Shown: piece by piece, positions 1 to 64,000 of the stretch
Position numbering within the stretch: the first letter of the stretch is position 1
Layout: the number at the start of each line of letters is the position of its first letter
Source: a virus
Length of the DNA stretch: 64,000 nt
Virus record (IMG/VR): IMGVR_UViG_3300047094_001400
Span: 6,473 to 70,472 of that record
Reading direction: 5' to 3' (one strand)
Translations under genes and position numbers: made by a program
Notes under the pieces: generated by a model
What the model was told of the DNA's origin: nothing
What the model saw: only the letters and a program-made list of their open reading frames with translations
Databases searched by the model: none

Positions 1-69
1 AGCGATGGTAAGCGTAAGGCTATCTTTGAAATGGGTACAAACAAACCTGCCGTAATTGAACGGACATAA
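1..69 (+). CDS. 3' end of an upstream gene (partial, ...SDGKRKAIFEMGTNKPAVIERT*)
   Basis: Open frame from base 1 to TAA at 67-69, followed by a short A-rich spacer and the next ATG. Confidence 0.5.
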   Translation, partial: SDGKRKAIFEMGTNKPAVIERT

Positions 70-82
70 CAATTAAAAGTGA

Positions 83-958
83 ATGATACAGGTACAGACT
101 ATCATAGACAGAATTAAGTCGGCTTTGGATGCCGAGGGAAGTGATTATTACAACTTCAATCGGGATTTCAAACCTGCAATAAACTATGCCTTGGAATGGT
201 CTGTATCTGTAATCAGTCCTTATATTGGGCAAAAGAAGTTTTCCGAGGAGTTGTTCAGGGAGCTTACTTTCAGTAAAATTTGGCAGACAAGTCAATACAG
301 CAGGATTAATATCAATCCTGCGGAACTGAATAATCGGGATATTTGGACTGTCCTTGCAATTTACCCTAAGCCATGGGTAGTAGTTGAGGATGCCACAGAT
401 TTGCTTCCAAACCTACCTGCACAATACTACTTGGAAATTCAGCCAAGTTTGAATCAGCAGTCCTACAATGCCCCTATTGTAACGCAAATGTATAATGCGG
501 TAGGCAATACAACTTTGCTTCCGCACCAAAGTACATTCAGACCTGAACTTAGTTTCTTAAGAAGCAACCATAGTTGCCGTAGGGAGAACTTAGAAGTGTA
601 CGCTGTTAATAAAGGAAACCCATTTGCACCAGGGAATATTGCCTACAATGATGATGTTACCGAGTATTGCTATACTTCCTACACAGATTATACAGCGGTT
701 TTTGGTGGCTATAAACTAAGTGTTCCAAGGGAAATAGAGGTTGCCCCATACATTCCGAATGAATTAGTGGCGGTTTTCTACATTCATACTCCTGCAGAAA
801 TTACTGCTCCGACAGATGTTATTCCATTCCCTGCAATTATGCTGAATGTTTTGGTAAGCAAAGCACTCAATTATATTGCCATCAAGCAAAACAATGGAAC
901 TAATCTGAGGGGAACAACGGATCAGGAACTTTTAACCTTATTGGGGGCAGTTGAATAA
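83..958 (+). CDS. Putative virion neck/tail ring (tail tubular-type) protein
   Basis: 291-aa ORF in the structural block; helical N-terminus and C-terminal 'IPFPAIMLNVLV' resemble podovirus adaptor/ring proteins; inferred from gene order. Confidence 0.5.
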   Translation: MIQVQTIIDRIKSALDAEGSDYYNFNRDFKPAINYALEWSVSVISPYIGQKKFSEELFRELTFSKIWQTSQYSRININPAELNNRDIWTVLAIYPKPWVVVEDATDLLPNLPAQYYLEIQPSLNQQSYNAPIVTQMYNAVGNTTLLPHQSTFRPELSFLRSNHSCRRENLEVYAVNKGNPFAPGNIAYNDDVTEYCYTSYTDYTAVFGGYKLSVPREIEVAPYIPNELVAVFYIHTPAEITAPTDVIPFPAIMLNVLVSKALNYIAIKQNNGTNLRGTTDQELLTLLGAVE

Positions 959-959
959 T

Positions 960-1244
960 ATGAAAGACAGGTCAGCCATTCTGAAAAGAGTTGGGGTAAG
1001 CGGTTTTAATAAGCCGAAAAGAACTCCAAGCCATCCTACCAAAAGCCATGTAGTTGTGGCGAAGGAAGGAGATAAAACTAAAACTATCCGTTTTGGACAG
1101 CAGGGAGTAAGTGGTAGCCCTAAAAAGAAAGGTGAAAGTCCGGCTGAAAGAAAAAGGCGTGAAAGTTTCAAGGCAAGACACGCTAAGAATATTGCAAAGG
1201 GCAAAATGAGTGCGGCCTTTTGGAGTTCGAGGGTCAAATGGTGA
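960..1244 (+). CDS. Small basic conserved phage protein
   Basis: Motifs 'KSHVVVAK..KTIRFGQQG' and 'RRESFKARH..SAAFWS..VKW' resemble a family I recall from many aquatic phages; ATG at 960 preferred. Confidence 0.7.
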   Translation: MKDRSAILKRVGVSGFNKPKRTPSHPTKSHVVVAKEGDKTKTIRFGQQGVSGSPKKKGESPAERKRRESFKARHAKNIAKGKMSAAFWSSRVKW

Positions 1245-1274
1245 TAGAAATTAACCAATAATCAATAACATTTT

Positions 1275-1664
1275 ATGGCAAAAAATAATAATACCAATCC
1301 ATTTGGCTCTAAAAAGAAAGCAATAGCCAATATGAGAAAGACAAAATCAGGAAGTGAAATGTATATGATAACTGATTCTGGTCAAAAAGCATCTCATAAA
1401 ATGAGTTGGGTTGGTGACCCTTCTAAAAAAAGAGGCAATTTTGCAGTCTTCCCAACAATAGCACCAAAACTTGGAAAGGAAATGTCAAGAAGTCCAAAGG
1501 ATTGGATTGAACAAACGCCACAACAAGCCAAGCAAAGAAATGAACTTATTAATGTTAATTCAAGACGAAAAGCCGAAAAACTTGCAGCAGGTTCTTGGAA
1601 AAAAGGTTCTGAAAAAAAAATTGCTATGGCAGAGTATAGAGCCAATAAAACTAAGCGTAAATAA
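1275..1664 (+). CDS. Basic hypothetical protein
   Basis: 129-aa Lys-rich ORF with ATG after an A/T-rich leader. Confidence 0.6.
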   Translation: MAKNNNTNPFGSKKKAIANMRKTKSGSEMYMITDSGQKASHKMSWVGDPSKKRGNFAVFPTIAPKLGKEMSRSPKDWIEQTPQQAKQRNELINVNSRRKAEKLAAGSWKKGSEKKIAMAEYRANKTKRK

Positions 1665-1671
1665 AACTTCG

Positions 1672-1679
1672 TATATTTG
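1672..1679 (+). promoter_or_regulatory. Bacteroidota sigma-A -7 element (TATATTTG)
   Basis: Matches TAnnTTTG, intergenic, upstream of the 1712 ORF. Confidence 0.6.
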
Positions 1680-1711
1680 TATTCAGTTCAACTAAATTTA
1701 TACTTCAAACA

Positions 1712-2176
1712 ATGAAAAAACTTTTCTTCTTTCTGTCTGTACTGCTTTTTGCAGTTGCTTGTGAGCCAAGCGTAAAGGCTCAAAACCTGACTTATTCCTT
1801 TGCAAATGGGAATATTGTTGTAAGGCGGTCTAACAATGTTGTCAAAGCATTGGCTGTTATTGGCACTTCTGTGGACACCGTTACAATTACTTCTGTTCGC
1901 TACCTTCGTTTTTCAAACAATGGTACTACACAACTGACTTTGGCGTATGGTGCTTCAAGCGATTCTATTAATGGAAGAACTTGGGTTCAGGCTCGCAACA
2001 TAATTAATCAGGATATTAATAGCCAACTTGGCAATTATCTCGGTGCCTATACCAAAGCCAATTTAATTACTTCTGATACTGCTATTACAGGCAAATATTA
2101 TTACGATACCGATTCTGTTACTTTTCGTTTTAAGAGGGCAGTTGGTGGTTTTCAAAGCCTTCAGCCAAAGAATTAA
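1712..2176 (+). CDS. Secreted protein or lipoprotein (moron-like unit)
   Basis: Signal peptide MKKLFFFLSVLLFAVAC with possible lipobox Cys; has its own promoter and terminator. Confidence 0.65.
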   Translation: MKKLFFFLSVLLFAVACEPSVKAQNLTYSFANGNIVVRRSNNVVKALAVIGTSVDTVTITSVRYLRFSNNGTTQLTLAYGASSDSINGRTWVQARNIINQDINSQLGNYLGAYTKANLITSDTAITGKYYYDTDSVTFRFKRAVGGFQSLQPKN

Positions 2177-2204
2177 TATTGATTTTTGCGTTGTCATTTG
2201 ACAG

Positions 2205-2237
2205 AAACCCGAGAGTGATGACCTCGGGTTTTTTTTT
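2205..2237 (+). terminator. Intrinsic terminator
   Basis: aaacccgag-N9-ctcgggttt followed by a T run. Confidence 0.8.
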
Positions 2238-2275
2238 ATTGTCCTTTTTTCTATACATTTTCGTAACTTTGGGGT

Positions 2276-3049
2276 ATGGCTGGATATACATACAGGGAAG
2301 TTGTCTATGATATTTGGCAATCCCTAAAACAAAACTTTGATGATGGGGAACTTACCATAGCACAGGTACTTTACCATGTCAGCGTTAGTGCTAATAGGCT
2401 GAAATTTCAGCACTTAGACAAAGAATACAAAGAACAAGGCTCCATTGGTGGAGATTATTTGCGTATTTACTCAAATATTCCTATTCAGGTAAGTAATTCT
2501 TCTACCAACCCCAATGTAATTAAGGGGAATAAGTACATTATTCTTCCTGCAAGGATACTTGACCTACCAAGAGATGGTGGAATTAAGTTTATTACCTACA
2601 ATCATTTAGATCCAAACTGCTGTTATGGTCCCAATCAGGTGAATTTTACAAGAACTACACCTGGTTTTGGTATTCAAAGGCTGTATGCCAATCCGTATGA
2701 GAAGCCAAGTGAGGCTAATCCGTACTATTATTTGGTGGAGGATGAGGATGGTAATGGTGTTAGGATATATTTATTGGGTATGGAGTGTAGCAATATCAGT
2801 ACTTTAAGGATTGGTTGCTATTCCTATACAACTGCAAGCGATGTAAAGAGCTTAGATGATGTGGTGGACTTGCCTGAACATTTAATTGAAGTGTTAAAAT
2901 ATAATGTAATAAGCCTTGGTAAGTTTGTTTTATCTACTGCTGATGATAATATTAATGATGGACAGGATACAACAACAGAGGGAGGAATAAGCCGTGCAGA
3001 GCAGTTGTATCAACAACAGGTTACTCAACAATTACAGGGAGGTAGTTAA
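2276..3049 (+). CDS. Putative tail ring/tubular protein
   Basis: 257-aa ORF; 'VDLPEHLIEVLK' near the C-terminus and position before the tail stabilisation gene resemble crAss-like ring proteins. Confidence 0.5.
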   Translation: MAGYTYREVVYDIWQSLKQNFDDGELTIAQVLYHVSVSANRLKFQHLDKEYKEQGSIGGDYLRIYSNIPIQVSNSSTNPNVIKGNKYIILPARILDLPRDGGIKFITYNHLDPNCCYGPNQVNFTRTTPGFGIQRLYANPYEKPSEANPYYYLVEDEDGNGVRIYLLGMECSNISTLRIGCYSYTTASDVKSLDDVVDLPEHLIEVLKYNVISLGKFVLSTADDNINDGQDTTTEGGISRAEQLYQQQVTQQLQGGS

Positions 3050-3051
3050 TT

Positions 3052-3816
3052 ATGGAATGGAGTGATGTTATTACCGCTGACGATATTATATCTGAAGTGA
3101 GTATGATGCTTGACGATGCTGATATGAGTAGAGGTTTAAGCCGTGGGTACTATATGAATAGTGTTCAAAGGGCTTTTGAGGACTTGAATTTGCAGTCGTT
3201 TATGACTATCAAGACTATTGACATTGAACTTAAGCCAGGTAGATTCACTTTGGATATGCCTTCTGATAGTTTCAATATCCGTGAGATGTATATGCACAAT
3301 GGTGTGTGTTGTCAGCCGGGTGGAGAAATGGCAGTAGTTCATTGGAAAAGACTTTACAATAATAGCCAAGGTGGTCCGGGATATACTGCTGCAAAGAAAG
3401 ATAATCAGGCACAGGATTACTACTTCAATGCTGATGGATTTGGAAGCGATATTAATGGTCTTGGATATACTACTTACTTTGCCAATATTGAAAATAGGTT
3501 GATAATGCTTAGTAGTCCGTGTTTGGAGTATAGGTATTTGAGATTGGTTTACAATAGTATGGGTGGAGAGATAGGTGATAAGTTAGAGATACCAAGAGTA
3601 GTTCGTGAGTGCATTACTTTAATGACCGCTAAGAGGGTCTGTATGGCACTTATGGCTCGGGATGATAAGAAGTATCGGGTATTGTACCAAGTAATCACTA
3701 ATGACTTAGATTCGCCAAGAGATGGTGCTTTAGCAAGAGCCAAGGTATTTCTTGTCAGAATGGGAACTTGGAAGAGAAATGAGTTTAATTTAAGAAACGA
3801 AACCGCAAAGTTTTAA
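3052..3816 (+). CDS. Putative tail ring/tubular protein
   Basis: 254-aa ORF; 'LRLVYNSM..KLEIPRVVRECI' C-terminus and gene order. Confidence 0.5.
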   Translation: MEWSDVITADDIISEVSMMLDDADMSRGLSRGYYMNSVQRAFEDLNLQSFMTIKTIDIELKPGRFTLDMPSDSFNIREMYMHNGVCCQPGGEMAVVHWKRLYNNSQGGPGYTAAKKDNQAQDYYFNADGFGSDINGLGYTTYFANIENRLIMLSSPCLEYRYLRLVYNSMGGEIGDKLEIPRVVRECITLMTAKRVCMALMARDDKKYRVLYQVITNDLDSPRDGALARAKVFLVRMGTWKRNEFNLRNETAKF

Positions 3817-3819
3817 CAG

Positions 3820-6800
3820 ATGCCATTACCAATACACAATCAACAGAATACACAGTTAGATGTTAAGGCATTTAACAAGGGTGCTCAATACAGCATAGAG
3901 GAGCAGTTCCTTGGACAAAGTGATAGTGGTGCTTATATTGATGCAGAGAATATGCGTCCTACTGGATTGAAAGAGGATGAAATGGCTTTGCAGAGAATTG
4001 ATGGGGAGGACAAGATTTATGTGAGTGAGGATAATAGTTGCTTAAATTATTATGGTGGTACTTTTGCAAATGGAGAGTGGAGATGCTTGGGTACTATGTA
4101 TGTTAAGGACAATATAGTTGAATTGTGGTGTGATGAGAACCAAATCGAGGCTCCATTCATAAGAATTAACGGGCAGATTTGTGCAGCAAGTCCACAACTA
4201 CCTTTGGACATTGACTTTCCTGTTCAGTTCCATTGGAATAATACCTGTTTAGGTGGAGAGATTTATATTACCGACAACAATACTCCTCCTATTATCCTGA
4301 ATGTGCAGGATATGATTGATAATAGTACAGCACCTAATTGTACTGAAAAATACTTCAATGAGTTCGATAGGAGGAGATATGAAATTAATACACAGATTCC
4401 TCCACATATACTATCTTTTGTTGAATTGACTGCTAATCCTGGTTATCCAGGTGCAACGGTTTATGGTGCAGGAGGGTTAAAAGTTGGTATGTATTCCTAT
4501 TCTTTTAGGTATGTAACCAAGGATGGAGATAGAACTGCGTGGACAAATGTTACGCCTACGATACCTGTTCCGGTAAATATAAATGCAGATAGTAATCAAT
4601 ATCCGTACATAAAGACTTATGGTGCAGACCCAAGTACTCAAACAAAGTATGGAATTGTACTGAATTTCAGGGCTCAAAATGACTTGAACTTTGACTATAT
4701 TGAGATTAAGAGGTATAGTTACAATACGGGAGTTCCGGTTGGGTTTACTCCAAGTGCGGAGTTGATAGGTACTTTGTCATTGGTTGATGGGGAAAACTCA
4801 ATAAGATATATCCTTGACATAGGGGCTGTTGGGGAACCAATTACGGATGAAGAGGACACTACTACTTTTGCCCCGATTAAGGCTGCAAAAACGATAAGGT
4901 ACTTTGAGAATAGATTGTATTTGATGAATATCAAGTATGAATCTATGGACTTTACACCCTCGTTTGTTTCATATCCTCCTGCAAGTCCAAGACCCAATAT
5001 GTTTCCTGTTATGGCTCCATTGGGAACGGTTGGCTACAATGATGCCTACAATACTACCTATCACAGGAGTTATTTCCGTGGGGAGAAGTATGGTTTTGCG
5101 GTAGGATTTTGGAATAACTTAATGGGCAAAACTTTTGCTACGAAAGTTCCTAACTTTACCAATTACCAAATGCCTGAACGCAGGGATGAGGCAAGTGCAT
5201 TGACAGGAACTTTTAGTTATACTGCAAGTGGTGCTACTACTTTGCCTACTGCTGTTGTTTATTCTACAAATAGCGATGCCCCTTGCCACGAAACATATAC
5301 TCTTAGGAATGCAATAACAAAAGATGATTGCTGTTCATTTAAGAATATATCGTGTGAAGGTAATAAAGATGATTCATGTGATGCTCCACTTGGATTTAAT
5401 AATATGCCAAGTTATTGTGGTGGGTGTGGGATAGCACCTGAACCATATGACGCAAGTGATATAGGTTATCAACCTCTTACTCCCATTGGCGAATCAGACC
5501 CTAATGTATCAGGACATGACTATGTAATAAATACCCGTGTTGAGAATACTTGTACTAACCTTGGTGATTATCATCCTGCTGGGTTTGCACCTGAATACTT
5601 TGCCTTAGGAATGGCATTGAATGGTATTGATACAAGTTTATTGCCAACAAACATTCAGGCATTTTCGGTACTTAGAACAAGACCTGCAGGTAGAGTTGTA
5701 TTTCAGGGAATAGGTGGCTACTATCTTTATCCGAATCCGGGTGGTGATACCGACCCTGCATATAAGGCTGTAAACAAATTGTGGTTTTATGGGTTTGAGG
5801 GTACTTCAAGAGCAGGATTAATAAGTCAGGCAATTATCAATCAAATAGGTGCTAATGCAGGTGGGCAATATGAGGCTCAATTAGTTTCTCCTGTTGGTTT
5901 GTTTTCTGAAATTCCACACGGAGAAAATAGAACTTTTCTTGGAGGCAAAGACATTATTGATATGTGTTTGTATCCAAGATTCTACGAGGACAATGCTACA
6001 ATAAATCTTACTCCTGACCCAACAAGCACAGGTGGATATATTCAGTTTGGAAAGTGGAGGAATGCAGGTTTCCCGGGTTCAGGATGGACTACGATTCTAT
6101 CAACAAATAAAGCGAGTTTTGTTATTAACGAGTTTAGAAACGCAAATAACTCTGCTACAAATACAAGCGGTGTTGGTGCTGAGTATGTAGGTGATAGAGG
6201 GAATCAGTATTTTGTGCTTGGTACGAGCATAGATGTTTATGGTGTTCAAAGCGTTGGCTTAAATGCTTGTGATAATGCTTATGATAGTGGCGATTTAAAG
6301 TCATTTCATGAACCTTGGTACAATATCAATATTGTTGACACCTTAGCGAATGTTGCTCAGGGAGATATTACTACCTACTACGATACAGGTGCATATCAGA
6401 AACTAAAATCTTGGGTGGGCACTTACACTCCAACTTCTGCTACATTCCAACTTGCAGGGGATGAAAGATGGGAAGATGTAAGACCATATATTGCTAATAC
6501 ATATACAAATTTTTCATCGATTGATACAAACACAATAAACTCAATACTTGAAATTGAGTTGCCAAATGGCACTATTCAATATTGGTTGAATGCTGATAAT
6601 GTGTCAAATGCAAATATTGATTTAATGATTCCGTCTTTGCCTTATACAATAGGAACAAATACTCCTGGTGGTAGTAAAGATGGAGTAACTATTTCAGGTT
6701 TTTACAGAGTTTTATTTGCCTCTCCAAGAACTTTTGTAATTGTGTTTACGGCAGGCTCAACTCCAATGACCCCACAAACCGACAGCAAAATTTACATTAA

Positions 6801-8472
6801 GTACGACAATGAAGTGCCTATTCGTGCTTATGGTGGAGATGCTTATACAGGAGATGATGTAGGTTGCTTTGTAGATAGACAAGTTCCTAATGGGGGTGGA
6901 AATCCGAATAATACAGGTACAAGCAGTCCGCTACCTATGAACCTTGGTTTGCCTTATTATGAGGTTCAGATAAACCCAAGAATGTTTATTACTCAGGATG
7001 CAAGGGGTGGAATATTAACAAACAAAATTCAAGATTGCAGTAAAGTAAAAAGCGATTGGGTGCGTCAAATGATTGCACTATTCAATGTAGAAAGTAGGGT
7101 TCATGTAGCATACTTCCACGAGGTTGCTAAATTAGACCCACCACAATTTCAAATGGGTAAGTTCTTTCCTGCGACAAACTACATTATGCGTCCTAATGAG
7201 TGGGAAACAACGGTTGAGGATGATAACTTCTGTGGGGGTGCAGGGATTATTTACGATACCTACAAGTCAGACTACCCAAGCGAGTGGCTTTATTGGAAAT
7301 ATGGTGGTTACAGATATCAACCTCAGTACAATATTGACTATATGCACATTCAGAATGTAGTTATATGGACAACAAAGCCTACTACTGGATACAGAGAACT
7401 TACAGAATTTTGTTCAAGGGTTGCGTATAGCGAAAGGAGAGATATTGCAAGGGTAGATAGTCCTGGCATAAGAACTTTCAGTCCGGCAAATATCTATGAC
7501 ATTGAGGACCAATCAGGCGAAATAAAGTACGCTTGGAGTGCTTTAGGTGGAAACAAGGGGAACAACCTTTATGCTGTTACCGACAGAGGTGTTTGTCTTT
7601 TAATTACAGAGGACGTGCTTATTCGTGATGCAACCTCCGAGCAAATTGCCATGGGATTGACTACTGAAAACAATGTAATTAGTGGTCAGTATTGGATAAG
7701 CAAGGAAATCGGAATGAATGATGAGGCTTGGCGGTCAAGGTCAGAGTACAATAATGCCTTGTATTTTATCAATAGAACAAGTGCATATCTGCTTGAAGAT
7801 AACCAACTTACGGATATTGCAAGGGAGTTTTCTTACTTTGCAAGAATCAATCCATTCCTAAAACAAACTACACTTGGATATGAAACTTGGCTTACAAGTC
7901 TTTATGATGTCAAGTATGGGGAGTATTGGGTTCAGATTCAGGCAGGTAATGCTTCTGAAGAACCAATAGACAACTTGTTTATTTTCAGTAGAAAAAACAA
8001 AGCGTGGAACGGAACTTACTCACACAGATATGACCAATACCTAAGTTTTGACAATCAGACTTACGGAATGGGTAGATGGGCAGATGGTGGTGAGGCAGTT
8101 ACTTTTGTCTTAGATACGGGAGACCAAATTAACGACAATCCAATTCAAGCAAGGGTAATTCAGTCAAGTGCCAAGAATCAGATACTTGCAAAAGAATTTC
8201 AGGGCGTAAGGGTAGTTTCAAACCAAGTTCCTTTAAGGGTTAATTTCTATGACAACCTGCAACAATACTTGTCTGGTAATATTCAAACGAGTGTATTACA
8301 AGCCAATCTTCGTGATTATGGTTCAGGTTGGGAGCAGTACATAGGCAGAAAAACGGTTGTTGGGAATGACAATCGCATGCAGGGAACTTCCATTGTTTAT
8401 GAAATAATATTCCAAGGAACAGGGGATTTCAAGATAGTGAGTTCGGGAATTTATTGGAAACCTTTGGTTTAA
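3820..8472 (+). CDS. Tail stabilisation/muzzle protein (P22 gp10-like, crAss-like)
   Basis: 1550 aa, beta-rich; 'YIDAENMR', 'GMYSYSFRYVTKDGDRTAWT', 'ENRLYLMN' and 'GEKYGFAV' patterns typical of crAss-like stabilisation proteins. Confidence 0.65.
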   Translation: MPLPIHNQQNTQLDVKAFNKGAQYSIEEQFLGQSDSGAYIDAENMRPTGLKEDEMALQRIDGEDKIYVSEDNSCLNYYGGTFANGEWRCLGTMYVKDNIVELWCDENQIEAPFIRINGQICAASPQLPLDIDFPVQFHWNNTCLGGEIYITDNNTPPIILNVQDMIDNSTAPNCTEKYFNEFDRRRYEINTQIPPHILSFVELTANPGYPGATVYGAGGLKVGMYSYSFRYVTKDGDRTAWTNVTPTIPVPVNINADSNQYPYIKTYGADPSTQTKYGIVLNFRAQNDLNFDYIEIKRYSYNTGVPVGFTPSAELIGTLSLVDGENSIRYILDIGAVGEPITDEEDTTTFAPIKAAKTIRYFENRLYLMNIKYESMDFTPSFVSYPPASPRPNMFPVMAPLGTVGYNDAYNTTYHRSYFRGEKYGFAVGFWNNLMGKTFATKVPNFTNYQMPERRDEASALTGTFSYTASGATTLPTAVVYSTNSDAPCHETYTLRNAITKDDCCSFKNISCEGNKDDSCDAPLGFNNMPSYCGGCGIAPEPYDASDIGYQPLTPIGESDPNVSGHDYVINTRVENTCTNLGDYHPAGFAPEYFALGMALNGIDTSLLPTNIQAFSVLRTRPAGRVVFQGIGGYYLYPNPGGDTDPAYKAVNKLWFYGFEGTSRAGLISQAIINQIGANAGGQYEAQLVSPVGLFSEIPHGENRTFLGGKDIIDMCLYPRFYEDNATINLTPDPTSTGGYIQFGKWRNAGFPGSGWTTILSTNKASFVINEFRNANNSATNTSGVGAEYVGDRGNQYFVLGTSIDVYGVQSVGLNACDNAYDSGDLKSFHEPWYNINIVDTLANVAQGDITTYYDTGAYQKLKSWVGTYTPTSATFQLAGDERWEDVRPYIANTYTNFSSIDTNTINSILEIELPNGTIQYWLNADNVSNANIDLMIPSLPYTIGTNTPGGSKDGVTISGFYRVLFASPRTFVIVFTAGSTPMTPQTDSKIYIKYDNEVPIRAYGGDAYTGDDVGCFVDRQVPNGGGNPNNTGTSSPLPMNLGLPYYEVQINPRMFITQDARGGILTNKIQDCSKVKSDWVRQMIALFNVESRVHVAYFHEVAKLDPPQFQMGKFFPATNYIMRPNEWETTVEDDNFCGGAGIIYDTYKSDYPSEWLYWKYGGYRYQPQYNIDYMHIQNVVIWTTKPTTGYRELTEFCSRVAYSERRDIARVDSPGIRTFSPANIYDIEDQSGEIKYAWSALGGNKGNNLYAVTDRGVCLLITEDVLIRDATSEQIAMGLTTENNVISGQYWISKEIGMNDEAWRSRSEYNNALYFINRTSAYLLEDNQLTDIAREFSYFARINPFLKQTTLGYETWLTSLYDVKYGEYWVQIQAGNASEEPIDNLFIFSRKNKAWNGTYSHRYDQYLSFDNQTYGMGRWADGGEAVTFVLDTGDQINDNPIQARVIQSSAKNQILAKEFQGVRVVSNQVPLRVNFYDNLQQYLSGNIQTSVLQANLRDYGSGWEQYIGRKTVVGNDNRMQGTSIVYEIIFQGTGDFKIVSSGIYWKPLV

Positions 8473-8508
8473 TGTGTAATTTTGGACAAATAAAATAAGG
8501 AGGAAATT

Positions 8509-9273
8509 ATGCCATTACCATTAGTAGCATTAGCCGCAGCCCCAAAAATACTTGGGGCATTAGGAGCGATAAAAGGAGTTGCAGGTGCCGCAGGTGCCGC
8601 AGGTGCCGCAGGTGGTGGTGGTGCACTTCCAACCGCAGTTGGTGGTGCTCAACTTCTTTTGGGCAATATTCAACGGGCAAAGGCTAAGAAAATGCAACCC
8701 GGACAAGAAGATCCAATGCAAGTAACGGCTATGCAGGAGTATCAGCGTAGGGCGAATAATGCTATGACGGGTGCGAATATCAGCAATCAGATGCGTGATT
8801 TAGCACAAATGCAGGGTGCAGGAATTAAGGCATTAAGTCGTGGTGGTAATATCAATCAGTTTGGTCAGGTATCAAGAATGCAGAGTAAGGCTTTGAATGA
8901 TATTTTGGCACAGGGACAACAAACGGAATTGAGTTATAGAAATATGTTTAACCAAGCACTTGAATCTGTTGCTGACCGTAGAATGAGAGTTCAAAGTAAG
9001 GCTGCGGATGCTATGAATATGAGGGCTGAAAAGAATATTGCAGCAGGAACGCAGGGCATTATGGCAGGATTGACTAAGATGGGTGGAGGTTCTACAAGTA
9101 GTTCAGCAGGAGGGTCGCAAATGAGAATACCAAAGCCTAACTATAATATCGTTGGAACGGGTGGTGCAGACAGTCCTAATCCTATGTCAATGGAACAAAT
9201 TAACGCATCAGCAAAAGCCCCTATTCTTGGATTTGGTGGACAACCACTTAATTTACCTTTGCCATCGAAATAA
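8509..9273 (+). CDS. Putative internal virion/ejection (pilot-like) protein
   Basis: Ala/Gly-rich hydrophobic N-terminus and Gln/Met-rich helical body; follows the tail gene; TAATTTTG at 8477. Confidence 0.5.
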   Translation: MPLPLVALAAAPKILGALGAIKGVAGAAGAAGAAGGGGALPTAVGGAQLLLGNIQRAKAKKMQPGQEDPMQVTAMQEYQRRANNAMTGANISNQMRDLAQMQGAGIKALSRGGNINQFGQVSRMQSKALNDILAQGQQTELSYRNMFNQALESVADRRMRVQSKAADAMNMRAEKNIAAGTQGIMAGLTKMGGGSTSSSAGGSQMRIPKPNYNIVGTGGADSPNPMSMEQINASAKAPILGFGGQPLNLPLPSK

Positions 9274-9300
9274 TTTTTCATCAAACAATAAAGTAGGAAT

Positions 9301-12300
9301 ATGAGTGTAAAGCCAGTAAACGGAGAATGCCCTGAAGGATATGTATATGTAGCAGGTGGTGATGATGGTAAAAGTGGAGGTTCTTGTATGAAAAATCCAT
9401 TTGCTATAAAATCCAACAAAGATGGTGTGTATGAATACGACAAAAGGACTACAAGTTTTGCAGGTAAATACGCAAAGGCTATTTTGGATAAAATGCCTAA
9501 AGAATTAAGAAACGAGGATGTTTACAATGATATTATTAACACTTTTGTTTTTTCTAGTTCTTTAAGTAAAAGTTCACCTTTATATGAAGTAATACAATTA
9601 ACCAATCAAGGTGATGTTGCAGGATTAAATAAGATTTTGTCAGACATCTCTTCTGGTAATAACACAAAACATCTTGATTACCAAATTAATTCTTGGAATG
9701 AATTTGGAAACAATAGAAAAGATAACATTAAAAAAGCAAGTGATTTTCCTGCTATTACAGAAATACAATATCCGTACCCAAGAAGTAGCGAAAAAAGCAA
9801 AAAAGAAATTGATGCTGAAAATTTTTATCAAACAAACCCTAAAAGTAGGTTTGCTGGAATAACAGGAGAAGAAATAAATCCTAATAACTACGGAACGGCC
9901 AGAAGTGCTTCAGGTGCAATAACAAATCCATCTAAAGGGCTTACACCTTTCCAGACCCCCAGAGGATTCGAGTCTAATTTATTTGACAATCCTGGTATTA
10001 CAGTTGATTCAGAAACACAAAATAGAATAAATTTTAACCAACAAAGAATTTCAGACATTCAAAAACTTTCTGAAGGTATAAGAAATCAAATAGATTCTGG
10101 AATAGGCACTGATGGTAAAAAACTAAATAATAAAGAATTAGAATCTTTAAGGTTACAACTTAAAGAAAATGATGAAGCATTAATTAATTCGAGAAGCGAA
10201 CTTAGGCCTGCTGGGCAATCAATGCCTTTAGGAGTTTCACAATCTTTGGGCGTTAATCAATTTCCTCAATCACAACAACAAACTCCTCCTGCACAGTCTG
10301 TAATCCCTCCTGCAAATCCACAGGGTCAGGTAGAATTTATGCAACAACAGGCACAACAAATGCCTGTACCGAATGAGGTTTTAAGTAGGACACAATTGCC
10401 TCCAATGGCAAGTAATATGCCCGAAGCGGAACAACAAGTTGGAATGCAAGAGGAAATGCCACAAGATAATGGCAGTATATTCCAAAGGCTAAGAAACCTA
10501 TTTTCAGGGAAACAACCACAATCACCACAGCCAAGTGTTGCTCCACAAGTAACACCACAGACTACTCAGCAACAACCTGTTGATAACAGAATTATGGGTG
10601 GAGGTGCAGGTGATGGTAGTGCTATGGGTCAAACTACAATGCCTATAAATACTCCAATAGATAATCGTGTTATGGGAGGCGGTGCAGGAGGTGGTAGTGC
10701 TATGAATGAAATGATGCCCAAGGAGTTTCAAAATGCACAGAACCTTGGTCAGCAAGTTACTCAACCCGGAATGTTTGGAGGTGGTAAAAGTGATGGTGGT
10801 TCAATGGGTCAAAGTGCAACAACGGGTTTAAGCGGTGCTTTTGCTAATGCAGGAGAATCCCCTATTGGAACCACAGGTGCTGTTGCAGGTACTACAAATG
10901 TGAATACGGGTGCTTTGCCACAAAATGTTGTAGATAATGCCACCCAAACACAAACTACTATTCCGACAGAAACAGGCACACAACCCACAGGACAAGTAGC
11001 AGGGCAAGGCACTCAAGCAGGTGCTCAAACAGGTGCTCAAGCAGGTACCGGCACCAAACCTCCTCCACTTGCTACTCCGGGAATTGTTGGCGGTGGAAAT
11101 ACTTTCTCTCCCCAATTTATTGCAGGAGGTGGAAGTGGTGGTGGATTAGATGTTCGTGTTCTACCTGGTCAAGTAGTTACAACAACAGATGAAAAAGGTC
11201 AAAAAAGTAAATCTATTCAAGACCTTATAGAAATTGGCGGTACAGGGTTTGACGATGAAGTATTGGCTCGGAAACTTCGCAGACAGGCTGCAATGCCTGA
11301 CTTGAAGAACGAGGACTACTACCCAAATCAACCTTTTACTCAGGCTCAAACTGCTTGGGGAGACCCTATCTTTTCAGGAGCAGGTGCTTTATTCCCAATG
11401 GCGGCTTACGATGCACAGCGTAAGGCACGGGCACAAGCGGAAATTGATGAGGCAAAACGGAATGTAATGCAAATCAAAATTCCTGAAATAAAAACAGGTG
11501 CTTATGTTCAAAGGTTTAGGGATGGTTATACCCAAGAAGTAATGGCTTTGGTAGATGAAGCCACTAAGGCAACTGGAGGCAATAGAAAAAAAGCATATCA
11601 ATATTTAACTCAAACAGGCAAACTTGATGCGTTACAGAATAGATATGAAGGTGTTGCACGGAGTATAGACCAAACAGCAGATAGGGCAAAAGAATTCTTG
11701 AAAAATGCTCAAGAAAAATCTACTACAATGTATTTCTCTCCTGAAGGTGTAAGGGCGGCAACTAACTTTATGAATGGCATGGATGCGTTTTCTAAAGGGG
11801 AAATTACGCCTGACCAACTTAATCAGTTAGAACAGCAATTTAGAACTGCTGAAAGGTGGGATAATTACAAAGAAAGAAACATGAAGTTGCTTACAGCAGA
11901 TGAAAAAATACCTACTGCTGAACAAATGAATGCACAACCAAGTCAAGAGGATATGGCATCATACCAAGAGCAATTAAAACTTCCTAATGCAACAGAAGAT
12001 TATCAAACATGGATATTCGTTAAGAAGTACAGCGATTTGAATAAGCAGAAAGTGTTGGATGGTATCGTCTTGCCATTCTTCTCGCAGAACCCTACTGCAA
12101 TGGAGCAATTAGCAAATGAAAATGAAACTCCAGAACAAACAGCAAATAGAATTGCTGATAGCATTGTTGCTTTGCGTGGTAGACAAATTGAAGTAGGTCA
12201 AAGGGAAAAGAATCCGAGTGCGAGAACGAATATCAACATCACTTCCGTTGGAACAACAACAGAAGAACCTTATTACGAAACAATAAATGCCAAGCGTGAT

Positions 12301-12906
12301 GAGATTATTGGTGGCACAAAAGATGCAATAGACAAAATAAATAAATCAAACTTGCAAGGGCAACAAAGAGCAGGTGCTTTACAAGGAGCATTCAAAAATA
12401 TGTTCCGTGGAATTTCAGACCAAGGTGAAGTTACAAAAGGTTATGTTGGATTTGAACCTGTTAATGTTAAGCCATACAATTTCAAAGTTCAACCATCATT
12501 GCTTGGTGAGTATGTTATTTTTGATGAAAAAACTAAATCATTCAGAAAATCAACTCCAACAGACTTCCCAGAATTAGATGCTAAAAACTTTGAAACAACA
12601 GCAGCAGGTGGGAATTTGACAGGTCAGGAAATTGTACTTATGACGCCTAATGGTAAACTTGTTCCTTGGGATTCTAAAGATATTCCTGCCGGAAGTGAAT
12701 TGTTTGTAAAACAAAAAATAACTATTGATTATGTGCCAAAAGGAATAAACCCTTCCACGAGTGCAACAATGGCAGCAAAATCAAAAACTGTTTACTCAAT
12801 AGGTCCAATTACTCAGAACTTCAAAGTTGCGGACGAAACATTCCAAAGATTTACAAAAGAAGAATCAACCAAAGGTGAAGGACAACCTTTTAAATTCGGT
12901 AAATAA
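9301..12906 (+). CDS. Large putative internal virion protein with Q/P/G-rich low-complexity middle
   Basis: 1201-aa ORF; repeats such as DNRIMGGGAGDGSAM and DNRVMGGGAGGGSAM. Confidence 0.55.
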   Translation: MSVKPVNGECPEGYVYVAGGDDGKSGGSCMKNPFAIKSNKDGVYEYDKRTTSFAGKYAKAILDKMPKELRNEDVYNDIINTFVFSSSLSKSSPLYEVIQLTNQGDVAGLNKILSDISSGNNTKHLDYQINSWNEFGNNRKDNIKKASDFPAITEIQYPYPRSSEKSKKEIDAENFYQTNPKSRFAGITGEEINPNNYGTARSASGAITNPSKGLTPFQTPRGFESNLFDNPGITVDSETQNRINFNQQRISDIQKLSEGIRNQIDSGIGTDGKKLNNKELESLRLQLKENDEALINSRSELRPAGQSMPLGVSQSLGVNQFPQSQQQTPPAQSVIPPANPQGQVEFMQQQAQQMPVPNEVLSRTQLPPMASNMPEAEQQVGMQEEMPQDNGSIFQRLRNLFSGKQPQSPQPSVAPQVTPQTTQQQPVDNRIMGGGAGDGSAMGQTTMPINTPIDNRVMGGGAGGGSAMNEMMPKEFQNAQNLGQQVTQPGMFGGGKSDGGSMGQSATTGLSGAFANAGESPIGTTGAVAGTTNVNTGALPQNVVDNATQTQTTIPTETGTQPTGQVAGQGTQAGAQTGAQAGTGTKPPPLATPGIVGGGNTFSPQFIAGGGSGGGLDVRVLPGQVVTTTDEKGQKSKSIQDLIEIGGTGFDDEVLARKLRRQAAMPDLKNEDYYPNQPFTQAQTAWGDPIFSGAGALFPMAAYDAQRKARAQAEIDEAKRNVMQIKIPEIKTGAYVQRFRDGYTQEVMALVDEATKATGGNRKKAYQYLTQTGKLDALQNRYEGVARSIDQTADRAKEFLKNAQEKSTTMYFSPEGVRAATNFMNGMDAFSKGEITPDQLNQLEQQFRTAERWDNYKERNMKLLTADEKIPTAEQMNAQPSQEDMASYQEQLKLPNATEDYQTWIFVKKYSDLNKQKVLDGIVLPFFSQNPTAMEQLANENETPEQTANRIADSIVALRGRQIEVGQREKNPSARTNINITSVGTTTEEPYYETINAKRDEIIGGTKDAIDKINKSNLQGQQRAGALQGAFKNMFRGISDQGEVTKGYVGFEPVNVKPYNFKVQPSLLGEYVIFDEKTKSFRKSTPTDFPELDAKNFETTAAGGNLTGQEIVLMTPNGKLVPWDSKDIPAGSELFVKQKITIDYVPKGINPSTSATMAAKSKTVYSIGPITQNFKVADETFQRFTKEESTKGEGQPFKFGK

Positions 12907-12908
12907 CA

Positions 12909-15900
12909 ATGGCAGACGAAAGTAAAAAGAAAGCATACTACGATTCACTTGTTAGAGCAGGTGTAGTTCCTCCAGAGGTTTCTTATGATGCGTTTAATCT
13001 AAAAATAAGAGATACGAATTTTGCCAAAATTGTTTATAGCGGATTAAAAACCGCTTCTGAACTTGGCATTGTAAAAGATATTCCAAGCGAACAGCAGTTT
13101 AATTCTGTTCTTCAGTCAGGTCAATTCCCAACACAGCCGGAATTGTCCGAAGATATACCAGAGGTTAAAGAAATAAAAGAAATGGGTGTTCCTGCCTCTA
13201 AACAAACAGCAATACCTCCTGTTTCTAATATTCCTAACCAACCACAGCCTACTGCCGAAGAAACACAAATAGCACCTATTGACCAACAAGCAGGGCAAGT
13301 ACAGGGAGGAATGCCACAGGCAAGACCACAAATGACTATTCCGGGAATGCAACAGCCTGAAATGCCTGTTCCTCCTCTTGGTATATTTAATCCACAACAA
13401 GCAAAACCAATAGTACCTGAACAAGCAAAGCAACCACAAGGACAACAATTTCAATGGTCAGGAATGATAGCAGGTGGTGAGCCTGAAAAGCTACAAGTAA
13501 GTCCTGTTTCATCTACATCACAAATGCGTATAAGTGCAGAAGAAAAGCCAAAAGAAATGGCATTAGCACAAATACACAGAAACGCTATGAACCAAGGAGA
13601 ATTGGCAACACTTGTTTCATCACTATCAAATCCAACACCTGAATCAATACAAAGAATAGCACAGATAAATGCGGAAATGGAAAACGCTCCGCAATCTGAG
13701 GCTATGCAAAATTTACAAAAAGAAGGAAGTTTTGCTAATATGCTTCAAGCAACGCCTGAGGTAATATATCAATCTTTGGCTTCAATGATAAGGTCTGGGT
13801 ATGGAACTATATTGGGTTCAACAGCGGCAGGAGCAGCAGTAGGAAGCACTATACCTGTTCTTGGGAATTTGGCTGGAGCAGGTTATGGTCTTGGTACAGG
13901 TATGGTTGCGGCTGGTAGTCAAGTTGAATATGCCTCAAGTTTAATGGAAGGGCTTCGTCAGCAGGGTGTAAATGTATCTAATCCAAACGAATTATCAATT
14001 GCTTTTTCTAATCCCAATATTATTAATAATGCTCGTAAGTTTGCGGCAAAAAGAACCGCTGCAATTATGGTATTCGATGCAGCGACAATGGGTGTTGCAG
14101 GAAAACTTGGAGTAGGTAGAGCCTCATCTACATTAGGAAATGTTGCAAGACTTGGTGGTGAACTTGGTATTCAAGCCGCAGGTGGTTCAGCAGGAGAAGC
14201 GTTTGCACAATTTGTTTCTGGTCAAGAAATAAATCCACAGGATATAATTATGGAGGGGCTTGGAGAATTAGGTGGTGCTCCTGGTGATATATTTTCTGCA
14301 AAATTAAGGGCGGTAAAAAGTCCGGAACAAGTTCAAGCAGATGCCAATAGAATGGCGGCAAATGCTCCTATGAATGCAGAGCAAGTAGATGCGTTTGTAA
14401 ATACAAGTGTTGAGGCAGGATTTATAGCACCTGACAATGCCGAGCAAGCAAAAACAACACTTAATAAAGCAAATGAGTTAAACGCCAAAATTCCTGCTGA
14501 AATAAAGGACACGGAGTTAAGGGTTGCTGCGATAGGGTTGATTGAGGAAAGGGATAATCTTAATGCACAATTAGAAACTGTTGATGAGGCATTTAGACCT
14601 GCTATTCAGGAGAAGATTAAGGCTATCAATGAGCAGTTGGCGGGAATGGCTACTCCGGAAGTTGTTGCTGAAACCATACCAACCCCTGCACCACAGGAAA
14701 CGCCACAGGAAGCCCCTGTTACTCCCGCCACCACCGGACAGCAGGATATTCAAAATAGAAAACGGAAAGATTTACTTCCAGATGAAACAGAGTTTGCAAA
14801 TGTTATAGGTGGTAGTAATTCAAACTCTAATATATCATCTTATAGAGAAGTTAATGGGATTGGAATAGCAGAATATACAAATCCAAATAATGGTCTTGTT
14901 GATGTTATTATGACAGGAACATCAGATAACGATTATGTTGGTTATGTAAGAATATATGAAAATGGAAAGCCAACAAATAGGTGGACTTCCAAAATGGAAA
15001 ACAAATCCGGTAATAAGGATAATTTTAAAACCATGATTACCGAGGTACAAAAACTATTACCAGAAAATCATGAATACACAGAAAAAACAAATATATCTCT
15101 TGATGGGGTTAGGGTTTATGCGAACAACTTAAATAGAGGTTACGAGATTGCCACCGATAAAAATGGCAACCCTATAATAAATAATGTTCCATTAAACAAT
15201 GCTACATTGTCATCTCTTCAATCTACATCCGACCCTGATGCAATAGAAGATTTATACAACACAAGAACGGGGATTACAAGAGAAGAGTTTAATAAAATAA
15301 AAGAACAAATAAATTCACTGCTTCCTAATACAGGGCTATTGTATAACGAGGCAAATGGCAGTGTGATAATACAACTTCCTGTTTTAAGAAAATCCCCCGC
15401 CACCACCGGACAGCAGGCTACGCCTGCAACCACAGAAGTTGCCACCGAGGCTGTTACGGAAACACCTACGGGAACTACTGCGGAAGTGGAGGTAAAACTT
15501 GCAGAACTTCCTACAAAAACAATAGAAGCGGAGGTAGTATCTGAAACCCCTGTTGCTGGTGCCGAGGCTAACCCTGCTTTAGCAGATGTGGAAAGTACGG
15601 CAAAGGCGTTGGAGGGGGTGGATAAGGAAACAGAAGATTTATCTACTGCATTAATGGTTGCAGAAGGTAGTCTTAAAAACAATGATTTAAGAAAAAGTAA
15701 GCAAAGAGATAAATTTATACCAATAATAAAATCTCTTTTAAAAGAAGGTGAATATATTGGTCAATCTTTTAAAGGTCAAACATCTGAAAGTGCATCTAAT
15801 TCAATATCCCAAACCATCTCCTCCGCCTACCACTCTGCCAAGGCAAAACCTGAATCCGAAAGGACTGCACAGGAAACTGAATTAATTACCCAAGTCGAAC

Positions 15901-18900
15901 AACTATTAACCCCCACACAAGATGCCGTTCAAAAGCAAACAGCAGGTCAAGTACCTGTTCAGTCAGGAACCACAAGTAGCCAAGAAGTGGCGGAAGGAGA
16001 ACCCAAAGCAGAACCTCAAGGCACTGCCAACAAAGGTCAAACCCAAGAAACAGGGAAAGAAGAAGTAGGGGGAGAAACCCCTGCGGAAGTTGCAAGTTCT
16101 GAAATAGCAAACATATCAAATAAAACATCTGTAAGAGATTTAGCGTCAATGCAAGATGGCGAAGTTTCAGCAGGAGTTTTTTCTGAACTAAACAAAGGTG
16201 ATAAAATCACTATTGGTGGTAATGAATATGTTGTAACTACCAAGACTAAAGGAACTAAAAAAACAGAGTTTAAAAAGAAAGACGGAACTACAAGTTTTTA
16301 TACAAAAAGCACTCTTACTTTAAAAGAGGTAAACCCTGATGGAAGTTTAGGAAAACCAATATCAGGAACATTTGTAGAGTATGAAAATGGTAGAACACTG
16401 TTTACTGGAGGCAACCAGTGGAATAACTTGTCAAGAGATATTGAAGGCGATGTTACGATTGATTTGATTAATGAGAATAATAAATTTCATACTCCAAGTC
16501 AATCTTTTAAACTTGCACAACAATATGTTGATAAGATAAATTCTAATTTACCCAAAGAAAAAGCAGGAAAGCCCACCACGCCCACGGAAACCCCTGGGAA
16601 AGCCACGGCAACACAGGAAGCCCCAACGGGGGAGGTAGATAAATCTACCGAAGAACTTTTGGATGAAACCTTATCAAAATATGGTTGGTCAAAAGAACAA
16701 ACAAAAAAAGGATACAATATAAAAAACTCCAAAGGAAATACAGTTGCTATTGCTGAAGTAAAATCAGGTGGAAAATATACTATATATGATGCTTCAGGAG
16801 CAAAATTACTTTCTGGAAACAAAGATGTTGTAGAAGCAGTAGAAAAAGTGGCTACAGAGTATTTCTTTGCTAAACCTAAACCAGCCACCACCACTCCTAC
16901 TACTACCCCCACCACCGAAGTAACTCTCAACACTCCTAATGAAACAACTATTAAGGACATTGAGAAAATTGAAAACGCCACAGAAAAAGGTAGAGAACTC
17001 GCACTTTCTAAACCCGTAAACAAATGGGTTAAAAGAGCATTTGATACATTCCAAGACCTTTCAGACCGTGCTAAAAAAGCAGGAATCTATGACGGAACTA
17101 CTCTCAAAATCGGTGGCAAAGAATATACTGTTGATACCCCTGCTAAGTTCAAGGCATTCCTCGCACAATCACAAGCAAACTTTGACGCTATTAATGAGGC
17201 GGTAGATAAATCCGAAATTGATGTATTGAAGGCAGAAAGAGATACTTTGATACAAGAGTTTATTAAGGGAATGGGTAAGGCTACTATGAACCTTAACCCA
17301 CAACAGGTATCATCGCTTGCTCAAATCGCTTGGAAGAACTTACAGATATTATTAAAGCAAACTAAATTATCAAGTGCAGGGGTAGCCTCTCAAATAAAGA
17401 AGGTAGTTGACAACGCTATATTAGAGGTTAATCAAATATTGGAACAATCAGGGCAAACATTATTAAACCCTGACAAAGACGACATCACAAATATAATCAA
17501 TGGTGTCCGTAAGCTTGCTGAGGGAATTGTTGTTCCTCCAAGTCAAAATGCTGGTCAAATAGGAACTCCCGGACAGCCAAGTGCTACACAATCTCCTATT
17601 TACACAAAAGAACAGGAAGAACTTGCACGACAAATGGAAAAGAAAATGGATGAAGGTAAGCCATTCATTTCTCGTAGTGAACCATTTTGGACTGCCGTAA
17701 AAAGGAAAACTGCTGAATTAAGACAGAAATTAGATAGCCCTAAAGAACTATTGAATTTTGTCGAAAAAATGATAGGCACAACTCCAGGTTCATCTTACAA
17801 TAGAACAAGGGAATTACCACTTGGTAGGGCTATGGAACAACTTCGTGGGAAAGCAAGGTCTTTGGCTTTGCCATACATGGAGAGAATATCAGAAATTCTA
17901 AAACCTATTGAAAGCAATCTTCCTGACTTTGAAAAGTATTTGATATACAGAAGAATTATTGATAGGGCTATACAGGATAAAGCCAACCAAGAGGCTTACA
18001 ATCAAGGTTTGTTAAAGAAGAAGCCCGTAAGGAGAACAACAGGTGGAATGACAGAAACAAATGCTGATATTCTACTTAATAACCTTAGAAACAAAATAGG
18101 TGCAGATATGTTTGATAAGTTCACTCAGGCAGGGGATGATTTGCAACAAGTTTTTGACGACAACCTAAAAGACTTAGTTGATGCCGGAGTGCTTACACAG
18201 GATAGGTATGATGCCATTAAGGCTCAGAATGAGTTCTATATTCCATTTGATGTTGTACAAAGGGATTTCAGGGGTAATGTTATTACGGGAACAGAATACG
18301 ATAGGAGTACAGCACAAGGTCAAAAAGTTATTCGTGAAATAAAAGGCATTGATACACCTAAGAATGCTGCGGATGCCGATAAAACTATTGAGATATTTTA
18401 CAAAATGATGCAAAACGGTGATATTGATGTTGATTCATATTACTATTTAGCAACAGAAAAGATTACTGATGCAAGAAATCAAGGGAATATAACTCAACAG
18501 GAGTATGAGGAGTTGATGGATTCTTTATCTGAACCTGGATTAGAATTACATTCGCCACTTAATAAAACACTTAATATCATTAATGCTTCTCAATATCAAG
18601 TTGCAAGACAAGGGTATATGGAAGATGTTGATAGGCTTGTTGATGCAGATACCAACAACGATTACTTTAAGAGGTTAGAGGATGGAGAAAAACTTCCAAG
18701 CGGTATGGCTATAATTACATACTACAAAGATGGAGTTCAGCAAAGAGTTGCGGTTGATGAAAAATTAAAACAGGCTATTGATGGAATGACCAAACCTGAA
18801 TTAAGTGCTTTTGAACAAGTGTTAAAGGTTGCTTCAATTCCATTTAAGATAGCAGCCACATCAGCGAGTGTTACATTCCTTCCAGTAAACTTTGTAATTG

Positions 18901-20537
18901 ATACGGTTCGTACATTAACATCAAAGGCAGGACTTGGTTCAGGTGCAAACATTACAGAAAGAGCTGCGTCTGTAATTCAAATTCCTGTATTATATTCAGA
19001 GGCACTTGTTGAAAGCATAATTGGAAATTTATTAAACACTAAACTTGGAAATGCCTTAGGACTTAAGAGTATTACTCCTGAATTTATGTATAATCAATAT
19101 GAGGATTGGAGAAAATCTCCATCATATTCAGAAGGAACTTACATGAATTACTTTACAGACAAGTTAAAATCAGGTAGGACAAAATCAGAAATCGAAGATG
19201 CTAAGTTTTTAGAAACTGTTCAAAGAAGAACTCAGACAATACTTGGCAAACCTGAAACAGCAAAGGCAATAGCAAACGCAATGCTTGGTGCAAAGCAAAA
19301 AACAAGAATGACTGTTGATGGGTTATTTGATATAATAAACTTAGTTGGTAAAATGCTTGAAAACTCACACAAGATTTATGGAAACATAAAACTTTCAGGA
19401 ACAGAGGCAGGTGTTAGAAAAGGATTAGATAGGTATATTGGAGGGTATATTGATAAACTTCATGGACAGAAAAAATTGACACAAGCAGAACTTGAAAATG
19501 CATTGGAGGAAATTAACGATGAAGTATTAAACAATATCGGCAGTCCAAACTTTGAACAAATTCCACCAAACATGAGGGCTGCATCTATTCTTTTGCCGTT
19601 TTTTGGTGCAGCGGTAAAAGGGAATATGACTGATATTAGTAGAATGTTAAATTCGGTAAATACTGGTGCTTCTAAAAAAGAAAGAAAAGACGCATTGGTT
19701 TTTGCGGCAAGAAATGCTGCTGTGTTTACGATTCCTGCTTTTATGACAGGGTTAGCAATGGCACTCAAAGATGATGATGATGAGGATAAGAAAATGTACG
19801 ATGAGATGGATGAAAACTCCAAGTGGAAAAACATGATAATTCCAATACAGAGAGATGTGGATGGAGAGGGAGTTCAAACAGATTTTATTACAGTTCCTGT
19901 TCGTGGATTGCCTGTTGTTTTTAATTCTATTGGTAGGGCATCAGGTCAAGCACTTGGAATGGCTATGAAAGAAAAATTAACAAAAGAAGAACTTAAAAAT
20001 ATATCAAAAGATTTATTGTATTCAAGTGGTTCTGAGATGATGACTTTTAACTTGGCTGACAAAACATACCTATCAGATATTGACCCAGAAACAGGCGAAA
20101 GAAAAGAAAGGCGGAAAGAGGAAGAGTGGGTTAATAGGTCTATGTCTGCTATTTCAGGATTAAATCCATTAATAAAAGCACCTCTTGAAAGAGTTGCAAA
20201 CAAAAACTTCTTTGGTAAATATCCATTATTCCCTGAAAACATTCGTGGCAAAAGGTTAAGAAATGCAATATTAAATGAAGTAATTGACCCCGAAACAGGA
20301 GAGCCAATAAGTCCATCATTGCTTAAAAACAAGTTTACTCCTGAGTATTCGGTAAATCTAAGTAAGAAGCTTGAAAGGAATGGAATTAGAATAACTCCTA
20401 TTGCTATTGACCACTTTTTTGATTCATTCCTTGCAGGTGCTCCTGAAAAGTATGATGTAGGTGCTTATGAATCTATGAAGCGTAGGTTCCTTTGGAAAGA
20501 AAGAAAACTTGCATACGGAGAAAAACCCAAAAACTAA
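12909..20537 (+). CDS. Giant polyvalent/internal virion protein with probable C-terminal LPD38-like domain
   Basis: 2542 aa; Gly/Ala hydrophobic segment, modular middle, C-terminal 'PLERVANKNFFGKYPLFP..ITPIAIDHF' resembling LPD38. Confidence 0.6.
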   Translation: MADESKKKAYYDSLVRAGVVPPEVSYDAFNLKIRDTNFAKIVYSGLKTASELGIVKDIPSEQQFNSVLQSGQFPTQPELSEDIPEVKEIKEMGVPASKQTAIPPVSNIPNQPQPTAEETQIAPIDQQAGQVQGGMPQARPQMTIPGMQQPEMPVPPLGIFNPQQAKPIVPEQAKQPQGQQFQWSGMIAGGEPEKLQVSPVSSTSQMRISAEEKPKEMALAQIHRNAMNQGELATLVSSLSNPTPESIQRIAQINAEMENAPQSEAMQNLQKEGSFANMLQATPEVIYQSLASMIRSGYGTILGSTAAGAAVGSTIPVLGNLAGAGYGLGTGMVAAGSQVEYASSLMEGLRQQGVNVSNPNELSIAFSNPNIINNARKFAAKRTAAIMVFDAATMGVAGKLGVGRASSTLGNVARLGGELGIQAAGGSAGEAFAQFVSGQEINPQDIIMEGLGELGGAPGDIFSAKLRAVKSPEQVQADANRMAANAPMNAEQVDAFVNTSVEAGFIAPDNAEQAKTTLNKANELNAKIPAEIKDTELRVAAIGLIEERDNLNAQLETVDEAFRPAIQEKIKAINEQLAGMATPEVVAETIPTPAPQETPQEAPVTPATTGQQDIQNRKRKDLLPDETEFANVIGGSNSNSNISSYREVNGIGIAEYTNPNNGLVDVIMTGTSDNDYVGYVRIYENGKPTNRWTSKMENKSGNKDNFKTMITEVQKLLPENHEYTEKTNISLDGVRVYANNLNRGYEIATDKNGNPIINNVPLNNATLSSLQSTSDPDAIEDLYNTRTGITREEFNKIKEQINSLLPNTGLLYNEANGSVIIQLPVLRKSPATTGQQATPATTEVATEAVTETPTGTTAEVEVKLAELPTKTIEAEVVSETPVAGAEANPALADVESTAKALEGVDKETEDLSTALMVAEGSLKNNDLRKSKQRDKFIPIIKSLLKEGEYIGQSFKGQTSESASNSISQTISSAYHSAKAKPESERTAQETELITQVEQLLTPTQDAVQKQTAGQVPVQSGTTSSQEVAEGEPKAEPQGTANKGQTQETGKEEVGGETPAEVASSEIANISNKTSVRDLASMQDGEVSAGVFSELNKGDKITIGGNEYVVTTKTKGTKKTEFKKKDGTTSFYTKSTLTLKEVNPDGSLGKPISGTFVEYENGRTLFTGGNQWNNLSRDIEGDVTIDLINENNKFHTPSQSFKLAQQYVDKINSNLPKEKAGKPTTPTETPGKATATQEAPTGEVDKSTEELLDETLSKYGWSKEQTKKGYNIKNSKGNTVAIAEVKSGGKYTIYDASGAKLLSGNKDVVEAVEKVATEYFFAKPKPATTTPTTTPTTEVTLNTPNETTIKDIEKIENATEKGRELALSKPVNKWVKRAFDTFQDLSDRAKKAGIYDGTTLKIGGKEYTVDTPAKFKAFLAQSQANFDAINEAVDKSEIDVLKAERDTLIQEFIKGMGKATMNLNPQQVSSLAQIAWKNLQILLKQTKLSSAGVASQIKKVVDNAILEVNQILEQSGQTLLNPDKDDITNIINGVRKLAEGIVVPPSQNAGQIGTPGQPSATQSPIYTKEQEELARQMEKKMDEGKPFISRSEPFWTAVKRKTAELRQKLDSPKELLNFVEKMIGTTPGSSYNRTRELPLGRAMEQLRGKARSLALPYMERISEILKPIESNLPDFEKYLIYRRIIDRAIQDKANQEAYNQGLLKKKPVRRTTGGMTETNADILLNNLRNKIGADMFDKFTQAGDDLQQVFDDNLKDLVDAGVLTQDRYDAIKAQNEFYIPFDVVQRDFRGNVITGTEYDRSTAQGQKVIREIKGIDTPKNAADADKTIEIFYKMMQNGDIDVDSYYYLATEKITDARNQGNITQQEYEELMDSLSEPGLELHSPLNKTLNIINASQYQVARQGYMEDVDRLVDADTNNDYFKRLEDGEKLPSGMAIITYYKDGVQQRVAVDEKLKQAIDGMTKPELSAFEQVLKVASIPFKIAATSASVTFLPVNFVIDTVRTLTSKAGLGSGANITERAASVIQIPVLYSEALVESIIGNLLNTKLGNALGLKSITPEFMYNQYEDWRKSPSYSEGTYMNYFTDKLKSGRTKSEIEDAKFLETVQRRTQTILGKPETAKAIANAMLGAKQKTRMTVDGLFDIINLVGKMLENSHKIYGNIKLSGTEAGVRKGLDRYIGGYIDKLHGQKKLTQAELENALEEINDEVLNNIGSPNFEQIPPNMRAASILLPFFGAAVKGNMTDISRMLNSVNTGASKKERKDALVFAARNAAVFTIPAFMTGLAMALKDDDDEDKKMYDEMDENSKWKNMIIPIQRDVDGEGVQTDFITVPVRGLPVVFNSIGRASGQALGMAMKEKLTKEELKNISKDLLYSSGSEMMTFNLADKTYLSDIDPETGERKERRKEEEWVNRSMSAISGLNPLIKAPLERVANKNFFGKYPLFPENIRGKRLRNAILNEVIDPETGEPISPSLLKNKFTPEYSVNLSKKLERNGIRITPIAIDHFFDSFLAGAPEKYDVGAYESMKRRFLWKERKLAYGEKPKN
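14724..15417 (+). repeat. 22-bp direct repeats flanking an in-frame domain
   Basis: cccgccaccaccggacagcagg at 14724-14745 and 15396-15417. Confidence 0.85.
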
Positions 20538-20543
20538 CAACCG

Positions 20544-21590
20544 ATGAAAATAAAATTCAACAGCCACATAGTTCATAGCGGAATGGAGGAGCCTTTGTAT
20601 GTAAGCAGGGCTACTGCGGAAGATGTAGTGTTTGTAAAAGTAACAGAAACCGATTTTGAACATTTTAAGATTCTCCCAATGTATAACTGGGAACTTGAAA
20701 ATGGTACTTACAAAGGCACTATTCCATTCAAAAAAGACGCTTTGGTATGTCAGTTGGCTTTTAAGGCTGACTACCTTGTGCATACACCTACCTATGTAAA
20801 AATGAATTTTTCCTGCGGAGAAGAATCTGAGCAGGTAGAATTTAAGATTTTGGAGGACAACCTCGGAATTGAGATATTAGAAAAAAGTCTTAACTTTGGT
20901 ACGCTGAAAGTTGGTCAATCCTTTGACCACGAATTTGAAATTAAAAATACCAGTGAGTATGAAATTCAAGTCAATAGTTTCTATTGCAATTTACCTAATA
21001 GCATTGTCTTTGGCGGTATTCAGCCTATAAAGATAAAGCCGGGTAAAACTGCAAAAAGAAGTATTCAGGCTACGGTTTTAAGACCGTTTGATATTACGAG
21101 AACCGCTTTGATAGTAACATACGAAGTTGGGGGTATATCTATTTCTTCAAAATTTAAGATGGCGATAAACATTTCAGGGGTTGATAATTCTTCTTTACCA
21201 TTCAAGGTATCGGTGTTGCCTATAAAGGTTAATGGCATTCCTAAGACAGGCGTAACGGAAGTTGAGCATTTTGTAGGAGATGCTATTCGTGTATTGGGAG
21301 TTGAGGGGGCAGGAGTTATTTCTGTTCCTATTAAGGTGAGTGCTGAAACGGATCAAAGCATTCGTGTTATTGGTGCTACTATTACGGGTGGGGAATTAAT
21401 TTCTGTGGTAAAAAGACCTGAAGCAAGCCAGATTGAGATAGATGGTTTTGATAGTACGACCTTAAATTTCAGTTTTGTTCCTAATAAAATTGAGGGCATT
21501 GCGTCTGTAAAGGTATCGTTTTCAATACTTTACGGAGAAAACAAACAGGATGTGGTGTTAGATATAGTGTGGGGGGTAAGTAAAAATTAA
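20544..21590 (+). CDS. Ig-like (ASH/DUF1573-type) domain protein, probably structural
   Basis: 'LNFGTLKVGQSFDHEFEIKNTS..IKIKPGKT' beta-sandwich signature. Confidence 0.55.
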   Translation: MKIKFNSHIVHSGMEEPLYVSRATAEDVVFVKVTETDFEHFKILPMYNWELENGTYKGTIPFKKDALVCQLAFKADYLVHTPTYVKMNFSCGEESEQVEFKILEDNLGIEILEKSLNFGTLKVGQSFDHEFEIKNTSEYEIQVNSFYCNLPNSIVFGGIQPIKIKPGKTAKRSIQATVLRPFDITRTALIVTYEVGGISISSKFKMAINISGVDNSSLPFKVSVLPIKVNGIPKTGVTEVEHFVGDAIRVLGVEGAGVISVPIKVSAETDQSIRVIGATITGGELISVVKRPEASQIEIDGFDSTTLNFSFVPNKIEGIASVKVSFSILYGENKQDVVLDIVWGVSKN

Positions 21591-21603
21591 CTAATTTTGG
21601 GTT

Positions 21604-22311
21604 ATGTCAAGTACCTACTGCGATAAAATTCGGTTTACCAAGGATGTATATAACCTTGGGTATGTTCATATTGGAGGGGATTTTACTACTAACCCTATGA
21701 TATTTGCAGGGGTATTAGCGGTTGAATTAGACCCTGATATGCCAAGGGGACAATTAACTTTGATAAGTAGTTGCCCTAACCAAATTAAGTTTGTGAATTG
21801 GACTAATCAATTAGAAAGTCCGTATTACTACCAAGTTCCTGTTCCTCCTGCTAATCCTTCTAATTTACTTACAGGAGGCAATACATACTATATTCCTTTC
21901 AACTTAGATGTAAGGGAGTGTGGTGAATTTGAGTGTGAAATATCATACGAATATGTATTTGAAGTCCCCAATACAAGTCCTGTTGAAACAATTATTTGTA
22001 CGGGAACAACAAAGATAATGGCGTATCAAGCCACTTGTGATTTTGTTACTTGTTTGTTAGAGGCTTCTGAGGTGTATTGCAACTTAGATGAATCTTGCAT
22101 TGAGGAGATATGTGATAACCCTTGCTATCAAAGATTTGTAAGGTTGTTCTTAATTGACCAAACGATTGACTACAAGGTAAGCAGATTTGACTGGAAAGCC
22201 GTTGATGGGCTTTACAAACAAGCATTAGTAGATATTTGTCCGTGTGATTGTAGTGGGAATAGAAATGCCATTGGCGAGGCTGAATCTTTAATTTATAGTA
22301 GGAATGTCTAA
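21604..22311 (+). CDS. Cys-rich putative virion protein
   Basis: 235 aa; Cys-rich helical C-terminus (CPCDC). Confidence 0.55.
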   Translation: MSSTYCDKIRFTKDVYNLGYVHIGGDFTTNPMIFAGVLAVELDPDMPRGQLTLISSCPNQIKFVNWTNQLESPYYYQVPVPPANPSNLLTGGNTYYIPFNLDVRECGEFECEISYEYVFEVPNTSPVETIICTGTTKIMAYQATCDFVTCLLEASEVYCNLDESCIEEICDNPCYQRFVRLFLIDQTIDYKVSRFDWKAVDGLYKQALVDICPCDCSGNRNAIGEAESLIYSRNV

Positions 22312-24427
22312 TACAAGGTGTGAACAAGACTTAGTTGGGTTTAACCCACAAAACAGTGCTCAGGTTTTAACCATTGGAGTACCGACTATTGTTAATGATG
22401 CCTTGGTTATTGACACAAGGGCTATTATCCCATATTCAGGTTCAGTTCAATTAAGAATTACGGATGAACTTGGGATGACTGCTACTTTCGTTGAAAGTGG
22501 AACTGCTGATTTGACAAAGGTTGTTGTAGCAGGTCAGTTACTTTATATTCCACTAAGGGTTACTGCGAATGATTGCGGTTATGACAGATGTGGTTATTGG
22601 CAGTTTACAGTTTATTATGAAGCTACTCCTGATTATGGAGATAAAGGAGGCGAAGAACCTGAACCTTGTGGTAAGCCTAATAGGCAAATAAAGGTATGCA
22701 GGTTTGACGCTAAGATTCAGAATAAATGTATTGCTGATTTTAGGGAAAAGAGAATTGAGATTGTTTCAAGTGATGACCCTCCAACACAAGACATTGAAAC
22801 TAAGTTTGACTTAGGATATACTCCACAATGCACAGGTCCTGTAACAGTTACTTTTACAACAAGTTGTAGGGATGCGATAAGTTTTATTGAAACTCAAGGC
22901 GAACCTGATTTTACATACACATTAAATTCAAGTACAGAACTTGTTGTTCGTGGTGATTATGGTGCTTTTCAATCTGCATTCCCTCTTCAGTTTAGCGTTT
23001 ATTCGGCTGACCTGAATTGTAACTGCCAGATATTTGCGTCAATAGTTTACGATAATTGTGATAACCCAAACTTGGTTACGCAATACAACAATGGAACACT
23101 ATCCGGATATAACTTTCAGGCTCAATTTAATGCAGCAGGGATATGGGCAAGGTCAGGAACAATTTTTACTACAACTATTAATCCTGTTGCCGGAACTGCT
23201 TTACGAGTTCAAATTACTGACCCTGTTGATTACACTAACAGGCCATTGCCAAGTTTTGCAGAGTATTTACCACTTGTAACAACAGGTTCTATTATATGGC
23301 AAGGAGACCCAAGTAGTCCTATTTCTATAACTTCAGGTGAAAGATATTGGCTAAGATGTAAGTCAAGGCTACAAAATGCTTTGCACCTTATTAAAGCAAA
23401 TGAGGATGTTCACCTTGATAGGTATTTTGTTACAGGTAGCGGTTCTTTTAATCCTGCGATTCCATACTTTACACAATACACTCCTGCAGGACAATGGCAC
23501 GATATAGGCATTAGATGGCAATCATCAGGTGTAAATCCAACCATAAGTCCATTTGTAAGGTATGTAAATACATTTGCAGCAGGACCTAATACTAATTTTG
23601 TTGGTGATTTGTATCTTAACGGGGATTCCTTTTCCGATTGGGCGAATATTGAACTTACAAAGTACTACCCAAGCGATTGTATTGAATGCCCACAAAGAGT
23701 ACTTACCCTTGTCAGAAAAGATTGCGACTATGAAACAATAGTTGAAATTACTCAGCAAGAAGGACAATGCCTTGAGTTCAAACTGAATGACGATAGCCTT
23801 TTTGGATATACTCCAGGTCACGACATTTCAGATTTTACCCTGTTCAGAAAAGCAGTTGTTACATATCCAAGTGGAGCACAAACAATTTATTCTTCCGTTG
23901 TTCCATACAACATTCTAATTCAACCTGCTTCGTCAAATGTTCTTGTAAGTTTTGCTCAATCCCCAATTACAGGTGATGGTACTTTTGATGTAACTCTAAC
24001 CAATGTTCCTACTTTCAATCCGATAGTAACCTATAACGGAACTACCGATTGTGTTTGCCTATTGGATTCAGGGGGCAATATTAGATTCTTTCAAAGTACT
24101 GCAAGTGCTCCCGGATATACTCCATTGGTTACTGCAGGATGGCAAAACTATTGGGTAGAAATTTCCGAGGGTGACTTGGATGAAAAATATTCTGATACCA
24201 AGCAGTTGAACATATTCTGTAATTTGGATCAGTGCATTGACGAATACCTAAACAAACTTTGGTGCTCACTTGAAAGTTATTGCAATGTAAATATTTGCGA
24301 CCAAGAGTGCATTCAGAATTACTTGTACCTAATTTCTTTGAGGGAAACTATTTTACTTCAGGGAGAGGGCTTCAAGGATGTTTTCAACTATGCAAATAAA
24401 TTGTGTAAGGATTGTAATTGTAAATAA
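22304..24427 (+). CDS. Putative tail fibre/appendage protein, Cys-rich
   Basis: 707 aa, beta-rich; C-terminal Cys cluster (LCKDCNCK) similar to that of the upstream gene. Confidence 0.55.
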   Translation: MSNTRCEQDLVGFNPQNSAQVLTIGVPTIVNDALVIDTRAIIPYSGSVQLRITDELGMTATFVESGTADLTKVVVAGQLLYIPLRVTANDCGYDRCGYWQFTVYYEATPDYGDKGGEEPEPCGKPNRQIKVCRFDAKIQNKCIADFREKRIEIVSSDDPPTQDIETKFDLGYTPQCTGPVTVTFTTSCRDAISFIETQGEPDFTYTLNSSTELVVRGDYGAFQSAFPLQFSVYSADLNCNCQIFASIVYDNCDNPNLVTQYNNGTLSGYNFQAQFNAAGIWARSGTIFTTTINPVAGTALRVQITDPVDYTNRPLPSFAEYLPLVTTGSIIWQGDPSSPISITSGERYWLRCKSRLQNALHLIKANEDVHLDRYFVTGSGSFNPAIPYFTQYTPAGQWHDIGIRWQSSGVNPTISPFVRYVNTFAAGPNTNFVGDLYLNGDSFSDWANIELTKYYPSDCIECPQRVLTLVRKDCDYETIVEITQQEGQCLEFKLNDDSLFGYTPGHDISDFTLFRKAVVTYPSGAQTIYSSVVPYNILIQPASSNVLVSFAQSPITGDGTFDVTLTNVPTFNPIVTYNGTTDCVCLLDSGGNIRFFQSTASAPGYTPLVTAGWQNYWVEISEGDLDEKYSDTKQLNIFCNLDQCIDEYLNKLWCSLESYCNVNICDQECIQNYLYLISLRETILLQGEGFKDVFNYANKLCKDCNCK

Positions 24428-24430
24428 GAT

Positions 24431-24730
24431 ATGTCAATACCTCCTGTAAATGTATCGTGTGTTGGTAATTTGGTAGAACTTACTGAATTGCAGTCCCCGA
24501 AAATATTGCAACAAGCGTTAGAATCTTTGTATAATTACAAGGAGTGTTGCCCGGGTAACGAGTTGCTTTTCAAGGCAGTAATACTAAAAAAACTGATTGG
24601 TAAGTACAATTTTAACCCAGGTCAATTTTACAATGTTCCTGTTACAATTAATAAGAAACAGGCTGAATGCTATTGCGTTTGGGTAACAAGAAGAACTCCA
24701 ACGGAGGAACCTTCGCAAATTGTTCCATAG
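24431..24730 (+). CDS. Hypothetical Cys-containing protein
   Basis: 99-aa ORF packed tightly in the operon. Confidence 0.55.
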   Translation: MSIPPVNVSCVGNLVELTELQSPKILQQALESLYNYKECCPGNELLFKAVILKKLIGKYNFNPGQFYNVPVTINKKQAECYCVWVTRRTPTEEPSQIVP

Positions 24731-24796
24731 TCTGTTTTGTATAAGTGTCTAAAATTCTATACATTTGTATAGGTTTTATCCTTAAAGTAACGGATT

Positions 24797-25105
24797 ATGT
24801 ATATTGATAATGGTCCAAATCAAGGTTTTCCTGCTTCGGTTATTGTAACCAGCGGTGATGGGATTCAATGGAGTTCTATCCGGAAGTCACGGATTACCAA
24901 AGTTGCACCTGTTTTTATGGCAAATGCACAGAATACAGGCTCGCAAACTTACCCATACCTAAATCTTTGCCGAATTTACCTCGGAGATGATATGGGTTCT
25001 TTCTTCGATTTTGATATTCAGGAAGTTGTGAATCAGCCTACTTGGGTTGGTGGTACACAAACTCAGTTGAATACTGCAATTAATGACATCAATAACTGGC
25101 TATAA
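24797..25105 (+). CDS. Hypothetical (probable virion) protein
   Basis: 102-aa ORF; TACATTTG at 24760. Confidence 0.6.
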   Translation: MYIDNGPNQGFPASVIVTSGDGIQWSSIRKSRITKVAPVFMANAQNTGSQTYPYLNLCRIYLGDDMGSFFDFDIQEVVNQPTWVGGTQTQLNTAINDINNWL

Positions 25106-25108
25106 GAT

Positions 25109-25369
25109 ATGGCAACTAAGTACAAATACATTCGATTAGAACCTGCTGACAATGGTCACAAACTTTGCTACACAAAATGCAAAGAAGCAGACGATATTAA
25201 GCGTGAATACTATTCTGAGGGTATGCCTCGGGAACTTGTCTTTGAAAACAATGACAAGGCTGTAAAAGCCTATTTGAAACTATGTGAAGCCAACGGTCAA
25301 GGGGCTGATGTAGATGAGGAGATAATGGCTATAAAAGGTGTTGAAATAGAAGAAGAGGAGGAGTATTAA
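25109..25369 (+). CDS. Hypothetical protein with acidic tail
   Basis: 86-aa ORF in operon. Confidence 0.55.
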   Translation: MATKYKYIRLEPADNGHKLCYTKCKEADDIKREYYSEGMPRELVFENNDKAVKAYLKLCEANGQGADVDEEIMAIKGVEIEEEEEY

Positions 25370-25370
25370 G

Positions 25371-26108
25371 ATGGTTACAGTTACAGTTGTTACCGGAACT
25401 CCTGAAGTACAAGTGTCTTTCAATGGAAGTACATTTTACTTTCCTACTGCTACTTCAAAGGCTGATTACTCCGATAAGGGAGATACAATCATTTTGCAGT
25501 GCCCACCAATAGGATTATCTATTCCTTTGCCAAGTGCTTCTTATCAATTTGTAATTGATTCTGTTGCTTGGGTAGGAACATTTTCAAGTTTGGCAGAAAC
25601 TTTCAACAAGACTTATTTCAATAATGTTGCTGTTAGTCCTGACCCTACTTCATTTTCTGCCATTCGTGCCAATGCTATTACAACAGGAGCGTATGTAAAT
25701 ACAAGTTCTATTCTTGTAACAGGCAGAGAACAGGTTCATTTTGATTTACTTATTTCAAATGGAGGTGGACTTGCAAACCCAGGGACTATTATTGCTATTG
25801 TTGAGGTAAGTGATGACAATTCTACTTGGAAAGACCTTTATAGTTTAAGTCCTGCTTCTGCTCCATCTACTGATGGTGCTACTACCCCATTTGCCGCAGG
25901 AACTATTTTTAGGCAGTTCAGTGGTGAAATTGCAGCAGTATCAATTCCTTACGACAATACATCTATGCCTACAAGGCAAATCCGTATTAGTTATAGTACA
26001 GGATATGGCAAGTATTATAGACTTTCGGTTCGTGCGAGTTCAGGTGGAATTTCTACTGGAGCTCCTGCTACTTTCCCAGACTTGCGTATTAGGGCTTCTT
26101 TACAATAA
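25371..26108 (+). CDS. Putative tail/receptor-binding protein
   Basis: Beta-rich; 'VEVSDDNSTWKD..YYRLSV' resembles jelly-roll modules. Confidence 0.5.
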   Translation: MVTVTVVTGTPEVQVSFNGSTFYFPTATSKADYSDKGDTIILQCPPIGLSIPLPSASYQFVIDSVAWVGTFSSLAETFNKTYFNNVAVSPDPTSFSAIRANAITTGAYVNTSSILVTGREQVHFDLLISNGGGLANPGTIIAIVEVSDDNSTWKDLYSLSPASAPSTDGATTPFAAGTIFRQFSGEIAAVSIPYDNTSMPTRQIRISYSTGYGKYYRLSVRASSGGISTGAPATFPDLRIRASLQ

Positions 26109-26118
26109 TCATTGAGTT

Positions 26119-26721
26119 ATGATTAACGACAAAAACATTTTAGGGGTTTCTGAAATAGCAGTTCCTACAAGTCTTGCAGGTATTTTTAAGGTAATTAGAG
26201 ATATTCAAATAGTATCTGCCTTACCTGCGGTTCCTGTCCCTGGCGTTACTTATTTGGTAGGAGCTCAAACAACCATAAGTATTACAGGTTTGAATGGCAA
26301 TGCAGACTTGTATTACAGAATTATGGGCACAACGATTAATGCAGGCAGTGCCGATACGCACACAATGCGATTTAATACGGTTAATACCAATGTGTACGAT
26401 TCAAGGTATTCGTATGTAGGTGCTGCATCAAGTGTTGGCTCAAGTGCTCAGACACATATGTTCCTTGCCCCTAATAATGGTTCAAACTCACTAACAATGT
26501 GGGATATAAACATTGACCCTGCTACGGGTAAGAATAGAGTTGTTCAAGGTACTGCAAGTACATTTGGTGCTAATCAGCAAACTACTCCATTGTATCCAAC
26601 TTTTGATGGTCTTTGGCGTGACAATTCAACTAACATCACAAGCATTCAATTAGGATATGCTTCAATATCTAACGGGTATGCCGTTGGTACAAGAATCAGA
26701 CTTTTTGCTTTACAATCATGA
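26119..26721 (+). CDS. Putative tail fibre protein
   Basis: C-terminal 'STNITSIQL..GTRIRLFA' resembles phage tail fibre ends. Confidence 0.55.
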   Translation: MINDKNILGVSEIAVPTSLAGIFKVIRDIQIVSALPAVPVPGVTYLVGAQTTISITGLNGNADLYYRIMGTTINAGSADTHTMRFNTVNTNVYDSRYSYVGAASSVGSSAQTHMFLAPNNGSNSLTMWDINIDPATGKNRVVQGTASTFGANQQTTPLYPTFDGLWRDNSTNITSIQLGYASISNGYAVGTRIRLFALQS

Positions 26722-26936
26722 TTAAGGTAGGAAAATACTACAGAATCCAAACAGAATTTGGAGAACGCACTATAAAGGCTTTAGAGCTTATTATTGAGGG
26801 AATGTATGGGATTTATTCCCCAAGCGATTACGCTATTCCTGCCGACAACCAAGGTTCATTGATTCCTGAGGGTAGTCCTGAGGCAACAGAGGAAGAAGCT
26901 TTAGAATGGGATAATTGGTATAATTCTGCTGGTTAA
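26718..26936 (+). CDS. Hypothetical protein, possible fibre chaperone
   Basis: 72 aa; ATGA overlap with the previous gene. Confidence 0.5.
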   Translation: MIKVGKYYRIQTEFGERTIKALELIIEGMYGIYSPSDYAIPADNQGSLIPEGSPEATEEEALEWDNWYNSAG

Positions 26937-27214
26937 TGACACAAGCAAGTATTGAAAAGAAAAATATGTCTTTTGTATTGGATTGGGCAAAAACCCTTGG
27001 TGTACCTGTTATTACTTTGGTAATAAGTATTTACGGCAATAGGCTGTTAGATAATACCGATAAACAGAAAGAAGTTCTTGACCAAATCCAAAAGAATCAG
27101 ATTGAGTTCAAGATTAAAATGGAATCTTTTCAGGAACTTCAGGAGGCCAAGAACCAAATGTTTGAAAGGGAGTTGCAGGGAATTAAAAGGGAGTTGGAAC
27201 TATTAAAATACTGA
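26936..27214 (+). CDS. Membrane-anchored coiled-coil protein (lysis cassette)
   Basis: One TM segment followed by coiled coil; upstream of the endolysin. Confidence 0.5.
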   Translation: MTQASIEKKNMSFVLDWAKTLGVPVITLVISIYGNRLLDNTDKQKEVLDQIQKNQIEFKIKMESFQELQEAKNQMFERELQGIKRELELLKY

Positions 27215-27218
27215 CTGC

Positions 27219-27509
27219 ATGAAAATCAACGACAAAGTTCAAATTAGCGTAACAGGGGTAGGGCATAGCACTCCAAAGGTATGGAACTGGATTTCTTTGT
27301 TCCTTGTTGGATACGCTACCTATCAACCATTGTTACTTGATTGGGTTCATTCTGCTCCATTCGGGAGTATAGAATCTAAGGATTTGGTAATGGCGTGGTT
27401 TGATTGGCTTTGTCCGGCACTTGGTATATTAATTCAGTTTACCCATAAAACTAATCCTGAGAACAATGGCAATACAGACAACAACACTGAGCCAACAAGG
27501 TGGGAATAA
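27219..27509 (+). CDS. Putative holin
   Basis: Two hydrophobic segments; immediately upstream of and overlapping the endolysin. Confidence 0.5.
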   Translation: MKINDKVQISVTGVGHSTPKVWNWISLFLVGYATYQPLLLDWVHSAPFGSIESKDLVMAWFDWLCPALGILIQFTHKTNPENNGNTDNNTEPTRWE

Positions 27510-27948
27510 CCCATTAGAGTTAATCCTTAAGCCATTCCGTTTTACCGCAAACAGTAGTATTTCAGAATTGTTTATTGGCAATAGTAATGTTCGCCAATGC
27601 TACATTCTTGAAAGACCATACAGAGGCAGGAACCTTCGGGATGATAGAAGCACTCCTGGGGTAAATGAATCTGAAGCAATACTTCCTGGCAGGTATGAAC
27701 TTACCTTAACTTGGAGCCCTGCATTTAAGCAATTAATGTTGTTGGTGGTAAATGTTCCGGGCAGAGATGGCATAAGAATCCATATTGCCAACAAGCCAAG
27801 TGAATTATTGGGTTGTTTAGCACCAGGAACAGGAGTAGGAGTTGATAGTGTTACGGGCAGTACGGATGCCCTAGCAAATCTTTTGGGCAGAATAGTACCT
27901 GAAATGTTGAAAGGTAGATCCGTTTTCCTGAATGTAATTAGACCGTAA
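27466..27948 (+). CDS. DUF5675-family putative endolysin
   Basis: 'CYILERP', 'AILPGRYEL' and 'VPGRDGIRIHIAN..LLGCLAPG' motifs. Confidence 0.7.
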   Translation: MAIQTTTLSQQGGNNPLELILKPFRFTANSSISELFIGNSNVRQCYILERPYRGRNLRDDRSTPGVNESEAILPGRYELTLTWSPAFKQLMLLVVNVPGRDGIRIHIANKPSELLGCLAPGTGVGVDSVTGSTDALANLLGRIVPEMLKGRSVFLNVIRP

Positions 27949-28248
27949 TTACTTTTCCTGATACATAGCCCTGATTAAAAGCAGGTAGTTTATAGCGTCA
28001 ATAAACTTTTCGTCAAGTTCTGCGTGTGTAGGCTTATGATTAGTTTGGATTGAATCCTTAATCCATTGTAGGTGTTTGGTCATATATTCCCATGCGACTG
28101 CCTGAGGTTTATCTTGTAGGGATATTCCGGTACGGAAGTTTCTGAACACATCATTATCTGATGCGTATTCTTCATTCTTTTTGAGGAGGGTTTTTTCAAC
28201 GAGTACAAGTGCTTCCTGTACTGACCTGCGTAGTTCTGAATTATTCAT
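27949..28248 (-). CDS. DUF1599/Nmad1-like all-alpha (MazG-like) protein
   Basis: 'KKNEEYA..DVFRNF..DEKFIDAINYLLL'; start moved to ATG 28248 behind a TATCTTTG promoter. Confidence 0.6.
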   Translation of the reverse strand: MNNSELRRSVQEALVLVEKTLLKKNEEYASDNDVFRNFRTGISLQDKPQAVAWEYMTKHLQWIKDSIQTNHKPTHAELDEKFIDAINYLLLIRAMYQEK

Positions 28249-28260
28249 AGGGCAAAGATA

Positions 28261-28300
28261 AAAAAATAACCTCGGGCGATTCGCATAACACCCGAGGCTA
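28261..28300 (-). terminator. Intrinsic terminator closing a short non-coding unit
   Basis: Minus strand tagcctcgggtg-N10-cgcccgaggtta followed by T run. Confidence 0.7.
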
Positions 28301-28423
28301 CCCTTAAAACCTATGTCTACGCAAGACGATATAAAGGTAGAAAAGGTTGCACGAAATAAAAAATAATTTTTTTTGTAACCTTTGGGGATGTGGTTCGTTA
28401 AGGCTATCAAAACCATATAAAGT

Positions 28424-28813
28424 ATGAAAAAAGTAATGTTAGTTTTGAGTTTAGTTGTGTTCACGGGATGTGCCACAATTACGAGTTCCACCAAGCAGGA
28501 GGTTTCTATCAATGTAAAACCTGACCATGCTAAAGTTTATGTGAATGGGAACAAGGTAGGAGAGGGAAGTTGTACTGCTGAAGTTCCTGTAAAGAAGCGT
28601 AACACTATCATTGTCAAGGCGGAAGGGTATGAGAATGCTCAAATTAAGACACAAAGACAGATTCGTCCAGGGTATTTGATTGGCAATATCGGGATGTGTT
28701 TTGTGCCTTATGTAAACTTTTTTGGCTTACCGAGTTTAATTGTTGATGCGTGTACGGGTGCGTGGTACAAGTTGGAGGAGGATGAATACTACTTTGATTT
28801 GGATAAGAAATAA
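28424..28813 (+). CDS. PEGA-domain lipoprotein
   Basis: Lipobox 'VFTGC'; 'VKPDHAKVYVNG..VKAEGY' PEGA pattern; C-terminal 'IVDACTGAWY'. Confidence 0.7.
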   Translation: MKKVMLVLSLVVFTGCATITSSTKQEVSINVKPDHAKVYVNGNKVGEGSCTAEVPVKKRNTIIVKAEGYENAQIKTQRQIRPGYLIGNIGMCFVPYVNFFGLPSLIVDACTGAWYKLEEDEYYFDLDKK

Positions 28814-28821
28814 ATCCTTTT

Positions 28822-28953
28822 TAAGTTTGTAGTGCCTTCGGAGGCGTAATTCCGGTGTCTGTGTGGAAGCGGATATGAAAATATTTCCTGTTAGGAATCA
28901 ACCCCTGTGAACAAGCATCTTCCACCTCTGCTTGTTCCGGGGGTTTTTAATTT
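28822..28953 (+). ncRNA. Promoter-leader RNA with loop-loop (kissing) terminator, copy 1
   Basis: TAAGTTTG; hairpin gtgtctg/cggatat with loop tgtggaag; small ttcct/aggaa hairpin; terminator loop contains cttccac. Confidence 0.7.
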
Positions 28954-28976
28954 ACAGAAAGTCATGGGAAATTTAC

Positions 28977-29098
28977 TATATTTGTACCCGTACAATGGTA
29001 CTATCCGGGTGAGAGCGGATAAGAAAAATTTCCTTTTAGGAAACCAAACCCCTTGAAGCAGGTGACTCTCACCACCTGTTTCGGGGGTTTTTAATTTT
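28977..29098 (+). ncRNA. Promoter-leader RNA with loop-loop terminator, copy 2 (leader of replication operon)
   Basis: TATATTTG; tatccg/cggata with loop ggtgagag; small ttcct/aggaa hairpin; terminator apex ctctcacc. Confidence 0.75.
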
Positions 29099-29107
29099 AA
29101 GAAAGCC

Positions 29108-29476
29108 GTGGAAGAAAAATTGCCAGAAACAACTTCTCAAGATTCTGAAATCATTGAGTTCAAAATTCCTTTAAGTGTATTGGAATCTTGCAAATTAACA
29201 GGAGAGCAAAAACTTATATGGCTTATAGCCAACAAGTTAAATGAAAAAGACAAAGAGTATGATGTTCAAATACTTGAGCATTTTTTGTGTATCAGCAAAC
29301 ACAGAATTTATAAGTTAGTAAACGATATGATTCGTGATGGGTATTTGAAAAAGATAACAACAACCAAGGAAATAAAAGATATGATATGCACTGAAAAGGA
29401 AACAGAATCCTATTTGGTTGCCATTGTTCCTTCTATTTTAGACGATAATTCAGATAACGATTCAGCTCCATTTTAA
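29108..29476 (+). CDS. Winged-HTH-like protein with acidic 'DSAPF' tail
   Basis: GTG start; 'LTGEQKLIW..ISKHRIYKLVNDMIRDGYL'. Confidence 0.55.
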   Translation: MEEKLPETTSQDSEIIEFKIPLSVLESCKLTGEQKLIWLIANKLNEKDKEYDVQILEHFLCISKHRIYKLVNDMIRDGYLKKITTTKEIKDMICTEKETESYLVAIVPSILDDNSDNDSAPF

Positions 29477-29481
29477 TAGTT

Positions 29482-30558
29482 ATGGTACATATAATTCATT
29501 CTCAAATAGCGGAAGTTTATGGAATAGAAGAATCCATAATCCTGCAAAATATTTTCTACTGGGTAAGCAAGAATAAGGCTAACCAAAAAAACTTCCATGA
29601 TGGGCACTATTGGACTTACAATAGCAGTCAAGGATTAACAGAACTATTTCCTTTTATGGCTCCATATCCGAAAGGCGAAGATGGACTTCCTGATACTTCA
29701 AAGCCAAGGACAAACCAAAGGATTAAACGGGTTATCAAGAATCTTATTGAGGCAGGATTGATAAAATCCGGAAACTACAATAAGACAGGATATGATAGAA
29801 CTGCATGGTACACACTTACAGAACAAGGTGAAAACTTATTCAACTCAATAAATTGTACCATCCATGGTTCAAAAATGAACAATGGAAAGTTTGAAAATGA
29901 ACCACCTATACCAAAAGAATACACAGAAGAAAACAAAGAAGAAAAGATTAAATTACATTCCCCTCAATCTTCTGAAGAAGATTTTCAGGGTGAAACACAG
30001 GAAGATTTTTCTTCTCAAAAAGGGCAAGAAGAAATTCAGGTTGAAGAGAAAAAGAATACCAACCCATACCAACTCACTGATTCAGATATGAACCTATTGA
30101 AATCCTATCAAAAAGGATTCATTGAAGAAATTGACAAGGTTGCAAAGGTAAAGTATGACAAAAAATTAATTCACTTGTGCAAAACATTCAACCTGCTGAA
30201 CAAAGACAGAGAACTATTGAAAGCCATTTACATTTATTTCAGAACTTATCGTGACCATTTTGGAACATATACAACTGAAATCCGTTCATTCAAAGCCTTG
30301 AACGAAAAGATTGAAAAATTACAGGCTGAAATGATTAGAGAAACCAAAAGGGTTATCAAAGAATCCGGTAGTGTAGTATTGCACCAAGACAAAGAAAAGA
30401 AGATTGCCGTTATCTATAAATCAGATTCAATGAAAAAAGATGATAAAAACAGGATTGATGATTTTAAGAGAATCGGGTACACTGTTTTTGATATGTATAA
30501 AACCATTGGTCACATAGAATTAAAAGACCTTGGCTACCATGTACAACATGTATATTGA
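29482..30558 (+). CDS. Phage replication initiator (N-terminal wHTH)
   Basis: 'IAEVYGIEESIILQNIFYW..HDGHYWTYNS..GNYNKTGYDRTAWY' resembles phage replisome-organiser N-termini. Confidence 0.7.
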   Translation: MVHIIHSQIAEVYGIEESIILQNIFYWVSKNKANQKNFHDGHYWTYNSSQGLTELFPFMAPYPKGEDGLPDTSKPRTNQRIKRVIKNLIEAGLIKSGNYNKTGYDRTAWYTLTEQGENLFNSINCTIHGSKMNNGKFENEPPIPKEYTEENKEEKIKLHSPQSSEEDFQGETQEDFSSQKGQEEIQVEEKKNTNPYQLTDSDMNLLKSYQKGFIEEIDKVAKVKYDKKLIHLCKTFNLLNKDRELLKAIYIYFRTYRDHFGTYTTEIRSFKALNEKIEKLQAEMIRETKRVIKESGSVVLHQDKEKKIAVIYKSDSMKKDDKNRIDDFKRIGYTVFDMYKTIGHIELKDLGYHVQHVY

Positions 30559-30560
30559 TA

Positions 30561-32372
30561 ATGGACACATTTGAAAGCCATGGCATAATCGGAGTAAACT
30601 ACTCAAAACTGGAAGAACAACTTCTGCTCTGTCCTGTTTGTAGTCATACCCGTAAAAAGAAAAAAGACAAGTGCCTTGGCGTAAATGTCGGTAAAGGAGT
30701 TTGGGGTTGTAATCATTGCGGTTGGGCTGGAGCATTAAAAAAACAAATGGAATTTATACCACCTGTCAGAAACTATTCATTGCCTAAAGTTGAAGTACAC
30801 CCTATTTCAAACAAGGCTCTCATTTGGTTTGAAACAGACAGAGGTATAAACAGACAAACCCTGCAACACTTCAAAGTATTCTCCGATAAGAAATACTTTT
30901 TTCAGAAAGGAGATATACAAGCCGGAGAATCCTCCTGCATTGCATTCCCGTACTTCCGTGATGAAACAATAATCAACTGCAAATATCGTGATGGCAGAAA
31001 GCGTTTTACCCTTGAAACAGGTGCTGAATTAATAGCCTATAACGAAAACTCAATTAGAGGCTCAAGGGAAGTAGTTATTGTGGAAGGTGAACTCGATGTA
31101 TTATCCGTATGGCAAAGTGGCTACAAAGGCGTTATTTCACCTCCTAATGGGGCTAATTTGAATAGGAACAACCTTGAATGGTTGGATAAGATTTATGACC
31201 TGTTTGAAAATATTGATAAAATAATCATTGCAGTTGATAATGATTCTGCAGGAGAAAGTCTCAAGTTAGACCTCATTCGTAGATTCGGTAGCGAAAGAAC
31301 TTGGGTTGTCAGTTGGATAGATGATTGCAAAGATGCCAATGAAGTACTCTTAAAGTACGGAGAAGAAGCGGTAAGAACCTGCATTAAAGAGGCAAAACAA
31401 CTGCCCTTGGAGGGAATTGTTGAGCATGACAAGTTAGAAATGTCCGTGCTGAACTACTACGACCATGGACTTCCGCAAGGATTGACTGTAAGTTGGACTA
31501 AGTTTAGTGAAAGTTTTAAGGTTATTCGTGGGGAGTTTATGGTGGTTACGGGAATACCTTCTCACGGGAAGTCTGTATGGAGTGAAAACTATATGATTCA
31601 GTTGGCAAGGTTACACGATTGGAAGTTTGGGGTATGCGTGTTTGAAAGTGATCCGGAGATAATGGCGGTAAACCTGATTCAGTTACTTATCCGCAAGAAA
31701 TTCTTTGGCAACAACAGGCTATCTGAAATGGAAAGGGACTATGCCATGGACTTTATTAAGAATCATTTCTACTTTTTTGATGTGGGAGAGGGAGGAAATA
31801 CCTTGGATAATATCCTGAAACGAGGGGAAGAGCTTGTCAGAAGGCACGGAATTGATATGCTTTACATTGACCCTTGGAGTTATGTGGAAAAGGACAGAGG
31901 TAGAATGAATGATTCAGAATACTTTGAGGCACAGTTGCCAAAAATGAAGTCTTTCAGGAGAAGAAACAACTGCTCAATACTTTTGGTAGCACACCCAAGG
32001 AAGATGGACAGGGATAAAAATACCAACAAACTACGGGTTCCTGAGCCATACGATATTGGGGGAAGTAACCAGTGGTATGGAGCACCCGATAAGATTATCA
32101 GCGTGTATGCAAACTATTCTGAAGATGGGGTAATTTTGAACCACACCATATACATTCAGAAACAAAAGAAGTGGTGGCTTGGTAAAAAGGGAGAGGTAGA
32201 GTTTAAGATGTTGGACCATGGAGAGTTCATAGAGTTGCAGGAATATAACCAACGGGATATGAATCAGCCATCTTTTAAGGAAAGACAAGCGAATGATGAC
32301 ACTATGAAATCAGTAAAAGTAGAGGAAGAAAATAATGATGACAGTATGGGACAAGATACAGCCCCTTTTTAA
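30561..32372 (+). CDS. T7 gp4/Twinkle-like primase-helicase
   Basis: Zn finger CPVC..CNHCG, TOPRIM 'VEGELD' and 'AVDNDSAG..KDANE', Walker A 'GIPSHGKS', 'LVAHPRK'. Confidence 0.9.
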   Translation: MDTFESHGIIGVNYSKLEEQLLLCPVCSHTRKKKKDKCLGVNVGKGVWGCNHCGWAGALKKQMEFIPPVRNYSLPKVEVHPISNKALIWFETDRGINRQTLQHFKVFSDKKYFFQKGDIQAGESSCIAFPYFRDETIINCKYRDGRKRFTLETGAELIAYNENSIRGSREVVIVEGELDVLSVWQSGYKGVISPPNGANLNRNNLEWLDKIYDLFENIDKIIIAVDNDSAGESLKLDLIRRFGSERTWVVSWIDDCKDANEVLLKYGEEAVRTCIKEAKQLPLEGIVEHDKLEMSVLNYYDHGLPQGLTVSWTKFSESFKVIRGEFMVVTGIPSHGKSVWSENYMIQLARLHDWKFGVCVFESDPEIMAVNLIQLLIRKKFFGNNRLSEMERDYAMDFIKNHFYFFDVGEGGNTLDNILKRGEELVRRHGIDMLYIDPWSYVEKDRGRMNDSEYFEAQLPKMKSFRRRNNCSILLVAHPRKMDRDKNTNKLRVPEPYDIGGSNQWYGAPDKIISVYANYSEDGVILNHTIYIQKQKKWWLGKKGEVEFKMLDHGEFIELQEYNQRDMNQPSFKERQANDDTMKSVKVEEENNDDSMGQDTAPF

Positions 32373-32622
32373 TGAGGCAAATTGTAAAGTTATGGGAATG
32401 AACATTAAATATCACAGGAACCTGAATCCGATACTTGTGGAGTTAAACGGGGTTAAGGTAGGAGAAATCAGTAAAACCAACACAGGATACAAACTTGTAA
32501 CTGAAAGTGCTTTTGGCTCGTTACAGGTGGAATGTGGTGATGGTAATGAAGAAAAATTGAAATTAAGCAAGGAGGTAGATAGGGTATGTGGGATATTCAT
32601 TTTGGGATTAATTAAACTTTGA
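32335..32622 (+). CDS. Hypothetical protein (start may be 32392)
   Basis: ORF in operon. Confidence 0.45.
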   Translation: MMTVWDKIQPLFNEANCKVMGMNIKYHRNLNPILVELNGVKVGEISKTNTGYKLVTESAFGSLQVECGDGNEEKLKLSKEVDRVCGIFILGLIKL

Positions 32623-32903
32623 GAACTATGGACAGCGTAATTAAGTCGTACTTTTTGGATAAGGAAAAACCTATTGCAATACGGGTGTTTTCTAAGATTC
32701 AGTTTGAGGTTGTGTTAAAATACTTTGGAGTGAAGGCTATGTCTTTTGAGGGTGAGAACTTCATAAGTTTTAGCGATGGCTATCGGGCGAGTAAAAAGGG
32801 TTATGGGGTAAGTAATTTACCCACAATACTTACCTTTGCGGAGTTTTGGATGATAGCAGACGAGGACTATATAGTTGATTTTGATAGGATTATTAGGAAG
32901 TAA
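32619..32903 (+). CDS. Hypothetical protein
   Basis: 94-aa ORF abutting the methyltransferase. Confidence 0.5.
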   Translation: MRTMDSVIKSYFLDKEKPIAIRVFSKIQFEVVLKYFGVKAMSFEGENFISFSDGYRASKKGYGVSNLPTILTFAEFWMIADEDYIVDFDRIIRK

Positions 32904-34208
32904 ATGCAAATAATAGACTTATTTTCAGGGGTAGGTGGTTTTAGTATTGCAGGACATCAACTTGGTTGGGAAACCATTTTGTTTTGCGAGAAAGAACCAT
33001 TCCCACAAATGGTATTACGGGAGAGATTTCCAGGAGTACCTATTTTTGACGATGTTTGTAAATTAACAGGAGAAAAAATCAATGGACTTATTCAATCAGA
33101 CAGACCAATTATCCTCACAGGAGGTTTTCCTTGTCAACCGTTTTCAGTCGCAGGAGCAAGAGAGGGTACAGAAGATTCTCGACATCTCTGGCCGGAAATG
33201 TTTAGAATTATCAAAGCAGTCCGCCCGGACTACATTATTGGGGAGAATGTGCCTGGATTACTTAGTATTGAAGGGGGAATGGTATTTGAACAGGTGTGCC
33301 TTGACTTGGAAAGCGAAGGCTACGAAGTCCAGGCGTTTGTACTTCCAGCTTGTGCCACAGGTGCACCGCACAGACGGGACAGAGTTTGGATTGTTGGATA
33401 TAATGCCAACACCGAGAGCAAACGACAAGAATCATTCACTACAAGGGCAGAAAAGTTTCAATCACAGATTAGAACGGGGTTATTTTGCGGAGGTAGCCCT
33501 GAATGGGATATTAGTGGAGAGGATGCAGGGGCTAATGGCAACCCCGAACACAATGGACCACCTTCCGAGCCGGAGTTACGAAGCAATGAAAAAACAGGCA
33601 ACAACAGGTGGCAGGAAGAACAGACAACGCCCGAGCAACCTTCGGGAGCAGATAGACCCGTTGATGCAACAGGCATATACGGAGGCAAGGTTGGAGGCAA
33701 ACGGGTTACTCCCGACACCAACGAAATTCGATTACAACTCAGCAAGAACACCGGAGAAATGGGAGGAGGACAAAGAGAAATACAAGAATCAAGGTGTGAA
33801 TCTTCAATTACCTCTAAAGCAAATGGCAACATTGGGGTTACTCCCGACACCACAAGTAATGGACATACGGGAGGATATTCGGAAACCAGAGGAGAGGTCG
33901 GAGAAAGCCAACAAAGGGGGTTGCTCGAATCTTCGGGAGTCAATTCAGGTAACTACTGGGGAAACTGGCCATCTATCTCACCTTTTCACTCTGGATATGA
34001 TGGGATTTCCGAAGACATGGTGCGACATATCCGAACCACTCTTGCAGAGGCTGGAGAAACGCCTGAAAACATTGAAGCGTATATCCGAAAAGAAACCAAC
34101 TGGCTCAGGAAACAAGCAATAATGGCAGCAGGAAACGCAGTAGTTCCAACAGTAGTTTTACAAGTTATGAAAGCAATACAGAATCATTATGAAAATACTA
34201 ACGATTGA
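32904..34208 (+). CDS. DNA (cytosine-5) methyltransferase, alpha-like polypeptide
   Basis: Motif I 'DLFSGVGG', IV 'GGFPCQPFS', VI 'ENVPG', VIII 'HRRDRVW', X 'AGNAVVP'. Confidence 0.9.
   Translation: MQIIDLFSGVGGFSIAGHQLGWETILFCEKEPFPQMVLRERFPGVPIFDDVCKLTGEKINGLIQSDRPIILTGGFPCQPFSVAGAREGTEDSRHLWPEMFRIIKAVRPDYIIGENVPGLLSIEGGMVFEQVCLDLESEGYEVQAFVLPACATGAPHRRDRVWIVGYNANTESKRQESFTTRAEKFQSQIRTGLFCGGSPEWDISGEDAGANGNPEHNGPPSEPELRSNEKTGNNRWQEEQTTPEQPSGADRPVDATGIYGGKVGGKRVTPDTNEIRLQLSKNTGEMGGGQREIQESRCESSITSKANGNIGVTPDTTSNGHTGGYSETRGEVGESQQRGLLESSGVNSGNYWGNWPSISPFHSGYDGISEDMVRHIRTTLAEAGETPENIEAYIRKETNWLRKQAIMAAGNAVVPTVVLQVMKAIQNHYENTND
33082..34122 (+). CDS. Nested alternative-frame methyltransferase subunit (TRD-like repeats and motif IX)
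   Basis: 346-aa +1-frame ORF with four (L/M)(P/A)TP..D repeats and 'LSHLFTLDMMGFPKTW'. Confidence 0.7.
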   Translation: MDLFNQTDQLSSQEVFLVNRFQSQEQERVQKILDISGRKCLELSKQSARTTLLGRMCLDYLVLKGEWYLNRCALTWKAKATKSRRLYFQLVPQVHRTDGTEFGLLDIMPTPRANDKNHSLQGQKSFNHRLERGYFAEVALNGILVERMQGLMATPNTMDHLPSRSYEAMKKQATTGGRKNRQRPSNLREQIDPLMQQAYTEARLEANGLLPTPTKFDYNSARTPEKWEEDKEKYKNQGVNLQLPLKQMATLGLLPTPQVMDIREDIRKPEERSEKANKGGCSNLRESIQVTTGETGHLSHLFTLDMMGFPKTWCDISEPLLQRLEKRLKTLKRISEKKPTGSGNKQ

Positions 34209-34737
34209 CCCTTCAATGAGCCACACAGCGTTGGTTCTATTTGAACTAAACACGGAATCCATGGAAGCCAAAGTGGCTTGGAGTACCACCATTAACACCG
34301 AGAAAGCCAAAAAGAATAAGCAAATTCGGGCAAGTTCCGATTTGATTCAGAGGTGCAGGGAACTTTATGAACCTATACAATACTACCTTAAAATATACCA
34401 ACCCGACCTAATCTTTGCGGAAACGCCATCAGGTTCTCAAAGTGCTTCGGGAATGAAGTCTTATGGAGTAAGTTGTTTTCTCCTTGCTACATTAAGTCCT
34501 GACCCTATTGAGGTAACCCCTATTGAGGTAAAGAAAGCCTCTGTTGGAAGTAAGACTGCAAGCAAGGCAGAAATGATAGCGTGGGCATTTGAGAAACACC
34601 CTGAACTTGAATGGAAGTTAGATAAGTCAGGGAAGCCCCAAGTAACCACCGAGGAACACAAGGCGGATGCAGTAGCGGTATTCTATGCCGGACTACAAAC
34701 ATCTGACTTTAAGAGAGTATTGTCGTTTAGGAAGTAA
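34189..34737 (+). CDS. RuvC-like Holliday junction resolvase
   Basis: 'ILTIDPS', 'IFAETP', 'TPIEVKK..ASKAEMI', 'HKADAVA'. Confidence 0.8.
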   Translation: MKILTIDPSMSHTALVLFELNTESMEAKVAWSTTINTEKAKKNKQIRASSDLIQRCRELYEPIQYYLKIYQPDLIFAETPSGSQSASGMKSYGVSCFLLATLSPDPIEVTPIEVKKASVGSKTASKAEMIAWAFEKHPELEWKLDKSGKPQVTTEEHKADAVAVFYAGLQTSDFKRVLSFRK

Positions 34738-34768
34738 TTTTGTAACCTTACTACCTAATTACTCGTAT

Positions 34769-34954
34769 ATGCACACAGGTCAGGAACTACGGAAACATTT
34801 ATGGAAGAAAGTTTTAGTCAGAATACCCAATGTAGGCAGTTACTTTGCCACTTTGGTAATGATTGATGAAAAACTCCATGAATGCCAAGTTCGTGATACC
34901 AAGCATAAAGTTCTTCACAAAGTCCGTTTCAGGCACATTCGTTTAATTAAATAA
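34769..34954 (+). CDS. Hypothetical small beta-barrel-like protein
   Basis: ATG at 34769; fills the intergenic gap. Confidence 0.5.
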   Translation: MHTGQELRKHLWKKVLVRIPNVGSYFATLVMIDEKLHECQVRDTKHKVLHKVRFRHIRLIK

Positions 34955-34962
34955 TAAAATCT

Positions 34963-35841
34963 ATGCAGACAGAGTACTACTCCGACAAGACACGCCTAAG
35001 CAGTTCAGGAATTAAACACCTGCTCAAAAGTCCAAGGCACTATCAACTTTACCTGCTTAATGGTATCGAAACTACCGATGCCATGAATCACGGGCAGTTC
35101 ATTCACACCGCAACTATGGAGGAATCTGAAATACACAACAGGTTCAGACTACTTGCAGACCCAAGGCTTGAACCAAATAAAGAAGGTAAGATTGAGTTCA
35201 GGTCAGCACTTAACAAATCAATAAGAGATGAGTTTATTAACCAGTGCGAACTTGATGGCGTTACTCCCATAATCAAAAAAGATGATTGGTATGAAATTAT
35301 TGCCACCGCAGGTTCCGTTAAACAAAGTCCTATCTACAAACAACTATTCCAAGATGCAGAAGTAGAGAAAGAATTTCATTGGACAGACCCACAATACAAT
35401 ATCCCAATGAAAGGCAAAGTGGATTTATTCAAAACTCTTCAAGGTTTCGCAGTAATCGGGGACTTGAAGAAACTGCCTGATATTGATATTGAATCCGTAA
35501 AGGGATATGTTAAGCACAAAGACAGGCTTATTCATTGCCAACTTGCTATCTACTCCGAGGCTATTCAGGAAGTATTAGGACTTGAAACTAAGTTCCATAT
35601 TGTCATTGGTTGCAATAAAGAAAGCCAACAAAACGGATTCTTCCTCGTTCCACAAGAACCTACGGATGGTACTTCTGTATGGCAAGACTATTCTATTAGT
35701 GCAGGTAAAACTATCTACACCCGAGGTAAACAGATTTACAGAGATTGCCTTGACAGATTTGGAAACCCTTGGGAGGATAATGTAGTATGGCCAGGAGTAG
35801 AATACTTTGCCTCAAACGAATACGGATTAATTGAACTTTAA
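34963..35841 (+). CDS. PD-(D/E)xK exonuclease (RecE/exonuclease VIII, DUF3799-like)
   Basis: 'LSSSGIKHLLKSP', 'GQFIH', 'KGKVD..IGDLK', 'HCQLAIY'; upstream of RecT. Confidence 0.8.
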   Translation: MQTEYYSDKTRLSSSGIKHLLKSPRHYQLYLLNGIETTDAMNHGQFIHTATMEESEIHNRFRLLADPRLEPNKEGKIEFRSALNKSIRDEFINQCELDGVTPIIKKDDWYEIIATAGSVKQSPIYKQLFQDAEVEKEFHWTDPQYNIPMKGKVDLFKTLQGFAVIGDLKKLPDIDIESVKGYVKHKDRLIHCQLAIYSEAIQEVLGLETKFHIVIGCNKESQQNGFFLVPQEPTDGTSVWQDYSISAGKTIYTRGKQIYRDCLDRFGNPWEDNVVWPGVEYFASNEYGLIEL

Positions 35842-35854
35842 TAAATAAATCACC

Positions 35855-36658
35855 ATGTCAGACACAAAAGCAATTCAGAAACAGGAAAGTGCACCTGCAA
35901 AAATCACTAACCCATCAGAGGCTATTGCAGCAGCCAAGCAAAGATTCCTAAGCGTAATGCCACAGGAAACATTTGTGAAAGAAGCCAATTTTGCTTTACA
36001 AATTATCCAAAGCAATCCCAAAGGATGGCAGAATGTGGATTTAATGTCTATCCGTAGTGCAGTTGAGAATATCGCATTTACAGGACTTACATTGAATCCT
36101 GCTATGAAGTTGGCATATCTTATCCCACGCAAAGGAAAGGCTATATTTGAAGCCGGATATGGTGGATTGGTGAAGATTCTAACGGATTCAGGTAGTGTAA
36201 AGAAGGTTGCAGCGGTAGTTGTGTACGAGGATGAGGAGTTTGAGTACAATGCGGCAACACGAATGGTGGTCAAGCACGAGCAGAAGTATGCCAAAACAGA
36301 GAAAGAACACATGGCAAGAAAGGTAATTGGTGCCTACTCTTGTGCTACTTTAACCGATGGTAGTTTGGATTATGAGTTTATGCCTGGTTGGGAACTTGAT
36401 AAGATTAAGTCCAAAAGCGATGGTGCTAACTCTCAATATTCCCCTTGGCAGGAAAGTAATTGGGCAGATGAGATGCGGAAGAAAACCGTTATTAAACGCC
36501 ACTACAAGTACCTTCCTAAGTCAGAGCAGGTAAGTAAGATTGTTGATTTAGATAACCAGCAGTTTATTGTTGAGAAGCCAAATATTTCTGAATTATTTGT
36601 TCAGAGTACTGAAACAAAGATTGAGGATGCTCCGTTAGACATCACACCACATGAGTAA
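35855..36658 (+). CDS. recT: RecT-family ssDNA annealing recombinase
   Basis: 'GLTLNP..AYLIPR', 'GYGGL', 'SPW..EMRKKTVIKR..KYLP'. Confidence 0.85.
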   Translation: MSDTKAIQKQESAPAKITNPSEAIAAAKQRFLSVMPQETFVKEANFALQIIQSNPKGWQNVDLMSIRSAVENIAFTGLTLNPAMKLAYLIPRKGKAIFEAGYGGLVKILTDSGSVKKVAAVVVYEDEEFEYNAATRMVVKHEQKYAKTEKEHMARKVIGAYSCATLTDGSLDYEFMPGWELDKIKSKSDGANSQYSPWQESNWADEMRKKTVIKRHYKYLPKSEQVSKIVDLDNQQFIVEKPNISELFVQSTETKIEDAPLDITPHE

Positions 36659-37019
36659 GAACAAGACCTCAAAAGAATCAACCGTGCTTCGGGCAATTAA
36701 TTTTGCCCGAGCATTGGTTGGCATTTCCAACCCTAAAACCGAAACAACAAAAATGGAAACTGGCTACGACAAAATCCAACGAAAGACTTCTTCTGAACAT
36801 AGAAGTCCTTCTGGTGTAAAACTATTGGCACAATACCTTGAAAAGAATGGTGTTATTACGCCTATGCAAGCCCTTAGTGAACTTGGCATTTACAGACTTG
36901 GTGCAAGAGTATTTGAGCTTAGGCATGATTATAACTGGCAAATTACCTGCGAAAAGTTTGCGGTAAAAGGTAAGATACATTCAAAGTACATTCTAATTAA
37001 GAAAGGTAAAGAAGTATGA
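36651..37019 (+). CDS. Phage HTH-domain protein
   Basis: 'ITPMQALSELGIYRLGARVFELR'. Confidence 0.7.
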   Translation: MSKNKTSKESTVLRAINFARALVGISNPKTETTKMETGYDKIQRKTSSEHRSPSGVKLLAQYLEKNGVITPMQALSELGIYRLGARVFELRHDYNWQITCEKFAVKGKIHSKYILIKKGKEV

Positions 37020-37456
37020 AACATGGCATTTGGATTCTCGTTATACTGCTAATGGCGGTTGTATCAATTCAGTTAGATAGGTACAAGAAAATAAAGCAGG
37101 AACTTAGTGAAATCTCTTGGGATAAGAAAGTGCTTCAGGATGCTTGGTATGCTTACCATGACATTGATATTCAGTTACAGGCTTTGCTTACAGGTTGTCC
37201 GGATTCTGCAATGATATACCACACAGCGTTAAGTGAATCAGGGAACTTTAATAGCAATCAGTTCCAAAGGAATAGGAATCTATTTGGGTTTCATAATGGT
37301 CAGGATTACCTGAAGTTTAATCATTGGAAGGAATCGTTTGACTATTTTATGAATAAGTTCTATTGCGACATTCGCCATGGAGAAAGTTATTGTGCCTTTC
37401 TCCGTAGGAAAAAATTTGGCACAGGAGGATTTGTAAACTATTGTACACAGAAATAA
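37016..37456 (+). CDS. Membrane-anchored glucosaminidase-like (GH73-like) protein
   Basis: N-terminal TM; 'LSESGNF..NRNLFG..FNHWKES'. Confidence 0.55.
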   Translation: MKHGIWILVILLMAVVSIQLDRYKKIKQELSEISWDKKVLQDAWYAYHDIDIQLQALLTGCPDSAMIYHTALSESGNFNSNQFQRNRNLFGFHNGQDYLKFNHWKESFDYFMNKFYCDIRHGESYCAFLRRKKFGTGGFVNYCTQK

Positions 37457-37579
37457 ATATGAAAGGACAGACAAAAAAACAGCAACCCGTAAGTAAGCGG
37501 AATCAGGTTTTTACAGTTCAGGTAAAAGACCATGAAGGCAAAATGCGAGAATCAAAAATATCTTATCCGATAAAAGTTT

Positions 37580-37771
37580 ATGGCAGACAGGATTGAGCAT
37601 ATTGAATTTTGGGAATACCCCAAGTTGCCTGATCCAAATGTAGACTATGGCGAACCGAATCTCCCCGAATGCACTTGTGGCGAGTGCGGATTGGTATGGG
37701 AGACCGAAGATATTGACGATATGGGGCGGTGTGGTGAATGTCGACCTGTTCAGGCTAATGATGGGTGGTAG
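37580..37771 (+). CDS. Small Zn-finger protein
   Basis: Two CGEC motifs. Confidence 0.5.
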   Translation: MADRIEHIEFWEYPKLPDPNVDYGEPNLPECTCGECGLVWETEDIDDMGRCGECRPVQANDGW

Positions 37772-37777
37772 ATAAAT

Positions 37778-37874
37778 AGTCAGGTGGCGCAATGGTAGAC
37801 GTTGTTCCGAAGTACAAGGAACGTAAAATGGGGTAATCCTCATAGTATACAGGTTCGAATCCTGTCCTCGGCTA
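37778..37874 (+). tRNA. tRNA-like gene with non-canonical anticodon arm and long variable arm
   Basis: agtcagg acceptor strand, D-loop 'aatggtaga', hairpin gttcc-N9-ggaac, variable arm atgggg/cctcat, T-arm acagg-TTCGAAT-cctgt; amino-acid identity not assignable. Confidence 0.6.
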
Positions 37875-37966
37875 GACAAGTTGTATGTGGGAGGTAGAAA
37901 TATCTCCTACATCTCTTGTTTCTTAACAAGAGGGTTCGTATATTTGTGACTACAAAATATAAGTAT

Positions 37967-38380
37967 ATGAAAAGATTTTTTGACAAAGTAGAAAAGACTG
38001 ATACTTGCTGGTTGTGGACAGCAGCTATTAGAGGGAAAACAGGATATGGTGCATTTAAACTTAATAGCAAAGTTATAGATGCACATCGTATATCTTATGA
38101 ATTACATAATGGTGTAATTCCTAATGGAATGTATGTTTGTCACACTTGTGATAATAGAAAATGTGTAAACCCTAATCATTTATTTTTAGGTTCTCCTAAA
38201 AATAATTGGCAAGATGGATTTGATAAACAAAGAATTAAACCATTAGGAGGAATAGATACAGAGAAATTAAAAAAACATCCAAGTAGAGGTGCTTATCTAA
38301 GAGGATGTAGATGTGATGAATGTAAAGCTATCAATAACATGATGGTTAAAAGATATAGGGAAGGATTAAAAAATAAATAA
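37967..38380 (+). CDS. HNH homing endonuclease
   Basis: 'CWLWT..GYG..AHRISY..VCHTCDNRKCVNPNHL..N' and C-terminal 'GCRCDEC'; own promoter TATATTTG at 37939. Confidence 0.9.
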   Translation: MKRFFDKVEKTDTCWLWTAAIRGKTGYGAFKLNSKVIDAHRISYELHNGVIPNGMYVCHTCDNRKCVNPNHLFLGSPKNNWQDGFDKQRIKPLGGIDTEKLKKHPSRGAYLRGCRCDECKAINNMMVKRYREGLKNK

Positions 38381-38410
38381 TTCTGTCCTGACTACTAAAG
38401 ATAAAAACAA

Positions 38411-38608
38411 ATGACACAATTCGACATCATCCACCTAATCCGCACCACCAGAGCCGAAAAGGGGTATAAGCAAACCGACATGGCTGAAATGCTAAACATG
38501 AACTTGTTGGCATACCAGCGACTTGAACAGGGCAAGACCCAACTGCCCGTGTTCAGGATGTTGCAGATATTTAACTTGTTGGGGATTGAGATAAAATTGA
38601 GCAAATGA
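38411..38608 (+). CDS. XRE-family HTH regulator
   Basis: 'RAEKGYKQTDMAEMLNMNLLAYQRLEQGK'. Confidence 0.8.
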   Translation: MTQFDIIHLIRTTRAEKGYKQTDMAEMLNMNLLAYQRLEQGKTQLPVFRMLQIFNLLGIEIKLSK

Positions 38609-39039
38609 CAACCTACCAAATCTGCGTAAAATTGTACGGACAAGCCACCGTAGACCAATGGCTTCTGAGCAAGATGGAAGAGATACCACCGCCAACGATT
38701 CAACTCGATATGTTTAACGGCTTTATCAGGTCGTTTGATGTAACCAAACGCACCACCAGACAATACGAGGTAGTTCGGATTCCAGAGCGAAAAATGACGA
38801 TGGAGGATGTCATCAGTTCCCAGCGATACGATGCGGTGAATGTCCGGTTCGTGCTGGTCAAATACTTTGTGGATAATTACCCAAATTACGACTTCAATAT
38901 GATTGGATTGGTTTTCGGAGGCAAAGACCAAAGCACCATACGCCACGCATATCAGGAGGCTTGTAATCGCTTGGATATAGGCGACCCAGATACAATCGAG
39001 GCGTGGCAAAGATTAATGGATTTTGTGAAACATAAATAA
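38605..39039 (+). CDS. Protein with DnaA C-terminal (domain IV)-like HTH
   Basis: 'IGLVFGGKDQSTIRHA' compared with the DnaA consensus IG..FGGRDHTTV.HA. Confidence 0.65.
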   Translation: MTTYQICVKLYGQATVDQWLLSKMEEIPPPTIQLDMFNGFIRSFDVTKRTTRQYEVVRIPERKMTMEDVISSQRYDAVNVRFVLVKYFVDNYPNYDFNMIGLVFGGKDQSTIRHAYQEACNRLDIGDPDTIEAWQRLMDFVKHK

Positions 39040-39060
39040 ATTAAACCCGTATAAACTATC

Positions 39061-39249
39061 ATGGCAAAGAAAGAACCAAAATTAAAGCACATAGTAATTA
39101 TTGGAAAGTTCGATGATGGCAATTGCCGTCAAGTATTAATTAATCCAAAAACTCAGGATGTCGTATTGTCTGCGATAGTTGCATGCGAAGGTAGTGTTAG
39201 AGTACTTGATAAAGTTATTGATAATATTGACATTGAAATACCTGAATAA
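39061..39249 (+). CDS. Hypothetical protein
   Basis: 62-aa ORF with CCCGTATAAA leader. Confidence 0.55.
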   Translation: MAKKEPKLKHIVIIGKFDDGNCRQVLINPKTQDVVLSAIVACEGSVRVLDKVIDNIDIEIPE

Positions 39250-39279
39250 CCTTTTCACTTCAACCCCGTATAAACCAAT

Positions 39280-39762
39280 ATGACACCTTTCAACACCACT
39301 ATCACCGAAACGCACCCAGACAACTTAGACTGGCTGTATCATTTCCAACTTCCAGATGGTCGAACCGCTTATATCGAGCCACACTCGATTGACCACTCCA
39401 ATCCGTACAAGTACCATTCATTCCTGCTGAATGACATCAGGAATAACAAGGTATTGGAAATCAGGCAGGGTATAATAACCCCGAAACAAGCCTATCGGGA
39501 CTGGTTCGTGATGCCGTTTCATACCGACCGCAAATACTTCTTCCAGTTAATCATGCCTGAACTAATTATTGACGGCTGGGACATTGACGAACTGCTCAAA
39601 ATGGAGAAGGAGTTTAATTATTCAGGACACAACGCTTTCAAACTATACCGCAACGACTACGGGCATACCTGCTACGATGTCGAAGCGATTGATAGAAACT
39701 ACACCGGCATAGATGGCTGGTACATTGGAATCATAAAAGACAAGGAGGTTCAAGATGTTTGA
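39280..39762 (+). CDS. Hypothetical protein
   Basis: 160-aa ORF with CCCGTATAAA leader. Confidence 0.6.
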   Translation: MTPFNTTITETHPDNLDWLYHFQLPDGRTAYIEPHSIDHSNPYKYHSFLLNDIRNNKVLEIRQGIITPKQAYRDWFVMPFHTDRKYFFQLIMPELIIDGWDIDELLKMEKEFNYSGHNAFKLYRNDYGHTCYDVEAIDRNYTGIDGWYIGIIKDKEVQDV

Positions 39763-40036
39763 GATAAACGGCAAAATATATACAGAACGCCCACAACAAC
39801 CTAAAAAGAAAACCAGAATAGGTAGGATTGAACTTATGGCAATGGCAATGACTTACATTAATCTGTACAATTACGGAGGCTCAAATTATACCAGACCTTT
39901 TCCGAAATTAAAAAATAGTTTGGTTGAAGAATTTAGGCTCATTCAAGAAAAAAAATCAAGCCTTTCAAGAGCCGAAAGAAAAATGATTGAAAGTCGATTT
40001 CATACAGTTTATCAGGAGGTGCAAGATGAGAACTAA
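39755..40036 (+). CDS. Hypothetical protein
   Basis: 93-aa ORF overlapping its neighbours. Confidence 0.55.
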   Translation: MFEINGKIYTERPQQPKKKTRIGRIELMAMAMTYINLYNYGGSNYTRPFPKLKNSLVEEFRLIQEKKSSLSRAERKMIESRFHTVYQEVQDEN

Positions 40037-40334
40037 CCCATACACTTACCGATTCGGCTACAAGATAGCCACATACCCCCTTGCCGTGCTTTGTATCGCA
40101 TTATCTTTCGCTTGGATAAGTACAAGTATCAGTCGGGATAATTCAAGAGAAATGGAGATGTTTTGGCGTTCCGGCTACATTGAAAGTCGGGCGATGCTGA
40201 ACTATTCGATTCGGGAGAAGGATATATTGATTGATGTTATTACCGCTCAAGAATCGGGCATATGCGAAATATACTGCGAGCATATCAGGCAGTTTAAGAT
40301 TGAACATGCAAAGAGACACGGGAATGACAACTAA
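40026..40334 (+). CDS. Hypothetical membrane-anchored protein
   Basis: One hydrophobic segment; ATG at 40026. Confidence 0.5.
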   Translation: MRTNPYTYRFGYKIATYPLAVLCIALSFAWISTSISRDNSREMEMFWRSGYIESRAMLNYSIREKDILIDVITAQESGICEIYCEHIRQFKIEHAKRHGNDN

Positions 40335-40581
40335 AACCCTATCCAGTGGCATCCGCATTGACGACAACAGGTCGATTAATTGTGGCGTGTCAATATCGAA
40401 TCAGAATAACCCGATGTATCTGCTTTGGTACGATTCAGGAAGAAACGAGTTCGCATTCACGATAAAAACCACTGAAAATGTTTACTACATGGACGACCTG
40501 AACGACTACATCAACGCCCTTGCCGATATAATTCAGGCAATGGCTGAGGCGAATGAGTTTGTAAATAATGTAACAAAGTAA
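40324..40581 (+). CDS. Hypothetical protein
   Basis: ATG at 40324, in operon. Confidence 0.5.
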   Translation: MTTKTLSSGIRIDDNRSINCGVSISNQNNPMYLLWYDSGRNEFAFTIKTTENVYYMDDLNDYINALADIIQAMAEANEFVNNVTK

Positions 40582-40603
40582 CACCAAACCCGTATAAAGT
40601 AAT

Positions 40604-40951
40604 ATGAACGAACAAACTAAACTCGAAATCCTGTGTGCGTATTTGCCGTATGGGGTGGAATGCCTTATAGATGGCACAATTACGGCACAAATGCACTCTG
40701 TTTATTCAGATGGCACTTGCACATTTCACGACATAGTCGAGTCGGAACAAGGCTTTAAATCAGTTCAACCCATCCTGCGCCACCCGAACGATATGACGGA
40801 GGAGGAGTTGGGTAATGTATATGAAATATGGGATAGCACTACGGAGGTCATTGATATGGCTACCAAATACCTCCGCTACCTATGGTCTATCCACATCGAC
40901 ACATTCGGAGCGATTGAGGCAGGGTGGGCAATAAGGAAAGAAACTAATTAA
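40604..40951 (+). CDS. Conserved phage hypothetical protein
   Basis: 'CAYLPYGV..PILRHPNDMTEEE..HIDTFGAIEAGWAI' pattern recalled from Bacteroidota phages. Confidence 0.6.
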   Translation: MNEQTKLEILCAYLPYGVECLIDGTITAQMHSVYSDGTCTFHDIVESEQGFKSVQPILRHPNDMTEEELGNVYEIWDSTTEVIDMATKYLRYLWSIHIDTFGAIEAGWAIRKETN

Positions 40952-40958
40952 ACCAGAT

Positions 40959-41498
40959 ATGACACCAAACGAAATCCAAAACCAAATCAATCAACTCCAA
41001 GCCGAGTTGGACAAACTCAAAAAAGCCGACACTTACTTTCCCGAATTGGGCGAGGTTGTATGGGTATCGGACGACTTAGAAGAGTGGCATAAGCGAATCT
41101 TCATCAAGTTCCTTGGCTTCAAATCCAGTCCGTACAAATGCGTCTGGGAAAACAAATCCAACACGACCAAGAACTATCTGCTTGGGAAAAATTACATCAC
41201 CTCAGACTGGGCTTATTGTCGCAGGATGGATGGGGAGATTATTCCGTTCGGTCGGGACAAGTCAATCCAATACCATGTTGCCGTACACGAGGCGGTAACA
41301 ACCGAACCGAACCCATACAGCGTTGATTGGTCAAATGCTCCTGAGTGGGCGGAATTTCATATGTACGATGAGACTAAAAGCGGCTATTTTAAAGGGTGGG
41401 TTACGAGAGGTTGTTTTTGGAGCGGCTGTTTCGCACCATCCGGCTTCACCCTCCCCACCGGATTAGATTGGAAATTATCCAAAACAACACGACCATGA
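40959..41498 (+). CDS. Hypothetical protein
   Basis: 179 aa; C-terminal 'DWSNAPEWA..DWKLSKTTRP' module. Confidence 0.6.
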   Translation: MTPNEIQNQINQLQAELDKLKKADTYFPELGEVVWVSDDLEEWHKRIFIKFLGFKSSPYKCVWENKSNTTKNYLLGKNYITSDWAYCRRMDGEIIPFGRDKSIQYHVAVHEAVTTEPNPYSVDWSNAPEWAEFHMYDETKSGYFKGWVTRGCFWSGCFAPSGFTLPTGLDWKLSKTTRP

Positions 41499-41683
41499 CA
41501 ATCTGGATTAACAACACCGAATACTTCGTCAGTGCCGACCTATTCCCCGGCTACGACCTTGAACGATTGGCGAGGTGGTTCAGCAAGAACCGACCTAACC
41601 AAGACATGCAAGCGTTTGTTCAGTTCTGGCAGAACCGAATCAGTGGGGCAGATGATAGTTTCAAAGAGATGATTGTACTATGA
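41495..41683 (+). CDS. Hypothetical protein
   Basis: ATGA overlap with the previous gene. Confidence 0.5.
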   Translation: MTIWINNTEYFVSADLFPGYDLERLARWFSKNRPNQDMQAFVQFWQNRISGADDSFKEMIVL

Positions 41684-41788
41684 AACGGAACGAATACATC
41701 AAAGCATTTTATTCGCTCGGTATAACGATACCGGCACTCGCTCAGGCGTATAACCTTCCTGAATATTATGTTGAACGAATTGTAAAGT

Positions 41789-41998
41789 ATGGGAAATAAT
41801 ATGACAAAACGATTTAAAATTGAACCCGACCTTACCTGCCCTGAGTTGGCTGGGTATAAGTTGCCACAGATTGAACGCACCCCGATTGCGATTGAGGTGG
41901 AGATGGACTCAACAAAAAGTTTATTAGGCGTTTGGACTGGATTTGTTCCAGCATTAAACCCAGACGGAACGGTGAAAGGGAGGTATATTTATGAGTAA
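41789..41998 (+). CDS. Hypothetical protein
   Basis: 69-aa ORF. Confidence 0.45.
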   Translation: MGNNMTKRFKIEPDLTCPELAGYKLPQIERTPIAIEVEMDSTKSLLGVWTGFVPALNPDGTVKGRYIYE

Positions 41999-42224
41999 AC
42001 AGCAAACCGCAGTGGAGTGGTTATTGGAAAATATGCCAGAAGATTATATGGCATCTATTCCTTATGAACTTGCAGAACAAGCCACCCAAATGAACCGAGA
42101 GCAGATAGAGCAAGCCTTTATAAAAGGGAATGAATTCGTTCCTAAATGGAAAATAAATGGTGTGCCATATATTGAATCTGAACAATATTATGAACAAACC
42201 TATGGAACTACAAAAAGCAGTTGA
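41991..42224 (+). CDS. Conserved small phage protein
   Basis: 'KQQTAVEWL..EQIEQAF..EQYYEQTYG' pattern. Confidence 0.65.
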   Translation: MSKQQTAVEWLLENMPEDYMASIPYELAEQATQMNREQIEQAFIKGNEFVPKWKINGVPYIESEQYYEQTYGTTKSS

Positions 42225-42381
42225 CATCTTAATGCACCTGCACCGCCATAAACTTGGCAAAGCAGACAAGCCAAATTGCACCGATGCGGAGATTAACACA
42301 GCGAGGAATGTGTTGATGCACTATAATAATTTGCAAAGAACTATCGTTGCCGGACGAACAACCGGAGTAAGTAAGTTATGA
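42202..42381 (+). CDS. Hypothetical protein
   Basis: ATG at 42202. Confidence 0.45.
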   Translation: MELQKAVDILMHLHRHKLGKADKPNCTDAEINTARNVLMHYNNLQRTIVAGRTTGVSKL

Positions 42382-42536
42382 GTAAAAACAGATTAAAATA
42401 TGTATTGACAACAACCTTTTTCTTTTCTGTTTCAATGATTGGATTTTACCATTCTGTTGGATTCGAAATTACCGTACTTTTTGGTATGGTAATGTTATCT
42501 GCTGGAATAGCAAGCATAAGATACGGAGGCGATTAA
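42378..42536 (+). CDS. Small two-TM membrane protein (not in the ORF track)
   Basis: MSKNRLKYVLTTTFFFSVSMIGFYHSVGFEITVLFGMVMLSAGIASIRYGGD*. Confidence 0.6.
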   Translation: MSKNRLKYVLTTTFFFSVSMIGFYHSVGFEITVLFGMVMLSAGIASIRYGGD

Positions 42537-42641
42537 CCGGATTTCTCCGGAACGAAAGAGGACAGCCCTGCTTAATGTGGGGATGTTTTATTTTAGAACA
42601 ACTCTCAACCACGCATTACCCACAACCGGAGTAAGTAAGTT

Positions 42642-42833
42642 ATGAAAAAATTATTTAAAAGTATATTTGCGTTCTTTTTGGCATTCCTTGTTTTCCAGTT
42701 AATACACAATTACGGGTTATGGATGGCAGAATTAAAATGGAGTATTTCTGATTCTTCTTTACTTATTCCCGAAACGATTGTTGCTATGTTATTTGCTTTT
42801 GTTTTTTATATACTTGGAGAGGATAAAGATTAA
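42642..42833 (+). CDS. Small two-TM membrane protein
   Basis: 63 aa with two hydrophobic helices. Confidence 0.6.
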   Translation: MKKLFKSIFAFFLAFLVFQLIHNYGLWMAELKWSISDSSLLIPETIVAMLFAFVFYILGEDKD

Positions 42834-42861
42834 CCGCAACCCAAACCGGAGTAAAATCATT

Positions 42862-42894
42862 CAACCCCTGCCTAACAAGTAGGGGTTGTTTATT
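42862..42894 (+). terminator. Intrinsic terminator
   Basis: caacccctgc-N7-gtaggggttg followed by tttatt. Confidence 0.6.
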
Positions 42895-42973
42895 ACCCGG
42901 TGATTTTTAAAAACCGTTTTGCCCCGTTTTCTCAGGTTTAATCCAACCCGAAATTCAGGACCAAGCAAGGCAC

Positions 42974-43013
42974 AAAAAAACCCAAGCTAATTAAAGCCTG
43001 GGTTTCTTTTTTT
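42974..43013. terminator. Bidirectional terminator where the two operons converge
   Basis: A run, ccca..tggg hairpin, T run, between convergent transcription units. Confidence 0.7.
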
Positions 43014-43030
43014 ACTGCCAACCTGAATCC

Positions 43031-43237
43031 TTAATAGTCCGGTCTTTTGTTCATCACTACTTCATAAAGATTAATCCATGCCATAAACCAGGTAATCATG
43101 AAGCAACTTAGAAACGAATGAATAAGAATATCGGAGTAGTAATTGTATCCCCGAATCCGCTTCAGGAATATAGCAAAGACTAAGTAAGTAAGGAACGGTG
43201 CCCAATAAATGAGCTGCCAAATGATTAATGCTTTCAT
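43031..43237 (-). CDS. Small membrane protein
   Basis: Two TM segments from ATG 43237. Confidence 0.55.
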   Translation of the reverse strand: MKALIIWQLIYWAPFLTYLVFAIFLKRIRGYNYYSDILIHSFLSCFMITWFMAWINLYEVVMNKRPDY

Positions 43238-43512
43238 TCTTTGTCCCCCCTTTCCCGTTTGCTCGTTTCCCTTACACGGATAACTAAATCCATTTCTAAG
43301 GCATCTAATACTGCCAACAAGGACTTCAAAGATAGGTTCCTGCCCTGGCATACATTGTAAACAGATACCCTACACATACCCGTTTCCTGCCCTATGGTAG
43401 TATTACTTTTTTCTTCCATTCTTTTGGCTATGGATGTTTTAATCAAAAGATTCTCTAAGAATCTCCGATGTAGGGTTTCAACCCTGTTTGTGAACTGTTC
43501 TTTTTTCTTCAT
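43234..43512 (-). CDS. HTH regulator
   Basis: 'SNTTIGQETGMCRVSVYNVCQG..LSLKSLLAVLDAL'. Confidence 0.65.
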   Translation of the reverse strand: MKKKEQFTNRVETLHRRFLENLLIKTSIAKRMEEKSNTTIGQETGMCRVSVYNVCQGRNLSLKSLLAVLDALEMDLVIRVRETSKRERGDKE

Positions 43513-43769
43513 TGGTTTGAACTTGGAATGTAAAAAAAATCATTGTCAATACGGTAAAACTTCACCATTGGAAATTTCTTTCTGTTTCTGGGGACAAACA
43601 AAACTTCTGTGGAATCATGGGACAAAAAGAACCCATACCCTTGTTTGTGGATACTTGCTTGGTGGTAGATCCATTTCTCAGGATAATGAAGCCTCGAAGG
43701 TTCATTGTGTTTTGATACTGAACAGGAATAAAGAATCCCTGCTGTAAGGAATGCAAATAGTACTTTCAT
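43509..43769 (-). CDS. Putative lipoprotein
   Basis: 'MKVLFAFLTAGILYSC' lipobox. Confidence 0.55.
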   Translation of the reverse strand: MKVLFAFLTAGILYSCSVSKHNEPSRLHYPEKWIYHQASIHKQGYGFFLSHDSTEVLFVPRNRKKFPMVKFYRIDNDFFYIPSSNQ

Positions 43770-43886
43770 TTAGAAATTGAATAAAGTGTGACGAATGACA
43801 AATAATCCTGTGAGCAGGATAAGGACAACAGTAATTACCTCGTCCCTTGTTAGTGGTTTTGGTGGCCTTGGTTTGAACTTTCTCAT
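43770..43886 (-). CDS. Small single-TM peptide (not in the ORF track)
   Basis: MRKFKPRPPKPLTRDEVITVVLILLTGLFVIRHTLFNF*. Confidence 0.45.
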   Translation of the reverse strand: MRKFKPRPPKPLTRDEVITVVLILLTGLFVIRHTLFNF

Positions 43887-43907
43887 AAGGTTTGTAAATT
43901 AAGTTAG

Positions 43908-43958
43908 TTCCGGGAGCAGGAATCGAACCTACCTGAATACCCAAATGTAATCCCGGAA
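43908..43958 (-). ncRNA. Anticodon-less tRNA-like element A
   Basis: ttccggga/tcccggaa acceptor-like stem, tac-atttgg-gta arm, T-arm gtagg-TTCGATT-cctgc. Confidence 0.7.
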
Positions 43959-43968
43959 TCAAAGAGGA

Positions 43969-44991
43969 TTAAACGGTTTCTTTAATCATTATAGGCATAA
44001 CTATAAAGTTATCATCAACCCATGCAGCCCTGTTGGGGGTTGATAGGTTCAAAGTAACTTCAGGACTTTTGCTGTCCTTTAATACCTGAATCAAAAACTT
44101 TGCATTGAATCCTGCCAAAAATCCATTTTCTCCTGTCCATTCGCAAGGAACTGTGGTACTGAATTCCTTTGAGTAATCCATATCCTCAGCAAATAGGCTT
44201 AATTTATCCTCAGTGAGCATAAATTTAACCATTGGAACAGTTTTATTAGTGTACTTCAAACAAGCCTCTAAGGCCTTAATAATTCCATTTCTGTTAATGG
44301 TTACAAAAGTGTTTGTTTTTTCAGGAAGCACATTCCGATAAGAAGGGAACTTGTCGCACATTAAACGAGTATAAAAGAATCCAAAATCTAAATGAACCTT
44401 TGCCCGTGAACAATCTGAATTTACTTCTATGGTCCTCGTTGCATTCAGAATTTTATGGACAACCTTTGCCGGAATCACAAAATCGAAATTCCCTTCTTTA
44501 TGGTATTGGTTAGGTTCTACCTTTAGCCTGTGTGCATCCGTGGAACAAATATCCTTACCTACAAATATCCCATTCATAGCAGGTTTAAGCTCATCAGTAC
44601 TTGCAAAGGGGACAAAGCCTGTAAGGTCCGGAATTGTAGTTTTGAATTCAGGAATGAATTCGGGAATCGAAGGGAATTCAGAATTATTTTCCCCGTAAGA
44701 CTTCATATTCATTTCTCCTGCTGTGAATGTTATTTCGTAGGTTTCATAATCTAAATTCATTTCTACAATTTGATTCCCTAAGGTTTTTAATGTTTCCATA
44801 AATTCCTGAAAATTTATACATACTTCAGGAAGGTTCTTGTATGGAATGTGAATCGTTTGTTCAAGGTTCGTACCAGTAAATCCCTGAGAATCTAATTTCA
44901 GGCATTCTATAATAGGTAATTTGTGACGTTTCGGAATTACCGCCTGCATTGGTGCAAGAATTTTGATAAGGAAGGAAGGATTGATTTTCAT
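43969..44991 (-). CDS. dnaN: DNA polymerase III beta sliding clamp homolog
   Basis: 'GTNLE', 'EFPSIP', 'ASTDELKPAMNGI', 'STDAHRL', 'KFPSYRNVLP', 'FNAKFL', 'IVMPI'. Confidence 0.85.
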   Translation of the reverse strand: MKINPSFLIKILAPMQAVIPKRHKLPIIECLKLDSQGFTGTNLEQTIHIPYKNLPEVCINFQEFMETLKTLGNQIVEMNLDYETYEITFTAGEMNMKSYGENNSEFPSIPEFIPEFKTTIPDLTGFVPFASTDELKPAMNGIFVGKDICSTDAHRLKVEPNQYHKEGNFDFVIPAKVVHKILNATRTIEVNSDCSRAKVHLDFGFFYTRLMCDKFPSYRNVLPEKTNTFVTINRNGIIKALEACLKYTNKTVPMVKFMLTEDKLSLFAEDMDYSKEFSTTVPCEWTGENGFLAGFNAKFLIQVLKDSKSPEVTLNLSTPNRAAWVDDNFIVMPIMIKETV

Positions 44992-45017
44992 TGTTTTTTC
45001 GGTTTGAGGTGAAATGA

Positions 45018-45218
45018 TTAAAATTCTTTGATGTATTTCAAAATGTCGTTCCTTGTAACATATGCACCGCCAAAAGAAGGTTCAGAGTCAAAGAATGTTA
45101 ATTTTCCGCTAAGGTCGTGTGCAATAAACCCGTCAGGTCTTTTGTAAAAATCCATTTTGTTTAGGATGTCTTTGAAATCCTGCAATGTTACTTTGTTTGT
45201 TTCTTCTGTGGTTTCCAT
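45018..45218 (-). CDS. Hypothetical protein
   Basis: 66-aa ORF. Confidence 0.55.
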   Translation of the reverse strand: METTEETNKVTLQDFKDILNKMDFYKRPDGFIAHDLSGKLTFFDSEPSFGGAYVTRNDILKYIKEF

Positions 45219-45244
45219 GTTTTTTATTAAATAGGGTGAAATGA

Positions 45245-46042
45245 TTAATTATGAATCTCAGATTTTACATTCAGTACAATACTACTAACAGGAATATTCC
45301 CCTGTATGGCTTCCCATATAAGCAATATGGAATCAATTCCGGTTTGAGCGTGTAGTTCTATCAAAACTTTTTCCGCTTGTTCTAATCCCTTTGCTGGTGA
45401 TTTTGTCGGGTTTCCTGAATTACTTTCCCGTTTGTCCTGAATCTGTGTTTTTACTTTTGCCGGAATTACTTTCCCCGTTTCTGAATCTTTTGAACTTTCG
45501 ATAATTTGTCTAAGTTCGTCCGGATTGTCTGTCCCCTTCATGGCCTGAATAACAACAGATGCACTTACTTTCCCCGTTTCTATTTCGGTTTTTATTTCGC
45601 CAGGAGCATAACTCAGGGACAAAATATCCCTTACATACTGTTCCGAATAGGTACAACGCTTGCAAATTTCGGGAATGGTTTCTCCTGCAAGTTCGAGGGA
45701 CTGAAAAACTTCCGATAATTCCAAAGGAGTTAAACTTTTGCCCGAATTCCCGTTTATCTGTAAATACAAGGAATCCGCTTCAGAAAATTCCGTTTCAGGT
45801 TTGACTAAACAAGGGACCGGAAATTCAAAGCCTTGTAAACTTAGTTCCTGCAAGGCACGGAATCGTCGGAATCCGTCACGAATGTGGAATGTGCCTTCAG
45901 GACTTTCAAAGCCTTCTAAGGGCTTAATTAGCCCGTTTATACGGATATTATCCGCAAGGTTAGAAATATCCCCATAATCCGTGCGGGAATTGATTTTCTC
46001 ATCGGATATTAAATCCGAAAAATTGAATTGTTTTACTTGCAT
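45245..46042 (-). CDS. ParB/Srx-like protein with HTH
   Basis: 'LADNIRINGLIKPL', 'IRDGFRRFRA', 'GKSLTPLE'; ATG at 46042. Confidence 0.8.
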   Translation of the reverse strand: MQVKQFNFSDLISDEKINSRTDYGDISNLADNIRINGLIKPLEGFESPEGTFHIRDGFRRFRALQELSLQGFEFPVPCLVKPETEFSEADSLYLQINGNSGKSLTPLELSEVFQSLELAGETIPEICKRCTYSEQYVRDILSLSYAPGEIKTEIETGKVSASVVIQAMKGTDNPDELRQIIESSKDSETGKVIPAKVKTQIQDKRESNSGNPTKSPAKGLEQAEKVLIELHAQTGIDSILLIWEAIQGNIPVSSIVLNVKSEIHN

Positions 46043-46046
46043 GGTT

Positions 46047-46241
46047 TTATTGGTTAAGGTAATTATTGAAAAATTCTTTTGCCGTGAATTGTGCATCCTC
46101 AAAGGTTTCATATTTCCAACCTATGCAGGTAGTATCTGAAGGTTTTCCGGTCCTCGTTTCATAGGTTCCGGATTGATTCCGGACTATGTGACAAATTATC
46201 CGGTTTTTGTGTTTGAAGGTTTGAATTACATTGTTTTGCAT
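46047..46241 (-). CDS. Hypothetical protein
   Basis: 64-aa ORF downstream of the hammerhead. Confidence 0.55.
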   Translation of the reverse strand: MQNNVIQTFKHKNRIICHIVRNQSGTYETRTGKPSDTTCIGWKYETFEDAQFTAKEFFNNYLNQ

Positions 46242-46256
46242 AATGTTTTTATTTTA

Positions 46257-46309
46257 AGTTCATACACGGTTTTACCCGTGTTTCATCCTTACGGAATCAT
46301 CAGTGAACT
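46257..46309 (-). ncRNA. Hammerhead ribozyme (type I)
   Basis: agttca-CTGATGA-ttcc-gtaa-ggat-GAAA-cacgg-gtaaaa-ccgtg-TA-tgaact: full catalytic core, three stems and a GUA cleavage triplet. Confidence 0.8.
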
Positions 46310-46312
46310 AAA

Positions 46313-46834
46313 TTAGAATCTATTCCCATTCTCATAAAATTCCCATTCATATGCCTCGCACATTTCCGAGAATCCTTCCTCAGATAATTGATATTCATAA
46401 TCCTTGCAACCTGCTGAAATTACAGAATCAACACAATAATTTAGAATTTCCTGAAGGTTTGTGTATTTGCAAGGCCTTTGAAGGAATCTGTAAATAGGTT
46501 CCATAAAATCAATATCCGCACAAAATCCCGTGAACTTGCATTCGTTTTTTAATAATTCTACATTGTACCTGTTATTAAGGTATTTGTACAACCTTACTCC
46601 GGACAATTCAGAATTATTGTGTTCCGAAATTCTTACATTCCATGAAGTATTCCCCCAGTCTATGGAATAATTTTTCAATTCAATATCAAAGTAATTTAAT
46701 GCGTATCGAATTGTTCTAAGATAGTCATCGGACCAATAAAATTCTGTTGAATAGCAATAATTGTTAAGGGCTTTTTGTTTTGCGGAATCGGATAGTTCCG
46801 AAAATTTGTAAACTGTTTTTTCAATTGTTCTCAT
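46313..46834 (-). CDS. Conserved phage early-type protein
   Basis: 'VYKFSELSDSAKQKA..YEYQLSEE..EAYEWEFYENG' pattern; ATG at 46834. Confidence 0.65.
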   Translation of the reverse strand: MRTIEKTVYKFSELSDSAKQKALNNYCYSTEFYWSDDYLRTIRYALNYFDIELKNYSIDWGNTSWNVRISEHNNSELSGVRLYKYLNNRYNVELLKNECKFTGFCADIDFMEPIYRFLQRPCKYTNLQEILNYCVDSVISAGCKDYEYQLSEEGFSEMCEAYEWEFYENGNRF

Positions 46835-46858
46835 TTTATTTTTGGTTTTAAGGTTAGC

Positions 46859-46908
46859 TCCTGCTTCAGGGATCGAACCCGAATAATATCCCAACCACGG
46901 GAGCAGGA
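46859..46908 (-). ncRNA. Anticodon-less tRNA-like element B
   Basis: tcctgct/agcagga stem, ccc-gtggtt-ggg arm, T-arm tcggg-TTCGATC-cctga. Confidence 0.7.
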
Positions 46909-46916
46909 CAAAGGAA

Positions 46917-47129
46917 TTATTTAGATTTATTCCGGTAGGCTTTCATAAGGTAATTGTAAAGGGCCTTGTATCCCCTGTTTGACCTTCGGGGATTTTCGTG
47001 GTCCCTATACTCATCTACGGAAATTGAATCCGTGGTAATTGTACTAAACGGTTTCCCGTAAATTAACATAGTGACTCGGTAATGTCCGTGTCCAGTTTGG
47101 GTAATGCTGATGTGTTTTTTGGTTTGCAT
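46917..47129 (-). CDS. Hypothetical protein
   Basis: 70-aa ORF. Confidence 0.6.
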   Translation of the reverse strand: MQTKKHISITQTGHGHYRVTMLIYGKPFSTITTDSISVDEYRDHENPRRSNRGYKALYNYLMKAYRNKSK

Positions 47130-47152
47130 GGTTTTTAAGTGGTTTTAAGGTT

Positions 47153-47410
47153 TTACAATAATTCAACTGCACTAATTACCCCGGCTTTATTTGCTCCTGC
47201 CTGAATGAGAACTAATGCCCAAAATTTCGGATTTTTACCCGCTGGTGATGCTCCGGATTTTTCGCCATTACATAGCATGGAAATTAAGCTCATGTAACTT
47301 TGATAATGATTTTTAGACAACTCCGGCCCGTTTTCAATTTCCTGAATTTCCGGCCTTATGGCCTTAGACAATGAATCTAAGATTGTTTTTAATTCTGTAC
47401 TTACTTGCAT
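47153..47410 (-). CDS. Hypothetical protein
   Basis: 85-aa ORF. Confidence 0.6.
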   Translation of the reverse strand: MQVSTELKTILDSLSKAIRPEIQEIENGPELSKNHYQSYMSLISMLCNGEKSGASPAGKNPKFWALVLIQAGANKAGVISAVELL

Positions 47411-47434
47411 GGTTTTAAGGTTTGATGGTTTGAA

Positions 47435-47632
47435 TTACTTGTTTTTCCATTCTTTTGTGCATCTTGAGGACCTGTAAACAGGCATTCCGGATAAATGGTA
47501 TTCACTTACCATTTTAGATACATAGTCCCTAAATTCTTTGGGGTTTGTGGGGGAATCGATCCCAGGGGTGAAACTGTCCACGGTTTCTACACCAAAGGAA
47601 CCACGGAAATTTAAAAATACTGTCTTTTGCAT
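47435..47632 (-). CDS. Hypothetical protein
   Basis: 65-aa ORF. Confidence 0.6.
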   Translation of the reverse strand: MQKTVFLNFRGSFGVETVDSFTPGIDSPTNPKEFRDYVSKMVSEYHLSGMPVYRSSRCTKEWKNK

Positions 47633-47662
47633 AATGAAAGGTTTTAAAGGTTAAATTTTTAG

Positions 47663-47711
47663 TTCCCGTTCCTGGATTCGAACCGGGCAAAGCCTCCGAC
47701 AGGCACGGGAA
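47663..47711 (-). ncRNA. Anticodon-less tRNA-like element C
   Basis: ttcccgt/acgggaa stem, gcct-gtcgg-aggc arm, T-arm cccgg-TTCGAAT-ccagg (one mismatch). Confidence 0.65.
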
Positions 47712-47719
47712 ATGGGGGG

Positions 47720-48433
47720 TTAGATAGTTCCGTAATTTACAACTTTGAAAGGTTGAAAATCCGGGACCTTCTGAGCTTCAATTTTTTCAATATCTAAAAG
47801 TGAAGCAAGGAAATTTGAACTTTCTCCTTTGGTTATCCGGACAATGTTCTGTATTTGCTCAGTGTATAGTGGCTTGAGGGCTTCAAAGTCAGAACCGGCA
47901 TACACTACCTGAGCTTTAATATCTACCTTCAAATACATAAGGATAACTAAGCAAATATCATTTATCTGCTCAGGGTTGAAATACTCCCGAAATTCATTCA
48001 TAAAATGAAGGCCGGAATTAATTTCCTCGTGACCATTAAAACCGGTTCCGATAGTTCCAACATGACCGGTATTTAAGTTCGTGTAATTAAGTAAAACGGG
48101 GGAATAGGTACTTTTTTTCTCAGCGTTTAATTTACCCGTCTTTGGGTTAATTGTTTGAAAAATTGACCGTGTGCCTTTCCCGTTCACATACTCACAGGAA
48201 AAAAACGCAGTAGTCCTGAGTCTTCCATAAGGATAAGAATCTACCTGTATTTTTTCGCCTAATTTATGCACCTGAATAGGAGTTACCTCGAATTCATAAG
48301 ATTCCGAATCTGATAAATTAAGGTGCTTTTTTGCCTTCTGGATAGCCTCTGATTCATTCAGGGCATTCAGGGCAGTTCCGCGGGATAACCAGGTTTTACC
48401 GGTTACTTTTGCATTGATTTTGTACTGATTCAT
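47720..48433 (-). CDS. Hypothetical protein
   Basis: 237-aa ORF. Confidence 0.65.
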   Translation of the reverse strand: MNQYKINAKVTGKTWLSRGTALNALNESEAIQKAKKHLNLSDSESYEFEVTPIQVHKLGEKIQVDSYPYGRLRTTAFFSCEYVNGKGTRSIFQTINPKTGKLNAEKKSTYSPVLLNYTNLNTGHVGTIGTGFNGHEEINSGLHFMNEFREYFNPEQINDICLVILMYLKVDIKAQVVYAGSDFEALKPLYTEQIQNIVRITKGESSNFLASLLDIEKIEAQKVPDFQPFKVVNYGTI

Positions 48434-48480
48434 GATTTTAGGTTTTTAAGGTTCCCGGAATCCGTCCGGTGCGGGTTTTA

Positions 48481-48585
48481 TTAAATATCAAACAGGAATG
48501 TGGCCAAAGCCCTAAGAGGCATATAGGACCCCGCAATTAAGGCGAAAATTAGGATTTTCCGGTCTGTTTTGTTTTGTGTTTTCAT
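48481..48585 (-). CDS. Small hydrophobic peptide (not in the ORF track)
   Basis: MKTQNKTDRKILIFALIAGSYMPLRALATFLFDI*. Confidence 0.4.
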   Translation of the reverse strand: MKTQNKTDRKILIFALIAGSYMPLRALATFLFDI

Positions 48586-48613
48586 AAGACAAAAGGATTA
48601 AAGGGTGAAAGGA

Positions 48614-48904
48614 TTAACAGTATTTATATGAAATTACGGCTTCGGAACCACAACGGGACAAAACTATAAAGTAAGCGGAGAAGGCCGAAATTCCATATAC
48701 CCCACAAAAAATACCTGGCTTATCAATTCTCATAAAATTAGACAAGGGTAAAATTTCGTTTCTTTCTTTGTCAATTACAAAGGATTCATCTTCTAACTTT
48801 TCATGGCTTAAGTAATCCATTTCTTTTGAAACAGTTTCTTTTTGAAATTCTGATAATTCAAAGAAATTCAAAACGGGTGAGCGAAAGTAAAATGATGTTT
48901 GCAT
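48614..48904 (-). CDS. Hypothetical protein, first gene of the leftward operon
   Basis: 96-aa ORF. Confidence 0.6.
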   Translation of the reverse strand: MQTSFYFRSPVLNFFELSEFQKETVSKEMDYLSHEKLEDESFVIDKERNEILPLSNFMRIDKPGIFCGVYGISAFSAYFIVLSRCGSEAVISYKYC

Positions 48905-50357
48905 AAGTTTTGAGCGTTAAATTAGATTAACGGGTACAAACCTACAAAGTTTATTTTTAATTTGTCAAGTAACATTTAACCTAAACACAAAAATATTTTT
49001 TAACTCATTGAAAACCAACACAAAAAAATTTACCTATAAGAAAAAAAAAGAATAAACCAGGACACAAAAATAAGATACAAGACAAGATACAGACACAAGG
49101 AAAAAACAGAATTAAACGGATGATTCCTACACTAAACTAAACTTAGAAAAATTTATCTGGTGAAGGTTTGAATAACGGAATAAAGGGAAGGGAAGGAAGG
49201 GATTAATAATGGGGGGGTAATTTCCCTTTATGGAATTCCAACAAAGGTCCTCACATTCCGGAATAGATCAACCAAAAATAAAGGGACCAACAAAGGAGAC
49301 CAAAGGGCAAAGGGATTAATTACATTTATCTTTTTCCGTTACATATAACTATTATTATGTTAAGTAAATTATATTTCATATTGTAACTAACTGAATAACA
49401 AAGGGATAAGCCGGAACAGGCACAAAGGGAATGTATAAAGGTATTAACCACATTATAAGTAGTGATAATCTCAGGGGCAAAGGAAGGACCGCATCCGGAC
49501 GGATTGAGACCCCCCCTTCATCGGAATTGCGCATTTCGGATTTTCGGACCGCAGGCCGGCGGGGGTGCTCGCATATAATCATACCCCAACTTTTCATTCG
49601 AGGTAAAATTTGATATTTAGTAATTAGTCTTAATGTGTGCTATCCCCAACTTTTCATGCTAATCAATTTTCAGTGTTTCGATATTTATGCTGAATTTACT
49701 TTTCACACGCAACAGAATATGTAAATCGGTTTGGATTGGATTTCTGGTTTGCGTTTCAATTAAGGTTGTGTTGTAAGTGCATGGTAGTTAAACTTCAATC
49801 AAACATTGCCCTAAGAAAGAAAACCTGATATATCGCCCCCTGCAATTGAGGGTAGGAGCATTGGAGGGTTGGGGATTGTGTTGTATTTGTAGTAGGGTGG
49901 GTCGGTAATGCGAACTGCCCGAAATTCATGGGGGAATGAAATTTAAAGCGGCTGGTTGTGGGCTGATGTTGAGTTGTGGTTGGGGTATTGTTGGTTTATG
50001 TGGTTTACAGCCCAAAAAGCGGAATGAGCGAATGTGTAGTGTGGGATGTTGTGATATTCGTGAATGTAGCGTTTGGGCGTGTTAGTTGGTTGGAAATACA
50101 GGTTGGTGCGACTGGTTTGCGGGAGGGTAGGGTAGGTGTAAAAGAAAGGATCAGCGGAATTGTTTGTTTGGTGTTTCCCTAGACTAATATAGGCTGGAAT
50201 TTTGAAAAATTAAATTGGTGGTTTTCAGTTGTTTATGTTTGTGTTTAATTTCATAACTTGCGAAAATCGGACACTTTCTGTCCGAAAAAGGGGGTTACTC
50301 TGACACTTTCTGTCCTGTTTTTTGTAACTTTGTATATTAGTTTGTACTTTTGTTTTT
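48905..50357. other. Long divergent non-coding region (possible genome termini, pac or origin)
   Basis: About 1.45 kb without credible ORFs; switches from A-rich to G/T-rich; short repeats. Confidence 0.5.
48937..48944 (-). promoter_or_regulatory. Leftward promoter -7 element (TAGGTTTG)
   Basis: TAnnTTTG match upstream of the leftward operon, with TTGAC further upstream. Confidence 0.55.
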
Positions 50358-50792
50358 GTGAATGCGAAGGATGCTAATTACGAGAAGAGGTTGAATAATA
50401 TGTGCATTGACCACTTTAGTTATATGAGGTTGTACGGGGAAGCACATGTTTCGTTGTTTGGGTTAAGTGATAATGCTTGGAGGTTGCTTCGTGCTTTGGT
50501 TTTGTGTAGTGATGTTGAGGATGGGTTGGTTCATGTGTATATAAAGCCAATTAAGATTAAGGTAAAGGGGTTAGCGTTTATGAGGGTAGATGATACGGAT
50601 TACAACATTGACAAGCGGTATTATCGGGCGTGTAAGGAGTTATCGGATGAGGGGTTGTTAAGGAAGGTAATGGGAGGTTTTGGTTGGTGTTTGTTTGTGA
50701 ATCCGATAGTGGTGTATATGGCGGATTACAGGAATAGGAAGAATTTGATTGAGAAGTGGAAGGTTGATTTCAATAAGAATTTGGAGATATGA
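50358..50792 (+). CDS. RepL-like/wHTH DNA-binding protein
   Basis: 'YYRACKELSDEGLL..LFVNPIVVY'. Confidence 0.55.
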   Translation: MNAKDANYEKRLNNMCIDHFSYMRLYGEAHVSLFGLSDNAWRLLRALVLCSDVEDGLVHVYIKPIKIKVKGLAFMRVDDTDYNIDKRYYRACKELSDEGLLRKVMGGFGWCLFVNPIVVYMADYRNRKNLIEKWKVDFNKNLEI

Positions 50793-51019
50793 CAGAAATA
50801 CTTGAATTAAGTGATAAGGATATGGAGTGGGTTACGGATGTTGCGTTCAATGAGTTTAACGGGAAGTCGGATAATGACTTAGGGGACAGGTGTGTGAATT
50901 GCAATTTGTATGATAGGGTTGATGCGGAGAAGGGTGTATGTAAGTTAAGTATGTTGGATGTATTAAGGACAGACTGTTGTTGGATGTTCTTACCAAAGGT
51001 TGTAACAAGTTTAAAGTAA
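50789..51019 (+). CDS. Small Cys-rich protein
   Basis: CVNC..C..CC pattern. Confidence 0.5.
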   Translation: MTEILELSDKDMEWVTDVAFNEFNGKSDNDLGDRCVNCNLYDRVDAEKGVCKLSMLDVLRTDCCWMFLPKVVTSLK

Positions 51020-51027
51020 GTAATATT

Positions 51028-51441
51028 ATGAGACCAGAGAAAACATTGTACTCGGAGTTCCACTTGGGACTTAAGCCAGGGCAGGCTACCATTAACATTA
51101 ACCACAGTAATCCTGAGGAAAGGAAGCCTTCGGTAGAGGTTGTGTGTCGTTTTCCGTTTAAGATTGTAACGGAGGAGGGAGAGGTTTACGAGGCAGGGAC
51201 TATGATGAAGTTGAGCTTTTGGGCTCGTGTGGCTAAGAGTGGCAGAGTATGGCATAGTGGAGGTGTGTCTGCGGTGGGGGAGAAATTCTATCGTGGTGGT
51301 TCTTCAACAAGCAATGGCAGTATGGGCACGAGTACTTCATCGGGGACAAGTTCAGGTATAGGAACTGGAGCATCGGTCCCAACGAACAATACGGGCCATG
51401 GAACTTCAGCACCGACTACGGGAGACGACCTTCCGTTTTAA
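51028..51441 (+). CDS. Putative ssDNA-binding protein (DUF736-like) with DDLPF tail
   Basis: Beta core 'MKLSFWARVAKSGRVWHSG', Gly/Ser/Thr linker, acidic DDLPF end. Confidence 0.55.
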   Translation: MRPEKTLYSEFHLGLKPGQATININHSNPEERKPSVEVVCRFPFKIVTEEGEVYEAGTMMKLSFWARVAKSGRVWHSGGVSAVGEKFYRGGSSTSNGSMGTSTSSGTSSGIGTGASVPTNNTGHGTSAPTTGDDLPF

Positions 51442-51476
51442 GGCGTAGATTTTATGATGAGAATACTGGTTCAGAT

Positions 51477-51842
51477 TTGGATCAGTATTACTCTCATATT
51501 AACCCTGGGATGGGGTTTGCGAACAGGAATAGTAAGAAGCACGGGAAGTATGATGTGGACTTTATAGGGTTGTTGAGGCTTCCTATTGAGTTCGGGGGTA
51601 GGCTGTGTAAGGTAGGGGTGTTTGTTAAGTTAATGCCTGACAGGAGAACGCAGTATTTGAGTTTGCGGTTTATGGAAACGGAGAGTGTTGCGGAGAACAT
51701 TGTTACGAAGAAAACGGAGCAGATGTTAGAGCATATGATTAAGACTGGTGAGATTTACGAGTTACCGGGGGTGGCTGAAAAGTACGGGGACATTATGAGT
51801 ATTGAGGTAGATGGGTTTGATGAAGTTAATGATGAGTATTAA
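51477..51842 (+). CDS. Hypothetical protein, possibly related to the preceding fold
   Basis: 'DFIGLL..KVGVFVK..QYLSLRF'. Confidence 0.5.
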   Translation: MDQYYSHINPGMGFANRNSKKHGKYDVDFIGLLRLPIEFGGRLCKVGVFVKLMPDRRTQYLSLRFMETESVAENIVTKKTEQMLEHMIKTGEIYELPGVAEKYGDIMSIEVDGFDEVNDEY

Positions 51843-51851
51843 ATTTGCCTT

Positions 51852-52229
51852 ATGGAAGAGAATAGTAACAACCAAGAAGAGCCTGTGTGCCGACCTTGTT
51901 CAGAAAAGAGTAAGATTATAGAGGGGAACTTAGTTGCCGGACAGATTAATTATAGTGTCAGGGACAAGGCAAAGAACCTCATTAGTGGTATAGGGGATAT
52001 GTTGAAGGAGAACTATGTAAGTAATGAGGAGTATATGCGTAGGAAGGAAATATGTAGGCAGTGTCCTCACAGGCTTAATGTATTGACGAATAAGCACAAT
52101 CCTGAGAGGGTAAGTAAGGCGGACAAGTGTATGGCTTGTGATTGCTTTCTTATTGCACAAGTAGGGAAGCTTAGGGGCAAGTGTTGGTTGGTTAATCAGG
52201 AGTGCCCTTTGGGGAAGTGGAAGGTTTAG
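51852..52229 (+). CDS. Cys-rich Zn-binding phage protein
   Basis: 'RKEICRQCP..CMACDCFL..ECPLGKW'. Confidence 0.65.
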   Translation: MEENSNNQEEPVCRPCSEKSKIIEGNLVAGQINYSVRDKAKNLISGIGDMLKENYVSNEEYMRRKEICRQCPHRLNVLTNKHNPERVSKADKCMACDCFLIAQVGKLRGKCWLVNQECPLGKWKV

Positions 52230-52435
52230 TCCTGAAATATTACTTCCCATTTATCTTTTGCGTTTTCGTTATTGAGTATTTTATTTGTAACTTCAATTAC
52301 CTCCCGTAAGTCATAGGCGTTATGAGTAACTATTAGAATGTTGTTTACTGTTTCAAGCATTGGATTACACTTGCACGACTGAGTTTGTTCGTGGGGTTCA
52401 GTGTCATTCCGTGGTATTATTTGTATTGAGGTCAT
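52226..52435 (-). CDS. Hypothetical metal-binding protein
   Basis: 'PRND..H..CKCNP..HNAYD'. Confidence 0.55.
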   Translation of the reverse strand: MTSIQIIPRNDTEPHEQTQSCKCNPMLETVNNILIVTHNAYDLREVIEVTNKILNNENAKDKWEVIFQD

Positions 52436-52465
52436 TGTTGCGTATGTTTATTGTTAGGTGCAAGG

Positions 52466-53272
52466 CTACGAAACTGCATCTAAACGAGCATTTGTGATTT
52501 CAATAGCCTTTGGGTTAATGTCGCAACCTATAAAATTTCGGTTAAGTTCTTTACAAACTACTGCTGTCGTGCCACTACCTAAATAGTAATCAGCCACTAC
52601 ATCACCTTCATCTGTAGAAGCCAAAACAAAACGACTTATTAGTTCCTTTGGTTTTTGAGTTGCATATCCTGTCCTTTCAGGCTGACAATGAAGCATAGGT
52701 ATATTTACAATGGTATCTGCAACTCTGCTATCCCTAACCTCATAAATACCCTTCCCTTCATCATCTTTTACATATATTTTTTTACCGTTTACCTTTTTTA
52801 TTTTACTAACAACTATTGGCTTTGCCCTTGCATCTTCTATGGTATTAAATGTATAATTCCCAAGTGCATAGAATAAAATAACGTCATTGCTTTGCGTAAA
52901 CATCTTTTTTCTTGTATCGGGTATTTTATTCATATAATACCAAATAATCTCATTGCGAAAATTATTATACCCAAAAACATCATCCATTAAACAGCGTAAC
53001 CAATGGCTAATTTTGCAATCCATTTGTAAATAAATTGAACCGTTTTGTTTTAGCACTCGTTTCATTTCAATAAGTCTTGGTAGGTAGTGGCTTTCTATTT
53101 CGCTTCGTATTGGCTTTAAATCTTGATAATCGCCAAAGTTTCTACCTGTGCCATAAAGTATATCGCAATAAATCATATTTACGCTTTCATTCGGCTGTGA
53201 TTTTAGTAGTTCCAAATTATCACCGCACTGCACATAACACGAGTTTGGCAAAATTGCCGTTTCGTTTTTCAT
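52466..53272 (-). CDS. N6-adenine/N4-cytosine DNA methyltransferase (beta class)
   Basis: 'GDNLELL', motif IV variant 'YCDILY', 'FRNEIIW', 'YATQKP', 'DYYLGSGTT', 'IGCDIN'. Confidence 0.85.
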   Translation of the reverse strand: MKNETAILPNSCYVQCGDNLELLKSQPNESVNMIYCDILYGTGRNFGDYQDLKPIRSEIESHYLPRLIEMKRVLKQNGSIYLQMDCKISHWLRCLMDDVFGYNNFRNEIIWYYMNKIPDTRKKMFTQSNDVILFYALGNYTFNTIEDARAKPIVVSKIKKVNGKKIYVKDDEGKGIYEVRDSRVADTIVNIPMLHCQPERTGYATQKPKELISRFVLASTDEGDVVADYYLGSGTTAVVCKELNRNFIGCDINPKAIEITNARLDAVS

Positions 53273-53283
53273 AGGGATTAAAT

Positions 53284-53544
53284 TTACAAGTTCTTATCAA
53301 GCAATTCAAGGATAGCAAGCCAATTTTCCTTGGTCTTGAAGTAAATCTCCATAACCTGTGAACCCGCTTTTTCCCGATTAAGGTATATATCTAAGCCAAA
53401 AATTTTTTCATCGTCCTTGTACGCATAATACCCAGCGAAGTCAATCTGATTGAACGAAAAACAAACGAATCCGTCTATGTAAATCTTTACCCTGCCATTG
53501 TAAATCTTAAAGCCGTAGGTGTGTTTTTTAGGTTGTGTTTTCAT
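53284..53544 (-). CDS. Hypothetical protein
   Basis: 86-aa ORF. Confidence 0.55.
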   Translation of the reverse strand: MKTQPKKHTYGFKIYNGRVKIYIDGFVCFSFNQIDFAGYYAYKDDEKIFGLDIYLNREKAGSQVMEIYFKTKENWLAILELLDKNL

Positions 53545-53546
53545 AG

Positions 53547-53768
53547 TTATTGCTTCATTAAGTTACTAACTGCCTCGTTTATTTGCTCAATAGTCTTTGT
53601 TTCGACAAGGAACCTTCTATGGTCTGGGCTTCTGTTATTGAGTATTTCAAAGTATTCCCACTCTTTAATTGCACCTTCTTTGGTTTCGTGAGTGCAAGGT
53701 ACAACAAGATTTTCTCCTTCGAGTATTCCGTACTTGCCTTTTTTATTAATTATAGAGAGTTGGTTCAT
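53547..53768 (-). CDS. Hypothetical protein
   Basis: 73-aa ORF. Confidence 0.5.
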   Translation of the reverse strand: MNQLSIINKKGKYGILEGENLVVPCTHETKEGAIKEWEYFEILNNRSPDHRRFLVETKTIEQINEAVSNLMKQ

Positions 53769-53814
53769 TTGTTTTCTTACGAGTTTCTGGGGTGAAAGTT
53801 ACAGTGAATTGGGG

Positions 53815-54420
53815 TTATTGAGGATTATTATACTTCTTATTTCTAAATTTCCTATTGGCTCTATCCCTTCTTATATCATCCAACTCCTTTTTCCTTACAA
53901 CTTCAATCGCTTCGCTTACAGTAAGTTTCATTGGTTTTAATTCACCATTTATTTTGTACCTCCTTTGCCATTTTTTTGCACCGTTACCACCAAGAACCCT
54001 AAGAACTTTTTTCAAACCTTTGCCACTATCCTTATTTGAGGTTTTTTTCTTTCTCTCCTTTTTCAAAACGACTATCACCCCTCCTGTCTTTTGAACATAA
54101 ACCCTTTGGTTCTTATCCAACTTATCTTTTCCTTCTAATGTGTAATCTTTCTTTTGAACATTATACACATTGTCAATAGAGTTTATCAGTTGATACTCAT
54201 GGATAAGCATATCTTTCTGATTGTTAAAGTATTGAACAACCTCGAATTTGAAAGACTTTGCCCCAAATTTATCAAAGTCCCTTTGTAACTTGTAGTTGTG
54301 ATGCTTCTTGTTAAACAGGTCTTCGAGGTGCTGCTTTTTTCTTGCTTTGAAATCCTTAGTTGAGCCAAAGTACACCCTATCGTTTATGATGTTGGTAATT
54401 TTGTAAACTGAAAAGTCCAT
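53815..54420 (-). CDS. GIY-YIG endonuclease
   Basis: 'SVYKITN..VYFGST..RKKQH..HHNYKLQ..E..YN'; ATG at 54420. Confidence 0.8.
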   Translation of the reverse strand: MDFSVYKITNIINDRVYFGSTKDFKARKKQHLEDLFNKKHHNYKLQRDFDKFGAKSFKFEVVQYFNNQKDMLIHEYQLINSIDNVYNVQKKDYTLEGKDKLDKNQRVYVQKTGGVIVVLKKERKKKTSNKDSGKGLKKVLRVLGGNGAKKWQRRYKINGELKPMKLTVSEAIEVVRKKELDDIRRDRANRKFRNKKYNNPQ

Positions 54421-54430
54421 AGTACTGTAT

Positions 54431-54547
54431 AAAAATGAAAAACCCTCAAGGGGTGGTGCGTCCTCAAGGGTTTCTAATACCGGGTAAAAGCCGATAATTT
54501 CTTTAGTTACACATTGTACGCACCACCGTAACAACGCAACAAAGTTA
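54431..54547 (-). ncRNA. Promoter-leader RNA with loop-loop terminator, copy 3
   Basis: TAACTTTG; gttac/gtaac hairpin enclosing ggtggtgcgt; tatcgg/ccggta hairpin; terminator loop acgcaccacc. Confidence 0.75.
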
Positions 54548-54629
54548 TTTTCTCCTTACGACAATTCCAAACAAAGGTTACATTTTTGCTAAAATATTTT
54601 TTCTTACCTTTGGTAAAAATTTGTTTGTT

Positions 54630-54896
54630 ATGGCAAAGGCTAAAAATATCGAAACCGTTGTTGAAACTGAAAAGGAAAGCACTCCTATTACAGTTACAAT
54701 TCATATTAATGTGAATGGTCGCATTGTTGCTCGTACCATTACCGTTAAGTCTGACAAGGAAATTGACGAGAAAGTCCGTAAAATCACCAGAAACATTAAG
54801 TTCTTTGGTGGTATTTTGGTTCGTGTTCTCCTCAATGGACAGTCTGCTGAAGATGTAATTTTCAAGCGGATTGAGAAAGTATTGAACAAGAAGTAA
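54630..54896 (+). CDS. Hypothetical basic protein
   Basis: ATG at 54630 after TACCTTTG (54605). Confidence 0.55.
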   Translation: MAKAKNIETVVETEKESTPITVTIHINVNGRIVARTITVKSDKEIDEKVRKITRNIKFFGGILVRVLLNGQSAEDVIFKRIEKVLNKK

Positions 54897-54908
54897 TAAT
54901 ATAACTTT

Positions 54909-55190
54909 ATGACAGAGGTAAAACCCCAAGGTGTGAAAGTAAAGCACCGCACTTCAAATTTTGAGGTGAGCATAGATGAAAATACGGGAAGGAAACTAAA
55001 AGTCAGCGTAGATGTGGAGAACCTTGATTTCATAGTCCATGGTGTTTCTGCTTTGATGAAGGAACTTGAGAACTTCAAATACAGCAAGAACACTATTGAT
55101 AGTGACATTCGGGCAACTGATGAACTCTTTAAGCACACTATGGCTCTTCTGTATTCAGCCCGGAACTCCGGTAGGCTTGAAACAGAATAG
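54909..55190 (+). CDS. Hypothetical protein
   Basis: 93-aa ORF before the terminase. Confidence 0.55.
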   Translation: MTEVKPQGVKVKHRTSNFEVSIDENTGRKLKVSVDVENLDFIVHGVSALMKELENFKYSKNTIDSDIRATDELFKHTMALLYSARNSGRLETE

Positions 55191-55195
55191 TCCAA

Positions 55196-57562
55196 ATGGC
55201 TTCAGGGAACGACAAATACGGTAAAGTTTTATTAGAGAACTTAGGGGACTTGTATTCACTTTTAAGTGAACACGGGGCTGAAAGTGTATTGCCTACTGCA
55301 TTCGTTGTTGAACTTGAAAGGCAGGGCGTAGTTAGTAATTCTGACTATATGCCAGGGGAAATACTTTACAACCGCAAGCAGAAAGAACGGCAAAAAAGGC
55401 AGAAGTATATTGCCAAGCAGTTAGAAAAGAAGTTTGGCAAAACCCACACCAAGCAGTTATTTGAACAGATTAGTGATAACCATGTTGAGATTGTCAAGGG
55501 TAAGTTCAAGAATGAGCCAACGGTAATTGTAACCGAGGAAAGGAAAAAGCAGGAGCAGGAAAGCGTAGAGGTTATTTACCGAGGGGGTGTAATTAAGAAA
55601 GAGGATTGGATTCCGTACAGGAATGATGATAAATTTGACTTTGACCCACAATTTATTCGTTGGGTTGATAGTTGGTTTCCAAGGGGATTTAGTTATGCCA
55701 CAGAGTATTCTAAATTCAATATCTATTGCCAACAGGCAGAGGATTGGTACATGGCAGGGTATGACATTAACAATGCCCTTACCATTGACGAGCAGGTAGA
55801 TTTCTGTTTGTCAGAAAAGCGTAGGTATGAGGAGAATAGCCTGTACTATGTTTACAAGAATGGCAGGTTAAAGGATGGTAGTTTTGATGGAGGCAGGAGA
55901 AGAATAGAACCCTACAAGGCACAGAAACTACTTTTGTACCTACTTGATTGCGGATTGTCAGTTGTTATTGGCAAGATGAGGCAGTTGGGTATTACGAGTA
56001 TTTTGGGAATGGGGGCTGCTTCCAAGACTATGTACCGAAGGGAGTGGTTTACCAAGTACATTTGTGAGGATGATAGTAAAACCCGAAGTGTATTTGAGGA
56101 TAAGATTAAGTATCCCATAAGTGAAACTCCACACTATCTTGTTCCAAGCAGTTTTAGTGATGCTGAAAGGCAGTTGAAGTTTGGCTTAAAAGAAGTTAAG
56201 GGTAGGGTAGCAGGGGCAAATAGTAAGATAGAGGTAGTTCCCCCAAGTGCTACTGCTGTAAACTCAGGTAGTCCGCAGTTGGTACTTATAGATGAGATTG
56301 GGAACATTCCCGTACTTACCAAAATGGTGAATGAATCCCGACCCACGATGTTTATTTTTAATCCGGAAACCAAGAGGATTGAGTATAGGAGGCAGTTGTT
56401 TATGTGGGGAACAGGGGGTGAAATGAAAACGGATAGTTTTGAAACCGAGTTTAAGGCAGCACTAACGAATTGGAGGGACAGAAACTTTAAGTATGGTATT
56501 ATTCCTGTGTTTTTGGATGCGTTTTGTAAGCCAGGAATACAGGGTGATTTCTATGAAACCGAGAAAAGGAATGCGTATAGCAAACAAGGGGCAGACCGAG
56601 AGGCTACAATAGCACAATTTCATGCGGCATATCCTGTTCATATTGACGATATGTTCATCAGGAGTGTAAACACCTTAGTTCCTATTGCTACTTGTAATGC
56701 ACACCTGAAGCGTATATGGAGTTTGGAGGAAAGTGCAAGACCGATTTATGGTAGGTTTGAGCCTGTTTTTGACACCAATAGTCCTACAACGGATATTAAT
56801 GATTGGCCATACAAAGTAGTTGGGGTGATATTCGTGCCTATGAGTAAGGAGGAAGATCCACCAATAATTATGTTCCATGAGCCTGAAAAGAATTGGAAGT
56901 ACAGGTATTTTCAGGGGACTGACCCTATTAACACAGAAAGTGGGCATAGTAAGTTTGCGAGTGCTATATGGGATGCTGAATGGAATACGGTTAGTTGTCA
57001 GTTGTTTTGGAGGGTAACAAACTTTGTGGAATGCTATCAGCAGAGTTTATTGATGGGGTTGTACTATGATAGGAAGGATTGGAGGGGTGTTCCAGAGTTA
57101 ATTGAGTACAACATTGGTGCGGATTATATAGGATTTAGGGAGAGAAAGGGATTTGACAAGAATGTTATTTTCAACAAGGAGTTGAATCCTATGATGCACA
57201 TAGATGGGGCAAGAGTAGGTATTAGCAATAAATCGGCAACCAAGGGTAAGATTATCAATAAGATGACCGAGTTGTATAACAACTATGCGGATAACATATT
57301 TATTGAGGAAACCTTTGAGCAGTTAAAAACTTTTGTTGAGAAACCTACACCAAATGGCGGAGTAAAGTGGCAGGCGGAGAATCTTAAAAAGCACTATGAT
57401 GATATTTTGTTTAGTCAGACTTATGCTTATATGGCTTCTCAGTTGTATGCGAGTAGCAGTAGGTATCCGCAATTTACGGATGAGAATGCACCAAGGAGTG
57501 TAAAGACAACCTTCAGCAGGGATGCTTATGGTAATTTAAGGCGTGTAACAAGTTTAAGTTAA
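55196..57562 (+). CDS. terL: Terminase large subunit
   Basis: Walker A-like 'IGKMRQLGITS', Walker B 'VLIDEIG', motif III 'WGTGG', nuclease 'QGTDP..HYDD'. Confidence 0.85.
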   Translation: MASGNDKYGKVLLENLGDLYSLLSEHGAESVLPTAFVVELERQGVVSNSDYMPGEILYNRKQKERQKRQKYIAKQLEKKFGKTHTKQLFEQISDNHVEIVKGKFKNEPTVIVTEERKKQEQESVEVIYRGGVIKKEDWIPYRNDDKFDFDPQFIRWVDSWFPRGFSYATEYSKFNIYCQQAEDWYMAGYDINNALTIDEQVDFCLSEKRRYEENSLYYVYKNGRLKDGSFDGGRRRIEPYKAQKLLLYLLDCGLSVVIGKMRQLGITSILGMGAASKTMYRREWFTKYICEDDSKTRSVFEDKIKYPISETPHYLVPSSFSDAERQLKFGLKEVKGRVAGANSKIEVVPPSATAVNSGSPQLVLIDEIGNIPVLTKMVNESRPTMFIFNPETKRIEYRRQLFMWGTGGEMKTDSFETEFKAALTNWRDRNFKYGIIPVFLDAFCKPGIQGDFYETEKRNAYSKQGADREATIAQFHAAYPVHIDDMFIRSVNTLVPIATCNAHLKRIWSLEESARPIYGRFEPVFDTNSPTTDINDWPYKVVGVIFVPMSKEEDPPIIMFHEPEKNWKYRYFQGTDPINTESGHSKFASAIWDAEWNTVSCQLFWRVTNFVECYQQSLLMGLYYDRKDWRGVPELIEYNIGADYIGFRERKGFDKNVIFNKELNPMMHIDGARVGISNKSATKGKIINKMTELYNNYADNIFIEETFEQLKTFVEKPTPNGGVKWQAENLKKHYDDILFSQTYAYMASQLYASSSRYPQFTDENAPRSVKTTFSRDAYGNLRRVTSLS

Positions 57563-57566
57563 GTAT

Positions 57567-57803
57567 ATGGAAAATTCAGTAAATCAGTTCCCAGAGGAAC
57601 TAAAGTTGCCTGAGGGCGTGGAAAGAGTGGACTTCTTTGTGTTTGAAAGAACGATTAACAAAGATGGCAGTATTGGAATGCAGTTAAGAATTGACAGCTC
57701 CGACCCAAATTATCCGAACACAATTAGTGCTTTTGAGGTAATTGGTGCATTGGAAACAGCGAAATTCAATGTAATGCAACACCGTTTTGCTAAAGGACAG
57801 TAA
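57567..57803 (+). CDS. Hypothetical protein
   Basis: 'EVIGALETAK' small conserved phage motif. Confidence 0.6.
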   Translation: MENSVNQFPEELKLPEGVERVDFFVFERTINKDGSIGMQLRIDSSDPNYPNTISAFEVIGALETAKFNVMQHRFAKGQ

Positions 57804-58362
57804 GACCGACCCCAATAAGATTGATTTAATACTGCACAATACGCAGTTAAAGAAGTTGATAATCAAGCGTATGCAGGAGTTCAAAGTGAATCCTCTACGC
57901 TTGATGGCTTCGACACAGGTAAGGTATGATGATTTGCGGTTGTGGTTAGTAACGGAGAGTGTAAACTCCAAGCCTTTAAGTCATTACGAGATATTAAAGG
58001 TATGTAATATGTTGAAAATCAGGCTTCGGGTTCAGTTGATTGTTGAAGAAGCCGAGGCAGATAATGCAATAAAATCGAAATACAGGTATGACAGAGACAG
58101 GTCAGAGAAAGTTACAGAACAAAATAATTCGGAAGTTGGACAGCAACTCAGTAAAGTTACGGGAGTTGATGTCAGTTCATTTGGAATTAGTGGGGGTATT
58201 GGCGAAATTAACTCCGGAGGTGACGGCGGTGGAAACCAAGGCGAGGTGTCCCAAGGAGGCGAGGCATCTGTTACGGGAGTTGAGGGCATTGGAGGGGATG
58301 ATAAAGGAGTACAGACTTGGCGTTCGGGAAATATGGCTACAAGATATGAAACCGAGGGATGA
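57787..58362 (+). CDS. HTH-like hypothetical protein
   Basis: N-terminal about 100 aa helical and HTH-like; tail overlaps the next ORF. Confidence 0.5.
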   Translation: MLKDSKTDPNKIDLILHNTQLKKLIIKRMQEFKVNPLRLMASTQVRYDDLRLWLVTESVNSKPLSHYEILKVCNMLKIRLRVQLIVEEAEADNAIKSKYRYDRDRSEKVTEQNNSEVGQQLSKVTGVDVSSFGISGGIGEINSGGDGGGNQGEVSQGGEASVTGVEGIGGDDKGVQTWRSGNMATRYETEG

Positions 58363-58423
58363 GGAGAAATTTGGGGTGTTAAGTCAGTCTAAGGCGGTTA
58401 GGGACAGAAACTTGGAGGAGTAG
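58088..58423 (+). CDS. Helical hypothetical protein
   Basis: Amphipathic 111-aa ORF with ATG start. Confidence 0.5.
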   Translation: MTETGQRKLQNKIIRKLDSNSVKLRELMSVHLELVGVLAKLTPEVTAVETKARCPKEARHLLRELRALEGMIKEYRLGVREIWLQDMKPRDEEKFGVLSQSKAVRDRNLEE

Positions 58424-58499
58424 GTGCTATAAGATTTTTTTGTATAGTAATTTAGACAGTTGTATCTTTGTCATAAGTTCAACTATTTATTTTCAAAAA

Positions 58500-59270
58500 A
58501 TGGCTTTAAAAAATTATTCTCTCGTAGGTGTTTTGAACACCAATCCTTCAGCTGCAGCAAACTGCGTATTGGATGATGGACTTTTAACAGTTACTGCTCC
58601 TGTTGGCTCCCTTGCTTGGGGTGGTAGTATCAAATGGGTTGATGTAGTAAGTAACGATGTTATTACTCCATCTTCTGGTCAGTTTCAGGAAATCACTTTT
58701 AACACAAGTGTTGTAACTCCAACTGTAAACACTCAATACATTGTCAGAATTTATCCTGACCCTGCAAGTGGACTTAACCCAAGTACCTTTATTTACAACA
58801 CTGGTGGAGCTCCTGCTCTTACAATTACTCAGTTGGTAAATGCTCTTGCGATTCAAATCACTAATGATTCTCAGGGTACTTACACTGCTTCAAATGCTGC
58901 GGATGACTTGGTTATTCAGGGCAACCTCGGTAACTTAGGTACTCAAGTTTATGGCTTCAATGCTACTATCAACTTGGCTGTTACTCAAAGTGTAACTGCT
59001 GCTCTTGTTCAGCCAGAAGGTAGTCCTTCTATCATCAATGCCAACACAGGTATTCCATTGTCTAACCTGACTGCCGCTTCTTACAATACTTACGAAGTGT
59101 TATACACCGAGAAAGTAGAGAATGCAGCAGGTACTTTTGAGGTAGTAAACCGCACAGCAGTTGTGTATGTTGACGATACCGCAGATTCAGGTGCTGGTTC
59201 ATTCAATCAACAATGGGGTGACAACTTTAGTGGTGCTGGTACTACTGCTGAATACTTGTCTCGTCCGTAA
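58500..59270 (+). CDS. Putative virion structural protein
   Basis: Thr/Ala/Asn-rich beta protein; promoter TATCTTTG at 58463; ATG at 58500. Confidence 0.55.
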   Translation: MALKNYSLVGVLNTNPSAAANCVLDDGLLTVTAPVGSLAWGGSIKWVDVVSNDVITPSSGQFQEITFNTSVVTPTVNTQYIVRIYPDPASGLNPSTFIYNTGGAPALTITQLVNALAIQITNDSQGTYTASNAADDLVIQGNLGNLGTQVYGFNATINLAVTQSVTAALVQPEGSPSIINANTGIPLSNLTAASYNTYEVLYTEKVENAAGTFEVVNRTAVVYVDDTADSGAGSFNQQWGDNFSGAGTTAEYLSRP

Positions 59271-59289
59271 TTAATCGGGTATATAAAAA

Positions 59290-60024
59290 ATGGTTGAACT
59301 GCCTCCACAGGAAGAAATGGGAAAGCATCCCGAATCTCTACAAGTGGAGAATCCTTCGCAAGAAAGGGGTTTGGGGGCTACGACCAAAAAACCTGATGTA
59401 AACTTTGGTGAGGATGTACTTTTTGTCCCGAACATAAATAAGGACAAAAGGTATATCCTTACCGATTTACGGAAAGAATATCCTGAACTTAATCGCATAG
59501 ATGAGTTTAAGACACTCAAAACATGGCAAATGTATTTTGTGTGGCTATACGCAAGTCCTTGCAGTCCTTATAGTAAAACAGAAATACCTGAGGGCGTAAG
59601 GCGTAAGAATGCTACTGAAAGGGCGTTATACGATGGCGTAAACAATAGACTAAGACTTGGGGTATCTGATGAGGAATATGCTAACTACAAGCGTGGTGTG
59701 TTCCCTGAAGAAGTAAATTCCGCTATCCGCAGAATGGAAATGTTTAATCCTAATGCGAGGTTTAAGGCGAGGTTGGCAGCAGAAAAGATTCTTGATGACT
59801 TTATGGTGTTTTTAGATAGAAGTCCGCACGAAATTACGGACACAGAAGAACGCAAGAAGTATGTAGAAATGTGTGTGAAAATACACGATGAACTGCCAAC
59901 GATTATTAAAAATGTTGAAGAAGGATATGGGGTTCGTACAGTTACTAAAAAGGTGGAAATTGAGGGTATGAAAGGGCGAACTTTAATGGATATGGCTCAC
60001 GAAAGAGAAAAACAAGAACGATGA
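59290..60024 (+). CDS. Hypothetical protein upstream of the portal
   Basis: 244-aa helical ORF with ATGA overlap to the portal. Confidence 0.6.
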   Translation: MVELPPQEEMGKHPESLQVENPSQERGLGATTKKPDVNFGEDVLFVPNINKDKRYILTDLRKEYPELNRIDEFKTLKTWQMYFVWLYASPCSPYSKTEIPEGVRRKNATERALYDGVNNRLRLGVSDEEYANYKRGVFPEEVNSAIRRMEMFNPNARFKARLAAEKILDDFMVFLDRSPHEITDTEERKKYVEMCVKIHDELPTIIKNVEEGYGVRTVTKKVEIEGMKGRTLMDMAHEREKQER

Positions 60025-62288
60025 ACTACTCTACAATAGGCGTAAGACCAAACAGGATTACCGGAATTGATGGTAAGAAAAACGAAGAGTACGACTTAGC
60101 GTGGGCGAACTATATCATAAGCAGAGTATTTGATTGGAGGCTGGATTTTTTCAGGGTTAAAACCGACACTAATTGGATGTTTCTTTTGGCTAACTACCAA
60201 ATGAAATGGCAATGGATGTTGGATGAAGATATTGATACATTCCTGAATGATGAAAGCGGACAACCTAATGGGCGTATTCGGTGGCAGGATAATATCATGG
60301 CTCCCGTACTTCGTCAATATGTGGGTAATGCTATTCGTACAAGTTTTGAGTACAGGGCAGAACCTTTAAGCGAAAGCGTACAGCAAAAGCGTGACCAAGA
60401 AATGACCAAAATGATGGTTATTTCACAGATTGCCCAAGAAATGGGCGGTATATTCAAGGATATGCTTCAAGACCAATTCCCTATTGGAGAAGGTCCCGAG
60501 GACGCAGAAAGGCTATTTGATGGTTATTACTTTGATTCCCTTACCCGTGATGTAAACAACCTTATCAAAGTTGTTGCTGACAGAAACGATGTAAACGGGA
60601 AGTTAAAGAAGTGGATGACCAAGCAGTTGTGTGCTTCAGGAATGTGTGTTGTTTTCAACAAAGAACACTTCGGGCACCAAGTATTTGAGGGATTGGATAG
60701 TAGATATTTCTTTTGGGATATAAGTGCTCAAAGGGATGATTTATCCGATTCTATGTATATGGGGCATAAGGCATATCTTGACCCTACTTACATTTATGAG
60801 AAATATCCTGACCTAACGATAGAAGAGTGTGAAACTATTGAGAAGATTGCCAACTATCAAAACAATGGCGATCAATTTGACAATGGCATTTGGAATGGTG
60901 ACAAGACTGGACGAGTTACTACTTATTACGCTTTTTGGCGTGATATTGAAGAACATGAATATGGTGTTGTTTCCGATGAAATGGGCAATGAGTTATTTGT
61001 CAGAATAAATTTTGAAGGTGGCAAATACACAGATAAAGACCTAATTGAAGCCACAGACGAGAAGTACAAAAAGATTCTAAGCCAAGGTACAGGAAAGCGT
61101 AGAGGCAATAAGAAGAAAAGAAAGTTCAATGCCGATGTAATTAGGTATTGTGTTTTCGTTTATGATGTTTCCGGAGGACCAATAGGTGATGCAGAAGATA
61201 TGTCTCCGATTGTACTTGAAAGTGGCATAATGCCTTATCAGGAAACAACGAGTTTAGACCCAAGTAGTGCGAGATTCCCATACGCAGTTCAAACCTTTGA
61301 GTATTGGAATGGATTAGTTGTAAGTCCTTTGGATTCTATGATTGACCCACAGCGTATGATTAACCGCTATTGGTCAGCACAGGAACACCAAATCAATCGT
61401 GCTACTCCTCCAATTACTTTAATTGACAGAGGCGTAATTGACGAGGAAGAAGGGGAAGAAGGACTTCGTAGAAATATCCGTAATGGAGACCCTGTACTTG
61501 TAAATGGCAAGTTCAGTTTGAACAATGCCGTTGCTAATTTACCTGGTTCAAGTTTAAGTGGATTCCAATACCTAAGTGCTGCAATCGGTCAGGTTAAGAC
61601 TGCTGCCTTGGCTATTACAGGCGTAAACGAGCAAATGCTTGGCACAGGTAGTTTGGAACTTGTACGGAATAATCAGGCTATGATTAACAGGGGTACTCTT
61701 ATTCAGGAGGACTTCTATTTCAGTTTAGCGGATTGTATCAAGCAGATTTACCAAAGTATTGCCAACAGAGGAAGAAAGATATATGCCGATAGTCCACACA
61801 CTTTGATTAATGCAGTAGGGGATGAGGGTGCTGAAAGAGTTAGCTTCACAAGTGAAGATTTGTTGGCTGACTTCCGTATTAGTTTACAGCGTAGCGAACC
61901 TGAAAAAGAGTTGATTAACCAAGGTAATGTTATTGCGATGCAGTTACTTCAAATGCAGTTGCTTGACGAAAATACGGTTAGTAAGATTCTCAACCTTTGT
62001 ACTCCTTCAGAGGTATATAGTGCAAGTCGCAGATACCTGAAAATGAAGCAAGAAATTGCAAGACAGCAGGAAGAGGCAATGGCAGCACAGGGAATGCAAA
62101 TGGAAGCACAGGCACAGCAACAGCAGGTTGATAATCAGTTGATGCAGTTAGCACAAATGGAGAATGCCAATCAGAATATGGCAGACAACAGGGATGCTAA
62201 GTTGATGGAAACAATGATGAAATCCGAGGCACAAATAGCAAGTAGGCAACAGCCTCGTGGTGGCGGTGCTCCAAACCAAGTAATGTAA
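60021..62288 (+). CDS. Portal protein
   Basis: 755 aa; 'DNIMAPVLRQYVG', 'DPQRMIN', 'ITGVNEQMLG', Gln-rich C-terminal barrel; gene order. Confidence 0.8.
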   Translation: MNYSTIGVRPNRITGIDGKKNEEYDLAWANYIISRVFDWRLDFFRVKTDTNWMFLLANYQMKWQWMLDEDIDTFLNDESGQPNGRIRWQDNIMAPVLRQYVGNAIRTSFEYRAEPLSESVQQKRDQEMTKMMVISQIAQEMGGIFKDMLQDQFPIGEGPEDAERLFDGYYFDSLTRDVNNLIKVVADRNDVNGKLKKWMTKQLCASGMCVVFNKEHFGHQVFEGLDSRYFFWDISAQRDDLSDSMYMGHKAYLDPTYIYEKYPDLTIEECETIEKIANYQNNGDQFDNGIWNGDKTGRVTTYYAFWRDIEEHEYGVVSDEMGNELFVRINFEGGKYTDKDLIEATDEKYKKILSQGTGKRRGNKKKRKFNADVIRYCVFVYDVSGGPIGDAEDMSPIVLESGIMPYQETTSLDPSSARFPYAVQTFEYWNGLVVSPLDSMIDPQRMINRYWSAQEHQINRATPPITLIDRGVIDEEEGEEGLRRNIRNGDPVLVNGKFSLNNAVANLPGSSLSGFQYLSAAIGQVKTAALAITGVNEQMLGTGSLELVRNNQAMINRGTLIQEDFYFSLADCIKQIYQSIANRGRKIYADSPHTLINAVGDEGAERVSFTSEDLLADFRISLQRSEPEKELINQGNVIAMQLLQMQLLDENTVSKILNLCTPSEVYSASRRYLKMKQEIARQQEEAMAAQGMQMEAQAQQQQVDNQLMQLAQMENANQNMADNRDAKLMETMMKSEAQIASRQQPRGGGAPNQVM

Positions 62289-62306
62289 CTTTTAATTTCT
62301 ATTTAT

Positions 62307-62462
62307 ATGAAAATGTCCGTTTCAAAAATGAAAATGAGTACTGGTGGCGGTAAAAAGACTGCTAAGAAAAGTGCTCCTGCCAAAAAATCTGCTATGAAAA
62401 AAGTAGTAGGCATGGCAAAAAAAGCCATGAAAGGCGGTAAAATGTCCGGTGGAATGTACTAA
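62307..62462 (+). CDS. Tiny Lys/Met/Gly-rich basic protein (not in the ORF track)
   Basis: MKMSVSKMKMSTGGGKKTAKKSAPAKKSAMKKVVGMAKKAMKGGKMSGGMY*; followed by a terminator. Confidence 0.65.
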   Translation: MKMSVSKMKMSTGGGKKTAKKSAPAKKSAMKKVVGMAKKAMKGGKMSGGMY

Positions 62463-62480
62463 GACTACCAAAACGAAAGA

Positions 62481-62516
62481 GTGCCCGGGCTTCAGCAACC
62501 CGGGCATTTGTTTTTT
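62481..62516 (+). terminator. Intrinsic terminator
   Basis: gtgcccggg-N9-cccgggcat with T-rich tail. Confidence 0.75.
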
Positions 62517-62584
62517 ATAGCATGTCCACTTTTTTGTACGAACAAAAAATTATATATAACTTTGTCTAAAATAATGGACAAAGT

Positions 62585-63745
62585 ATGTCAGAACAACAAG
62601 TAACTTTTAGCCCTGAACAAGAAGCACAAGTAAGGGCTGCTATGCAGGATAATCCCTTTGCGGATGACCTGACCCCCGAGGAATTTGCCTTGATATTTGG
62701 AGATGGCACAACAACAGAAACACAGCCTCCAATAACAGACGAACCACCTTCCACTCCTGACAATGACAATCAGGACTATCAGGATGAACCTGAAACACCA
62801 CCTGCAAAAGATGAACCTGAAACAGAGGTAGGAACAGAGGAAGAGGAAGATGATGATGAACCAAGTATCTTTCAGTCAAAGAAAGGTTCTAAGGTAAACT
62901 TCAAGGATGAATCCGATGCAAAGAAGTATGTAAAAGAAAAACTTGGCTTTGATGTGAGCACTCCTGCAGGTTACGCTAAACTCGTTGAGGCGTACAACAA
63001 ACAGAGGTCAAATGCACAAAAAGCCACAGAGTTAGAAAAATTCAAGGAAGAAATAGAAACAGCCTTTGCTGAAATGCCTCCTGAAATTGTTAAGGCTATT
63101 GAAGCCTACAATAACGGACAGGATTGGAAAGACGCAATAAAGACTGCTCCTGCTTTAAGACTTGATTTTAATAAGGACTTGGAAAGTCAAGACAAATGGG
63201 CGTTAATCGAAGCCTACGCACCAGATGAATTGACCCGTGAGGAATACGAGGATGACCCCGATTCCCGAGAAGTCCAACGCTTGTTGAGGGTTGCCGAGAA
63301 GGCTTTCCGACTTGACAAACAACAGAATGACCGACAGGTTGCTGAGGCAAAGCGTGTCCAAGAACAAAAGGTGAAAACCTTTAGGGATTCCGCACTTAGT
63401 TCGCTTGAACAGGTCAAAGCCGACTTCCCTGGCATGGATGAAAAAGAGTTAAAAAAACTCGAAAAAACATTGACAGGTGGCGGTTTAGGTTCTGAGTTTT
63501 TCAATAAGGATGGCACATATCGGGCAGACGCTGCTAAGAAACTTGCGTTAATTCAGTATGCTCCTACGGAGATTGACAGGCTCGCTAAGAAACTTTCTAA
63601 GTTGCAACAGAAGAACAAGGAGCTTAGTGACCAACTTGCCGGAGTGGTAAGCCGTGGGAGAGATACCATTAACGATGAGAAAGGTGGCAGGAACGAACTG
63701 CAAGACCCGAAAATGGCAAACATTCCAGCATGGCTTCGAGATTAA
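62585..63745 (+). CDS. Putative capsid scaffolding protein
   Basis: Acidic disordered N-terminus and coiled coils, between portal and capsid; TAACTTTG at 62557. Confidence 0.6.
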   Translation: MSEQQVTFSPEQEAQVRAAMQDNPFADDLTPEEFALIFGDGTTTETQPPITDEPPSTPDNDNQDYQDEPETPPAKDEPETEVGTEEEEDDDEPSIFQSKKGSKVNFKDESDAKKYVKEKLGFDVSTPAGYAKLVEAYNKQRSNAQKATELEKFKEEIETAFAEMPPEIVKAIEAYNNGQDWKDAIKTAPALRLDFNKDLESQDKWALIEAYAPDELTREEYEDDPDSREVQRLLRVAEKAFRLDKQQNDRQVAEAKRVQEQKVKTFRDSALSSLEQVKADFPGMDEKELKKLEKTLTGGGLGSEFFNKDGTYRADAAKKLALIQYAPTEIDRLAKKLSKLQQKNKELSDQLAGVVSRGRDTINDEKGGRNELQDPKMANIPAWLRD

Positions 63746-63768
63746 CAATTTAACTTTTAGCACAGAAA

Positions 63769-64000
63769 ATGGCAAGTACACAGTACACCCCACCCAATGC
63801 GGCGTATAATAATAACTCCGCTAACCCCCTTGGTTCCTTTTGGGGCCAACTCACAGGTCGTGAGCAAGCGATTCTTGAAAGAATTGTTTACAACAAAATC
63901 GTTGATTCTGCCCCACAGCAGTTCTATGATTTGAAACTTCTTATGGACAAAACTCCGGAACAAAAAACTTCCGATGAACATGAGTGGTTCGAGGCTCCTT
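63769..64000 (+). CDS. Major capsid protein, N-terminal part (runs off the window)
   Basis: MASTQYTPPN..KTSDEHEWFEAP open to the end; position after the scaffold; 'SDE..W.E' resembles N-termini of HK97-fold capsids. Confidence 0.65.
   Translation, partial: MASTQYTPPNAAYNNNSANPLGSFWGQLTGREQAILERIVYNKIVDSAPQQFYDLKLLMDKTPEQKTSDEHEWFEAP

What the first reader, a model, noticed from the sequence alone, without database searches (positions are those of the whole stretch)
28822..29098. Tandem promoter-leader RNAs whose 5' loop pairs with their own terminator loop
Seen: two consecutive units of about 125 nt with the same architecture: TAnnTTTG promoter, hairpin with an 8-nt loop, A-rich linker, small ttcct/aggaa hairpin, long terminator with T tail. 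In copy 1, loop GTGGAAG (28863-28869) complements terminator loop CTTCCAC (28919-28925). In copy 2, GGTGAGAG (29008-29015) complements CTCTCACC (29066-29073). The sequences differ yet complementarity is kept. Copy 2 leads the replication operon; copy 1 leads no ORF. Inference: a pseudoknot-based attenuator or antisense switch with a variable address, conceptually like IncI-alpha repZ pseudoknot control or P4 CI/P1 C4 RNA immunity, possibly controlling replication or superinfection exclusion.
Basis: partly seen in the sequence, partly recalled or inferred. Interest (0 to 1): 0.85.

Follow-up and report, generated by a model that had tools for sequence, protein, structure and literature searches.

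The report
Kissing-loop terminator leader RNAs in phages
Short phage RNAs sitting just ahead of DNA-replication genes fold so that an early hairpin loop pairs with the loop of their own transcription stop signal, which probably sets how much of those genes is made.

Summary
Both units have a Bacteroidota promoter box, a P1 hairpin, an A-rich linker with a small P2 hairpin, and a 17-pair terminator, at the stated coordinates.

The P1 loop is complementary to the terminator loop. In 16 distinct homologous units from uncultured phage contigs, the 7 core loop-loop pairs are Watson-Crick in 112 of 112 cells. Five of the 7 pairs show compensatory changes.

A third, diverged unit lies at 54433-54547 (-), ahead of a homing endonuclease gene. 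The same architecture, with other loop sequences, precedes the replication module of cultured Flavobacterium, Cellulophaga and Tenacibaculum phages.

Two Flavobacterium phages of the same host are about 99% identical over 3.1 kb but differ at 28.5% of leader positions, and complementarity is kept.

No Rfam family matches, and my searches found no published description.

Best reading (0.55): a cis-acting transcription attenuator whose read-through depends on the kiss. The nearest architectural match is the guanidine-IV riboswitch and the nearest functional match is P4 CI RNA, but it belongs to neither family. Function, direction of control and any action in trans are inferred, not shown.

The parts
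28822..28829 (+). Unit 1 -7 promoter box TAAGTTTG (Bacteroidota TAnnTTTG type)
   Evidence: Read. Box found 27 nt before the P1 stem. Consensus taken from PMC6847099 passages; G at -9 is unusual there.
28834..28845 (+). Unit 1 P0, a small 5' hairpin (GCCU-UCGG-AGGC)
   Evidence: Sequence. The MFE pairs a slightly different register. A P0-like hairpin is present in most relatives but not all.
28857..28874 (+). Unit 1 P1 hairpin. The 5-bp stem holds an 8-nt loop at 28862-28869, which carries the address GUGGAAG (28863-28869).
   Evidence: CM alignment and fold.
28875..28899 (+). Unit 1 A-rich linker with the P2 hairpin (UUCCU 28885-28889 / AGGAA 28893-28897)
   Evidence: P2 is supported by compensatory change in L295.
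28900..28948 (+). Unit 1 P3, a 17-pair intrinsic terminator. The apical loop is at 28918-28928 and carries the anti-address CUUCCAC (28919-28925). The U tract is at 28944-28948.
28965..29057 (+). Vestigial 30-codon ORF. It starts at unit 1's conserved translation start region, runs through unit 2's P0-P2 and stops in the 5' arm of unit 2's P3.
   Evidence: Read. The flank is homologous to the start regions of L271 and L165.
28977..28984 (+). Unit 2 -7 promoter box TATATTTG
   Evidence: 18 nt before the P1 stem.
29003..29020 (+). Unit 2 P1 hairpin (AUCCG/CGGAU). Its 8-nt loop at 29008-29015 is the address GGUGAGAG.
29021..29046 (+). Unit 2 A-rich linker with the P2 hairpin (UUUCCU 29029-29034 / AGGAAA 29038-29043)
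29047..29092 (+). Unit 2 P3 terminator. The anti-address CUCUCACC is at 29066-29073 and the U tract at 29088-29092.
29108..32372 (+). The downstream operon the leaders feed. It holds a 122-aa ORF (GTG 29108; weak Rep3_N/HTH match), a replication initiator/DnaD-like protein (29482-30558) and a primase-helicase (30555-32372).
   Evidence: The start codon lies 15 nt after the U tract, leaving no room for a separate promoter.
54433..54547 (-). Unit 3, a diverged copy on the minus strand.
- -7 box TAACTTTG: 54547-54540.
- P1 GUUAC/GUAAC: 54532-54506, with a 17-nt loop carrying the address GGUGGUGCGU (54527-54518).
- P2: 54496-54478.
- Terminator: 54475-54438, with the loop ACGCACCACC (54461-54452).
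   Evidence: CM hit of 27.2 bits, E about 1e-3 to 5e-3. Sequence, fold. 10-nt loop complement found.
53815..54420 (-). GIY-YIG homing endonuclease gene led by unit 3 (ATG at 54420)
   Evidence: phrog_314 at E 1.9e-18, plus phrog_5123 (GIY-YIG).

Best explanation
Each unit is a self-contained 5' leader RNA of about 95-110 nt. It is transcribed from its own Bacteroidota-type promoter and ends in a strong intrinsic terminator 7-15 nt (canonical family) to about 50 nt (other lineages) before the first gene of a phage replication module, or of a homing-type endonuclease gene. The downstream genes can therefore only be transcribed by reading through that terminator.

The loop of the first hairpin (P1) forms a 7-10 bp Watson-Crick kissing helix with the apical loop of the terminator (P3). 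I propose that this kiss sets the fraction of polymerases that read through, so the element is a transcription attenuator.

The most likely direction follows the logic shown for guanidine-IV riboswitches. The conserved short linker (about 11 unpaired nt plus P2) can barely span P1 + kiss + a full 17-bp terminator. A formed kiss would then hinder closure of the invariant lower terminator stem and favour read-through, while anything that prevents the kiss gives termination.

The kiss sequence (the 'address') differs between units and between closely related phages, so each leader recognises only itself.

Shown: the architecture, the covariation, the genomic context and the allelic divergence. 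Inferred: that the RNA is made, that termination is modulated, the direction of the effect, and the identity of any effector.
For: (1) Conserved family. 16 distinct canonical units come from the window and from viral or metagenome contigs.
- Overall, 97.7% of cells are paired, against 87.2% in shuffles (0 of 500 reach the observed value) and 37-55% when partners are slid.
- The kissing helix is paired in 112 of 112 cells. Five of its 7 pairs change on both sides and none changes on one side only.

(2) The selection acts on RNA of the + strand.
- G-U pairs occur in P1 and P3, including an invariant U-G in 16 of 16 units.
- 14 of 16 units have an exact TAnnTTTG box 6-34 nt upstream of P1, and every unit ends in a U tract.

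(3) The elements are coupled to the gene downstream.
- The start codon lies 7-13 nt after the model end in 16 of 16 units, and the conserved block runs through it.
- The downstream genes are always replication genes, although of unrelated types: initiator + DnaB, primase-helicase, or SF2 helicase + primase.

(4) Geometry is conserved. The linker is 6-10 nt + a P2 of 4-6 bp + 1-4 nt, and P3 has 17-18 pairs in 16 of 16 units. The spacing from address to anti-address is 42-50 nt across lineages.

(5) Independent lineages carry the same logic with other sequences.
- Unit 3 of the window has a 10-nt complement.
- L001 and L002 have 10- and 8-nt complements with two compensatory differences.
- Cultured phages hattifnatt9-1 and relatives, elemoA/B/C/D, Tenacibaculum JQ, Cellulophaga phi10:1/phi19:1 and Nekkels_1 all carry it. 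So does a second leader before an endonuclease gene in hattifnatt9-1.

(6) Mechanistic precedent. In guanidine-IV riboswitches, pairing of the P1 loop with the terminator loop is incompatible with the full terminator because the linker is short, and this gives an ON switch (10.1101/2020.10.21.349134, passages read; PMC11611296, introduction read).
Against: - There is no evidence that the RNA exists or that termination is conditional. The RNA-library contigs laid on the region did not cover the units.
- No competing antiterminator helix was found in the canonical family, so the switch rests on a rough geometric argument of my own (about 81 A to span against about 90 A of fully stretched linker).
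- A 7-10 bp Watson-Crick kiss needs no ligand, so it is unclear what would make the element regulated rather than constitutive.
- In the canonical family the kiss varies about as much as the upper P3 stem (5 of 7 pairs against 5 of 9 upper-stem pairs with compensatory change). Its variability there may be ordinary structural covariation.
- Five Flavobacterium phage genera share one identical leader.
- Riemerella phage PJN03, the closest cultured relative by primase-helicase, shows no such leader.
Confidence: 0.55

Rival explanations
1. Self-addressed trans-acting control RNA, similar to P4 CI RNA. The main product is the terminated RNA of about 100 nt. In it the full terminator keeps the two loops from kissing in cis, so they stay free. 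They bind the matching loops of nascent leaders of the same address, block the cis kiss and force termination. This would give dosage feedback on replication genes and address-specific cross-exclusion between co-infecting phages.
For: - The leader is a divergence island between phages that are otherwise about 99% identical and share a host. ElemoC against elemoA shows 57 of 200 differing columns in the leader, against 27 of 2915 in the flanks (odds ratio 43, p 5e-51), and complementarity is kept.
- Units in one genome always carry different addresses: three in the window, two in hattifnatt9-1.
- Cognate loop duplexes are -9.6 to -13.5 kcal/mol and non-cognate ones mostly 0 to -8.
- P4 prevents expression of its replication genes through a leader-derived RNA that pairs with same-strand sequences (PMC4825925 passage).
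Against: - The cis partner is always at far higher local concentration.
- Nothing shows that the loops are free in the terminated RNA.
- No orphan targets were found: the address 8-mers of unit 2 occur only inside the unit.
- The divergence island also covers the region upstream of the -7 box, so it could reflect promoter-level differences or cassette exchange.
- No integrase or repressor was seen among the ORFs scanned, so a lysogenic immunity setting is not established.
Confidence: 0.22
2. A purely structural, constitutive element. The kiss compacts and stabilises the 5' end of the mRNA or the short RNA, giving nuclease resistance and keeping the start region unstructured, or simply tunes a fixed termination level. 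There is no switch and no specificity role.
For: - The kiss is strong and needs no ligand.
- A 5' hairpin (P0) sits at the predicted 5' end in most units.
- No alternative helix was found.
- The kiss covaries at about the rate of the upper P3 stem in the canonical family.
Against: - It does not explain why the leader alone diverges at 28.5% between phages that are 99% identical.
- It does not explain why units in one genome always differ in address.
- A fixed expression level could be reached with a weaker promoter or terminator, without a conserved tertiary contact kept across at least six lineages.
Confidence: 0.13
3. A riboswitch or a protein-responsive leader, in which a small molecule or a phage or host protein binds the P1/linker/P2 region and gates the kiss.
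For: - The architecture matches a known riboswitch class, guanidine-IV.
- The A-rich linker and the spacer before P3 are conserved in length and partly in sequence.
Against: - The loop nucleotides that form the pocket in guanidine-IV are more than 97% conserved there, whereas here they vary.
- There are few invariant unpaired positions.
- No conserved neighbouring protein gene exists: the small ORFs downstream differ, and helicase-type modules have none.
- No Rfam match.
Confidence: 0.06
4. A DNA-level element, in which the inverted repeats act as an origin of replication, iterons or operator half-sites bound by the replication initiator.
For: - The element lies next to the replication initiator gene.
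- The kissing pairs are all Watson-Crick, so on their own they cannot distinguish DNA from RNA.
Against: - G-U pairs in P1 and P3 exist only on the + strand RNA.
- The promoter and U tract are strand-specific.
- ElemoA and elemoC have different addresses but nearly identical replication proteins (26 of 2795 differences across the three genes).
- The same element precedes endonuclease genes.
Confidence: 0.03

Closest known systems
Guanidine-IV riboswitch (mepA motif)
   Same: An upstream hairpin loop pairs with the loop of an intrinsic terminator hairpin. A linker of limited length makes the loop contact and the full terminator compete, which produces an ON switch (10.1101/2020.10.21.349134 passages; PMC11611296 introduction).
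   Different: - There the loop nucleotides are nearly invariant and form a guanidine pocket with a short pairing. Here the pairing is 7-10 Watson-Crick bp and varies in sequence.
- The gene context is phage replication and endonuclease genes, not guanidine export.
- There is no Rfam match.
Phage-plasmid P4 CI RNA immunity (and the P1/P7 C4 RNA; the C4 part is recalled, not read)
   Same: The untranslated leader of the replication operon carries same-strand complementary segments, and pairing controls premature termination before the replication genes (PMC4825925 passage). The variable yet matched sequences recall the heteroimmunity of P1 and P7 (recalled).
   Different: - In P4 a processed RNA acts in trans on two linear target sites, seqA and seqC. 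Here the two partners are hairpin loops about 45-50 nt apart in one small RNA, and one of them is the terminator's own loop.
- There is no sequence or model similarity.
- The host phylum, promoter type and lifestyle differ.
Plasmid countertranscript control of rep genes (IncI-alpha/IncB repZ pseudoknot, pT181 attenuation, R1 CopA, ColE1 RNAI) - recalled knowledge
   Same: Kissing loops of about 7 nt decide rep gene expression, and the loop sequences define specificity (incompatibility) groups.
   Different: - Those systems use an antisense RNA made from the opposite strand. Here 12 of 16 units have no antisense promoter box.
- The IncI-alpha pseudoknot pairs a leader loop with a site next to the rep ribosome binding site, not with a terminator loop.
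phi29-family prohead RNA (pRNA)
   Same: It is a small phage RNA with two mutually complementary loops that kiss between identical molecules (PMC4201828 abstract).
   Different: - pRNA is a packaging-motor component that forms rings and has no terminator role.
- Here the partner loop is a terminator loop directly ahead of replication genes.
- There is no Rfam match.

Membership tests
Guanidine-IV riboswitch (mepA motif) | The P1 hairpin loop pairs with the loop of an intrinsic terminator stem | tested here: met
   The kissing helix is paired in 112 of 112 cells across 16 units.
Guanidine-IV riboswitch (mepA motif) | Highly conserved loop nucleotides (over 97% in the preprint) that form the ligand pocket | tested here: not met
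   Five of the 7 kissing pairs vary. At least 7 different addresses occur in the canonical family and others in further lineages.
Guanidine-IV riboswitch (mepA motif) | Match to the curated covariance model, and association with guanidine-related genes | tested here: not met
   No Rfam 15 family reaches its threshold. Only noise appears at E up to 10; that Rfam holds this family is recalled. The downstream genes are replication or endonuclease genes.
P4 CI / P1-P7 C4 immunity RNAs | Same-strand complementary segments in the leader of the replication operon | tested here: met
   The P4 description is taken from the PMC4825925 passage.
P4 CI / P1-P7 C4 immunity RNAs | Homology to the C4/CI RNA structure (curated model) | tested here: not met
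   No Rfam hit. That Rfam holds a C4 family is recalled.
P4 CI / P1-P7 C4 immunity RNAs | A processed leader RNA acts in trans to cause premature termination in a lysogen | not testable with these tools
   No usable expression data. No integrase or repressor was seen among the ORFs scanned, and a ParB-like gene is present.
Plasmid countertranscript (antisense RNA) replication control | An antisense RNA promoter on the opposite strand within or just after the leader | tested here: not met
   12 of 16 units have no CAAAnnTA box from -60 to +300. The 4 that have one carry it at unrelated positions.
phi29-type pRNA | Match to the pRNA model; a packaging-motor role in phi29-like phages | tested here: not met
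   No Rfam hit; that Rfam holds pRNA is recalled. The context is the replication module of tailed phages with primase-helicase.
Intrinsic (factor-independent) terminator | A G+C-rich hairpin directly followed by a U tract | tested here: met
   Consensus scan. P3 has 17-18 pairs, -20 to -26 kcal/mol, with a U5 tract in 16 of 16 units.
Bacteroidota sigma-A promoter | A -7 element TAnnTTTG upstream of the RNA | tested here: met
   14 of 16 units are exact and 2 have GATATTTG. The consensus is from PMC6847099 passages. The unit 1 type has G at -9, which is rare in F. johnsoniae.

The most novel reading that the evidence does not exclude
The leaders are an RNA 'immunity region' of Flavobacteriia phages. 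Each replication operon, and some homing endonuclease genes, would be gated by a self-addressed kissing code. The terminated leader RNA accumulates with phage genome copy number and, through the same address, blocks the cis kiss in nascent leaders. This would give copy-number feedback on replication genes and address-specific exclusion of co-infecting phages. That in turn would drive the allelic diversification seen between phages of one host that are otherwise 99% identical.
Probability: 0.22. Interest if true: 0.9.

Novelty: new variant of a known kind. Interest (0 to 1): 0.8.

Why it matters
- It would be a new, widespread class of RNA regulator in phages of Bacteroidota, a phylum whose phage gene control is almost unknown. 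It is found in lake, Baltic and marine phages.
- It occurs in cultured phage-host pairs (Flavobacterium elemo and hattifnatt-type phages, Cellulophaga phi10:1), so it can be tested directly.
- It extends the terminator-loop kissing principle, so far known from one ligand-sensing riboswitch class, to a ligand-free form with variable sequence.
- If the address acts as a specificity code, it would be an RNA-only determinant of phage compatibility.
- It offers a natural set of mutually orthogonal kissing terminators for synthetic biology in Bacteroidota.

Tried and rejected
- **Rfam.** Nothing beyond noise, both at E up to 10 on 28000-30000 and 54250-54750 and at gathering level on the whole window.
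- **GenBank phages by DNA.** No match to 28400-29500.
- **First exact pattern in viral contigs.** 0 hits because it was too strict.
- **Relaxed pattern in genome contigs and metagenome contigs.** Nearly all rows were unrelated terminators, and only L165 and L271 were true members.
- **Two further viral patterns.** Five new loci, of which 0 of 5 matched the model; a second pattern added only L302, which is the contig of L295.
- **L001-type pattern.** It found only the same two contigs.
- **Alignment-based locus search.** It was replaced by a single-protein search.
- **Covariance model on cellular genomes.** 0 matches in 4 plus 151 sampled Bacteroidota genomes. This is a sample, not proof of absence.
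- **Sequencing runs.** The DNA is held by lake-water and freshwater metagenome runs. The four RNA-library runs gave three contigs, covering 28504-28758, 28533-28726 and 29333-29509, and none over the units. That says nothing about expression.
- **Address words elsewhere in the window.** GTGGAAG also lies at the GTG start at 29108, but this is not conserved in L165 or other loci. The unit 3 anti-address word at 38748 is at chance level.
- **Antisense promoter.** None is conserved.
- **Model R1 on cultured-phage leaders.** It aligns at the right places but at noise scores of 10-17 bits. They are related in architecture but are not demonstrable members of the same sequence family.
- **Diversifying selection in the canonical family.** It cannot be separated from mosaic recombination there. 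Window unit 1 against L271 shows 218 identical upstream columns, 6 differences inside the unit, and unrelated sequence after the start codon.

Full report
**Setting**

The window is bases 6473-70472 of a 70,472-base virus record rated complete. Its DNA is held by lake-water and freshwater metagenome runs.

The region lies between a PEGA-domain protein gene (28424-28813) and a replication module. That module holds a 122-aa ORF with weak Rep3_N/HTH matches, a replication initiator/DnaD-like protein (phrog_11233) and a primase-helicase (phrog_239). The best cultured relatives of the primase-helicase are phages of Flavobacteriia: Riemerella, Cellulophaga, Tenacibaculum, and 171 Flavobacterium records. 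Together with the TAnnTTTG boxes and the absence of Shine-Dalgarno sequences, this points to a Bacteroidota host. The promoter consensus and the lack of SD are taken from passages of PMC6847099.

**The observation**

The two units are paralogues with 79% column identity.

Each folds into four parts: a 5-bp P1 hairpin with an 8-nt loop, an A-rich linker, a small P2 hairpin, and a 17-pair terminator followed by U5. The z-scores are -4.6 and -4.4, and 0 of 200 shuffles fold as well.

The complementary words lie exactly in the P1 loop and in the terminator's apical loop.

**Is it more than chance?**

I wrote a detector with three steps. It finds a T run preceded by an RNAfold hairpin of at least 7 pairs with a loop of 6-14 nt. 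It then looks for a perfect complement of at least 7 nt of that loop (plus or minus 1 nt) within 8-95 nt upstream of the hairpin.

- In the window it flagged 3 of 20 terminator-like hairpins: unit 1 (7 nt), unit 2 (8 nt) and a new site at 54.4 kb (10 nt).
- In 1.57 Mb of unrelated prokaryotic and metagenomic loci it flagged 8 of 464, mostly low-complexity 7-mers. That is what random expectation gives.

**Homologues**

A pattern built from the P2-P3 part found 18 viral contigs. All 18 show the same architecture. With two metagenome contigs (L165, L271) and one contig found through its DnaB gene (L295), there are 16 distinct canonical units, counting the window's two.

A covariance model built from 13 of them (R1) realigned all 16. 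The kiss is not part of that model, so the kiss counts are not fitted to it. The results come:

| Helix | Result |
|---|---|
| Kissing pairs (7 core) | Watson-Crick in 112 of 112 cells; 5 of 7 pairs changed on both sides; none changed on one side only |
| Eighth possible kissing pair | Formed in 8 of 16 units |
| P1 | 3 of 5 pairs with compensatory change |
| P2 | 2 of 4 pairs; L295 replaces the whole helix |
| P3 | 5 of 16 pairs; the lower 7 pairs are invariant |
| Whole structure | 97.7% of cells paired, against 87.2% in shuffles (0 of 500 reach the observed value) and 37-55% when partners are slid |

The canonical family holds at least seven addresses. Cognate loop duplexes score -9.6 to -13.5 kcal/mol and non-cognate ones mostly 0 to -8. 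The window's units 1 and 2 cross-pair at only -3.4 and -7.1.

**Context and coupling**

- 14 of 16 units have an exact TAnnTTTG box 6-34 nt before P1. The other two have GATATTTG.
- The start codon of the next gene lies 7-13 nt after the model end in all 16, and the conserved block runs through it. No separate promoter fits in that space, so the downstream genes need read-through.
- Those genes are always replication genes, but of different kinds: initiator plus DnaB, initiator plus primase-helicase, or SF2 helicase plus primase.
- Whole-record searches found one canonical unit in each of five phage records of 24-63 kb.
- Linker geometry is conserved: 6-10 unpaired nt, a P2 of 4-6 bp, then 1-4 nt, with 17-18 pairs in P3.
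- No conserved antisense promoter box exists; 12 of 16 units have none.

**A wider class**

Several further elements share the logic but not the sequence.

- *Window unit 3.* Model R1 found a diverged third unit at 54433-54535 (-), at 27.2 bits and E about 1e-3 to 5e-3. It has a TAACTTTG box. Its P1 carries a 17-nt loop that pairs over 9-10 bp with the terminator loop. It precedes a GIY-YIG homing endonuclease gene.
- *L001 and L002.* The detector found two units that R1 misses, upstream of a distant replication initiator homologue. Their complements are 10 and 8 nt, with two compensatory differences between them.
- *Cultured phages.* I read the intergenic gaps before the [small ORF - replication protein - primase/helicase] module, listed inverted repeats and folded the regions. 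These AT-rich gaps contain other 7-8 nt repeats as well. I picked the ones that fall in the P1 loop and the terminator loop.

| Phage(s) | Kiss |
|---|---|
| Flavobacterium phages hattifnatt9-1, tooticki9-1, filifjonk9-1, stinky9-1, hemulen6-2 | One identical leader, 8-bp kiss |
| elemoB, elemoC, elemoD | 7 bp |
| elemoA | 8 bp, a different allele |
| Tenacibaculum phage JQ | 10 nt |
| Cellulophaga phi10:1 and phi19:1 | 7 bp |
| Cellulophaga Nekkels_1 | Two kisses onto a three-way-junction terminator |
| hattifnatt9-1, second leader before an endonuclease gene | 7 bp |

Riemerella phage PJN03 shows none. R1 aligns to the cultured-phage leaders at the right places, but only at noise scores. I therefore call them the same architectural class, not proven homologues.

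**Divergence island**

ElemoC and elemoA infect the same Flavobacterium strain. I compared them over 3.1 kb:

| Segment | Differing columns |
|---|---|
| Upstream flank | 1 of 120 |
| Start region plus three replication genes | 26 of 2795 |
| Leader | 57 of 200 |

The odds ratio is 43 and p is 5e-51. The differences concentrate upstream of the -7 box, in the P1 loop and in the upper terminator, and complementarity is kept.

Because the replication proteins are nearly identical, the address does not co-vary with the initiator. That argues against an iteron or origin reading.

In the canonical family a similar clustering is seen, but there it is confounded by mosaic junctions.

**Mechanism**

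What is shown is a conserved, strand-specific RNA structure with a covarying kiss, placed so that replication genes depend on passing its terminator.

The closest precedent is the guanidine-IV riboswitch. There, pairing between the P1 loop and the terminator loop cannot coexist with the full terminator because the linker is too short, so the pairing turns transcription on. Its authors predict that RNAs with this architecture will mostly be ON switches (passages of 10.1101/2020.10.21.349134; introduction of PMC11611296).

My own rough estimate follows, and it is inference. P1 (5 bp) + kiss (7 bp) + P3 (17 bp) stacked end to end span about 81 A. About 11 unpaired nt plus the width of P2 give about 90 A at full stretch. 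The full terminator and the kiss are therefore strained against each other.

I thus favour a kiss that promotes read-through. What modulates it is unknown.

The most interesting candidate is the terminated leader itself acting in trans, as P4 CI RNA does on the P4 replication operon (passage of PMC4825925). This would explain two findings: the divergence island, and the fact that units in one genome always carry different addresses. It remains untested.

**Comparison and novelty**

No Rfam 15 family matches. The element fails defining features of four known families:
- guanidine-IV, which has conserved pocket nucleotides and a different gene context;
- C4/CI RNAs, where there is no model similarity;
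- plasmid countertranscript systems, which need an antisense promoter;
- pRNA.

My literature searches listed no paper describing such leaders in Bacteroidota phages. For one search I saw only the top 15 of 5,729 listed papers, so this is not proof of absence.

**Verdict**

The interpretation as a pseudoknot-based attenuator with a variable address is plausible and partly supported. The antisense (countertranscript) variant is not supported.

I rate it a new variant of a known kind (terminator-loop kissing leaders), with a bolder reading (an RNA immunity/incompatibility code) at about 0.22.

Noticed in passing
L004:3034-3132 (+) and L025:12098-12196 (-): A weak relative of the unit (33.1 bits) lies upstream of the PEGA-protein gene. 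Its terminator is homologous to that of L021 and carries the same loop word, but the upstream part is a different hairpin with no complementary loop. It may be a decayed or orphan unit.
   Followed up: partly
window 28965-29057 (+): A vestigial 30-codon ORF starts at unit 1's conserved start region. It runs through unit 2's P0-P2 and stops in the 5' arm of unit 2's terminator. Ribosomes on read-through transcripts of unit 1 could therefore disturb unit 2's folding.
   Followed up: no
window 29108-29114 (+): The address word of unit 1 recurs exactly at the GTG start of the 122-aa ORF after unit 2. The homologous start in L165 is ATG and lacks the word, so this is probably chance.
   Followed up: partly
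L304:4717-4800 and L312:853-936 (Cellulophaga phages phi10:1 and phi19:1): Besides the loop-loop complement, an 8-nt word just 5' of P1 is complementary to the 3' arm of the terminator. This could be a classical antiterminator pairing. It was seen only in this lineage.
   Followed up: no
L313:940-1072 (Cellulophaga phage Nekkels_1): The terminator apex is a three-way junction with two small hairpins. Each of their loops is complementary to a different upstream word, one of which lies in the P1 loop. This gives a double kiss.
   Followed up: partly
L305:3975-4070 (Flavobacterium phage hattifnatt9-1): A second kissing-terminator leader (TACATTTG box, P1 with an 8-nt loop, 7-bp complement in the terminator) lies directly before an annotated endonuclease gene. 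This parallels window unit 3 before a GIY-YIG homing endonuclease.
   Followed up: partly
L161:230-370 (+), a metagenome contig: A TTGACA/TATAAT-type promoter is followed by a hairpin region and a terminator whose loop has an 8-nt complement upstream, with an ATG 3 nt after the U tract. The architecture is similar but lies in a lineage outside Bacteroidota. In the control set this is within chance expectation.
   Followed up: no
window 54605-54677 (+): A weak sub-threshold Rfam match to RT-18 RNA (26.8 bits against a gathering score of 41.3, E 0.016), next to unit 3 on the opposite strand.
   Followed up: no
window 32904-36658, 43969-46111 and 52466-53272: The phage carries two DNA methyltransferases, a RuvC-like resolvase, an exonuclease/RecT pair, a sliding-clamp-like protein and a ParB-like protein. 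No integrase was seen among the ORFs scanned.
   Followed up: partly

Follow-up and report, generated by a model that had tools for sequence, protein, structure and literature searches.

Does a 53-nt segment lying between two small genes of a phage operon encode a genuine self-cutting hammerhead, and what would a cut at this position do for the genes on either side? The segment belongs to a 70.5-kb virus record (IMG/VR IMGVR_UViG_3300047094_001400), of which positions 6,473 to 70,472 were analyzed as one stretch of 64,000 nt (the window, whose coordinates are used below). A first-pass annotation, made from the letters alone, had read the segment as a complete type I hammerhead on the coding strand, with a U-U pair at the base of stem II and a cleavage site about 20 nt before a start codon. 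Judged by its sequence, the element is a genuine type I hammerhead in a subfamily characterized by the U10.1-U11.1 pair and a GUA cleavage triplet. We consider it probable that the whole proposal developed here holds, namely, that a real type I hammerhead uncouples the neighboring cistrons by cutting itself.

The hammerhead occupies positions 46257..46309 of the minus strand, where the sequence reading gives 13 of 13 core nucleotides and three stems; its assignment to the type I class, as a U10.1-U11.1 variant with a GUA triplet, draws on sequence, descriptor, fold, and covariation. Read from 46309 to 46257, an open-ended stem I of 6 bp is formed by AGUUCA (46309-46304) and UGAACU (46262-46257) and encloses all other parts. 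The core strand CUGAUGA (C3-A9, 46297..46303) leads into stem II (UUCC-GUAA-GGAU, 46285..46296), a hairpin with a GUAA loop present in both sequence and fold, in which the U46296-U46285 mismatch is followed by one U-A and two C-G pairs. The core strand GAAA (G12-A15.1, 46281..46284) then leads into the stem III hairpin (CACGG-GUAAAA-CCGUG, 46265..46280), whose 5 bp (46280-46276 with 46269-46265) are supported by sequence, fold, and compensatory changes. The following UA supplies U16.1 (46264) and A17 (46263), and from these core positions the cut is predicted between 46263 (A17) and 46262 (N1.1), the same site as proposed in the annotation. The leader predicted to stay on the downstream RNA (UGAACUUAAAAUAAAAACAUU, 46242..46262) is 21 nt long and runs up to the ATG at 46241-46239, in agreement with the earlier estimate of about 20 nt. 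All other motifs and stems named in the annotation are likewise present in the sequence, including the U-U as first pair of stem II.

The nucleotides required by the core definition of Perreault et al. (2011), C3 U4 G5 A6 N7 G8 A9, G12 A13 A14 A15.1, U16.1, and H17, are all in place, and the core is surrounded by three helices backed by covariation. The pairs N1.1-N2.1 and A15.1-U16.1 are standard; the same authors' rule that no mispair should stand beside the core is broken at one position, 10.1-11.1, which is U-U. Stem II contains just 3 Watson-Crick pairs. By eye only, stem I may continue beyond a bulged U (UUU/AAA), and loop II looks like a GNRA-type loop; inspection by eye identified no tertiary contact between stem I and loop II of the window hammerhead. 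Natural hammerheads need a tertiary contact for activity at physiological Mg2+.

A type I descriptor (CUGANGA, a hairpin for stem II whose first pair may be mismatched, GAAA, a hairpin for stem III, UH, and 4 bp or more in stem I) matched the 70,472-base genome once on both strands together and gave 0 matches on 200 dinucleotide-preserving shuffles of that genome. Type II and type III descriptors found no match over the whole genome. The minimum free-energy structure of a 67-nt segment is the hammerhead fold (−15.7 kcal/mol, z = −2.64), and the same fold is the free-energy minimum inside 181 nt of native context (z = −2.51). The identity of the hammerhead is thus supported by the full core, the shuffle control, and the covariation in copies from other phages described below. 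The check suggested in the annotation, a search with the Rfam hammerhead models, returned nothing at threshold: 0 matches reached gathering scores in the whole window, and the sole match in E-value mode was a partial one to Hammerhead_3 (RF00008), at 16.1 bits against a cutoff of 48.5 (E = 0.84). Canonical copies from sister phages found their best Rfam match in RAGATH-1-hammerhead (RF03152), at 32.3 and 28.8 bits against a cutoff of 56.3. The further Rfam hammerhead models considered were RF00163, RF02276, RF02275, and RF02277. At threshold, no Rfam model covers the type I subfamily of the window (stem I AGUUMA/UKAACU, U-U, GUA).

The hammerhead lies within a minus-strand gene row made up of small open reading frames (ORFs) without family match, a 173-aa ORF, a 64-aa ORF, a ParB_N-like gene, a 66-aa ORF, and a gene for a DNA polymerase III beta-type sliding clamp, and it separates the 173-aa from the 64-aa ORF. 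The upstream 173-aa ORF (46313..46834, minus strand) belongs to phrog_10310, of unknown function, and its TAA stop (46315-46313) ends 3 nt ahead of the hammerhead. The downstream 64-aa ORF (46047..46241, minus strand), also of unknown function, is 92 to 100% conserved in two sister records and had no match in Pfam, PHROG, or NCBIfam; its stop adjoins the start of the ParB_N-like gene, the next in the operon (45245..46042, minus strand, 265 aa). An intergenic position of this kind, on the same strand as the flanking genes of a phage genome, is the gene-flanking arrangement described by Perreault et al.

The cellular relatives of the sliding clamp are Bacteroidota. The leaders of the operon are A-rich and carry a repeated ACCUUAAAACC-like motif, and no Shine-Dalgarno sequence was found in the leaders of the operon genes, a combination that would fit a Bacteroidota host. 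On the minus strand, from the operon start region to the clamp gene, no convincing terminator was found (9 terminator-like sites versus 8.7 expected), and a sigma-70 promoter scan was uninformative (23 sites versus 26 expected); the gene row may plausibly be described as an early operon. A blastn search of GenBank phages with the 2-kb region gave no match, and the relatives found by tblastn with the clamp protein all fall below 27% identity, so the virus has no cultured close relative. A linker motif, (A)CCUUAAAACC, recurs immediately 5' of the ATGs at 48433, 47632, 47410, 47129, 46834, and 46042 (minus strand), and a 34-nt linker is common to unrelated junctions in sister phages; the recurring motif may serve as translation leader and recombination site both. 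At the head of the gene row, a stretch of 1.4 kb (about 48905-50350) contains no long ORFs. On the minus strand it is rich in pyrimidines and repeats CCCUUUG-like words; GAAAAGUUGGGGWAU occurs twice, at a spacing of about 60 nt. The stretch may be a regulatory region or an origin.

Protein-anchored searches for relatives returned 1, 2, 4, 6, and 6 loci. The identical 53-nt hammerhead is present in two further IMG/VR records (G001 and G002) and in a metagenome contig (L007). Across the four records, hammerhead and leader have 0 variable columns out of 68, versus 10 of 195 in the 64-aa ORF and 68 of 798 in the ParB gene. The same operon of sister phages also contains two canonical type I hammerheads, with G-C at 10.1-11.1 and a GUC triplet. 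One of them lies in G001, 1.1 kb upstream of its window-type copy, and the other is shared by the record G003 and contig L008; over 101 nt, the G003 and window copies share 75% identity. Among the three sister sequences, 6 of the 20 pairs are changed on both sides, and 96.4% of the alignment cells are paired, versus 21 to 50% when the partners are slid. Directly 5' of the second G001 hammerhead (L001 2386-2408), the first part of the element is doubled (GAUUCACUGA followed by UUCACUGAUGA), and this duplication looks like the scar of a slip or a recombination. The more distant relatives G004 and L061-L065 (ParB 76% identical) gave no significant hammerhead match, and G005, another distant relative, gave only a chance-level one (E = 0.82, 12.8 bits).

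Passages of Perreault et al. list the U10.1-U11.1 mismatch as a natural variant and as the best-tolerated mismatch, with more activity than other mispairs (PMC3088659). A search of viral contigs with the U-U pattern CTGATGAT-N10-TGAAAC gave at least 121 matches (L133-L253). Among the 121 matches listed, a 3-bp stem II stands behind the U-U in 46, with about 6 expected by chance, and at least 40 are full hammerheads (37 type III and 3 type I), at least 39 of them distinct. Another pattern, designed for type I, retrieved 11 stretches (L254-L264). Model R1 aligned 23 matches, including canonical neighbors from the same loci, which reduce to 13 distinct rows; the window hammerhead scores 75.4 bits with this model, by construction. 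In the 13-row alignment, which was fitted to the model and includes one low-scoring antisense row and one row of 26 bits, 15 of the 20 pairs are changed on both sides and 94.2% of the cells are paired, values reached by 0 of 500 shuffles. That U-U might be the majority state of the subfamily (8 of the 13 rows) was dropped: the fetching patterns demanded U-U, and such counts say nothing on its share of the family. Since the pair recurs in at least 39 distinct hammerheads from viral contigs and is reported as a natural active variant, it reads as no sign of decay, even though the annotation was fair in cautioning that it may reduce activity.

The first pair of stem II goes together with position 17. 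In type I members, U-U is accompanied by A17 (GUA) in 6 of 6 cases and G-C by C17 (GUC) in 4 of 5, and A17 occurs in 33 of the 39 distinct U-U hammerheads among the matches listed. This link may mean either a coupling of the first stem II pair with position 17 or shared descent. The purine base G10.1 helps to bind a metal ion near the catalytic site, and the rate of cleavage may be low because U at 10.1 removes it. In the unrelated viral contigs L261/L262 (IMGVR_UViG_3300031612_000195) and L260, 2 to 3 type I hammerheads lie within 1.7 kb, with U-U/GUA and G-C/GUC copies mixed and each placed between ORFs. Among the 38 stretches of viral contigs that match TTCACTGATGA-N12-GAAAC, the hammerheads are the already known sister copies only. 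The pattern TTCACTGATGA-N12-GAAACA matched 67 stretches of genome contigs, with a single real hammerhead, of type III and from an unrelated MAG. This Paceibacterota MAG contig (L097 596-647) holds a clean type III hammerhead with GUC and a GUCC/GGAC stem II, unrelated to the phage.

A hammerhead by descent could also be dead or too slow, its conserved hairpin cluster serving as a passive 3'-end protector or spacer. The U-U sits at what passages of Perreault et al. give as the most conserved pair of the consensus, and candidates mispaired at the core were dropped by these authors unless activity had been measured (PMC3088659). The short stem II, the lack of an identified tertiary contact, the lack of an Rfam match at threshold, and the fact that a hammerhead is dispensable at one junction of a sister phage (see below) point in the same direction. 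Against them stand the intact core (13/13) and the 0 of 68 variable columns in four records, versus 5 to 8.5% in the flanking genes. In addition, at least 39 distinct hammerheads, and 6 of 11 type I members, combine the U-U with an intact core and compensating stems, which would be unexpected of decay, and U-U is reported to be more active than any other mispair (PMC3088659, in part). We hold this reading to be unlikely and keep to a hammerhead that probably cuts.

The operon around the element is a mosaic among sister phages. In the window the order of genes is 70 aa, tRNA-like element, 173 aa, hammerhead, 64 aa, and ParB. It is DUF7659 gene, hammerhead, 103 aa, 70 aa, tRNA-like element, and ParB in G003, and 103 aa, 70 aa, tRNA-like element, RadC, hammerhead, 64 aa, and ParB in G002. 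In G002, a different upstream gene (RadC-like, with a JAB domain) thus abuts the same hammerhead, and the sequences become identical 7 nt before stem I. The 103-aa gene is preceded by a hammerhead in G003 and, in G002, by a spacer of about 105 nt instead (L060 5694-5798), in which neither a hammerhead nor an Rfam match nor a significant fold (z = +0.63) was found. The hammerhead is therefore dispensable at some junctions and not obligatory for a given downstream gene. The window genome itself holds one copy, not several close together around single genes, and with only one hammerhead it has no general processing system of this kind; clustered hammerheads occur elsewhere, in G001 (2 copies, 1.1 kb apart) and L261 (3 matches).

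The 5' flank and core CUAAUUUAGUUCACUGAUGA has a stop codon in every reading frame (window 46316-46297, minus strand; L002 1488-1507; L012 1790-1809), and three different upstream genes end at this block, with UAA in the window, UAG in G002 (RadC-like), and UGA inside the core in G003 (DUF7659). The block could accordingly act at the level of DNA, as a portable junction cassette whose three-frame stops let any upstream gene recombine in front of the 64-aa gene, cleavage being incidental. The mosaic operon, the RadC-like gene that abuts the same hammerhead with identity from 7 nt before stem I, and the use of all three stops are what such a cassette would produce. Simple linkers free of any ribozyme, however, act as junctions elsewhere in the same operon, and A+T-rich spacers commonly contain stops in all frames. 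The cassette also leaves unexplained why the catalytic core and three compensating helices have been kept. It is a distinctly unlikely substitute for a self-cutting element.

The placement of the hammerhead between genes is shared more widely. A layout scan covered 10 sources, 8 of which held type I members, 11 distinct ones in total, and the U-U state is found in 6 of the 11. Each of the 11 has the stop of a long upstream ORF between −9 and +15 from the hammerhead start, and an ATG that opens 46 to 244 codons follows the cleavage site after 19 to 32 nt. The leaders in the window's own clade measure 21, 22, and 23 nt.

With self-cutting as the preferred reading, this layout suggests the following course of events. 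A polycistronic minus-strand message would carry small accessory genes, the ParB-like protein, and the sliding clamp together with the hammerhead, and the folded RNA would cut itself after A46263. Because of the type I topology, nearly all of the ribozyme would remain on the upstream RNA, which would end in the stem III hairpin and a 2',3'-cyclic phosphate, just past the stop of the 173-aa ORF. The downstream RNA would begin with a 5'-OH and a short, unstructured, A-rich leader of 21 nt before the ATG of the 64-aa ORF. The cut would decouple the two cistrons in stability and in translation-initiation context, and the downstream gene would obtain a standard leader whichever gene stands upstream, as would suit an operon reshuffled among sister phages. 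In other slots of the operon, half-tRNA elements would serve the same purpose by way of host tRNA-processing enzymes. Cleavage in vivo, its rate, and its effects on stability and translation are predicted here from the RNA that the DNA would encode.

The close spacing of stop and ribozyme could instead make cleavage conditional. Terminating ribosomes would unfold stem I and the core, so that the cut occurs only when the upstream gene is poorly translated, and the U-U/A17 combination may tune rate or ion dependence. The stops of all 11 type I members (−9 to +15) are within the reach of a terminating ribosome. The association of U-U with A17 (6/6, and 33/39 among the matches listed) and of G-C with C17 (4/5) would accord with such tuning, and regulated cutting was suggested for slower phage variants in passages of Perreault et al. 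(PMC3088659). The argument is purely inferential, however, and the U-U/A17 link may reflect nothing but shared descent; we regard conditional cleavage as very unlikely. That the window element is a chance match to the hammerhead consensus, as its short core motifs and the missing Rfam match could suggest, has virtually no probability left, since none of the 200 shuffled genomes gave a match and homologous copies carry compensatory changes.

The first-pass annotation had also placed the hammerhead in the same kind of intergenic slot as several tRNA mimics and had proposed that both do the same job. The mimics are real: three intergenic elements on the same strand as the hammerhead have stems that covary in relatives. 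One (47663..47711, minus strand) precedes the ATG of a 65-aa gene by 30 nt. Another (46859..46908, minus strand), with the T-loop UUCGAUC followed by G-CUA, precedes that of the 173-aa gene by 23 nt. The last (43909..43957, minus strand) follows the sliding-clamp gene, with 21 nt left to the next ATG, and its acceptor stem covaries. Each element is about 50 nt long and combines an acceptor-like stem of 7 bp with a small hairpin and a T arm whose loop reads UUCGANY, and N-CUA comes directly after it; in relatives the acceptor stems covary among GGGA/UCCC, GGAA/UUCC, and GGAU/AUCC. ARAGORN called no tRNA in the window, and Rfam calls none of the three elements; an identification as ordinary tRNA genes was rejected on the ARAGORN result. 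The elements are probably substrates of host tRNA-processing enzymes. A more distant relative contains a tRNA-like sequence of full size, with a long extra arm (L061 16809-16719, minus strand).

The best support obtained for the idea of a common job comes from geometry. Measured up to the next ATG, beginning with the base that follows the acceptor stem, the tRNA-like elements leave 30, 23, and 21 nt, and again 21 nt before ParB in G003; the window hammerhead leaves 21 nt, and the 21- and 23-nt leaders match the 21 to 23 nt left by hammerheads in its clade. The idea stays at the level of inference. No swap of a hammerhead for a tRNA-like element at one and the same junction was found in the sister phages, and a strict scan for tRNA-like elements detected none within 1.5 kb of the type I hammerheads in the unrelated contigs L254-L264. 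No paper that pairs hammerheads with tRNA-like elements in phage operons was found in a search of mainly open literature, and one may still exist elsewhere. In tRNA punctuation and in the t-elements of plant mitochondria, mRNA ends are defined by tRNA-shaped folds that stand between cistrons and are cut by tRNA-processing enzymes. The three half-tRNA elements fit this scheme; the hammerhead occupies an equivalent slot but needs no host enzyme.

A wider proposal, advanced here as a tentative possibility, is that mosaic phage operons use hammerheads and half-tRNA folds interchangeably, as punctuation cassettes. Set flush against the upstream stop, they would leave a leader of about 21 to 23 nt with a defined 5' end and so free the expression of each gene from the gene upstream. 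The U10.1-U11.1 pair with A17 would then be a distinct, selected catalytic flavor, slower or with another ion or condition dependence, and not a defect.

Gene-flanking hammerheads have been known from phage operons since 2011, and the role proposed for them in passages of that work is the cutting of long phage transcripts into gene-length mRNAs (Perreault et al., PMC3088659). The window element resembles the phage and prophage hammerheads of these passages in its intergenic position in a same-strand operon and in flanking single genes or short blocks of inconstant identity; U10.1-U11.1 is among their natural variants, and the G001 pair 1.1 kb apart is a further likeness. Unlike them, it is a single copy in the window, and a leader of 19 to 32 nt and the co-occurrence with half-tRNA elements do not appear in the passages concerned with phage and prophage hammerheads (PMC3088659). 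HHphage of the haloviruses HF1 and HF2 likewise lies in an early polycistronic phage transcript, 13 nt before a start codon, and a mapped 5' end falls within 3 nt of its cleavage site. As described in the same source in part, however, HHphage differs from the window element in belonging to an archaeal virus, in being a high-salt variant with another core and stem architecture, and in standing at a transcript start, not between cistrons (PMC3088659).

The RAGATH-1 hammerhead (RF03152), the best Rfam match of the canonical sister copies, shares the type I topology and occurs in bacterial and phage-like contexts. Its model differs in a nearly absent stem II and in an upstream hairpin that is missing from the sister copies, and the window copy does not match it at all. 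The RAGATH-1 hammerhead reportedly comes from a paper by Weinberg et al. in 2017. RiboJ is a synthetic ribozyme insulator, an engineered part. Type I hammerheads in the 5' untranslated regions (UTRs) of RNA viruses enable translation initiation, according to passages of Lopez-Galiano et al. (2026, PMC13725137). In these hammerheads, as in RiboJ and as predicted for the window element, a self-cut just before an ORF sets a defined 5' end and sets or frees downstream translation. The 5' UTR hammerheads in those passages (PMC13725137) belong to eukaryotic RNA viruses with cap-independent translation, whereas RiboJ is engineered, and neither stands in the operon of a DNA phage.

As read here, the window element adds a member, not a new kind, to the phage hammerheads, failing only the rule against a mispair at 10.1-11.1 and the Rfam cutoffs, and the supplements of Perreault et al. 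(alignments, Figure S6) may already contain its subfamily. The role of prokaryotic hammerheads is still listed as open in a passage of de la Pena et al. (2017, PMC6155905). The locus offers a natural test case for that role: a putative self-cutting RNA and tRNA look-alikes that would depend on host enzymes stand in one operon with leaders of the same length. At junctions that are otherwise similar, the sister phages vary in whether an element is present and in its type, and in them the U-U/A17 variant can be compared with canonical G-C/C17 copies.
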